31,029 nt of DNA from Ignavibacteriales bacterium (lineage in GTDB: Bacteria > Bacteroidota > Ignavibacteria > UBA10030 > UBA6906). Location of the stretch: positions 1 to 31,029 of the forward strand of contig JBBIRR010000043.1 of the NCBI GenBank assembly GCA_037441705.1, written 5' to 3'. The notes beneath the pieces are model-generated. The model ran no database searches. It worked only from the letters and a program-made list of their open reading frames with translations, and was not told where the DNA came from. Shown here piece after piece: positions 1-31,029 of the stretch. Both the position numbers and the translations under genes were made by a program. Position 1 is the first letter of the stretch; each line of letters starts with the position of its first letter.

Positions 1-2
1 CG

Positions 3-884
3 CAGTATCTCGGGAACATCCTCACAGCGCGATCGGGTTTGCGAACTCCCGAGCAGTTCAGAGATCATCTCGCCCTCCGCGCAGCCGAACTGGATTATCG
101 GCCAGGCCGCCAGTGGCGCCCGCTGCAAGATGTTGCCGATGCAGCGCAGATACTCTACGGGGCGCGGCGCGATTGGGCGTCGCTCCGTCGGGGAGTGGAC
201 TTCTACGATGAGGGAACCCTGATCTGGCTCGAAGCCGATGTCATCATCCGTCAGCAAACACAAGGAAAGAAGTCGCTCGACGATTTTTGCAGGCTCTTCC
301 ACGGCGGCGAGAACTCCGGCCCCACGGTCAAGCCGTACACCTTCGATGATCTCGTTGCTGCAATGCGTGCGGTTGCGCCGTACGATTGGGCGAATTTCTT
401 TTCCGAGCGGTTGAGCAGTACCCGGCCGCGAGTACCGCTCGGTGGAATCGAGCGAGCAGGCTGGAGGCTCGTCTATCGCGATTCGATGAACAGCATGATG
501 AAGGCGTTGGAGGATCGCGACAAGCAGCTCGATCATCGCTTCTCTCTGGGCTTGCTCCTTTCGGAGGATGGTGAGATCGTCGACGTCGTGCCTCTCAGTC
601 CCGCAGACCGCGCAGGGCTGGCCCCCAACATGAAGGTGATCGCCGTGAACGGAAGGAAGTTCTCCAAGCATGTTCTTCAGGATGCCGTGCGTTGGGCAAG
701 AACCAATCCTGCGCCGCTCGAGCTGCTCGTCCAGAACGTTGACTACTTTACGAGTTACAGCGTTGACTATCACGAGGGCGAACGGTATCCGTACCTCGAG
801 CGTGATCCGTCCAAGACCGATCTTCTCAGTCTCATCATCACACCACGGACAACAACCGCGCAGTCGAAGGAGTCGAGACGATGA
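3..884 (+). CDS. M61 family (glycyl aminopeptidase-like) metallopeptidase with C-terminal PDZ domain, 5'-truncated by the window edge
   Basis: The frame is open from base 3 (QYLGNILTARSGL...). It contains an M61-type DFYDEG.LIWLE.D motif and a C-terminal PDZ signature (SLGLLL...VVPLSPADRAGL...VIAVNG). The stop overlaps the next ATG (ATGA). Confidence 0.8.
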   Translation, partial: QYLGNILTARSGLRTPEQFRDHLALRAAELDYRPGRQWRPLQDVADAAQILYGARRDWASLRRGVDFYDEGTLIWLEADVIIRQQTQGKKSLDDFCRLFHGGENSGPTVKPYTFDDLVAAMRAVAPYDWANFFSERLSSTRPRVPLGGIERAGWRLVYRDSMNSMMKALEDRDKQLDHRFSLGLLLSEDGEIVDVVPLSPADRAGLAPNMKVIAVNGRKFSKHVLQDAVRWARTNPAPLELLVQNVDYFTSYSVDYHEGERYPYLERDPSKTDLLSLIITPRTTTAQSKESRR

Positions 885-1258
885 CGTTCGCTGCATGGGT
901 GTTCCGCATCGCCGGCATCTACGGAATTCTCATCCTGATGCCAATGTATTTTGCCGAGAAGCAAATCGGGGCAGATTTCCCGCCGGCAATCACGCATCCG
1001 GAGCACTACTTCGGTTTCCTCAGCGTCACGCTGGTGTGGCAGATTCTCTTTCTTCTCATCTCCACCGATCCGGTGCGCTACCGACCGGTGATGCTCGTTG
1101 CTATTCTGGAAAAGCTTTCGTACGCGGTTACCATCGTTTGGTTGTTTGCGGAGCAGCGCGTTCCTGCTCTGCTGTTAGGCTTCGGATTGGTTGATGCGCT
1201 GCTGGCGGTCTTGTTCTTTCTCTCTTATCGAAAATCAACCGTGGAGAAAACTCCATGA
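881..1258 (+). CDS. small integral membrane protein, function unknown (about 4 TM segments)
   Basis: 125 aa, mostly hydrophobic segments. ATGA-coupled to the peptidase, with AAGGAG upstream. Confidence 0.75.
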   Translation: MTFAAWVFRIAGIYGILILMPMYFAEKQIGADFPPAITHPEHYFGFLSVTLVWQILFLLISTDPVRYRPVMLVAILEKLSYAVTIVWLFAEQRVPALLLGFGLVDALLAVLFFLSYRKSTVEKTP

Positions 1259-1373
1259 GTGCCGGGGAGGAGAGCAAGCCAGAGTACGACGGAAACTATG
1301 GTTTTCCGATTTCCGTTGAACACTTCAGAGCAGTGCGAGAACGGAGGTAGTGTATCAAGTCTAAGAAAGGGAT

Positions 1374-2453
1374 ATGAACAAGAAACGCATTTGGATATTC
1401 ACGGGTGTTGCTGCTGTCGTCGTTGTCCTGGCGCTTCCGAAGACCGGGTTCTTCACCTCATCAACCAAGGCGCCGAGTTCGCGTTCGGGTGGAGAGATGA
1501 TGGAAGTGCGAGCGGTGGTGGTGCAGCAGGAAACAATGGGCGGAAAAGTGACGACGGTCGGTACGGTGCTGGCGAACGAAGAGGTGGAAATCCGCAGCGA
1601 GGTTTCGGGCAAGATCGAACGAATATCGTTCAAAGAGGGGGGGCGAGTGAGAAAGGGCGATCTGTTGGTCAAGATCAACGACGCGGAACTGCAGGCACAG
1701 CTTGCACGGGCGCAACAGCGACAGACGCTGGCAGAGCAGCAGGAGGAACGTCAGCGTCAGTTGTACGAAAAGAACCTCACGAGCAAAGAAGAGTTCGAGA
1801 ACGCTGTCACCAGCTTGAACATTGCAAAGGCAGAAGTCCAGCTCGTCAAAGCGCAGATCGACAAGACGGAAATCAAAGCGCCGTTCGATGGAACGCTCGG
1901 GCTGCGATTTGTGAGCGAGGGGAGTTACATCTCGCCGCAAACCGTTATTACGACGTTGCAAGATAATAGCACGGTGAAGATTGATTTCTCCGTTCCTGAA
2001 CGCTATGCCCGCGAGGTACGCGTCGGCGATAAGATTACGTTCGCGACCGAAACGTCGCGGCATCCGCTCACGGCTACGGTCTATGCGATCGAGCCGCGGA
2101 TTGACGAAAGAACGCGAACACTGCGGATGCGGGCGCTGCGAGCCAACACCGACCGCGCACTGCTTCCCGGCGCGTTTACCTCGATCGAAGTGACGTTCAA
2201 GGAACGTCGTACTCTGATGATTCCATCGTTTGCCCTCGTACCGGAGTTGAAGGGTCAGAAGGTGTTTCTGTACCGCGACGGCAGGGCAGAAGCCCGTTCG
2301 GTCGAGATCGGTGTTCGGACCGAAGATCGTGTCGAGATCACCGAAGGATTACGTGCAGGCGATACACTCATCCTTTCAGGCATCCTGCAGCTGCGGCCGG
2401 GGATGCCGGTGCGTGTTGCCCTGCAGGACAAACCTCCGGAGCGCAGGCCATGA
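1374..2453 (+). CDS. RND efflux periplasmic adaptor (membrane fusion protein, AcrA/MdtA-like)
   Basis: N-terminal TM anchor, lipoyl half-motifs (EIRSEVSGKI...GGRVRKGDLL and IKAPFDG), a coiled-coil hairpin and a C-terminal VEITEGLRAGD. AAGGGA SD upstream. Confidence 0.93.
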   Translation: MNKKRIWIFTGVAAVVVVLALPKTGFFTSSTKAPSSRSGGEMMEVRAVVVQQETMGGKVTTVGTVLANEEVEIRSEVSGKIERISFKEGGRVRKGDLLVKINDAELQAQLARAQQRQTLAEQQEERQRQLYEKNLTSKEEFENAVTSLNIAKAEVQLVKAQIDKTEIKAPFDGTLGLRFVSEGSYISPQTVITTLQDNSTVKIDFSVPERYAREVRVGDKITFATETSRHPLTATVYAIEPRIDERTRTLRMRALRANTDRALLPGAFTSIEVTFKERRTLMIPSFALVPELKGQKVFLYRDGRAEARSVEIGVRTEDRVEITEGLRAGDTLILSGILQLRPGMPVRVALQDKPPERRP

Positions 2454-5400
2454 GTCTTTCCGCGACATGCATTCAGCGACCGGTGTTCACTATTGTCCTC
2501 TCCACGATCGTGGTCCTCTTCGGCGTCATCGGGTTTACGTATCTGGGCGTGCGTGAGTATCCGAACGTGGACCCGGCGGTCATCACCGTCCGCACGAACT
2601 ACACCGGAGCGAATGCCGACGTCATCGAGTCGCAGATCACCGAGCGGCTCGAAGACGCCGTGAGCAGTGTGCCGGGCATTCGCACCATCACCTCCACCAG
2701 CCGGGACGGGACAAGCATCATCACGATCGAGTTTGAATTAGATGTTGATTTAGAAACTGCGGCAAATGATGTGCGGGACAAAGTTGCCGGCGCTGTCGGG
2801 AACTTGCCGCCGGATGCCGACCCGCCGGTCGTGTCCAAGGCCGACGCGGATGCAACGCCCATCATCATCATGAACATCACGAGCAACACGCGCAACCTCC
2901 TGCAGCTCTCGGAGATCGCAGACAGAATCTTCAAGGAGCGGCTGCAAACTATCCCGGGCGTCAGCGAGGTCCGCATCTTCGGCGAGAAGCGCTACTCGAT
3001 GCGTCTGTGGATGGATCAGCGCAAGCTGGCTGCGTTCCAGCTCACGCCGCTGGACGTGCGCAACGCGCTCAATGCCGAAAATATCGAACTCCCGGCCGGG
3101 CGCATCGAAGGCAACGATGTCGAGCTGACGGTGCGAACCCTCAGCAGGCTCGAAACGCCCGAGGAGTTCAACAATCTGATTATCAGCGAACAGAACGGAC
3201 GGATCGTTCGCTTCCGCGATATCGGACGGGCGGAACTTGGGCCGGAGAACGAGCGCTCCGTCTCAAAGGGCCTTACGGGTCCCCGCGTCGCCGTTGCGAT
3301 CGTTCCGCAGCCCGGTTCCAACCACATCGCCATCGCCGATGAATTCAACCGGCGCATCGAGCAAATCAAAAAAGATCTGGCGGAAGACATCAGCCTGAGT
3401 ATAGGCTTCGACACAACGAAGTACATCCGAACATCCATCGCGGAAGTGCGCGAGACCATCCTGCTGGCGTTTATGCTTGTTGTGTTGATTATCTTTGCGT
3501 TCCTGCGCGATTGGCGAACGACGCTCATTCCCGTTTTCGCAATTCCCGTATCGCTCATCGGAACGTTCTTCATCATGTATGTTGCAGGCTTCTCGGTGAA
3601 CGTTCTGACGCTGCTGGGTTTGGTGTTAGCGATCGGCCTTGTGGTGGATGACGCCATCGTGATGCTGGAAAACATCTACGCCAAGATCGAAGACGGCATG
3701 CATCCGATTGAAGCAGGATTGAAGGGATCGAAGGAAGTGTACTTCGCTATCATTTCGACGACGATCGCCCTCATTGTCGTCTTCATGCCGATCGTGTTCT
3801 TGCAGGGATTGACGGGGAGGCTCTTCAAGGAGTTTGGCATCGTCATCGGCGGGGCAGTCCTCATCTCGTCCTTCGTTGCACTCACACTCACGCCGATGGT
3901 CAGCACGCGCCTGATCAAGGGGCATCACGCGCACAACCGTTTTTACAATCTTACCGAGCCGTTCTTTGCGAGGCTCGTTGCAGGATACGAACGCACGCTC
4001 GCGGCATTTTTGCGGCGCCGCTGGGTGGCGTTTGCTGTTATTGGCGGAGCCGGTGTGCTCATGTGGCTCTTGGGGTCCATTCTGCCGCAAGAGCTTGCCC
4101 CGTTGGAAGATCGCAGTCGCTTGCGCCTGACCTCGACGGCTCCGGAAGGGACGTCGTTCGAACGGATGGATGCGTACATGGACAGTCTGATCGCATTGGT
4201 GAAGAATGAGGTTCCGGAGGTGGATGCTGTCATCGCCAATACCTCCGGGTTTGCCGGCGGCGCAAACTCCGGCGTTACGACGGTGACGCTTGTTCCGCCT
4301 GGGAAACGCCCGCGCCGGCAAAGCGAGATTGCGGAGGCACTGGCCCGCGCGGTTCGCCGCTTGAACGACGCGCGCACCATAGTGGTGCAGGAACAAACGA
4401 TTTCGGTCGGCGGCGGCCTGGCGCGCTTCGGACTGCCCGTGCAGTATGTGATTCAGGCACCAAATTTCGAACAGTTGAAAGCGAAGCTGCCGCGCTTCCT
4501 GGATGAGGCGGGGAGGCATCCGGCTTTTAGCGTTGTGGACGTGAATCTCAAGTTCAACAAGCCGGAGATGCTGCTGCGCATTGATCGCGAACGCGCGCGT
4601 GCCTTGGGAGTTTCCGTAAGCGATATTGCTCAAACACTCCAGCTCACACTCAGCGGGCAACGCTACGGCTACTTCATCAAAGACGGAAAGCAGTATCAGG
4701 TGATAGGCCAATTGACGCGGGAAAACCGCGACGACCCGCTCGATCTGAAATCCATTTTCGTCCGCAGCCGCGACGGGCGACTCATCCAGCTGGATAATCT
4801 TGTGAAGATTGCAGAGCAGGCGAACCCGCCGCAACTGTATCGCTTCAACCGCTACATTTCGGCGACGGTGTCGGCAGGGCTCGCGCCGGGCTACACGCTG
4901 GGCGACGGCATCAAGGCAATGGACGAAATCGCCGAGAAGGTTTTGGACGAATCGTTCAGCACGGCGCTGACGGGCGCTGCGCGCGATTTTGCCGAAAGTT
5001 CGTCGAGCCTCATCTTCGTCTTCCTTCTGGCGTTGCTGCTGACGTATTTGATTCTTGCCGCCCAGTTCGAGAGCTTCCGCGATCCGTTTATCATCATGTT
5101 CACGGTTCCTCTTGCCGTAGCCGGAGCGCTGCTCTCGCTGTGGTACTTCAATCAAACGCTCAACATCTTCAGCCAGATCGGGCAGATCATGCTCATCGGC
5201 CTGGTGACGAAGAACGGCATTCTCATCGTCGAGTTTGCCAATCAACGGAAGGCGCTCGGTCTCTCCGTGTTGGATGCCGTCAGGAGCGCTGCTGCGGCGC
5301 GGTTTCGTCCCATCCTCATGACGAGTCTCTCGACGATCCTCGGCATCCTGCCGATTGCACTGGGACTTGGCTCCGGTGCGGAGAGTCGCGTTTCGATGGG

Positions 5401-5566
5401 TATCGCCGTGGTGGGCGGGATGATTTTTGCAAGCGGGCTGACGCTGTATGTGATTCCTGCCGTCTACTCGTACTTCTCCAAAGAGCTGCGCGAGCCTGAG
5501 CCAACAGATGGCGAAGGGCGAGAACGCATGCCGTTGGCAGAGAAAGCGGCGGTTCACGAATCGTGA
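2450..5566 (+). CDS. RND efflux permease (AcrB/AcrD/AcrF, HAE1 family)
   Basis: 1038 aa. Contains RPVF, AIGLVVDDAIVMLEN (proton-relay DD), GLVTKNGILIVEFAN and RFRPILMT motifs. Coupled to the MFP by an ATGA overlap. Confidence 0.95.
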   Translation: MSLSATCIQRPVFTIVLSTIVVLFGVIGFTYLGVREYPNVDPAVITVRTNYTGANADVIESQITERLEDAVSSVPGIRTITSTSRDGTSIITIEFELDVDLETAANDVRDKVAGAVGNLPPDADPPVVSKADADATPIIIMNITSNTRNLLQLSEIADRIFKERLQTIPGVSEVRIFGEKRYSMRLWMDQRKLAAFQLTPLDVRNALNAENIELPAGRIEGNDVELTVRTLSRLETPEEFNNLIISEQNGRIVRFRDIGRAELGPENERSVSKGLTGPRVAVAIVPQPGSNHIAIADEFNRRIEQIKKDLAEDISLSIGFDTTKYIRTSIAEVRETILLAFMLVVLIIFAFLRDWRTTLIPVFAIPVSLIGTFFIMYVAGFSVNVLTLLGLVLAIGLVVDDAIVMLENIYAKIEDGMHPIEAGLKGSKEVYFAIISTTIALIVVFMPIVFLQGLTGRLFKEFGIVIGGAVLISSFVALTLTPMVSTRLIKGHHAHNRFYNLTEPFFARLVAGYERTLAAFLRRRWVAFAVIGGAGVLMWLLGSILPQELAPLEDRSRLRLTSTAPEGTSFERMDAYMDSLIALVKNEVPEVDAVIANTSGFAGGANSGVTTVTLVPPGKRPRRQSEIAEALARAVRRLNDARTIVVQEQTISVGGGLARFGLPVQYVIQAPNFEQLKAKLPRFLDEAGRHPAFSVVDVNLKFNKPEMLLRIDRERARALGVSVSDIAQTLQLTLSGQRYGYFIKDGKQYQVIGQLTRENRDDPLDLKSIFVRSRDGRLIQLDNLVKIAEQANPPQLYRFNRYISATVSAGLAPGYTLGDGIKAMDEIAEKVLDESFSTALTGAARDFAESSSSLIFVFLLALLLTYLILAAQFESFRDPFIIMFTVPLAVAGALLSLWYFNQTLNIFSQIGQIMLIGLVTKNGILIVEFANQRKALGLSVLDAVRSAAAARFRPILMTSLSTILGILPIALGLGSGAESRVSMGIAVVGGMIFASGLTLYVIPAVYSYFSKELREPEPTDGEGRERMPLAEKAAVHES

Positions 5567-5607
5567 ACGGCCGCGGCCCGCACCATCCTGCGCATAATGG
5601 AAACTCA

Positions 5608-6495
5608 TCAGGCAGGTGCTGTACCGGAGAGACGGCCACCCTTTTCTCTCTCCACCAACTTCGGCGGGCCTAACTTCTGGATGGCGTAGCCCCTGGGGTA
5701 GGTTCGGTTGGGATTGTCCATGAAAAAATGAGGCTTGGTGCGCGGCGGAAGAAAGCGAACGATGCGCGCGCGCATCCGCAGTGCAGCATCAACGAGCTTG
5801 CGCATCACGGGGTGAGGTTTTGGGAAACCAAAGGCTTCGAGCATGCGATCGTCCAGCAAAGAATAGATTGCACGACGCACTACCGGGGCAAGAAACTGCG
5901 GGAACCACGAGACGAACAACTCGCGCGTCAGCGTCCCCACGCGGTTGTTACTCTCCGCATACGTGAAAGAGCGCTCTTCGTATGCGTGCTTCCACCGCTC
6001 GAACTCTTCATAGCTCGATGGGATGTCCGTCATTCCCATTCGCTTTCCGACTTCTCGCCAGAAGAAGTAGTATCCCTTCCTTTCCTGCTCGCATGTTGGT
6101 CGCCAGCCGTACTTGTCGATCCAGTAAATAGGTTCGTAGATGAACGTAGAGAGGACGTAGAGGAAATCCTCGTTGGCAATTCTGTAGTGACCGTGTGCCC
6201 AGTTCATTTGCTCCAGGGCTTCTCTGCCGCGCCCCTCGAGATATCCCCACTTACAAATCTCCGCCATCAACAGCGATGTGTCGTCGTAGCGGCGTTGCGT
6301 GTAGTTCCGGAACTCTCCGGTCCGGTCGAGCAATCCTGATATGCGTGGCGAGCAGTAGGTGCGGTAGAGGGCAATCTCCAGCGCTCGAATCGAATCCCAC
6401 GAAAACTCGTAGCCGAAGGAGAGGAACATAATCCGCATGTTGTTCTGCTCAGGATCGAGCTGCTGGATTTCTCGAAGAATGTCATAGCGGCCCAC
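5608..6495 (-). CDS. oxygenase MpaB / DUF2236 family protein (Lcp/rubber-oxygenase-like fold)
   Basis: Motifs LYRTY, RRYDDT, MNWAHGHY and NEDFLYVLSTFIYEP. The likely start is GTG at 6495 with GGGAG upstream, rather than the longer track ORF starting at 6591. Confidence 0.8.
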   Translation of the reverse strand: MGRYDILREIQQLDPEQNNMRIMFLSFGYEFSWDSIRALEIALYRTYCSPRISGLLDRTGEFRNYTQRRYDDTSLLMAEICKWGYLEGRGREALEQMNWAHGHYRIANEDFLYVLSTFIYEPIYWIDKYGWRPTCEQERKGYYFFWREVGKRMGMTDIPSSYEEFERWKHAYEERSFTYAESNNRVGTLTRELFVSWFPQFLAPVVRRAIYSLLDDRMLEAFGFPKPHPVMRKLVDAALRMRARIVRFLPPRTKPHFFMDNPNRTYPRGYAIQKLGPPKLVEREKGGRLSGTAPA

Positions 6496-6584
6496 GATGT
6501 GACTCCCGTTGTTCGTTTGTGTGGTAGTTATACGAACGGGAAAGCAAAATCGGTTTGGCAAAAGCTCAATGAGGCGGCAACACG

Positions 6585-6680
6585 CTACCATGCAGTCCCG
6601 TTGCGGAAGAACGTCACGAAAATGATTGCCGCCATGGTCAGAAGGAAAACGATGATTGCGATTCTATGTTGCTTGGTCAT
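6585..6680 (-). CDS. putative 31-aa single-pass membrane microprotein (MTKQHRIAIIVFLLTMAAIIFVTFFRNGTAW)
   Basis: ATG 6680 to TAG 6585. Basic N-terminus followed by a ~19-residue hydrophobic stretch. It fills the gap between two co-oriented genes. No clear SD. Confidence 0.4.
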   Translation of the reverse strand: MTKQHRIAIIVFLLTMAAIIFVTFFRNGTAW

Positions 6681-6767
6681 GAAGCTTTCGACGTTTCTTG
6701 ATGGAATCTTCGAATCGGAACAACTCCAGCGAACGGATGGGGAAAGGTTCGTAACGCCCGGTCGTGG

Positions 6768-7820
6768 CTACCCTCCTTTGCTCAGCTCTTCTTTCAGGTA
6801 GTCAATCATCTTCACCGGCATCGGATCTTCCTTGTTGAGCATAGCAAGGTAGAAGCTCACCCAATCTCCGAGGTGGATAAGAGAAAAGAGGCGCGCCAGG
6901 CGCGACGTTCCTTCACTCCACACTTCCGTGACATGTGCCGTGTGGTTGCGGAGAAGTTGCTTGGTGATATCCAGCCGCCGCGCGACACGCGGGTGATCCT
7001 CTCTGTCACGCAAGAAGAACACCTGCATCTCTCGCATCTGTTTCTCTAACACCTTCCAGCCGACGAGTTCGTTGTGGTTCATTTCCGGCAGGACGTGTCC
7101 CCACATCAGGGATTTGGCGTTTTCGGCGATCTGGCCCCTCCATCGTGTGTTGACGGCATCCAGCCGTTCGGAGGCGGAGTACACGACGCCGATGCGTCCG
7201 AACAACTGCTGCGCGAAGAGCAGCGCGGTGTTCGCGGCCGATTCCGGGTTGGAGTACTCGTCGGATTTCCGTTTGAGCAACGCGATCGTCTCCTTGACCT
7301 CTCGCGTCTTCGGTGAGATGAGCCTGAGCCTTGTCAGTGCGATGAGAAGCGGAAAGAACGAGTAGCCGAGTGCCGCTCGCGGCGAGGGGCCGCCCGGCAC
7401 CTTGATGAAGACGTGGCGATGTTTTCGGGCCATCTGCTCTACTGTTCCGCCGGAAGCAATCGCGAGGATGCGGCAGCCGCGCTTGATCGCTTCGCGGTAG
7501 CACGTCAGCGTTTCTTCGGTTGTGCCGGAGTAACTGGAAATGATGGCGAGACTGTGAGCGCCGACGAATGCCGGAAGGGTGTACGAACGATTGATCAGAA
7601 ACGGAACGGCCAGTTCATCGAGCACGTAGCTGCGCAACAAATCTCCGCCAATGGCAGAACCTCCCATACCGCACAGAACAATGTTCCGTATGCCGCGTGT
7701 CCTGATGCGGATGTCCGTCGCAGTGCCGATCAGGACGGCTTCTTCCACCTGCTGTGGGAAATTCTTGATGAGATCGTACATCCCTGAGGGATCGCCTTGC
7801 CGAATGTCTTCGAGAGTCAT
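6768..7820 (-). CDS. bifunctional phosphoglucose/phosphomannose isomerase (PGI/PMI, SIS fold)
   Basis: Motifs GMGGSAIGG, SSYSGTTEET, PRAALGY, QIAENAK and PEMNHNE. The likely start is ATG 7820 (MTLEDIRQ), just past the ptsI stop. Confidence 0.9.
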   Translation of the reverse strand: MTLEDIRQGDPSGMYDLIKNFPQQVEEAVLIGTATDIRIRTRGIRNIVLCGMGGSAIGGDLLRSYVLDELAVPFLINRSYTLPAFVGAHSLAIISSYSGTTEETLTCYREAIKRGCRILAIASGGTVEQMARKHRHVFIKVPGGPSPRAALGYSFFPLLIALTRLRLISPKTREVKETIALLKRKSDEYSNPESAANTALLFAQQLFGRIGVVYSASERLDAVNTRWRGQIAENAKSLMWGHVLPEMNHNELVGWKVLEKQMREMQVFFLRDREDHPRVARRLDITKQLLRNHTAHVTEVWSEGTSRLARLFSLIHLGDWVSFYLAMLNKEDPMPVKMIDYLKEELSKGG

Positions 7821-7845
7821 GATTTTGGGTATTGTTATGATTGCA

Positions 7846-9621
7846 TCATCGGCTCGTTTCAAGATCGTCAAGAGGCAGATCAGGCAGTTTCTCTTTCAGG
7901 ACGGAGCCGAGGTATTGCTTGATCTCCTTCTCCGTGGGAAGAGAAAGAACGCGATCTGCAATGCGCTTTGCCTCCTTGTACTTGATAGAGCGGATGATCT
8001 TCTTGATTTCGGGAAGGACAGCCGGAGCGACGCTCAGCTCGTCGAGTCCAAGTCCTACGAGCAGCATCGTTGCCACCGGGTTGCCGGCCATCTCGCCGCA
8101 CATTCCCACCCACTTGCCATGTTTGTGTCCTGCGTCGATAATGCCCTTGATCGTGCGAATGATCGCCGGGTTGAGTTCCTGGTAGATCGAAGCGACAAGA
8201 TTGTTGCCGCGATCAATGGCCAGCATATACTGGATCAAGTCATTCGTGCCGATGCTGAGGAAATCGACCTCCCGCGCAATTTCATCGGCGGTGATTGCCG
8301 CCGAGGGGACTTCGATCATAACGCCGATGGGCATCTTCGGGTCGAAGGGGATGCCGCGCAGCTTCAGGTCTTCTTTTGCGCGTTGAACGTACTCCTTCGC
8401 ACGGCGCACTTCGCTCACCTTGCTGACCATCGGGAAGAAGACGCGGACATTTTTCTTCGCGCTGGCGCGCAAAATTGCCCGCAGCTGATCGAGAAACATC
8501 TCGGGCCGGTCCAGCGATACGCGGATGCCGCGCCAGCCGAGGAACGGATTCTCTTCCTTCATCGGGTCGGGAGAGAACTTGTCGCCGCCGATGTCGAAAG
8601 TGCGGAACATGACGGGGTGAGGAAACATCGCTTCGGCTACGCGCGTATACTCGGCAGCCTGCTCGTCTTCTGTCGGAAACGTGGAGCGCCCCATGAGCTG
8701 GCCTTCGGTGCGGTAGAGGCCAATGCCTTGCGACCCCTGCCGCAGAGCGAACTCGATTTCATCTTCAAATTCGAGATTGGCCGAAAGCTCGATGCGTTTG
8801 TGATCGAGGGTTTCGGCCGGGAGACCTGCGATGCCTTCGAGTTTTTTCTCGAATTCCTTCAGGCGCTGATCTTTGCGCTGTAAGCTCTCGATGGTGTCGC
8901 TCGTGGGGTGAACGATCACCGTGCCGGCAAAGCCATCAATGGCCAGCAGGTCTCCTGTCTTGATGAACTTTGTCGCCGTGCGCAGCCCCAGCACGGCGGG
9001 AATCTTCAGTGAACGGGAGAGGAGCGCCGCGTGAGAGGTCAGACCGCCCGTATCAGTTGCGTAGCCGAGGATTTGGTTCCGGCTGAAAATAACCGTATCG
9101 GCCGGCGTGAGATGCTCGGAAACAATGATGGATTCGCCTTCGAGTCGTGAGAACAATTTTTGATCCTGAATGTTCCGAATGATTCTGTTCATCACGTCGT
9201 CAACGTCGTGGGCACGCTCCTGGACATACTCGTCCGGCGAGGCCAGCATCATGCGGCGGTACTTGCCGACTTCATCGAAGACGATGAACTCGGCGTTCTT
9301 CAACTCCTCCTTGATCCGGCGTTCGATCGCTTCCATCAGCACGGAGTCATGAAGGATCATGATTTGTGCTTCGAAGATGAGGGCACTCTGTCGGCCAATT
9401 TTCTGTTCGGTGAACGAAAGGATTTTCTTCAGTTCCTTTTCCGATCGTGCCACTGCGGCGCGCAGACGATCGATTTCACCCGGCACGTCGTCCGGCGCAA
9501 TGGACCGCTGCTGGACCTTCGGGATATGTTTGCTGTACACGTACGCGCGGCCGATGGCGATGCCGGGGGCTGCCGGCAACCCCGTCAACACAACTTCACT
9601 GTCTTTGATCTGGTCCATCAC
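7846..9621 (-). CDS. ptsI: phosphoenolpyruvate-protein phosphotransferase (PTS enzyme I)
   Basis: GGLTSHAAL (phospho-His), GIGLYRTE, RTFDIGGDK, EENPFLGWRGIR, SIGTNDL and GMCGEMA. Start is GTG 9621 or ATG 9618. Confidence 0.95.
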   Translation of the reverse strand: MMDQIKDSEVVLTGLPAAPGIAIGRAYVYSKHIPKVQQRSIAPDDVPGEIDRLRAAVARSEKELKKILSFTEQKIGRQSALIFEAQIMILHDSVLMEAIERRIKEELKNAEFIVFDEVGKYRRMMLASPDEYVQERAHDVDDVMNRIIRNIQDQKLFSRLEGESIIVSEHLTPADTVIFSRNQILGYATDTGGLTSHAALLSRSLKIPAVLGLRTATKFIKTGDLLAIDGFAGTVIVHPTSDTIESLQRKDQRLKEFEKKLEGIAGLPAETLDHKRIELSANLEFEDEIEFALRQGSQGIGLYRTEGQLMGRSTFPTEDEQAAEYTRVAEAMFPHPVMFRTFDIGGDKFSPDPMKEENPFLGWRGIRVSLDRPEMFLDQLRAILRASAKKNVRVFFPMVSKVSEVRRAKEYVQRAKEDLKLRGIPFDPKMPIGVMIEVPSAAITADEIAREVDFLSIGTNDLIQYMLAIDRGNNLVASIYQELNPAIIRTIKGIIDAGHKHGKWVGMCGEMAGNPVATMLLVGLGLDELSVAPAVLPEIKKIIRSIKYKEAKRIADRVLSLPTEKEIKQYLGSVLKEKLPDLPLDDLETSR

Positions 9622-9887
9622 ATTTCCTCGCCGAAGCCGCGTTCGAACAGACTCACTACCGCGTTCTTCGCCTCCTCTTCGTCAACGCCGTCGAAGCGCA
9701 GCGTGAGCTGCGAGCCTTGCTCCGCTGCGAGCGTCATGACGCCGATGATACTTTTGCCGTTGATTTCAATTCCGTCCTTACAGATTGTGAAATCGGAACG
9801 AAACTTTGCCGCAGTCTTGACAAGTTCCGCCGCAGGTCGTGTATGCATGCCTGCCCGGTTCTTAATTGTGACGGTAACTTCGGTCAT
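9618..9887 (-). CDS. ptsH: HPr phosphocarrier protein
   Basis: 89 aa with GMHTRPAA (His15) and NGKSIIGVM (Ser46). Overlaps both neighbours. Confidence 0.95.
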   Translation of the reverse strand: MTEVTVTIKNRAGMHTRPAAELVKTAAKFRSDFTICKDGIEINGKSIIGVMTLAAEQGSQLTLRFDGVDEEEAKNAVVSLFERGFGEEM

Positions 9888-10885
9888 CAGGAACTTCTTC
9901 GTACCAACATCTCTGCGAGCCAGATGAGCGTTGCACGTGCAGGACTTTCCGGCAGAGGCGACAGCGCACGCAGTGCCCGTTCCGTGTCGCGACGGATGCG
10001 CTGGCGGGCGAAGTCGAGTGCCCCCGTGGCGCGGTAAATGGCCGTAATCCGCTTCACTTCGTCCGTGCTTGGCATGTGATGGCGCGGAGCGCTTTTCCTT
10101 TTCATCACAGCCATCAACGCTGTGCGCTGCGATCCCGTTGCGCGTTCGAGTGCCTTCAGGAGAAGGAACGTTTTCTTGCCTTCCAAAATGTCGCCGCCGA
10201 TGGTCTTGCCGAAGTTCGCCTCTTCGGCAACAACATCGAGCAGGTCGTCCTGCAGCTGAAAGGCGCGGCCCAGCAACAGCCCGAAGCGGCGGAATGCGTC
10301 GAGTTCTCGTTCCGTCCCTCCGCCGATGAGTGCGCCGAGTTCCGTGGCGGTGGAGATGAGCCGGCCGGTCTTTTGGGCGATCATCTCAAAATACTCGCGC
10401 ACGGTCACGTCGGTGCGCTGCTCGAACTCGATGTCCAACGCCTGCCCTTCGCACACCGCAATGAATCCCTCGGTGAAGATCTCGAGGGCGCGGTCGAGAT
10501 GCGGCGTGTGCGTCTGCAGCAACTGCCGGTAGGAGAATCCCAATAACACATCTCCCACGAGCAGGGCATGATTCACATTCCAACGCGTGTGCACTGTCGG
10601 TTGCCCGCGGCGTGTTGCCGCATGATCCATGATGTCGTCGTGCACAAGCGTGAAGTTGTGCATCAGTTCAACGGCAACCGCTGCATCGAGTGCGCTGCGG
10701 GCTTTGCCGCCCACCGCTTCGCAGGCAAGCAATACGAGCACCGCGCGGACGCGCTTTCCTCCTGCCGAAAGAACGTAGCGGCATGCTTCGTGGAGGTCTG
10801 CAGGACGGTTGCGCCTGATGAGTGTGCGCAAACGGCGATCGACCATTCTGCGGAGCACCTCGTAACGGCGCTGATGCACGTTCAC
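9887..10885 (-). CDS. polyprenyl synthetase, probably short-chain geranylgeranyl diphosphate synthase (IdsA/CrtE-like)
   Basis: GGKRVR, first Asp-rich motif HNFTLVHDDIMD, EGQALD, KTG and second motif FQLQDDLLD. Confidence 0.9.
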   Translation of the reverse strand: MNVHQRRYEVLRRMVDRRLRTLIRRNRPADLHEACRYVLSAGGKRVRAVLVLLACEAVGGKARSALDAAVAVELMHNFTLVHDDIMDHAATRRGQPTVHTRWNVNHALLVGDVLLGFSYRQLLQTHTPHLDRALEIFTEGFIAVCEGQALDIEFEQRTDVTVREYFEMIAQKTGRLISTATELGALIGGGTERELDAFRRFGLLLGRAFQLQDDLLDVVAEEANFGKTIGGDILEGKKTFLLLKALERATGSQRTALMAVMKRKSAPRHHMPSTDEVKRITAIYRATGALDFARQRIRRDTERALRALSPLPESPARATLIWLAEMLVRRSS

Positions 10886-11952
10886 GCGTGGCTCTCCGCA
10901 TGAGGGTGGCTGCCGCGATGAACCACCGGTGCCTGGGCAAGCGCAGCAAGGGTTGCGCTGCCGGTAAGAAACATGACTGCGCGCAGCTCAGCGACCCATT
11001 GCGCGATCAGATTGCGCAATCCTGCCGTGCCGCCCGATGTGAGTGCCTGCAGCAGAGGCCTGGCCGCTGCCGCGAGGTCGGCGCCGAGCGCGATGGATTT
11101 GGCAACGTCCATGCCCGACGCAACGCCGCCCGAAGCGATGAGGGTGAAAGGACGTGTCGGCGATTTCAAGGACGCCACCGCGCGCAGTGCCTCCGCCGTG
11201 GGAATGCCCCAGTCCCAGAATCGTGACGCGACAGCGCGATCTTTCCTGCGGAGCGTCTCCACGCCCGCCCAGCTCGTTCCGCCGGCACCGGCAACGTCGA
11301 TATAGCGAACGCCTGCATCGAGCAAACGCCGGGCAACGTCGGCCGAAATCCCCGCCCCGATTTCTTTCACGATCACCGGAACAGGAAGATGCTTCACGAG
11401 AAGTTCGATGCCTTTCAACACCCCTTTGAAATTCGGGTTGCCTTCGGGCTGGAGGAGTTCTTGAACCGGATTGAGGTGAACGGCAAATGCATCGGCCTTG
11501 ACCAAATCCACCAGGCGCTGTGCTGCGTCGGCATCGGTCATCGTTGCAACTTCGGCCGCACCGATGTTTCCGATGATCGGCGTCGAGGGGGCAACCTCGC
11601 GCACGACGCTGAACGTGCGATGGTACTGCGTGTCCTCCAGAGCCTGCCGCTGGCTGCCGACGCCCATGGCGATGCCTTGTTCCTCACACACCTCGGCAAG
11701 CCGGCGGTTGATTTTGAGCGCATCGCGATAGCCGCCTGTCATGCACGACACCATCAGTGGCGCCGCGAGAAGTTTCCCGAGAAAAAGGGTGGAGGTGGAG
11801 ATGTCCTTGTAGTTCAGTTCCGGCAATGCGTTGTGAACAAACTCGTAGCGTTCGAAACCCGTTGTCTTCGCCCTAAACCCGACGTCTCGTGTAAGTGTCA
11901 GGGCAACGTGCTGCTGCTTGCGTGATGTGGTGGTTCTGGTTCGTCCGGGCAT
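10882..11952 (-). CDS. fni: type 2 (FMN-dependent) isopentenyl-diphosphate delta-isomerase
   Basis: RKQQH, MTGG, GVGSQR, HLNPVQE..QPEG, VIVKEIG, DVAGAGGTSW and SGG motifs. Confidence 0.95.
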   Translation of the reverse strand: MPGRTRTTTSRKQQHVALTLTRDVGFRAKTTGFERYEFVHNALPELNYKDISTSTLFLGKLLAAPLMVSCMTGGYRDALKINRRLAEVCEEQGIAMGVGSQRQALEDTQYHRTFSVVREVAPSTPIIGNIGAAEVATMTDADAAQRLVDLVKADAFAVHLNPVQELLQPEGNPNFKGVLKGIELLVKHLPVPVIVKEIGAGISADVARRLLDAGVRYIDVAGAGGTSWAGVETLRRKDRAVASRFWDWGIPTAEALRAVASLKSPTRPFTLIASGGVASGMDVAKSIALGADLAAAARPLLQALTSGGTAGLRNLIAQWVAELRAVMFLTGSATLAALAQAPVVHRGSHPHAESHA

Positions 11953-12001
11953 TCGTTGTCATCGGGGATGCAGTGGATTTGCAAACAGGATTGGCACACA
12001 A

Positions 12002-12030
12002 AAGATAGGGAAAAGGTGATGGAGAAGCAA
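12002..12030 (-). promoter_or_regulatory. sigma70-type promoter for the fni operon (TTGCTT-N17-TATCTT)
   Basis: Minus-strand hexamers with a 17-nt spacer, about 50 nt upstream of the fni ATG. Confidence 0.55.
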
Positions 12031-12071
12031 CGCGCGGAAGAGTAGAGTGGCGAGGCTGGGCGAAGAGGAAC

Positions 12072-12130
12072 GGAGGAGCGGAGTGATGGGGTCGTGGAGT
12101 AGTGGAGTGATGGGTGATGGAGAGTGTGGA
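12072..12130. repeat. degenerate 8-nt tandem repeat (GGAGTGAT-like, about 7 units)
   Basis: Units GGAGGAGC, GGAGTGAT, GGGGTCGT, GGAGTAGT, GGAGTGAT, GGGTGAT and GGAGAGTGT, directly abutting the tRNA 3' end. Confidence 0.7.
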
Positions 12131-12132
12131 AG

Positions 12133-12215
12133 CGGAGAGCGAGGGATTCGAACCCCCAAGCCCTTGCGGGCGCCGGTTTTCAAGACCGGTGCAATAGCCG
12201 TTCTGCCAGCTCTCC
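12133..12215 (-). tRNA. tRNA-Ser (anticodon UGA), CCA not encoded
   Basis: Reverse complement GGAGAGCTGGCAGAACGGCTATTGCACCGGTCTTGAAAACCGGCGCCCGCAAGGGCTTGGGGGTTCGAATCCCTCGCTCTCCG. It shows the acceptor stem GGAGAGC/GCTCTCC, anticodon loop CTTGAAA, a long variable arm, T-loop TTCGAAT and discriminator G. Confidence 0.97.
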
Positions 12216-12252
12216 AATCTAAACCGTTCCACTCTTGCCCAACTGCGCAGGC

Positions 12253-12281
12253 AAGATACAAAACTCTTCGAGCGAGTGCAA
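12253..12281 (-). promoter_or_regulatory. sigma70-type promoter for tRNA-Ser (TTGCAC-N17-TATCTT)
   Basis: Minus-strand hexamers with a 17-nt spacer, about 37 nt upstream of the tRNA 5' end. Confidence 0.65.
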
Positions 12282-12296
12282 GAGAGGAGGGTGATT

Positions 12297-12716
12297 CTAT
12301 TTCCCGATCATCTGCACAACTACCGTTCGCTGGCGCGGACGATTGTCGTGATCCACCACAACAATCTGCTGCCACGTTCCTAACATCAACTCGCCGTTAC
12401 GGAACGGGATGGAAAGCGAGCACCCCATGAGTGCTGCGCGGACGTGTGAGTGTCCGTTGCCGTCGTGCCAGGTGTCGTCGTGGTGATAGCGCTGATGCTG
12501 CGGTGCAAGGCGCTCGAGCGCTTCGGGAATGTCGCGTCGCAGACCCGGCTCGAACTCCGTTGTGGTTATCGAGAGCGTCGAACCGACCACGAACACCGTT
12601 GCCAGTCCCTCGTTCAGCTTTCGTTTGCTGATCATCGCCTGCACTTTGTCGGTAACGTCTATGACTTCAGAATTGCCTTTGGTTGAGAGTGAGAATTGAT
12701 CCGTGTAGATATCCAT
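12297..12716 (-). CDS. yjbQ: YjbQ / UPF0047 family protein (secondary thiamine-phosphate synthase)
   Basis: Y.HD..WHDGNGHSHVRAAL and LGTWQQI...D.D.RPR motifs. GGAGGAAGG SD upstream. Confidence 0.9.
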   Translation of the reverse strand: MDIYTDQFSLSTKGNSEVIDVTDKVQAMISKRKLNEGLATVFVVGSTLSITTTEFEPGLRRDIPEALERLAPQHQRYHHDDTWHDGNGHSHVRAALMGCSLSIPFRNGELMLGTWQQIVVVDHDNRPRQRTVVVQMIGK

Positions 12717-12769
12717 GTACCTTCCTCCTATAGGTCAAGAGACACATTCCCTGCACAGTTTCGGTAAAC

Positions 12770-12798
12770 AACGTAGTAGATTTCCGTTCCCGTTTCAA
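12770..12798 (-). promoter_or_regulatory. sigma70-type promoter for yjbQ (TTGAAA-N17-TACGTT)
   Basis: Minus-strand hexamers with a 17-nt spacer upstream of yjbQ. Confidence 0.5.
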
Positions 12799-12859
12799 GA
12801 TTCCTTTGGCGTAGGTCGGCAGTGCATCGCGCAAGAAAGAAAAACAGTCCGGTGGGGCG

Positions 12860-12889
12860 TTGCATTCCACAAAAAAACTTATACATTTG
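12860..12889 (+). promoter_or_regulatory. promoter for the first T9SS cargo gene (TTGCAT-N16-TACATT; the -10 region also reads TACATTTG)
   Basis: Located 30 nt upstream of ATG 12920. TACATTTG also matches the Bacteroidota TAnnTTTG element. Confidence 0.5.
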
Positions 12890-12919
12890 TACGTGTCCTT
12901 TCCATCCTCTGGAGGTCCC

Positions 12920-15466
12920 ATGAGCCATCGAGTAATCTACCCCACTACTATCCTGCTGTATGCTGCTGCTCTCTTCATTGCGTTGAGTATCAGGCCGGAC
13001 AGCGATCGGAAGCCCACACTTGACTGGAAGGAACAACCCAGCGACTGGTTCTTCCGGCAGCGGGCGTATCCGCAGGGGTATATTGACCCAGAATTGCGCA
13101 AGAGGGCATGGGAACAGGCACAGCAGCTCCATGCGGCGGCGCGCATGCAGCGCGTTCCGCAATGGATTCCGCGCGGCCCCTCCAACATCGGCGGGCGAAT
13201 TACCGCAATGGCCATCAGCCAGCAGAATCCGGACATCATTTACATCGGCGCCGCCGATGGTGGCGTGCTGAAAACGACCAATGCCGGTGTGAATTGGACA
13301 GCCCTCACCGATCACTTCTTAAGTCTCTCCATGGGCGCCGTTGCCGTCGATCCGACCAACGACAACATTGTGTACGCCGGAACGGGCGAAGCAAACTCCA
13401 GCGGCGATTCATACGACGGGGTCGGGATGTTCAAATCAACCGACGGCGGGGCAACGTGGTCGAACATCGGTCTTGAACAGACTCGCCACATCGGCAAGAT
13501 TATTATTGATCCGACGAACACGAACATCATTTATGTCGCTGCAATGGGCACGCTCTACACCGGCAATAGCTGGCGCGGCGTGTACAAGTCCACCAACGCC
13601 GGCGTCTCGTGGGATCGCGTCCTGTTTATCAACGACACAACCGGAGTTGTCGATCTCGCGATCAATCCGCAGAACACAAATATCCTCTTGGCAGCAGCAT
13701 GGCAGCGCAGGCGCGGACCGCAGGGGCGTCTCTATGTTGGCGGTGTGCATACGGGCATCTACCGGACAACGGATGCAGGGACGTCGTGGACGCTTCTCAC
13801 GAACGGGTTGCCCGCTCCGGCCCCCAACGTTGGCCGGCCTGCGGTTGCAATCTCTCCGTCGCATCCTCACATTGCTTACGTTGCCTATGCCGATGATCCG
13901 GGCAACTTCTTTGGATGTTACAAGACCACCGACGGCGGCGATACGTGGGCACGGACGAACGACGGCAGCCTCTCTAATTTGTACAGCAATTTCGGTTGGT
14001 ACTTCGGAAAAATATTCGTACATCCACGCAACCCCGATAGCGTTATCGTCTTTGGCGTTACTATCGGAAAGACGTCGAACGGTGGAGCGTCGTGGACCAC
14101 GCAATCAACATCGCACGCCGATAATCACGCGCTGGTGTTTCATCCCACCGATGTTACGAAAATGTTTGTCGGTAATGACGGCGGCTTCTGCAGAACGACC
14201 AACGGCAGTGCAAGCTGGACGCGACAAACCGATCAGGACCTGTACATCACGCAGTTCTACGCCGGATGGATCAGTCATACCAATCCCAACAACCGCATGG
14301 GCGGGACGCAGGACAACGGTACGCCGCGAACAACCACCGGCGGCACAAGCAACTGGGCAAGCATCAACGGCGGCGATGGGTTCTACTGCATCATTGATTA
14401 CACCGACGGCAACTATCAGTATGCCGAATCGCAGTACGGAGCCCTTCGCAGGACGACGAACAACTGGAGCAGTTCGTCGAGCGCCACCTCCGGCTTTACG
14501 GGCCGAAAGAACTGGTCGACGCCCATCGCCATTGACCCGAACAATCCAATGGTTCTGTATGCGGGTTCACACATGCTGCACCGAAGCACAAACCGAGCAG
14601 CAAGCTGGGTGGCAATCAGTCCCGATCTGACGAATGGTGAAGTTCCCGGCTTCAGCGCGTATGCCACCATCACAACGATTGATGTGGCAAAGACCGACTC
14701 CAACGTGATCATGGTGGGGACGGATGACGGGAATGTTTGGGTAACGACGAATCTCGGCGCGAGCTGGATCGACATCAAGGCGGGGCTGCCCAATCGGTGG
14801 ATTACGAGAGTCCGCTTCGATCACACCAATCACAACATCGCATACGTTACCCTCTCCGGTTTCCGACTCGACAGCCCCCTGCCGCATATTTTCCGCACCA
14901 CCAACTTAGGACAGACATGGCAGGATATCAGCAGCAACTTGCCGGAGGCGCCAATCAATGTCGTGTTGGTAGATCCGCTGTATACGAACCGCCTTTATGT
15001 CGGTACCGACGTGGGATGCTACTTCACGACAAACACCGGCGCATCATGGCAGGCTATGGGCACGGGGCTGCCGTATTCCGCGGTGAGCGACATGCAAATC
15101 CACGCACCGACAAGGATCGCGTTGGCCTTCACGCACGGCCGCTCGATGTGGGAGATCAATCTCGACGATCTCACCGCTGTTGCAGAGAACCGCGATATTC
15201 CCGTGCGGATGGAGTTGTATCAGAATTATCCCAATCCTTTCAACCCAACGACAACGATATCGTTCACGCTTTCTCGGTCGGCGGTTGCTGCATTGCGTGT
15301 GTTCGACGTCGCAGGCCGCGAGGTTGCGACTCTGCTGCACGCGGAGTTGAACGCCGGCCATCATCGCGCGACATTCGATGCGAGCAACCTCGCCAGCGGC
15401 GTGTACTTCTATAGGCTTACAGCCGGCGAGTCGTCCCAGACTCGACGGATGTTGCTGCTGAAGTGA
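12920..15466 (+). CDS. secreted BNR/Asp-box beta-propeller protein (VPS10/sortilin-like, 'glycosyl hydrolase') with T9SS type A C-terminal sorting domain
   Basis: GGAGG SD before ATG 12920 and a signal peptide. Many S/T-T-D/N-G-G-x-T/S-W Asp boxes, plus GPSNIGGRI and GGTQDNGT motifs. Ends LYQNYPNPFNPTTTI...LASGVYFYRL...MLLLK. Confidence 0.88.
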   Translation: MSHRVIYPTTILLYAAALFIALSIRPDSDRKPTLDWKEQPSDWFFRQRAYPQGYIDPELRKRAWEQAQQLHAAARMQRVPQWIPRGPSNIGGRITAMAISQQNPDIIYIGAADGGVLKTTNAGVNWTALTDHFLSLSMGAVAVDPTNDNIVYAGTGEANSSGDSYDGVGMFKSTDGGATWSNIGLEQTRHIGKIIIDPTNTNIIYVAAMGTLYTGNSWRGVYKSTNAGVSWDRVLFINDTTGVVDLAINPQNTNILLAAAWQRRRGPQGRLYVGGVHTGIYRTTDAGTSWTLLTNGLPAPAPNVGRPAVAISPSHPHIAYVAYADDPGNFFGCYKTTDGGDTWARTNDGSLSNLYSNFGWYFGKIFVHPRNPDSVIVFGVTIGKTSNGGASWTTQSTSHADNHALVFHPTDVTKMFVGNDGGFCRTTNGSASWTRQTDQDLYITQFYAGWISHTNPNNRMGGTQDNGTPRTTTGGTSNWASINGGDGFYCIIDYTDGNYQYAESQYGALRRTTNNWSSSSSATSGFTGRKNWSTPIAIDPNNPMVLYAGSHMLHRSTNRAASWVAISPDLTNGEVPGFSAYATITTIDVAKTDSNVIMVGTDDGNVWVTTNLGASWIDIKAGLPNRWITRVRFDHTNHNIAYVTLSGFRLDSPLPHIFRTTNLGQTWQDISSNLPEAPINVVLVDPLYTNRLYVGTDVGCYFTTNTGASWQAMGTGLPYSAVSDMQIHAPTRIALAFTHGRSMWEINLDDLTAVAENRDIPVRMELYQNYPNPFNPTTTISFTLSRSAVAALRVFDVAGREVATLLHAELNAGHHRATFDASNLASGVYFYRLTAGESSQTRRMLLLK

Positions 15467-15783
15467 CCTGTCCATGACCGCGTAGGAGCCCAATCCGGGC
15501 TTCGAAAGCTCTGCGCGCCGGACGCGCACGTTGAGAAGACTCACTCTCTCGTTTACTGGAGCGTGGGAATGCCCCATCCGATTTTTCCGCGGGGGATTCT
15601 TGGACGGCAGGAGTGCGTCCTCGCCGGCGCTCCGTATGCCTTGATCGTTGAGTTCTGTCAGCGCTCCAGTTCCTCTCCCTTCTCCATTCTCTTTTCATCG
15701 CGACTGCTGCCGTGTCCATTCGCACGACTACATAGTGTGGGGGCAAAGCAACCGTTTTCTTTCACAATTCCAATGGAGGTCCC

Positions 15784-18297
15784 ATGAAACGTGTCCCTTT
15801 TCTTGTTGTCGCGTTGGTGGCCTTGAGTGTTGTGGGGCGGGGGCAGACCAATCCAACGGCTCAAGCCCTGCCATACCTACAAGACTTCGGCGGGCTGGTG
15901 CATTCATCTACAACGTATCCGGATGGATGGCAGGGTTGGAGTTTAGGTACGAGTTCAACAACATCATTTCGACTGACGGCGCCAACGGGAGATGTGAGTC
16001 TCACCGCTAACAGCAGTGCAAGTACGACGGCGGGAGGTGTTCATAATTTCGACGGGAAAATCGGCATCCTTCCGACAGGCAGTTTAGATCCATCTCTTGT
16101 TCTGTCTGTAGCAACAACCGGCGCTGCCAACGTAAAGGTGAAGTTCGATGTCATGACCATTCGGAATCCGTATAATGGCACCACGAACACGAGGATCAAT
16201 CAGGTTGACCTGCAGTATCGTGTTGGTGTCGTCGGAAACTTCGCCTCGGTGAGCGGATTGACCAACGGCGTGTATGAGAACAATACAACATTGCAAACAG
16301 GGTCAGGGGTTACGACTCCGCAGAATCTTCAGACGGTTGAGTTGACCCTTCCTTCAGCGTGCGATAATCAGCCGGTTGTTCAGCTCCGTTGGGTGCAGCG
16401 CGATTTTAGTGGATCGGGAAGCAGAGCAAGTTTTGCAGTAGATAATGTTGTGATTGGAACGCAGGCGGAAGTTACCGGCAATCCCACCGATCAGCTTGTC
16501 TGCGACGGGGACCTTGCGACCTTTTCCGCTTCGTCTGGCGGCGAGCCTCCACCGACCGTTCAATGGCAGATCAGTACAAACAGTGGCACGAACTGGAACG
16601 ACCTCAGCGGTGAAACAAACAGTTCCCTCAGTTTCGTCGCACATCTCGCGCAGAGTGGAAACCAGTACCGCGCAATCTTAACAAATGCCTTTGGAAGCGC
16701 GACAACAAATGCAGCTGCGCTGATTGTCAATGCACCTTCCGTGGGAGGGACGGCCGCGCCGGCGGACGTCACTATCTGTTCCGGCTCGTCGACAACAATC
16801 GCGCTGTCCGGGCATATGGGCACCATCCAGAAATGGCAATCTTCCACCGACGGCGGTTCTACGTGGAATGACATTGCCTCAACTGATAATCCCCTGGACA
16901 CCGGTCCGCTAACGCAGACGACGATGTTTCGTGCTGAAGTGAAAAACGGCGTGTGTGCTGCCGTGTTCTCAGCGGCGGCAAGCGTTGCTGCTGATGCTGC
17001 TTCCATCGGTGGAACCGCCACCGCAGCTGATGCTTCCGTGCCCTCCGGAACGGGTACAACGATAACGCTGACCGGCCACAACGGCGCGATCCAATGGCAA
17101 GCGTCCGCCGATGGCATCACATTCTCTGATCTTGTCGGCGAAACCGCTGCTGCCTTGGCCACCGGTGCGCTGACCGCGACCACGCACTTCCGCGCTGTGG
17201 TAACGAACGGCGTATGCCCTCCTGCAACCTCGACGGTTGCAACCGTGAGTGTCGGGTCGTCATCCGTCTTCGGCTCCATCGCCGGCACGGTGAGCCGGTC
17301 AGGCGGAGGCGCGCTGGCAGGTGTGATTGTGAAATTGTTGGATAACGCAATGCTTCCTCTCTCGGATGTTGTGACCGACAATGCAGGCGGTTACAGTTTT
17401 GCCGATCTCGCCGTCGGCAGCTACAATATCATGATCGTCGAGCCGCTCGGCTTCCTTGCCGATGCGAACCCGAAGCCGGCGAGTGTTGTTGACGCAACGC
17501 CGGTGGATGTGGATTTCACGCTCTCGCAGCTTGTTGTGTTGAACAATGCGCAAAAGCGTCCCTACTGGAAGCACCAGTTCGATGTGCACGTTAGAGGGCA
17601 CGGGAGATTTGACGAGACTGCTGCACAGCTGCAGAGCTACATTGCGCTCGTTCAGCAGCACTACACGCCCCACTTCGACATTTTCGCTTCAACGCTGAGC
17701 TTTTCGGATTGGCAGGATGCGTTGAGCAGAGATAGGAACATTCCCCCGTACATTGACAAAGCCTTGATGGAAATAGCCGCGCTTGTGATGAACCTCGCAT
17801 CGTTGAAGGTAGGCCAGTACACCGTTGTTACGGAGGATAACCGAACAGCGGGCGAGGTGCTTACGTACGTCTCCCAGCTGTTCACTGATCCTGACGCCAC
17901 GAGAAGAGACTACACGAAAGCACGAGAGCTTGCCAAGAAGGTGAACGAAGGAAAGAGAATCCGTGCAGGCGAGGTTCCGGCAAGCTCCATTCTCTACAAG
18001 GGACAAGGAATCTCGTGGGGGTTCGGTGTGCCGACGGAGTTTGCCCTGCAGAACAACTATCCCAATCCCTTCAATCCATCAACAACAATCGTGTATGACA
18101 TGCCGGTGGAGGGAAGGGCAACACTCAAAGTGTACAATGCCCTCGGTCAAGAGATTGCAACACTGGTTGATGAAACCGTGCGTGCGGGGAGATACTCCGT
18201 GGAATGGAACGCCAGTGGAATGGCAAGCGGCTCCTATTTTTGCAGGTTAGTGACCGCCGGCTTTGTGCAGACAAGGAAAATGATCTTCATCCGATGA
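15784..18297 (+). CDS. secreted multidomain protein (N-terminal beta-sandwich, Ig-like repeats, carboxypeptidase-regulatory-like domain, unknown helical domain) with T9SS C-terminal domain
   Basis: Signal peptide and an Ig-like VQWQISTNSG..W...YRAILTN domain. Two related SVGGTA/SIGGTA...WQ.S.DG...FRA.V.NGVC repeats, a GSIAGTV...TDNAGGYSF..L..GSY domain, and C-terminal LQNNYPNPFNPSTTI. Confidence 0.85.
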   Translation: MKRVPFLVVALVALSVVGRGQTNPTAQALPYLQDFGGLVHSSTTYPDGWQGWSLGTSSTTSFRLTAPTGDVSLTANSSASTTAGGVHNFDGKIGILPTGSLDPSLVLSVATTGAANVKVKFDVMTIRNPYNGTTNTRINQVDLQYRVGVVGNFASVSGLTNGVYENNTTLQTGSGVTTPQNLQTVELTLPSACDNQPVVQLRWVQRDFSGSGSRASFAVDNVVIGTQAEVTGNPTDQLVCDGDLATFSASSGGEPPPTVQWQISTNSGTNWNDLSGETNSSLSFVAHLAQSGNQYRAILTNAFGSATTNAAALIVNAPSVGGTAAPADVTICSGSSTTIALSGHMGTIQKWQSSTDGGSTWNDIASTDNPLDTGPLTQTTMFRAEVKNGVCAAVFSAAASVAADAASIGGTATAADASVPSGTGTTITLTGHNGAIQWQASADGITFSDLVGETAAALATGALTATTHFRAVVTNGVCPPATSTVATVSVGSSSVFGSIAGTVSRSGGGALAGVIVKLLDNAMLPLSDVVTDNAGGYSFADLAVGSYNIMIVEPLGFLADANPKPASVVDATPVDVDFTLSQLVVLNNAQKRPYWKHQFDVHVRGHGRFDETAAQLQSYIALVQQHYTPHFDIFASTLSFSDWQDALSRDRNIPPYIDKALMEIAALVMNLASLKVGQYTVVTEDNRTAGEVLTYVSQLFTDPDATRRDYTKARELAKKVNEGKRIRAGEVPASSILYKGQGISWGFGVPTEFALQNNYPNPFNPSTTIVYDMPVEGRATLKVYNALGQEIATLVDETVRAGRYSVEWNASGMASGSYFCRLVTAGFVQTRKMIFIR

Positions 18298-18330
18298 ACG
18301 GACCGGTCTGCAGCGATGTGCCTGCTCGCA

Positions 18331-18358
18331 ATGGGACGCTCTGCATTGGGCGTCCCAT
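18331..18358 (+). terminator. strong hairpin after the 837-aa T9SS gene (terminator or mRNA stabiliser)
   Basis: ATGGGACGCTC-TGCATT-GGGCGTCCCAT, an 11-bp stem with one G-U pair. No clean U-tract follows. Confidence 0.45.
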
Positions 18359-18438
18359 CGGGATCGTTTCCTCTTGCAGGAATCCAACTTTTTCACATAC
18401 TTGAGTCAATTGCCGTTGGATGTCTTCAACGTACACCC

Positions 18439-21402
18439 ATGATATTTCTCCAGCCAACTTCCTTAGTGCAGAAAAGTCTGCTGTGCCTGCTGATTGCTTT
18501 CACGAGTCTTGCGCTCTTCCAATCATCCGATGCTCAGCGTCTCCCATTTCGTACATTCTCCGTTGACGACGGCTTGTTGCAATCAACTGCCTATTGCGTT
18601 CATCAGGATTCCAAAGGCTATCTCTGGATCGGCACACAAGATGGTATCAGCAGGTTCGATGGGTATTCGTTCACAAACTACACAACAGAGCATGGTCTCA
18701 TCAACAACAGGGTTCTCGCTGTCGCGGAGAGCCAGGGCGGCACCTTGTGGTTTGGTACAGCCAACGGAGTGTCCCGCTTTTCTGATGGCGTGTTCACTTC
18801 GCCCGATTCATCGAGAGGTTTCCCGGAGGGGATTGTGTATTCTCTTCTTGCTGATAATGACGACTCGATCTGGATGGGAACACAGAAAGGATTGATGTTG
18901 GTTGTCCGGGACTCTGTCGCATGGAAGGCTCCCGATGAAAGTCCTATGTCCACCGAAGTGTTTTTTGTGTACAAGGACAAGTCAGGAGTGTTGTGGCTTG
19001 GTTCTAATGAGGGTGCAATCTCGTTCAATCGGGCGGGTGTTCGTGCTTACGGAAGAGAGTCGGGTTTGCCGGGGAAATCGGTGAAGTGTTTCGCGGAGGA
19101 TCACGCCGGACGTCTCTTCGTCGGGACCGAAGGAGGGGGAATCTACAGAAAGGAGGGAGAGAAGTTCGTTGTGGTCGGTCGAACTTCCGTCGAACGGTCA
19201 GCAGAGGTCTACTCACTCTGCGTGGATAGAGCAGGAGAGCTGTGGGCGGGAACATTCGGCAGCGGAGTTCTGCGATATGCTGATGATGTTTCCTCGGTCT
19301 ATTCCACCGTCAATGGGTTGCCGAGCAAAGTCGTGCGTTCCATCATTCAGGATCGTGAGGAGAATATGTGGTTCGGCACCTACGACGGGATTGCGCGCCT
19401 TGGCATGGGCGATATCCAATCATACACAGCCGAGGTGGGCCTGCCGCACAACACCGTCATGGCGGTCGCTCAAGGGACAGACGGCAGTATGTGGCTTGGT
19501 ACGTACGGCGGAGGCGCTTGCAGGCTATCCAACGGAGCGTTCAGCACTTTCGACACCGCGTCCGGCTTGCCCCATAACACTGTTCGGGCAATTCTGTGCG
19601 ACCGACAAGGAACGGTCTGGTTTGCAACTCACAAAGGACTTGCCCGTCTATCGGGTCGCGCTTTCAAAGTGTTTACCAGGCGCAATGGTTTATCGAGCGA
19701 CGTTATTCTTGCCCTTCATGAGGACAGGTTGGGTCGTTTGTGGGTGGGCACGTTTGATGGTGGCGCATGTGTTTTCGAGGACGGCTTGGTGACTGTCTTC
19801 GACATCCATCGCGGCCTCTTGAGCAATCGTGTCCGCTCCATCGCGGAAGATCGTGAAGCCGTTTGGCTGGGGACCGATGAGGGATTGACTCGGTTTGATG
19901 GCAAGGGATTTACACACTTCACGACGAAAGACGGTCTTCCAAACAACACTATTCGGTCGCTTACTGTTCGCAGCGATGGATCTCTGTGGATTTCTACCGA
20001 CGGCGGTGGGATAGGCGTGTATCGGGGTGGGTCATTTGTAAACTACTCAACAAAGGACGGCCTTGCCAACAACGTATGCTTCTTTGCTTTGGAGGACGAC
20101 AACGGGCACATGTGGATCGGAACCAACAAAGGGCTGAGCAGATTCGATGGTTCGACGTTCAGAACCTATTCGACGAAAGACGGGCTTGTAGCAAACGAAA
20201 TGAATTCAGGGGCGGCGATGAAAGACCGTTCGGGGATGCTCTGGTTTGGTTCGAATCGGGGTCTCATCAAGATCAACCCTACGAACCTATCCTTCTCCCA
20301 CCTAAATCCATCTCCATACGTTACTCGCGTGCGAGTCTTCGATCGGGACGTGCCTCTTAAGAGTGGGCTGAAGCTTTCACACATGCAGAACGTTCTTGAG
20401 TTTGATTTTGTCGCTATTCATTTGAGCGCTCCTCATGCAGTCGAGTATCGTTACAAACTGGAAGGGATAGATGAAGAATGGAGAACCACGTTTCAGAGAA
20501 GCGTTCCCTATAGCTCACTTCCGCCAGGCGAGTATAGGTTTCTCGTAACCGCCAGAATTCTCGACGGCGATTGGACCCTCCAGCCGGCCACTTTCTCATT
20601 TACGATTCTCCCACCGTTCTGGGGCACATGGTCGTTCAGAGTCCTCGCGATGGGGTCTGCTTTGCTGGTGGTGGGAGTTGTTATTCGCCGGCGTGTGCAA
20701 GCCGTCCGGAACGAACGGGAACGTCAGCAGGAGTTTTCACGTCGGCTCATTGCGTCCCAGGAGGCGGAACGTAAGCGCATTGCGGCAGGTCTTCACGACA
20801 GCCTCGGACAAAACCTTCTCGTTCTTAAAACCACACTCCAACAATGTCAGGAGGGGTGCGACCTCGAGGAGCAACTTCGTGCAGAGTTGGATGGCCTGGC
20901 AGAGTTGGTGCAGCAGTCGCTGAACGAAGTACGAGAGATTTCATTCGATCTTCATCCGCACGTACTGGATCGCTTGGGGCTGCGTAAGGCGCTTGAAACA
21001 ATGGTGGAGAAGATCACGCATGGCTTCCCGGTTTCCATCTCGACCGATTTCAGCAGTCTTCCCGCCCGCCTGGAGACTCAGCTTGAAATTGGCATATATC
21101 GGATTGTGCAGGAGGCACTGTCAAACGTGGTGAAGCATTCGGATGCGAGAAATGCGTTGGTGCGGATGAGGGCTACCAAGGATGGCTTGCAGTTGGAGAT
21201 CGCTGATGATGGCAAAGGGTTCGACGCCGGCGAGTACTTGACGCGTCCGCCCGAAAAGTGGAGCCTTGGCTTGCTGAACATCTCCGAACGCGTACGGCTT
21301 CTCGGCGGAACGTATGCTCTTTCTTCAAAACCGGGTGCGGGGACGGCACTCACTGCATATTTTCCTTTCAAGCAATGCCTGAACGTTCCGCGATTACGAT
21401 AG
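18439..21402 (+). CDS. membrane sensor histidine kinase: periplasmic two-component-regulator beta-propeller repeats, Y_Y_Y domain, TM, HisKA_3 and HATPase
   Basis: Repeated GL..N.V..I..D..G..W.GT..G blades, EYRYKLEGIDEEW...LPPGEYRF (Y_Y_Y) and PPFW followed by a TM helix. H-box ERKRIAAGLHDSLGQ, N-box QEALSNVVKHS and DDGKGF. Start placed at ATG 18439. Confidence 0.93.
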   Translation: MIFLQPTSLVQKSLLCLLIAFTSLALFQSSDAQRLPFRTFSVDDGLLQSTAYCVHQDSKGYLWIGTQDGISRFDGYSFTNYTTEHGLINNRVLAVAESQGGTLWFGTANGVSRFSDGVFTSPDSSRGFPEGIVYSLLADNDDSIWMGTQKGLMLVVRDSVAWKAPDESPMSTEVFFVYKDKSGVLWLGSNEGAISFNRAGVRAYGRESGLPGKSVKCFAEDHAGRLFVGTEGGGIYRKEGEKFVVVGRTSVERSAEVYSLCVDRAGELWAGTFGSGVLRYADDVSSVYSTVNGLPSKVVRSIIQDREENMWFGTYDGIARLGMGDIQSYTAEVGLPHNTVMAVAQGTDGSMWLGTYGGGACRLSNGAFSTFDTASGLPHNTVRAILCDRQGTVWFATHKGLARLSGRAFKVFTRRNGLSSDVILALHEDRLGRLWVGTFDGGACVFEDGLVTVFDIHRGLLSNRVRSIAEDREAVWLGTDEGLTRFDGKGFTHFTTKDGLPNNTIRSLTVRSDGSLWISTDGGGIGVYRGGSFVNYSTKDGLANNVCFFALEDDNGHMWIGTNKGLSRFDGSTFRTYSTKDGLVANEMNSGAAMKDRSGMLWFGSNRGLIKINPTNLSFSHLNPSPYVTRVRVFDRDVPLKSGLKLSHMQNVLEFDFVAIHLSAPHAVEYRYKLEGIDEEWRTTFQRSVPYSSLPPGEYRFLVTARILDGDWTLQPATFSFTILPPFWGTWSFRVLAMGSALLVVGVVIRRRVQAVRNERERQQEFSRRLIASQEAERKRIAAGLHDSLGQNLLVLKTTLQQCQEGCDLEEQLRAELDGLAELVQQSLNEVREISFDLHPHVLDRLGLRKALETMVEKITHGFPVSISTDFSSLPARLETQLEIGIYRIVQEALSNVVKHSDARNALVRMRATKDGLQLEIADDGKGFDAGEYLTRPPEKWSLGLLNISERVRLLGGTYALSSKPGAGTALTAYFPFKQCLNVPRLR

Positions 21403-22034
21403 TTCTTGCCGATGACCACCCGCTGTTCCGGCAGGGCCTCTTGCGGGTGATCGAGCAGGACAAGAGCATAGCTGTTGTGGGAGAAACCGGCAACGGAAGA
21501 ATGGCGCTCGGCCTGATTCTTCAACGGAAACCGGACATTGCTGTGCTGGATATTGCCATGCCGGAATTGCAAGGGCTGGATGTTGTAAAGGAGGCGTTAA
21601 GGGACGAATCCTGTGCCACGGAATTTGTTGTACTGACTATGTACAGAGAAGAGGCGTATTTTACCGAGGCGATGGATATTGGTGTGAAAGGATACTTGCT
21701 GAAGGACAGCGCCCCGACAGAACTTCTTGCGTGCATCAAGTCTGTGGCGGATGGAGTGCCGTATGTAAGTCCCCTTGTTTCTCATTACCTCCTGCGACGC
21801 ATGACAAAAACTCGTCCGCAGAGGCTATCATCGTCTCTTGACGATCTCACCCTACAGGAACGCCGCGTTCTGAAGCTCCTCAGCCAGAACAAAACCAGTC
21901 GCGAGATTGCTGACGAGCTGCACATCAGCGTTCGAACCGTCCAGCATCACCGGAGCAACATCTGCACGAAGCTGAATCTTGAGGGATACAACAAACTCCT
22001 CCAGTTTGCCCTCGAGAACAAGAACAGACTGTAA
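21375..22034 (+). CDS. NarL/LuxR family DNA-binding response regulator
   Basis: REC domain (LADDH, LDIAMP, LTMY, YLLKD) and a LuxR HTH (LTLQERRVL...SREIADELHISVRTVQHHRSNICTKL). The likely start is ATG 21375, overlapping the kinase end. Confidence 0.93.
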   Translation: MPERSAITIVLADDHPLFRQGLLRVIEQDKSIAVVGETGNGRMALGLILQRKPDIAVLDIAMPELQGLDVVKEALRDESCATEFVVLTMYREEAYFTEAMDIGVKGYLLKDSAPTELLACIKSVADGVPYVSPLVSHYLLRRMTKTRPQRLSSSLDDLTLQERRVLKLLSQNKTSREIADELHISVRTVQHHRSNICTKLNLEGYNKLLQFALENKNRL

Positions 22035-22143
22035 TCATCGTATCGGCAGAACGCCCTTCTTTTCGATATGCGTGCGGGTAGGTACAGTTGCCCATGAGAA
22101 CCCGTACATCTCTCCATTGTTCTTCCATTTCTGATCCTCTATC

Positions 22144-22533
22144 ATGTCCCTCAACTTCTCACATGCCATGCGAATTCTGCTCGTTGAAGACAATCCCCTG
22201 TTTCGTGAACTCGTTCGGAAATTTTTCGTCCGAAACATACCCGGAAGCCATGAGATACAGGAGTGTGCCAACGGACGCGATGCATTGCGTGTCTATCACG
22301 CTTTCGCGCCGGATTGGGTGCTGATCGATATTACGATGGATGGCACTGACGGCCTCACTGCTGCACGATACATCCGGGAGCTCGATGCGAAGGCGCAGAT
22401 TATCATGCTTACACAACATAACGAACGAGCATACCGCGAGGAAGCAATGGCCATTGGGGTGAAGGCCTACATCCTGAAGGAGCATCTCGGCAGTATTCTC
22501 TCCATTCTCAAACATCCGACGGAATCACGATGA
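22144..22533 (+). CDS. stand-alone receiver-domain response regulator (NarL-type REC, no output domain)
   Basis: ILLVEDN, LIDITM, MLTQH and YILKE. The ORF ends right after the REC domain. Alternative start at ATG 22168. Confidence 0.88.
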   Translation: MSLNFSHAMRILLVEDNPLFRELVRKFFVRNIPGSHEIQECANGRDALRVYHAFAPDWVLIDITMDGTDGLTAARYIRELDAKAQIIMLTQHNERAYREEAMAIGVKAYILKEHLGSILSILKHPTESR

Positions 22534-23015
22534 GCATGAAGCGGACATTCTCTCTGTCAATGCTTGTGTATGCGCTCGGATTGCTGTCATGCAAGCTACC
22601 TCCGAAGGAAGCTGCGAAGGCACCGGAACATCGGGACCATCTTGTCGAAGGCCCTGCACACATTCCCCCCAATCATGCCCGGATAGAAGGCGAGATTGTT
22701 GAATTAGACTCGACATCTTTGGAAGCTCCCGATGTTGCAGGTCCATGTAGCCGCGTTCCATGTGTTGCAAGCGTGCGCATTGGCTCGGTTCTCGGCCTCG
22801 GTGTTGGGTTCCCGCAGCCGTTCCAAGAAGGGATGGTAGTGCGGATGAAGTTTGCCTATACACTCGACCCCAGTCAGCGTCATTTCCCGGAAATGCAGCC
22901 AGCATTTCCTGGCTTACATCTTGGGTCGAAGTTCAAGGCGGATGTCATGAGCCAGGTGACTCTTGCAGGGGATATTACGCCGCGGTTCGTGGTGTTTGCC
23001 TATGAAGTACAATGA
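22530..23015 (+). CDS. hypothetical lipoprotein
   Basis: Signal peptide II with lipobox LLSC and a Cys pair (PCSRVPC). ATGA-coupled to the REC gene. Confidence 0.75.
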   Translation: MSMKRTFSLSMLVYALGLLSCKLPPKEAAKAPEHRDHLVEGPAHIPPNHARIEGEIVELDSTSLEAPDVAGPCSRVPCVASVRIGSVLGLGVGFPQPFQEGMVVRMKFAYTLDPSQRHFPEMQPAFPGLHLGSKFKADVMSQVTLAGDITPRFVVFAYEVQ

Positions 23016-23061
23016 CACACAGCCGCCGGCATCTTTGAATTACATCAATGGAGGGCTAACA

Positions 23062-25812
23062 ATGAAGCGTAACAGATTGGTTGGGACTCTTGGTGTCCTG
23101 GTGGGAATTCTCTCGTGGTACCTTAGCTGGGACGCCACAAGCCTTGTGGTGCCGGAGCCTCCTACAGTTCCCGAGTCGGCAGGAGGCAATGAAGATCCGT
23201 TTGGCCGCGTCCGGTTTGAATTGCTGCGCTTGCGCGATCCGGCAACAGGTGAGATTCCGGCAAACATCAGAGAAAAGGAGCTTGCCTTTGCTGCTACCCT
23301 TCCAACACGAGAAAACGTTCAGGGCATGTCGAATCCTGCAATCAATTGGAGCAGGAGGGGTCCTTACAATGTTGGCGGCAGAACACGGGCCGTAGCCTAT
23401 GATGTATCAAACACAAACATCATCCTTGCAGGAGGAGTGAGCGGCGGCATGTGGAGATCAACCAACGGAGGGGGAGTCTGGACCAAGACGACTGATCCAG
23501 CTGCTTTGCATAGCGTTACATGCCTCGCGCAGGATACTCGTTCAGGCCACACGAACAAATGGTATTACGGAACGGGCGAGTATCTTGGCAACAGTGCGAG
23601 CGGCCAGGGTTCCGCTCTGTTTCAGGGTAACGGCATCTTCAAGTCCACGAACGGCGGCGTAAGTTGGACTCTTCTCGCGTCAACGGCGAGCGGAACGCCA
23701 CAGACGTTTGATAACCTCTTTGATTTCGTGTGGAATGTTGCTGTGGACCCGTCCAATACCACTCAGGACGAAATCTATGCTGCAACGTACGGTGCCATTC
23801 ACCGAAGCACGAATGGGGGTACAACATGGACTGCGGTGTTGGGAGGAACCAGTCCGTATGCGTACGCAACGGACGTTGCCGTAACAACAACCGGTGTCGT
23901 CTACGCAGCGGCAAGCAGCGGCTCCAACATGAGCGGCATGAGAGTTTCCACCAACGGAACGACATGGACAAACATCACACCAACGTCAGGATTCCCAACT
24001 GTGTATGGGAGAATCACCATTGCCATAGCGCCGTCCAATCAGAACATCGTGTACTTTCTGCTGCAGGGTGCCAACAGCGGAACAGGAGTGAACGGACATC
24101 AGCTCTGGCGATACGATGCCTCAAGCGGCAGTTGGGTCAATCGCGGTGCGAATCTTCCCAATGAGGCAGGCCTTCCGGAGAACGGTGTCTTCTCAACACA
24201 GGGTGGATACGATCAGATGATTCGGGTCCGTCCGAATGATCCGAATTTTGTCATTGTTGGCGGCGTCAACCTGTACCGCTCGACAGATGGATTTGCCACA
24301 ACACTCAACACGATGCGCATAGGCGGGTATGCATCGCCCACAACATATGCGAATTATGCAAACCATCATGCGGACCAACACGGAGGCGTATTCCTGCCGG
24401 GAAGCAACTCCACCTTTCTTTCGAGCCACGATGGGGGTCTCTCGAGGACGACAGATATTGCTGCCGCGACCGTATCGTGGACGATGCTGAACAACGGCTA
24501 CTTCACAACCCAGTTCTATTCCATAGGACTTGATCGGCGCGATCCGGGAAACAACATCGTTCTGGGCGGCACGCAAGATAACGGCACGTGGTTTACCAAC
24601 AGCACAAGTCAAACAGCTGCCTGGGTCAGGGTGCACGGAGGAGATGGAGGTTTCGTCGAGTTTTCATGGCCTCGCGGATCGTACTATGTCTCGTCGCAGT
24701 ACGGAGCAACATACCGATATTTGCTCAACGATAACGGAGGTCCATCAACAACCTTCTACTGGACGCGGGTTGATCCTGTTATGGACACCGGGTATCTGTT
24801 TATTACACCGTTTGTCCTCGATCGTAACAATACCATCCGCATGTACCTCGCAGGCAAAGACCGTATCAAGAGGAACAGCAACCTGACAGAAATTCCCATG
24901 GGCAACACGCAGCCGACGACAGTGAACTGGTCTGACCTTACGAATACGATTCTGCCGGGAAAGAAAATCAGCGCACTCGAGCACACACTCAATGCCCCAA
25001 CGAATCGCCTCTACTATGGAACCACCAACGGTGAAATCTACAAGATTGATGCTCCGGGTACGGGAAACCCGAGTCCTGTGAATATCTGGAGCGGAAGGGG
25101 ATTGCCTGTGAACGCGTACGTCTCTTGCCTCGCGGCAGATCCTTTTGACGGTGATCATGTACTGGCTGTCTTCTCCAACTACAGCATCATCAGCTTGTAT
25201 CGGACGACAAATGGCGGAACGAGCTGGACCGCAATTGCCGGAAACCTTGAACAGTTTTCGAACGGTACTGGCAACGGCCCGTCGGTTCGGTGGGCCGAAA
25301 TCGTCCGGGGACGACTCACGAACTATTATCTCGTCGGAACAAGCACGGGGCTTTACTCTACCGAAACGATCAACGGCATGTCCACCGTTTGGGTGCAGGA
25401 GGGCTCTACTGTCATCGGCAATGTAGTTGTTGATCACATCGACAGTCGGCAACCCGATGGCCAGGTTGTCGTGGCAACACACGGCGCGGGAGTGTTCAGC
25501 GGACAGCATCCTCTACCGCTGGATGTTGAAAGGGGACGAGATATTCCACAGGCGTTCGCTTTGCATCAGAACTATCCAAATCCATTTAACCCGACCACCA
25601 CCATCAGCTTCTCGCTTCCCCAAGCGGTACATGCCTCCCTTACAGTGTACGACGTGAACGGAAGGCAAGTGAGGACACTCATCAGCTGCGATTTGAGTGC
25701 AGGAAAGTACGATGTGGCATTTGATGCATCGGGCTTGGCGAGCGGCGTGTACTTGTACCGCCTCGAGGCCGATCGCTATGTTGCAACGAGGAAGCTCATG
25801 CTGCTTCGTTAG
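23062..25812 (+). CDS. second secreted BNR/Asp-box beta-propeller protein with T9SS type A C-terminal domain
   Basis: GGAGG SD before ATG 23062. Contains RDPATGEIP, RGPYNVGGRTRA, repeated S/T-T-N-G-G-x-x-W boxes, HADQH and GGTQDNGT. Ends LHQNYPNPFNPTTTI...KLMLLR. Confidence 0.88.
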   Translation: MKRNRLVGTLGVLVGILSWYLSWDATSLVVPEPPTVPESAGGNEDPFGRVRFELLRLRDPATGEIPANIREKELAFAATLPTRENVQGMSNPAINWSRRGPYNVGGRTRAVAYDVSNTNIILAGGVSGGMWRSTNGGGVWTKTTDPAALHSVTCLAQDTRSGHTNKWYYGTGEYLGNSASGQGSALFQGNGIFKSTNGGVSWTLLASTASGTPQTFDNLFDFVWNVAVDPSNTTQDEIYAATYGAIHRSTNGGTTWTAVLGGTSPYAYATDVAVTTTGVVYAAASSGSNMSGMRVSTNGTTWTNITPTSGFPTVYGRITIAIAPSNQNIVYFLLQGANSGTGVNGHQLWRYDASSGSWVNRGANLPNEAGLPENGVFSTQGGYDQMIRVRPNDPNFVIVGGVNLYRSTDGFATTLNTMRIGGYASPTTYANYANHHADQHGGVFLPGSNSTFLSSHDGGLSRTTDIAAATVSWTMLNNGYFTTQFYSIGLDRRDPGNNIVLGGTQDNGTWFTNSTSQTAAWVRVHGGDGGFVEFSWPRGSYYVSSQYGATYRYLLNDNGGPSTTFYWTRVDPVMDTGYLFITPFVLDRNNTIRMYLAGKDRIKRNSNLTEIPMGNTQPTTVNWSDLTNTILPGKKISALEHTLNAPTNRLYYGTTNGEIYKIDAPGTGNPSPVNIWSGRGLPVNAYVSCLAADPFDGDHVLAVFSNYSIISLYRTTNGGTSWTAIAGNLEQFSNGTGNGPSVRWAEIVRGRLTNYYLVGTSTGLYSTETINGMSTVWVQEGSTVIGNVVVDHIDSRQPDGQVVVATHGAGVFSGQHPLPLDVERGRDIPQAFALHQNYPNPFNPTTTISFSLPQAVHASLTVYDVNGRQVRTLISCDLSAGKYDVAFDASGLASGVYLYRLEADRYVATRKLMLLR

Positions 25813-25839
25813 AAGTCGGAGGGTTGCACCCGGAACCAA

Positions 25840-25874
25840 GAGATCCCGTCTCGCCCGCAGACGGGATTTCCTTC
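25840..25874 (+). terminator. probable intrinsic terminator after the second BNR gene
   Basis: GAGATCCCGTCT-CGCCCGC-AGACGGGATTTC, a 12-bp stem followed by CTT, 27 nt after the stop. Confidence 0.6.
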
Positions 25875-26003
25875 AGCCGGATGAACCGAGGGTCGTGGAG
25901 ACATCCTGGTTGTCTCTTCTGCTGCGCATCAACTCACGATTCGCCATCCTGAATAGAGCGTGAATGCAGGACCATCCGTTCATAACAACAATCGGAGGAC
26001 GCC

Positions 26004-26105
26004 GTGAATCCTAACCTGAGATCCGCTTTCCCTACGCGGCTGGACGTTGTCACTCCAATCATGACGTCCGTGAGTACGAATTCAACTTTCAGCGGACATC
26101 TTTAG
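26004..26105 (+). CDS. putative 33-aa small protein (MNPNLRSAFPTRLDVVTPIMTSVSTNSTFSGHL)
   Basis: A-rich ATAACAACAATC then GGAGG SD 5 nt before GTG 26004. TAG at 26103-26105, with a strong terminator 13 nt downstream. Confidence 0.45.
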   Translation: MNPNLRSAFPTRLDVVTPIMTSVSTNSTFSGHL

Positions 26106-26118
26106 CCCCACGGACTAC

Positions 26119-26155
26119 GCCCCGCCTCACAAAAGAGGCGGGGCTGTGTGTTTTT
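26119..26155 (+). terminator. intrinsic terminator
   Basis: GCCCCGCCTC-ACAAAA-GAGGCGGGGC, a perfect 10-bp GC stem followed by TGTGTGTTTTT. Confidence 0.75.
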
Positions 26156-26212
26156 GCATCCCTCAGTCACCCTCATGCGCCCAAGAGGCGCGGCTGTGCC
26201 GCAAGCGTTTCG

Positions 26213-26241
26213 TTGACTTTCAGACGTGCAATGGCTATATT
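26213..26241 (+). promoter_or_regulatory. sigma70-type promoter (TTGACT-N17-TATATT)
   Basis: Both hexamers are one mismatch from consensus, with a 17-nt spacer. Predicted start about 26247. Confidence 0.7.
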
Positions 26242-26245
26242 TTTT

Positions 26246-26436
26246 ACGCCTCGCTCCCTCGATTTCACCCACTTCCGTCCGCCAACGAGGCTTTTCTTGC
26301 AAGGTACGTTCGGGTAGAGGAGAGGTAGTGTGCTGTCGGGAAGGCAAGGCGTGAAGAAGCGAGCGGGTGCTGTTGTGCGTTATTCTGTATCGGTTCTCTC
26401 ATGAGCCGCTCAAGGGAACGTCCATTCCCTTTTTTA
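26246..26436 (+). ncRNA. candidate ~190-nt structured RNA or attenuating leader upstream of lpdA
   Basis: Bounded by the promoter above and by hairpin AAGGGAA-CGTCCA-TTCCCTT plus a T-run. The 5' ACGCCTCGC pairs with GCAAGGCGT (26344-26352), closing a long imperfect hairpin. A second stem is GAGCGG/CCGCTC. Confidence 0.4.
26412..26436 (+). terminator. intrinsic terminator in the lpdA upstream region
   Basis: AAGGGAA-CGTCCA-TTCCCTT followed by TTTTA. Confidence 0.55.
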
Positions 26437-26578
26437 TTGCCCGCATCCAAACATAGTCCTTTGAGAATGACAATCATGCATGAACTCCCGCCCCTTCTCC
26501 CCTTTGCCGTTTGTATAAGGCTGATCTCACGGAGCAGACAACTCTTCGCGACATCGAGCACATCATTTCGAGGATGCC

Positions 26579-27976
26579 ATGGCTGATCGTTCGTTCGATG
26601 TTGTTGTTCTTGGTGGAGGTCCCGGTGGCTACACGGCGGCCATCCGCGCAGCACAGCTCGGCTTCAGCACAGGCATCATCGAAGCCGACAGACTCGGTGG
26701 CGTCTGCCTGAACTGGGGATGCATTCCGACCAAAGCACTGTTGAAGAACGCTGAGATCCTCCATCAGTTCAAGAAAGCGAGCGAGTGGGGGATTTCATAC
26801 GACAATCTGAAGTTCGACTTCGGCAAGATCATCAAGCGTAGCCGCGACATCTCCGACAGGATCTCCAAAGGCGTGGAGTTTTTGATGAAGAAAAATAAGA
26901 TTGATTACATGCCCGGCTACGGCACGCTGTGCGGCGGCAATTCTATCGAAGTGAAGCCGAAGGAAGGTGCCGCGTTCAAAGTCACCGCCAAGCACATCAT
27001 CATCGCCACGGGAGCGCGTGCCCGCTCGCTGCCCGGCGTGACAATCGACCGCAAGCGGATCATCACGAGCACCGAGGCAATGACGTTATCCGAGCAGCCC
27101 GCAGCAATGATTGTGATAGGCGCAGGCGCTATCGGAGTCGAGTTCGCTTACTTCTACAACGCGCTCGGAACCAAAGTCACCCTCGTTGAAATGATGCCCG
27201 GGATCCTGCCGATCGAGGATCGTGAGCTGACGAAGGAGTTGGAGAAGAGTTTCAAGAAGCAGGGCATCGAAATTCTGACCCAAACAAAAGTCGAAAGCGC
27301 ACAGACTTCGACGTCCGGCGTTAAGGTCGTTGTCAGCGGACCGGAGGGGAAGAAGGAGCTGCACGCCGACGTCGCGTTGATGGCAATCGGCGTGCAGGGA
27401 AACGTGGAAGGATTCGGGCTGGAGAAAGTGGGCGTGGAGGTGGAACGGAATCACATCAAAGTGGACACAGACTACCGGACGAACGTGCCGGGCATCTACG
27501 CCATCGGCGACGTGATCGGGCCGCCGTGGCTCGCGCATGTTGCCAGTGCCGAGGGCATTCATTGTGTCGAAGCCATCAAAGGCTTGAATCCTGAACCCAT
27601 CGACTACTCGACGATTCCCGGCTGTACGTACTGTCAGCCGCAGATTGCCAGTGTGGGATTGACGGAAGAGAAGGCGCGAGAAGAAGGATATGAGTTGAGA
27701 ATCGGCAAGTTTCCGTTCCGTCCGTTGGGCAAGGCCATCGCCATCGGTGAAACGGAAGGAATGGTGAAGCTGATTTTCGATGCGAAATACGGCGAGCTGC
27801 TCGGCGCACACATTCTGGGCAGCGAAGCAACCGAGATGATTGCCGAGCTTGCGCTTGCTAAGAAGCTCGAAGCGACGGGCAAGTCCATTTTCCACACCGT
27901 GCATGCTCATCCGACATTGAGCGAAGCAGTGATGGAAGCGGCGGCGGCGGCGTATGGAGAGGCGATAAATATCTGA
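26579..27976 (+). CDS. lpdA: dihydrolipoyl dehydrogenase (E3)
   Basis: GGGPGGY FAD motif, redox-active GGVCLNWGCIPTK, GAGAIGVE NAD motif and C-terminal HAHPTLSE. Confidence 0.97.
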   Translation: MADRSFDVVVLGGGPGGYTAAIRAAQLGFSTGIIEADRLGGVCLNWGCIPTKALLKNAEILHQFKKASEWGISYDNLKFDFGKIIKRSRDISDRISKGVEFLMKKNKIDYMPGYGTLCGGNSIEVKPKEGAAFKVTAKHIIIATGARARSLPGVTIDRKRIITSTEAMTLSEQPAAMIVIGAGAIGVEFAYFYNALGTKVTLVEMMPGILPIEDRELTKELEKSFKKQGIEILTQTKVESAQTSTSGVKVVVSGPEGKKELHADVALMAIGVQGNVEGFGLEKVGVEVERNHIKVDTDYRTNVPGIYAIGDVIGPPWLAHVASAEGIHCVEAIKGLNPEPIDYSTIPGCTYCQPQIASVGLTEEKAREEGYELRIGKFPFRPLGKAIAIGETEGMVKLIFDAKYGELLGAHILGSEATEMIAELALAKKLEATGKSIFHTVHAHPTLSEAVMEAAAAAYGEAINI

Positions 27977-28052
27977 GCCGTGTGGAAACTTCACCAGCAT
28001 GACGTAGTAAGTCAAACGAAATAGGAATCAAATACGTCAAGAGGGATAGGTC

Positions 28053-30158
28053 GTGGCTTCAACAAAAATAGTGAAGAACGCAAGAACAGAGACACGCGAG
28101 CGCAGCGGCAACGGGGAGACGTCTGTTGCCCCGACGGATAACGTTTTCGCTCGTCTCTCGAAGGAACAGCTTCTGGGCGCGTACAGAAACTGTGTCACTG
28201 CCCGTTTGATCGATCAGAAGATTCTTGTCCTGTTGAAGCAGGGCAAAGTCTTCTTTCACATCGGCGGCTCCGGACACGAAGTCGCGCAAACGGCGACTGC
28301 GCTGGCAATGAGGCCCGGCTACGATTGGGCGTATCCGTACTATCGTGATCTCGCGTTCTCTCTGCAGTTCGGGTACACAATTGAAGAGATCATGCTCGAG
28401 GCGCTGCACCGCAAGGGTGGTCCCAGCAGCAACGGCTACGCGATGCCGTTCCACTACGGACACAAGAAGCATCGCATCATTGCGCAATCATCGCCGACCG
28501 GCACACAATTCTTGCAAGCGGTCGGCACCGCCATGGGTGCAGTGAAGGATGGGAAAGACGAAGTCGTGTATGTCTCATCCGGCGAAGGGGCGACAAGTGA
28601 GGGCGAGTTTCATGAGGCGGTGAATTGGGCCTCACGCGGTCGCTTTCCGGTCATCTTCCTCATTCAAAATAACAAGTTTGCGATCTCTGTCCCCGTCAAA
28701 GATCAGCTTGCGGGCGAGAGTGTGTACGGCATGACGAAGGGCTACGAAGGACTGAACCGCTATCGCGTGGATGGCTGCGACTTCAAAGCAATGTATGAGG
28801 TCGTAGCAGAGGCCGTGGCGAACGCGCGTGCCGGCAAAGGACCAGCCGTCATCGAAGCGGATACCGTGCGACTGCTGCCGCATTCATCTTCGGACGATCA
28901 GCGGAAGTATCGCACGGAGGCGGAGTTAGAAGAGGATCGAAAGAAAGATCCGATACCGCGATTCGAAAAACTGCTCGTTGAACTTGGCGTTGCATCCGAA
29001 GGCGATTTCCCTCGCATCAAACAAGAGATTCAGGAACATATCGACCGCGCGGCTGAGTGGGCGGAAGAGCAGCCGCTGCCGCCCGTCGAGTCGTTGGAAC
29101 GTTACGTGTACTCGCCGCGCATCGTCGTTCCGAAGCAAGGCTTTGTCGAGCCGGAGCACAAAGGTCCGAACGTTGTGATGGTTGATGCTATCAACCACGC
29201 TCTCGCGGAAGAGATGGCGCACAACCCGAAAATGCTCATCTACGGAGAAGACGTTGCCGGCAACAAAGGAGGAGTCTTCACGGCAACGAAAGGACTGACG
29301 GCGAAGTTCGGCGAGGAGCGCGTCTTCAATTCGCCGCTCGCGGAAGCGAGCATTGTCGGAACGGCGTTCGGTCTTGCAGTGCGCGGTGATTTCAAGCCGG
29401 TGGTCGAGATTCAGTTTGGCGATTACATCTGGCCTGCCTTCATGCAGATTCGCGATGAGGTCGCGATGCTGCGCTTCCGATCGTACAATCAATGGTCGTG
29501 TCCGATGGTGATCCGTGTTGCTGTCGGCGGCTATATTCACGGCGGACTCTATCACAGTCAGAGCATTGACGGATTCTTCACGCACATTCCCGGCATCCAG
29601 GTCGTGTTTCCCTCCAACGCTGCCGATGCGAAAGGGCTGTTGAAGACCGCGTGCCGCGAAGAGAATCCCGTTCTCTTTTGCGAGCACAAGGGCTTGTATC
29701 GTCAAGGCTTCGCTTCATCGGCCGAACCGGATGAAAACTTCCTTCTTCCGTTCGGTCTTGCCAAAGTCAAGAAACCCGGCGACGATGTCACCATCATTAC
29801 CTGGGGCATGTTGGTGCAACGTTCGCTCGATGCGGCGCGAAAAATCGAGCAGCAATACGGTGCGAGTGTGGAAGTTATCGATTTGCGTACACTGATTCCT
29901 CTGGACAAAGAGACTGTGTTGAACTCTGTTTGGAAAACCGGGAAAGTGCTGATCGTTCACGAAGACACGCTGACGGGCGGCTTCGGGGCGGAAATCTCTG
30001 CCATCATCGCCGCCGAAGCATTCGAGCGACTCGATGCACCGATTCTTCGAGTGGCAGCCAAAGATACGCCCGTGCCGTACGGACCGGAGTTAGAGAATGC
30101 CATGTTGCCGCAGGAGGCGGATGTGGTGCGGGCGCTGGAGAAGTTGGTGAGGTATTAA
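28053..30158 (+). CDS. 2-oxoacid dehydrogenase E1, fused alpha/beta subunits (probably branched-chain 2-oxoisovalerate dehydrogenase)
   Basis: Alpha part has GHE, PYYRD, the TPP motif GEGATSEG...QNN and PHSSSDD. Beta part has GEDV...[21 protein letters not shown] and [14 protein letters not shown] start with GAGGGA upstream. Confidence 0.93.
30095..30158 (+). repeat. direct repeat copy 1 (64 nt, the current 3' end of the E1 gene)
   Basis: GAATGCCATGTTGCCGCAGGAGGCGGATGTGGTGCGGGCGCT followed by GGAGAAGTTGGTGAGGTATTAA. Confidence 0.95.
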
Positions 30159-30187
30159 GTGAAACGCTGTGAATTCCGAGTCCAAAG

Positions 30188-30472
30188 ATGACGCGAGAAG
30201 AGATACAAGCGAAGATTATTGGGTTTTTGAAGCAGCACAACGCCAAACGGATCGGCTTTTTTGGGTCCTTTGCTCGGAAAGAAGATACGCCAACGAGTGA
30301 CATTGATGTGCTTGTGGATTTCGAACGTGGGATTACATACTTCAAGCTGGCTCGCTTGGAGCAAGAGCTGTCTGAACTTGTGGGACGTAAGGTTGATCTG
30401 GTAACGGATGTAGATTTGAACCCCCAATTCATGAATGCGATCCTGCACGACCTTAATGTAATCTACCAGTGA
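30188..30472 (+). CDS. mntA: minimal nucleotidyltransferase antitoxin (MNT, MntA-like)
   Basis: 94 aa with FGSFAR......SDIDVLVDF and the C-terminal L..LVGRKVDLVT. GTGA overlap with the HEPN gene. Confidence 0.9.
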   Translation: MTREEIQAKIIGFLKQHNAKRIGFFGSFARKEDTPTSDIDVLVDFERGITYFKLARLEQELSELVGRKVDLVTDVDLNPQFMNAILHDLNVIYQ

Positions 30473-30804
30473 ACCGTGATATTGAGTATTTGAAGCATAT
30501 CCGTGAAAGTTCTGAACTCGTTTTGCAGTGGATGCAGGGTGTGTCCCTTGAGGATTTCCTGGCTGACATGAAGCTGGTCGATGCCGTGATACGCAGACTT
30601 GAAATTATCGGCGAGGCATCTACGAGAATAGGCTCAACCTTCAAGAGCAAGTTCCCTGAGATCACTTGGCGCGAAATGAAGGCTATGCGCAACAAGCTTA
30701 TTCACGAATACGACAGAGTCAACTTGCGGGCTTCTACTGTTCAAGAAGATTTGCCTAACTTGCGAGATCAGGTAGTTGCAGTGCTCGATAAGCAATCTCG
30801 TTAG
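30469..30804 (+). CDS. hepT: HEPN / DUF86 ribonuclease toxin (HepT-like)
   Basis: AVIRRLEIIGEA, PEITW..MKAM and the HEPN motif RNKLIH followed by EY. Confidence 0.9.
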   Translation: MNRDIEYLKHIRESSELVLQWMQGVSLEDFLADMKLVDAVIRRLEIIGEASTRIGSTFKSKFPEITWREMKAMRNKLIHEYDRVNLRASTVQEDLPNLRDQVVAVLDKQSR

Positions 30805-30812
30805 ACTCGCAG

Positions 30813-30876
30813 GAATGCCATGTTGCCGCAGGAGGCGGATGTGGTGCGGGCGCTCGAAAGGCTGGTACGATACTAA
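30813..30876 (+). repeat. direct repeat copy 2 (displaced, synonymously diverged E1 3' end)
   Basis: The first 42 nt are identical to 30095-30136. The remaining CGAAAGGCTGGTACGATACTAA has 8 mismatches in 22 nt and still encodes ...ALERLVRY*. Confidence 0.95.
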
Positions 30877-30891
30877 TCATTGGAGGTTACG

Positions 30892-31015
30892 ATGAGACTC
30901 AAGGTTGTGTTAGAAGAAAGTGAAGATGGAGGAGGCAATAGAGCTGTACTTAGAGCCTGTCGAGGATGATATAGTCATATCAGAGAAATCTCTTGTTCAG
31001 GAGATTGAAGTGTGA
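30892..31015 (+). pseudogene. hicB: HicB family antitoxin with an internal deletion and frameshift
   Basis: GGAGG SD, then MRLKVVLEESEDGG. In the +1 frame from 30932 the sequence reads EAIELYLEPVEDDIVISEKSLVQEIEV*. The usual middle segment (Y.V.VP.LPGC...G.T.EEAL.N) is absent. Confidence 0.75.
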
Positions 31016-31029
31016 GCAAAGTTCCGAGT
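31012..31029 (+). CDS. probable HicA family toxin, only the first 6 codons in the window (MSKVPS)
   Basis: The GTG overlaps the hicB stop (GTGA). Position and N-terminus are typical of hicB-hicA pairs, but it is too short to confirm. Confidence 0.45.

Follow-up and report, generated by a model that had tools for sequence, protein, structure and literature searches.

Chromosomal toxin–antitoxin (TA) pairs move between genomes without a mobility gene, and how they do so is a long-standing loose end. The locus described here raises this question in a compact form: how did an mntA-hepT pair come to lie between two copies of the 3′ end of a 2-oxoacid dehydrogenase gene?

A direct repeat of the E1 gene end

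The window, meaning the whole stretch of DNA that was analyzed, is 31,029 nucleotides long; it is an entire contig and ends 153 nt past the second repeat copy. The target gene, on the + strand like every other feature of the locus, is an open reading frame (ORF) for a fused E1 alpha/beta 2-oxoacid dehydrogenase of 701 aa (28053..30158; Pfam E1_dh 4e-67, Transket_pyr 1e-37, and Transketolase_C 5e-38), and its 3′ end is now the first copy of a 64-nt direct repeat. A repeat search and direct reading place the two copies at 30095-30158 and 30813-30876, with an offset of 718 nt between their starts. The genome has no further copy, except that the start of contig C12 overlaps this sequence. The first 42 nt of the repeat, the core (30095-30136 in copy 1 and 30813-30854 in copy 2), have no mismatch between copies. 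The final 22 nt, called tail A in copy 1 (30137-30158; the current final seven codons of E1 plus TAA) and tail B in copy 2 (30855-30876), differ at eight positions (43, 46, 48, 50, 55, 56, 58, and 61 of the repeat), with the TAA stop at an equal position in both. The split of mismatches, 0 of 42 versus 8 of 22, has a Fisher p of 7e-5. When the tail of E1 was compared with its own downstream DNA, the best local score was 48 versus a shuffle maximum of 14, so the repeat is beyond chance.

Read in the frame of E1, the tails differ by CTG/CTC, GAG/GAA, AAG/AGG (K to R), TTG/CTG, GTG/GTA, AGG/CGA, and TAT/TAC, or seven synonymous nucleotide changes and one conservative one. When eight substitutions were placed at random in the 21 coding nucleotides, 0.05% of 200,000 trials stayed free of stops and within one amino-acid change. 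Both tails look like gene ends under selection, as the preliminary description of this DNA had claimed. Its account of the repeat (64 nt, 718 nt apart, 42 nt identical, seven synonymous changes plus K to R) was reproduced, and the ORF list and Pfam agree with it that mntA-hepT is the sole content between the copies. Copy 2 lacks a gene body. The DNA upstream of it is hepT, where a search for similarity to E1 found none, and copy 2 as a decayed full E1 paralog is thereby ruled out.

The first gene of the pair, mntA (30188..30472), starts 29 nt past the E1 stop; its 94-aa product is a predicted antitoxin of the nucleotidyltransferase type (Pfam NTP_transf_2 2e-14, Polbeta 7e-14). The second, hepT (30469..30804), starts at a GTG that overlaps the mntA stop by 4 nt and encodes a predicted HEPN-type RNase toxin of 111 aa (HepT-like 6e-22). 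This adjacency of NTP_transf_2 and HepT/HEPN genes identifies an MntA-HepT pair by Pfam, and mntA-hepT is predicted to be a type II TA cassette. The translations contain GS...DxD in MntA and R-x4-H in HepT, which we take to be the motifs of these proteins. Gene order, sizes (94/111 aa), the stop/start overlap, and Pfam families are all like those of MntA-HepT (MNT-HEPN) type II/VII systems and, as far as can be told from sequence, nothing about the proteins is unusual. A spacer of 8 nt (30805..30812), a junction without homology to E1, separates the hepT stop from copy 2 (30813..30876).

Downstream of copy 2 is a hicB antitoxin gene (30880..31015), present in the window as a minority variant with a frame-breaking 80-nt deletion at 30929/30930; depth is 10 at the deletion junction and about 34-38 at its neighbors. 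An intact hicB of 71 aa is at the start of contig C12 (HicB_lk_antitox 8e-14). The first 18 nt of hicA (31012..31029) follow and are truncated by the contig end; on C12, hicA continues with an early stop and, read by eye, its second half is in a different frame. The E1 repeat was considered as the cause of the contig break and rejected, as it is the 80-nt indel bubble in hicB that ends the contig. A scan of 29900-31029 for sigma-70 promoters and terminators, a model that may not cover the promoter type of this host, found zero promoters and one terminator-like site at chance level.

No recombinase is encoded between the repeats, as had been claimed, and none was found elsewhere on the contig by Pfam, including PF00589 (tyrosine recombinase). 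Pfam likewise assigned no mobility family to any of the window's 16 other large ORFs.

The E1 site in assemblies and in relatives

The repeat could be a product of assembly, or of the mistaken joining into one contig of an empty chromosomal site and a free 718-bp circle. The source metagenome-assembled genome is a strain mixture, with two mntA variants at depths of 29.6 and 16.4 and the indel bubble that ends the contig, and contigs assembled at k=31 are consistent with either way of linking the two sequences that enter the core to the two that leave it. On the other hand, 14 pairs of contig ends overlap by exactly 127 nt, which gives a final assembly k of 127; this exceeds the 64-nt repeat, so that single k-mers cover the entire repeat and its flanks. 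Contigs of sequencing run X1 carry each unique junction (hepT to spacer to core, core to tail A to mntA, and core to tail B to hicB), and contigs of run X2, from a separate study, carry the same three at ∼98% identity and equal depth (13.7/12/13.7). Because a mixture of loaded and empty strains cannot yield the hepT-to-core junction, and because cassette depth about equals flank depth in two studies, we consider an artifact of either kind highly improbable. The same layout is also found at locus L164, in what is labeled a complete Pedobacter chromosome. Misassembly had been singled out in the preliminary description as a point to check; with k=127 and the hepT-to-core junction in two independent studies, the locus is real.

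Other details of the runs concern coverage and strain variation. Across contigs of runs X1-X4, no listed joint skips the 718 nt, and neither a circular form, an excision product, nor a same-species empty site (E1-core-tail B) appeared; the k of 31 used for these contigs is too short to tell such forms apart across the 42-nt core. Run X3 has low depth and leaves 30808-30981 uncovered. Run X2 has C at 30823, in the core of copy 2, against T at 30105, a single core difference from G000. In run X4, in which this organism has a small share, a short contig has a core and a tail A–like E1 end with three differences in 55 nt and then continues into unlike sequence.

Related genomes show which copy is the older gene end. 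In the nearest relative, G007, E1 is 86% identical and its end abuts hicB as copy 2 does here (HicB proteins are 75% identical). As the end of E1 in G007 is contiguous with hicB, the orphan copy 2 is, judged by this comparison, the former E1 end. The G007 sequence differs from the core at 8 of 42 positions, which shows that identity of the core between copies is not due to chance conservation. It also differs from tail A at 5 of 22 and from tail B at 7 of 22 (all three counted by hand), values that do not tell the native tail apart.

Occupancy of the site varies. Genome G002 has mntA-hepT 25 nt past its E1 stop with no duplication, and its proteins at this site are 66% (MntA) and 50% (HepT) identical to those here; this is a plausible donor arrangement. 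Genome G003 has a 56-nt remnant of hepT just downstream of E1, and five relatives lack cargo behind the gene. The prediction that relatives would include both empty and differently loaded sites was thus borne out (hicB in G007, mntA-hepT in G002, and five without cargo). Nor is the arrangement fixed, the outcome that would have counted against an insertion: in each of the 10 relatives examined, all of them from other species of this genus, the E1 tail occurs once and is not repeated downstream. That even cargo-bearing relatives lack the duplication indicates that cargo can be acquired here without it.

We did not recover the cassette donor from HepT-based locus searches of metagenome and genome collections, in which the best HepT proteins were 46-62% identical, and an exact-pattern scan of metagenome contigs for the 42-nt core, with one position degenerate, had 0 matches.

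Bracketed cassettes at other loci

The locus is not a singular oddity; it belongs to a class that recurs in this genome and, in public collections, among unrelated bacteria. A scan of the genome for other recurring gene ends, as the preliminary description had advised, found four more bracketed TA pairs: RelB/ParE on C54, DUF433/DUF5615 on C65, and HicAB on both C20 and C22. Their brackets are locus-unique duplications of the final 60-105 nt of the neighboring gene, with longest identical runs of 28-36 nt and divergence towards the stop codon. A more sensitive BLAST of the genome against itself added no TA-type case; the other tail repeats were secretion-signal paralogs, tRNAs, and internal repeats. 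Two other loci were considered for the class and rejected. The insertion of an HNH gene on C12, which separates E1alpha from E1beta, lacks a target duplication, and the flanks of a GIY-YIG gene on C59 are a dispersed repeat with >20 copies.

The layout is frequent: this genome of 3.8 Mb has five such loci, and about one-eighth of MntA-HepT loci in two collections show it. Direct repeats enclose 7 of 56 metagenomic MntA-HepT loci (3.0% for control positions) and 8 of 63 in species-representative genomes (2.1% for control positions). Synonymous bias is strong at E1 and only moderate over all cases. In the final 25 codons at locus L170, there are five synonymous and zero nonsynonymous differences. 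Across all cases and all positions compared, differing codons are 28 synonymous and 28 nonsynonymous; ∼7 of the latter are leading codons that we judged to be outside the homologous repeat, leaving about 21.

The DsbD locus on C20 provides a second view of direction. Its orphan tail (VLDAIEKAAGTLSSQ, up to the stop) resembles the C-terminus of the G003 protein (VLDAIEKASGSLSAK, up to the stop), and its in-gene tail (VLEALRNAVSE, up to the stop) does not, which supports the orphan as the old end. From this comparison and from E1 ends in relatives, we infer that tail A came in with the cassette. The proposal in the preliminary description, that a foreign E1 3′ end plus a TA pair was inserted, therefore stands in part: the old end was displaced downstream (G007 and C20), and neither a donor nor recombination of a 0.7-kb unit or circle within the core was observed.

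Could the repeats be an old tandem structure with a core homogenized by gene conversion, such that the tail differences are later substitutions in the functional gene? The sigma-factor locus resembles concerted evolution. Its cassette is common to G000 and G003 at 79% identity, and its repeat copies are 96% and 90% alike within G000 and G003, more than the orthologous copies are, so that gene conversion explains this locus as well as exchange does. The single core position at which X2 differs from G000 in copy 2 is also in line with conversion. At E1, however, absence of the duplication from all 10 relatives indicates that it is young, and the transition from 0/42 to 8/22 is sharp. An unselected orphan should have gained nonsynonymous-type changes, and only one of eight is of this type. 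At C20, moreover, the ancestral-type end was kept by the orphan and not by the functional copy. We therefore regard conversion of an old structure as an improbable origin.

A recombinase acting in trans, or an island remnant that lost its integrase and kept an addictive TA pair, is another source to consider. Integrase-mediated replacement of gene 3′ ends is known for prophage e14 or phage 21 in icd and for elements in fda, including cis-mobilizable derivatives. The locus is like these in its identical core, protein-preserving replacement end, and orphan old end at the far junction, which are the product that integrases targeting the 3′ ends of protein genes leave. The genome also has five tyrosine-recombinase homologs (PF00589; one each on C16, C47, and C73 and two on C4). 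However, none is on the five contigs with TA loci, and the unit here, at 0.65 kb, has no integrase within or near it. The five target genes differ and the target in G006 is intergenic, with no motif evident, as read by eye, that is common to the bracketing repeats. Repeat lengths range from about 60 to 185 nt. A tRNA search of contig C12 and the other four TA loci was negative, as was an Rfam search of the same four loci and of window positions 27800-31029, which argues against tRNA-type attachment sites. Finally, units at every locus are trimmed to the TA pair with margins of 8-170 nt, an unlikely outcome of random decay of five islands. Together, these features leave a recombinase-based origin with little probability.

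A proposed route of insertion and its precedents

We lean towards a reading in which mntA-hepT is a selfish cassette that was gained by insertion with long target duplication, guided by homology and carrying its own gene tail. Ancestrally, an E1 with tail B would have been succeeded by hicBA and then by the next operon. Donor DNA from a related lineage, with mntA-hepT directly behind its own E1, would have recombined by homology with the 3′ end of the resident E1 through host recombination functions and no dedicated integrase, and the 42-nt identical core would be the exchange zone. The product would be E1-core-tail A-mntA-hepT-core-tail B-hicBA. As a result, E1 would now end in a cassette-borne tail that is obliged to encode a working C-terminus, and the resident E1 end would be displaced 718 nt downstream as an orphan. 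We infer a homology-driven pathway, of the single-crossover or insertion-loop type, as well as the form that the donor DNA took. Addiction to the TA pair may have favored its addition over replacement of the resident hicBA.

Patterns within the repeats bear on this reading. In C65 and L170, differences flank an identical middle, and an identical middle with differing ends, as in C65, L170, and X2, is expected for homologous exchange between diverged alleles. If insertion was a single exchange, a donor with a 42-nt perfect match beside 8 of 22 differing positions implies that the donor was already mosaic. Homology of 42-64 nt is also short for RecA-type exchange.

One-sided homologous recombination coupled to an illegitimate join or template switch would avoid the mosaic donor. 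In this scheme, the end of a recipient strand, at the boundary between core and tail, would pair with donor DNA, copy the donor tail and cassette as far as the donor fragment reached, and then rejoin the recipient 42 nt farther upstream; the two cores would be from the recipient, as a true target duplication, and the foreign part would be tail A only. This would account for 42 of 42 beside 8 of 22 and for the lack of homology to E1 at the right junction, where the core follows 8 nt after the hepT stop. It would also fit C43, C20, C22, and L100, where the copies diverge mainly at the cassette-abutting side of the in-gene copy. Processes of this kind have a relative in homology-facilitated illegitimate recombination, which is known in transformable bacteria and likewise brings in foreign DNA by homology at a single anchor, within a conserved gene, and joins its other end without homology. 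That process usually deletes recipient DNA, whereas recipient sequence here is duplicated. C65, L170, and G003 have an identical middle with differences to either side of it, a pattern not predicted by pure recipient duplication, and X2 differs in the 5′ part of the core of copy 2. The upstream rejoining would further call for a replication-based step or for another copy of the chromosome. We consider one-sided recombination possible but unlikely.

For the homology-guided insertion that we favor, the closest precedent appears to be the insertion with long target duplication of restriction–modification (RM) systems, a mode reportedly described by Nobusato and colleagues in 2000. A locus here has the same kind of compact, addiction-type unit without a mobility gene, with a locus-specific direct repeat >30 bp that is single copy in relatives. 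In the portion of their paper available to us, Furuta, Abe and Kobayashi (2010; PMC2853133) describe RM units with neither integrase nor transposase in direct repeats >30 bp, which are locus-specific and single at the empty site of a relative. According to the same portion, these repeats often cover the stop or start codon of a neighboring gene and leave the gene intact (PMC2853133). The repeats that it tabulates are nearly identical, e.g., 44/46 and 47/47 (PMC2853133). It gives no mechanism; the authors hypothesize a cycle of insertion, amplification through repeats, and release, and propose double-strand breakage as a common factor (PMC2853133). Thus, the comparison with integrase-bearing elements made in the preliminary description holds for layout, and these integrase-free RM insertions, as far as that portion goes, are closer.

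Two differences separate the locus from RM insertions. The cargo is MntA/HepT and not RM, which places the locus outside the definition of that class though it appears to work alike, and as TA cargo cannot cut DNA, breakage would not be supplied by the cargo. Also, relative to the near-identical repeats in the available RM table, the repeats here are alleles, with an identical zone and a synonymously diverged tail. The available text of a 2014 review ascribes the long-target-duplication mode to RM systems only, and our literature search found no description of long target duplication for TA pairs. On the favored reading, at least four families of TA pairs would also use this mode.

The allelic repeats may also offer a mechanistic clue beyond that of near-identical RM repeats. 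The copies would be functional gene-end alleles of two lineages, and their joining across a short identical zone points to homology-guided entry, a question that is open to tests in transformable model bacteria. A broader proposal, which we offer as speculation and think doubtful, is that small TA cassettes are autonomous mobile units that carry a piece of the 3′ end of a host gene as their "attachment site," with a recombinase-free, homology-addressed life cycle common to RM systems and small nuclease genes. If so, the long flanking repeats would allow the cassette to be excised as a loop by the homologous recombination of its host and inserted into the same gene in relatives. Each passage would swap cassette-distal parts of the repeats for host sequence, and the cassette-adjacent tail would stay with the element and be selected to preserve the host protein. 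For annotation, short orphan gene ends beside TA pairs could be read as insertion scars that date and orient acquisitions.

Duplicated E1 end and its mntA-hepT cassette

The assembly has 92 contigs (3.83 Mb), and the window is one entire contig (C43). A repeat search of the window identified a 64-nt direct repeat at 30095–30158 and 30813–30876, 718 nt apart. The first copy forms the 3' terminus of a gene for a fused E1 alpha/beta 2-oxoacid dehydrogenase (28053–30158, forward strand; E1_dh, Transket_pyr, and Transketolase_C domains). As the preliminary description had reported, the copies are identical over their first 42 nt (hereafter the core), have eight differences within the final 22 nt, and both end in TAA; in the E1 frame, seven differences are synonymous and one changes K to R. 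Only mntA (30188–30472) and hepT (30469–30804), both on the forward strand with clear Pfam matches, lie between the copies, and a spacer of 8 nt separates hepT from copy 2. A compact TA pair without a recombinase is thus located between two copies of the end of a resident gene.

The repeat pattern is far from chance expectation. Alignment of the E1 tail to downstream DNA scores 48 versus a maximum of 14 for shuffles, the split of differences (0 of 42 versus 8 of 22) has a Fisher p of 7e-5, and 8 random substitutions in 21 coding nt cause at most one peptide change without a stop in 0.05% of 200,000 trials. The identical part of the repeat has a sharp boundary, and, consistent with the earlier proposal of selection at the protein level, both tails carry the signature of purifying selection. 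hepT occupies the DNA upstream of copy 2, and alignment revealed no similarity to E1 there, which removes a decayed full-length paralog as the source of the second tail.

We searched 40 related genomes with 29300–31029 and inspected the sequence behind E1 in ten, leaving out G010, in which the contig ends within E1, and G004, with a weak match only. Of 11 genomes examined, only that of the window has the E1 tail in duplicate. Sites with one tail either lack cargo behind E1 (G009, G001, G008, G011, and G015) or have different cargo; in G005 and G006, this is a DUF6036/DUF2204 nucleotidyltransferase (146 aa) and a 67–69-aa partner (locus L007 of G005, 1792–2383; locus L008 of G006, downstream of E1). 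In G002, mntA-hepT is 25 nt past the E1 stop and followed by E1alpha (Pfam), with no second tail copy at the E1 site; its MntA and HepT proteins are 66% and 50% identical to those in the window. G003 has a hepT-like remnant of 56 nt just 3' of E1. With this variety of small pairs behind E1 across relatives, the spacer between E1 and E1alpha is a hotspot for TA-like pairs in the genus.

In the nearest relative, G007 (E1 86% identical), the E1 stop is followed by a few bases, hicB (protein 75% identical), and the E1alpha gene, and this stretch matches copy 2 and the start of hicB contiguously. Because copy 2 and hicBA are collinear with G007, tail B (30855–30876) is the former E1 end, with mntA-hepT and tail A (30137–30158, the current E1 end) added ahead of it, in agreement with the claim that the old end was pushed downstream. 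G007 differs from the core at 8 of 42 positions (hand count), so identity of the core is not mere conservation. Hand counts for the tails (5 of 22 differences from tail A and 7 of 22 from tail B) are nondiscriminating. On contig C12 (L001, 1450–2151), a 73-aa ORF without a Pfam match and a 76-aa HNH-endonuclease ORF lie between E1alpha and E1beta, which abut in G008, unlike in C12; no target duplication was found at this HNH insertion.

Assembly of the repeat and state of hicBA

C43 ends 153 nt past copy 2. Contig C12 begins within the core and shares its sequence with the end of C43 save for 80 nt of hicB absent from C43, so an indel bubble, rather than the E1 repeat, accounts for the contig break. 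At 14 pairs of contig ends the overlap is exactly 127 nt, implying a final assembly k of 127, which exceeds the whole repeat, so single k-mers threaded each of its sides. Public k=31 contigs from four runs were also placed on 29300–31029. In run X1, the likely source, separate contigs lead from E1 into the core, from the core through tail A to mntA, from mntA through hepT and the spacer into the core, and from the core through tail B to hicB. In run X2, from another study, all three junctions recur at equal depth (13.7, 12, and 13.7) in a strain that is ~98% identical and has an intact hicB; its cores differ once (C at 30823, T kept at 30105). A misassembly that merged two strains is countered by the k=127 contig and by the hepT-to-core junction in both X1 and X2, as mixing of loaded and empty strains cannot produce that junction. 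The k=31 contigs are compatible with either pairing of core entries and exits, including a free circle of 718 bp beside an empty site; the integrated form is favored by the k=127 contig and the near-equal depths.

The 80-nt deletion in hicB on C43 (at 30929/30930; sequence present at the start of C12, L001 1–280) sits between short GGAGG repeats. In X1, depth at the deletion junction is 10 versus about 34–38 in its neighbors, indicating that the deletion is a minority variant. By eye, hicA (L001, about 260–460) is interrupted by a stop some 41 codons in, with the conserved second half of the gene in another frame, and it looks like a frameshifted toxin gene. Given the deletion variant of hicB and the broken hicA, hicBA is now decaying in this population.

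Run X1 has two variants of mntA (30183–30307; four differing positions; depth 29.6 and 16.4), and in runs X2 and X3 hepT carries 6 inserted nt after 30732. The cassette is thus polymorphic within and between samples.

Recurrence of the layout

When the genome was scanned for exact direct repeats (≥24 nt, 60–5000 nt apart) and hits were checked by ORF inspection and alignment, four more TA loci emerged, each with its pair between locus-unique duplications of the last 60–105 nt of a neighboring gene. On C54 (14384–15250), the last ~93 nt of a sodium:solute symporter gene recur 776 nt on with two mismatches, around a RelB-like/ParE pair. On C65 (12514–13420), the last ~100 nt of an ECF-type sigma factor gene recur 811 nt on, around DUF433/DUF5615. 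HicB/HicA pairs are located on C20 (36405–37110), where 28 identical nt and a diverged homologous tail of a DsbD-like gene recur 642 nt on, and on C22 (21920–22650), where 35 identical nt and the tail of a P-type ATPase gene recur 673 nt on (all families from Pfam). A more sensitive self-BLAST of the genome yielded no further TA cases. Each repeat has exactly two copies genome-wide, neither of them away from its own locus. Searches of these four loci found no tRNA or Rfam family, the five tyrosine-recombinase homologs of the genome are all on contigs other than those of the TA loci, and no common motif is evident by eye among cores. The longest identical runs are 28–42 nt, and a codon table places differences mostly nearer the stop codon.

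The C54 cassette is beside the symporter gene in 0 of 11 genus relatives, and the C22 cassette is beside the ATPase gene in none of the matches listed (159 weaker matches besides). The orphan tail on C20, VLDAIEKAAGTLSSQ-stop, matches the C-terminus of DsbD in G003, VLDAIEKASGSLSAK-stop, in sequence and length, unlike the in-gene tail, VLEALRNAVSE-stop. By this comparison, C20 independently parallels E1, with the old end left as the orphan and the working end acquired. Just past the orphan tail is a 57-aa fragment (L016, 2310–2483, minus strand) resembling a type IX secretion C-terminal sorting domain; it is extra DNA at the site, since dsbD is directly followed by the downstream gene in four relatives (G003, G007, G001, and G006).

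At the sigma-factor locus, G003 also has this cassette in the same position (79% identity), flanked by a duplication of its own (119 nt; 12 differences, nine synonymous). Copies within a genome are more alike than orthologous copies, which points to either repeated homology-guided transfer or gene conversion. In G006 (L044, C37), a homolog of the C20 hicAB pair (75% identity) occupies a different locus, flanked by 85-nt repeats (1307–1391 and 2068–2152 of the L044 reverse complement; 761 nt apart; last 38 nt identical). These repeats appear intergenic, which suggests that duplication is not bound to gene ends as such.

HepT-based searches of public collections returned 80 metagenomic and 69 species-representative loci, none of which has a close relative of the cassette (best 46–62% identity). 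Bracketing was defined as a direct repeat around mntA-hepT seeded by an exact match of ≥16 nt, shifted positions served as controls, and loci with short flanks were dropped (24 of 80 and 6 of 69, respectively). Bracketed loci account for 7 of 56 on metagenome contigs (controls 31 of 1048, 3.0%; binomial p = 0.0013), with two redundant pairs that leave five distinct cases, and 8 of 63 in species-representative genomes (controls 37 of 1793, 2.1%; binomial p = 5e-5), two of which resemble dispersed palindromic repeats. In L164, labeled a complete Pedobacter chromosome, MntA/HepT lie between copies of the last ~110 nt of a gene for 214 aa; the repeat runs to the stop codon, with a spacing of 893 nt and few differences (three synonymous codons scored). 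In L170, the final ~120 nt of a YebC-like gene, with another ~50 nt, recur 1043 nt on, and the last 25 codons have five synonymous and no nonsynonymous differences. Further bracketed cases are L190 (~100 nt), L192 (69 nt), L100, and L075. The layout recurs with other TA families, targets, and phyla. Across all positions compared, differing codons are evenly split (28 synonymous, 28 nonsynonymous), but we judge about seven of the latter to be leading codons outside the homologous repeat, which would leave about 21. The synonymous excess is moderate overall, with C43, L164, and the last part of L170 showing it strongly.

Possible route of insertion and its precedent

We lean toward homology-guided insertion as the route by which mntA-hepT was acquired. 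The donor would be a related lineage, like G002, with the cassette already directly behind the orthologous gene; its DNA would enter the cell and recombine by homology at the end of the resident gene, with exchange in the identical zone of about 28–44 nt. The cassette-adjacent tail would travel along with the cassette, and because a travelling tail must encode a working C-terminus, its divergence would be synonymous. We speculate that an active resident hicBA could penalize plain replacement, enriching for outcomes that add the new cassette. Alternatively, the left junction alone may be homologous and the right junction an illegitimate rejoining 42 nt upstream, a one-sided variant that is a simpler account of the perfect core. 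Plain duplication of recipient DNA fits less well because differences flank the identical middle on both sides in C65, L170, G003, and the X2 core, a pattern that seems to fit better with exchange between diverged alleles. The preliminary reading of an integrase-less cassette that replaced the E1 3' end holds in direction, selection, and lack of a recombinase; its pathway stays conditional, and it missed the closest precedent, insertion of restriction-modification (RM) units.

Insertion with long target duplication was reportedly first described by Nobusato et al. in 2000. RM units of all types, without other mobile-element genes, insert with target duplications of >30 bp, and related genomes with an empty site have the repeat sequence in single copy (Furuta, Abe and Kobayashi 2010; PMC2853133). 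Most such cases are in naturally competent species; the authors describe the mechanism as not known, propose DNA breakage as a common property, and suggest a virus-like cycle of insertion, amplification via the repeats, and release (PMC2853133). In the relevant passages, a 2014 review by Mruk and Kobayashi assigns this insertion mode to RM systems (PMC3874152) and a 2009 TA review cites it for RM systems only (PMC2654758). Within the main texts of literature on TA systems with repeats or duplications, at the passages concerned, we found no description of TA pairs inserted in this way. The cassette studied here is likewise in long repeats without a recombinase, but its cargo is a TA pair. This would extend insertion with long target duplication to TA pairs, and the allelic repeat copies add a clue to the mechanism of a poorly understood form of gene mobility.

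Other small genes are also located within repeats. On C59 (L148, 69–553), a GIY-YIG nuclease gene (94 aa) is flanked by a 42-nt repeat, which was rejected as a target duplication because it is dispersed, with >20 copies across the genome. Small PDDEXK_3 (PD-(D/E)XK) genes lie between locus-unique repeats of 149 nt on C26 (L146, 1407–2268) and 56 nt on C24 (L147, 1263–1807), and other small selfish genes seem to use this mode of insertion too. Another 2-oxoacid dehydrogenase operon hosts the C26 gene, with E2 on one side and E3 on the other.
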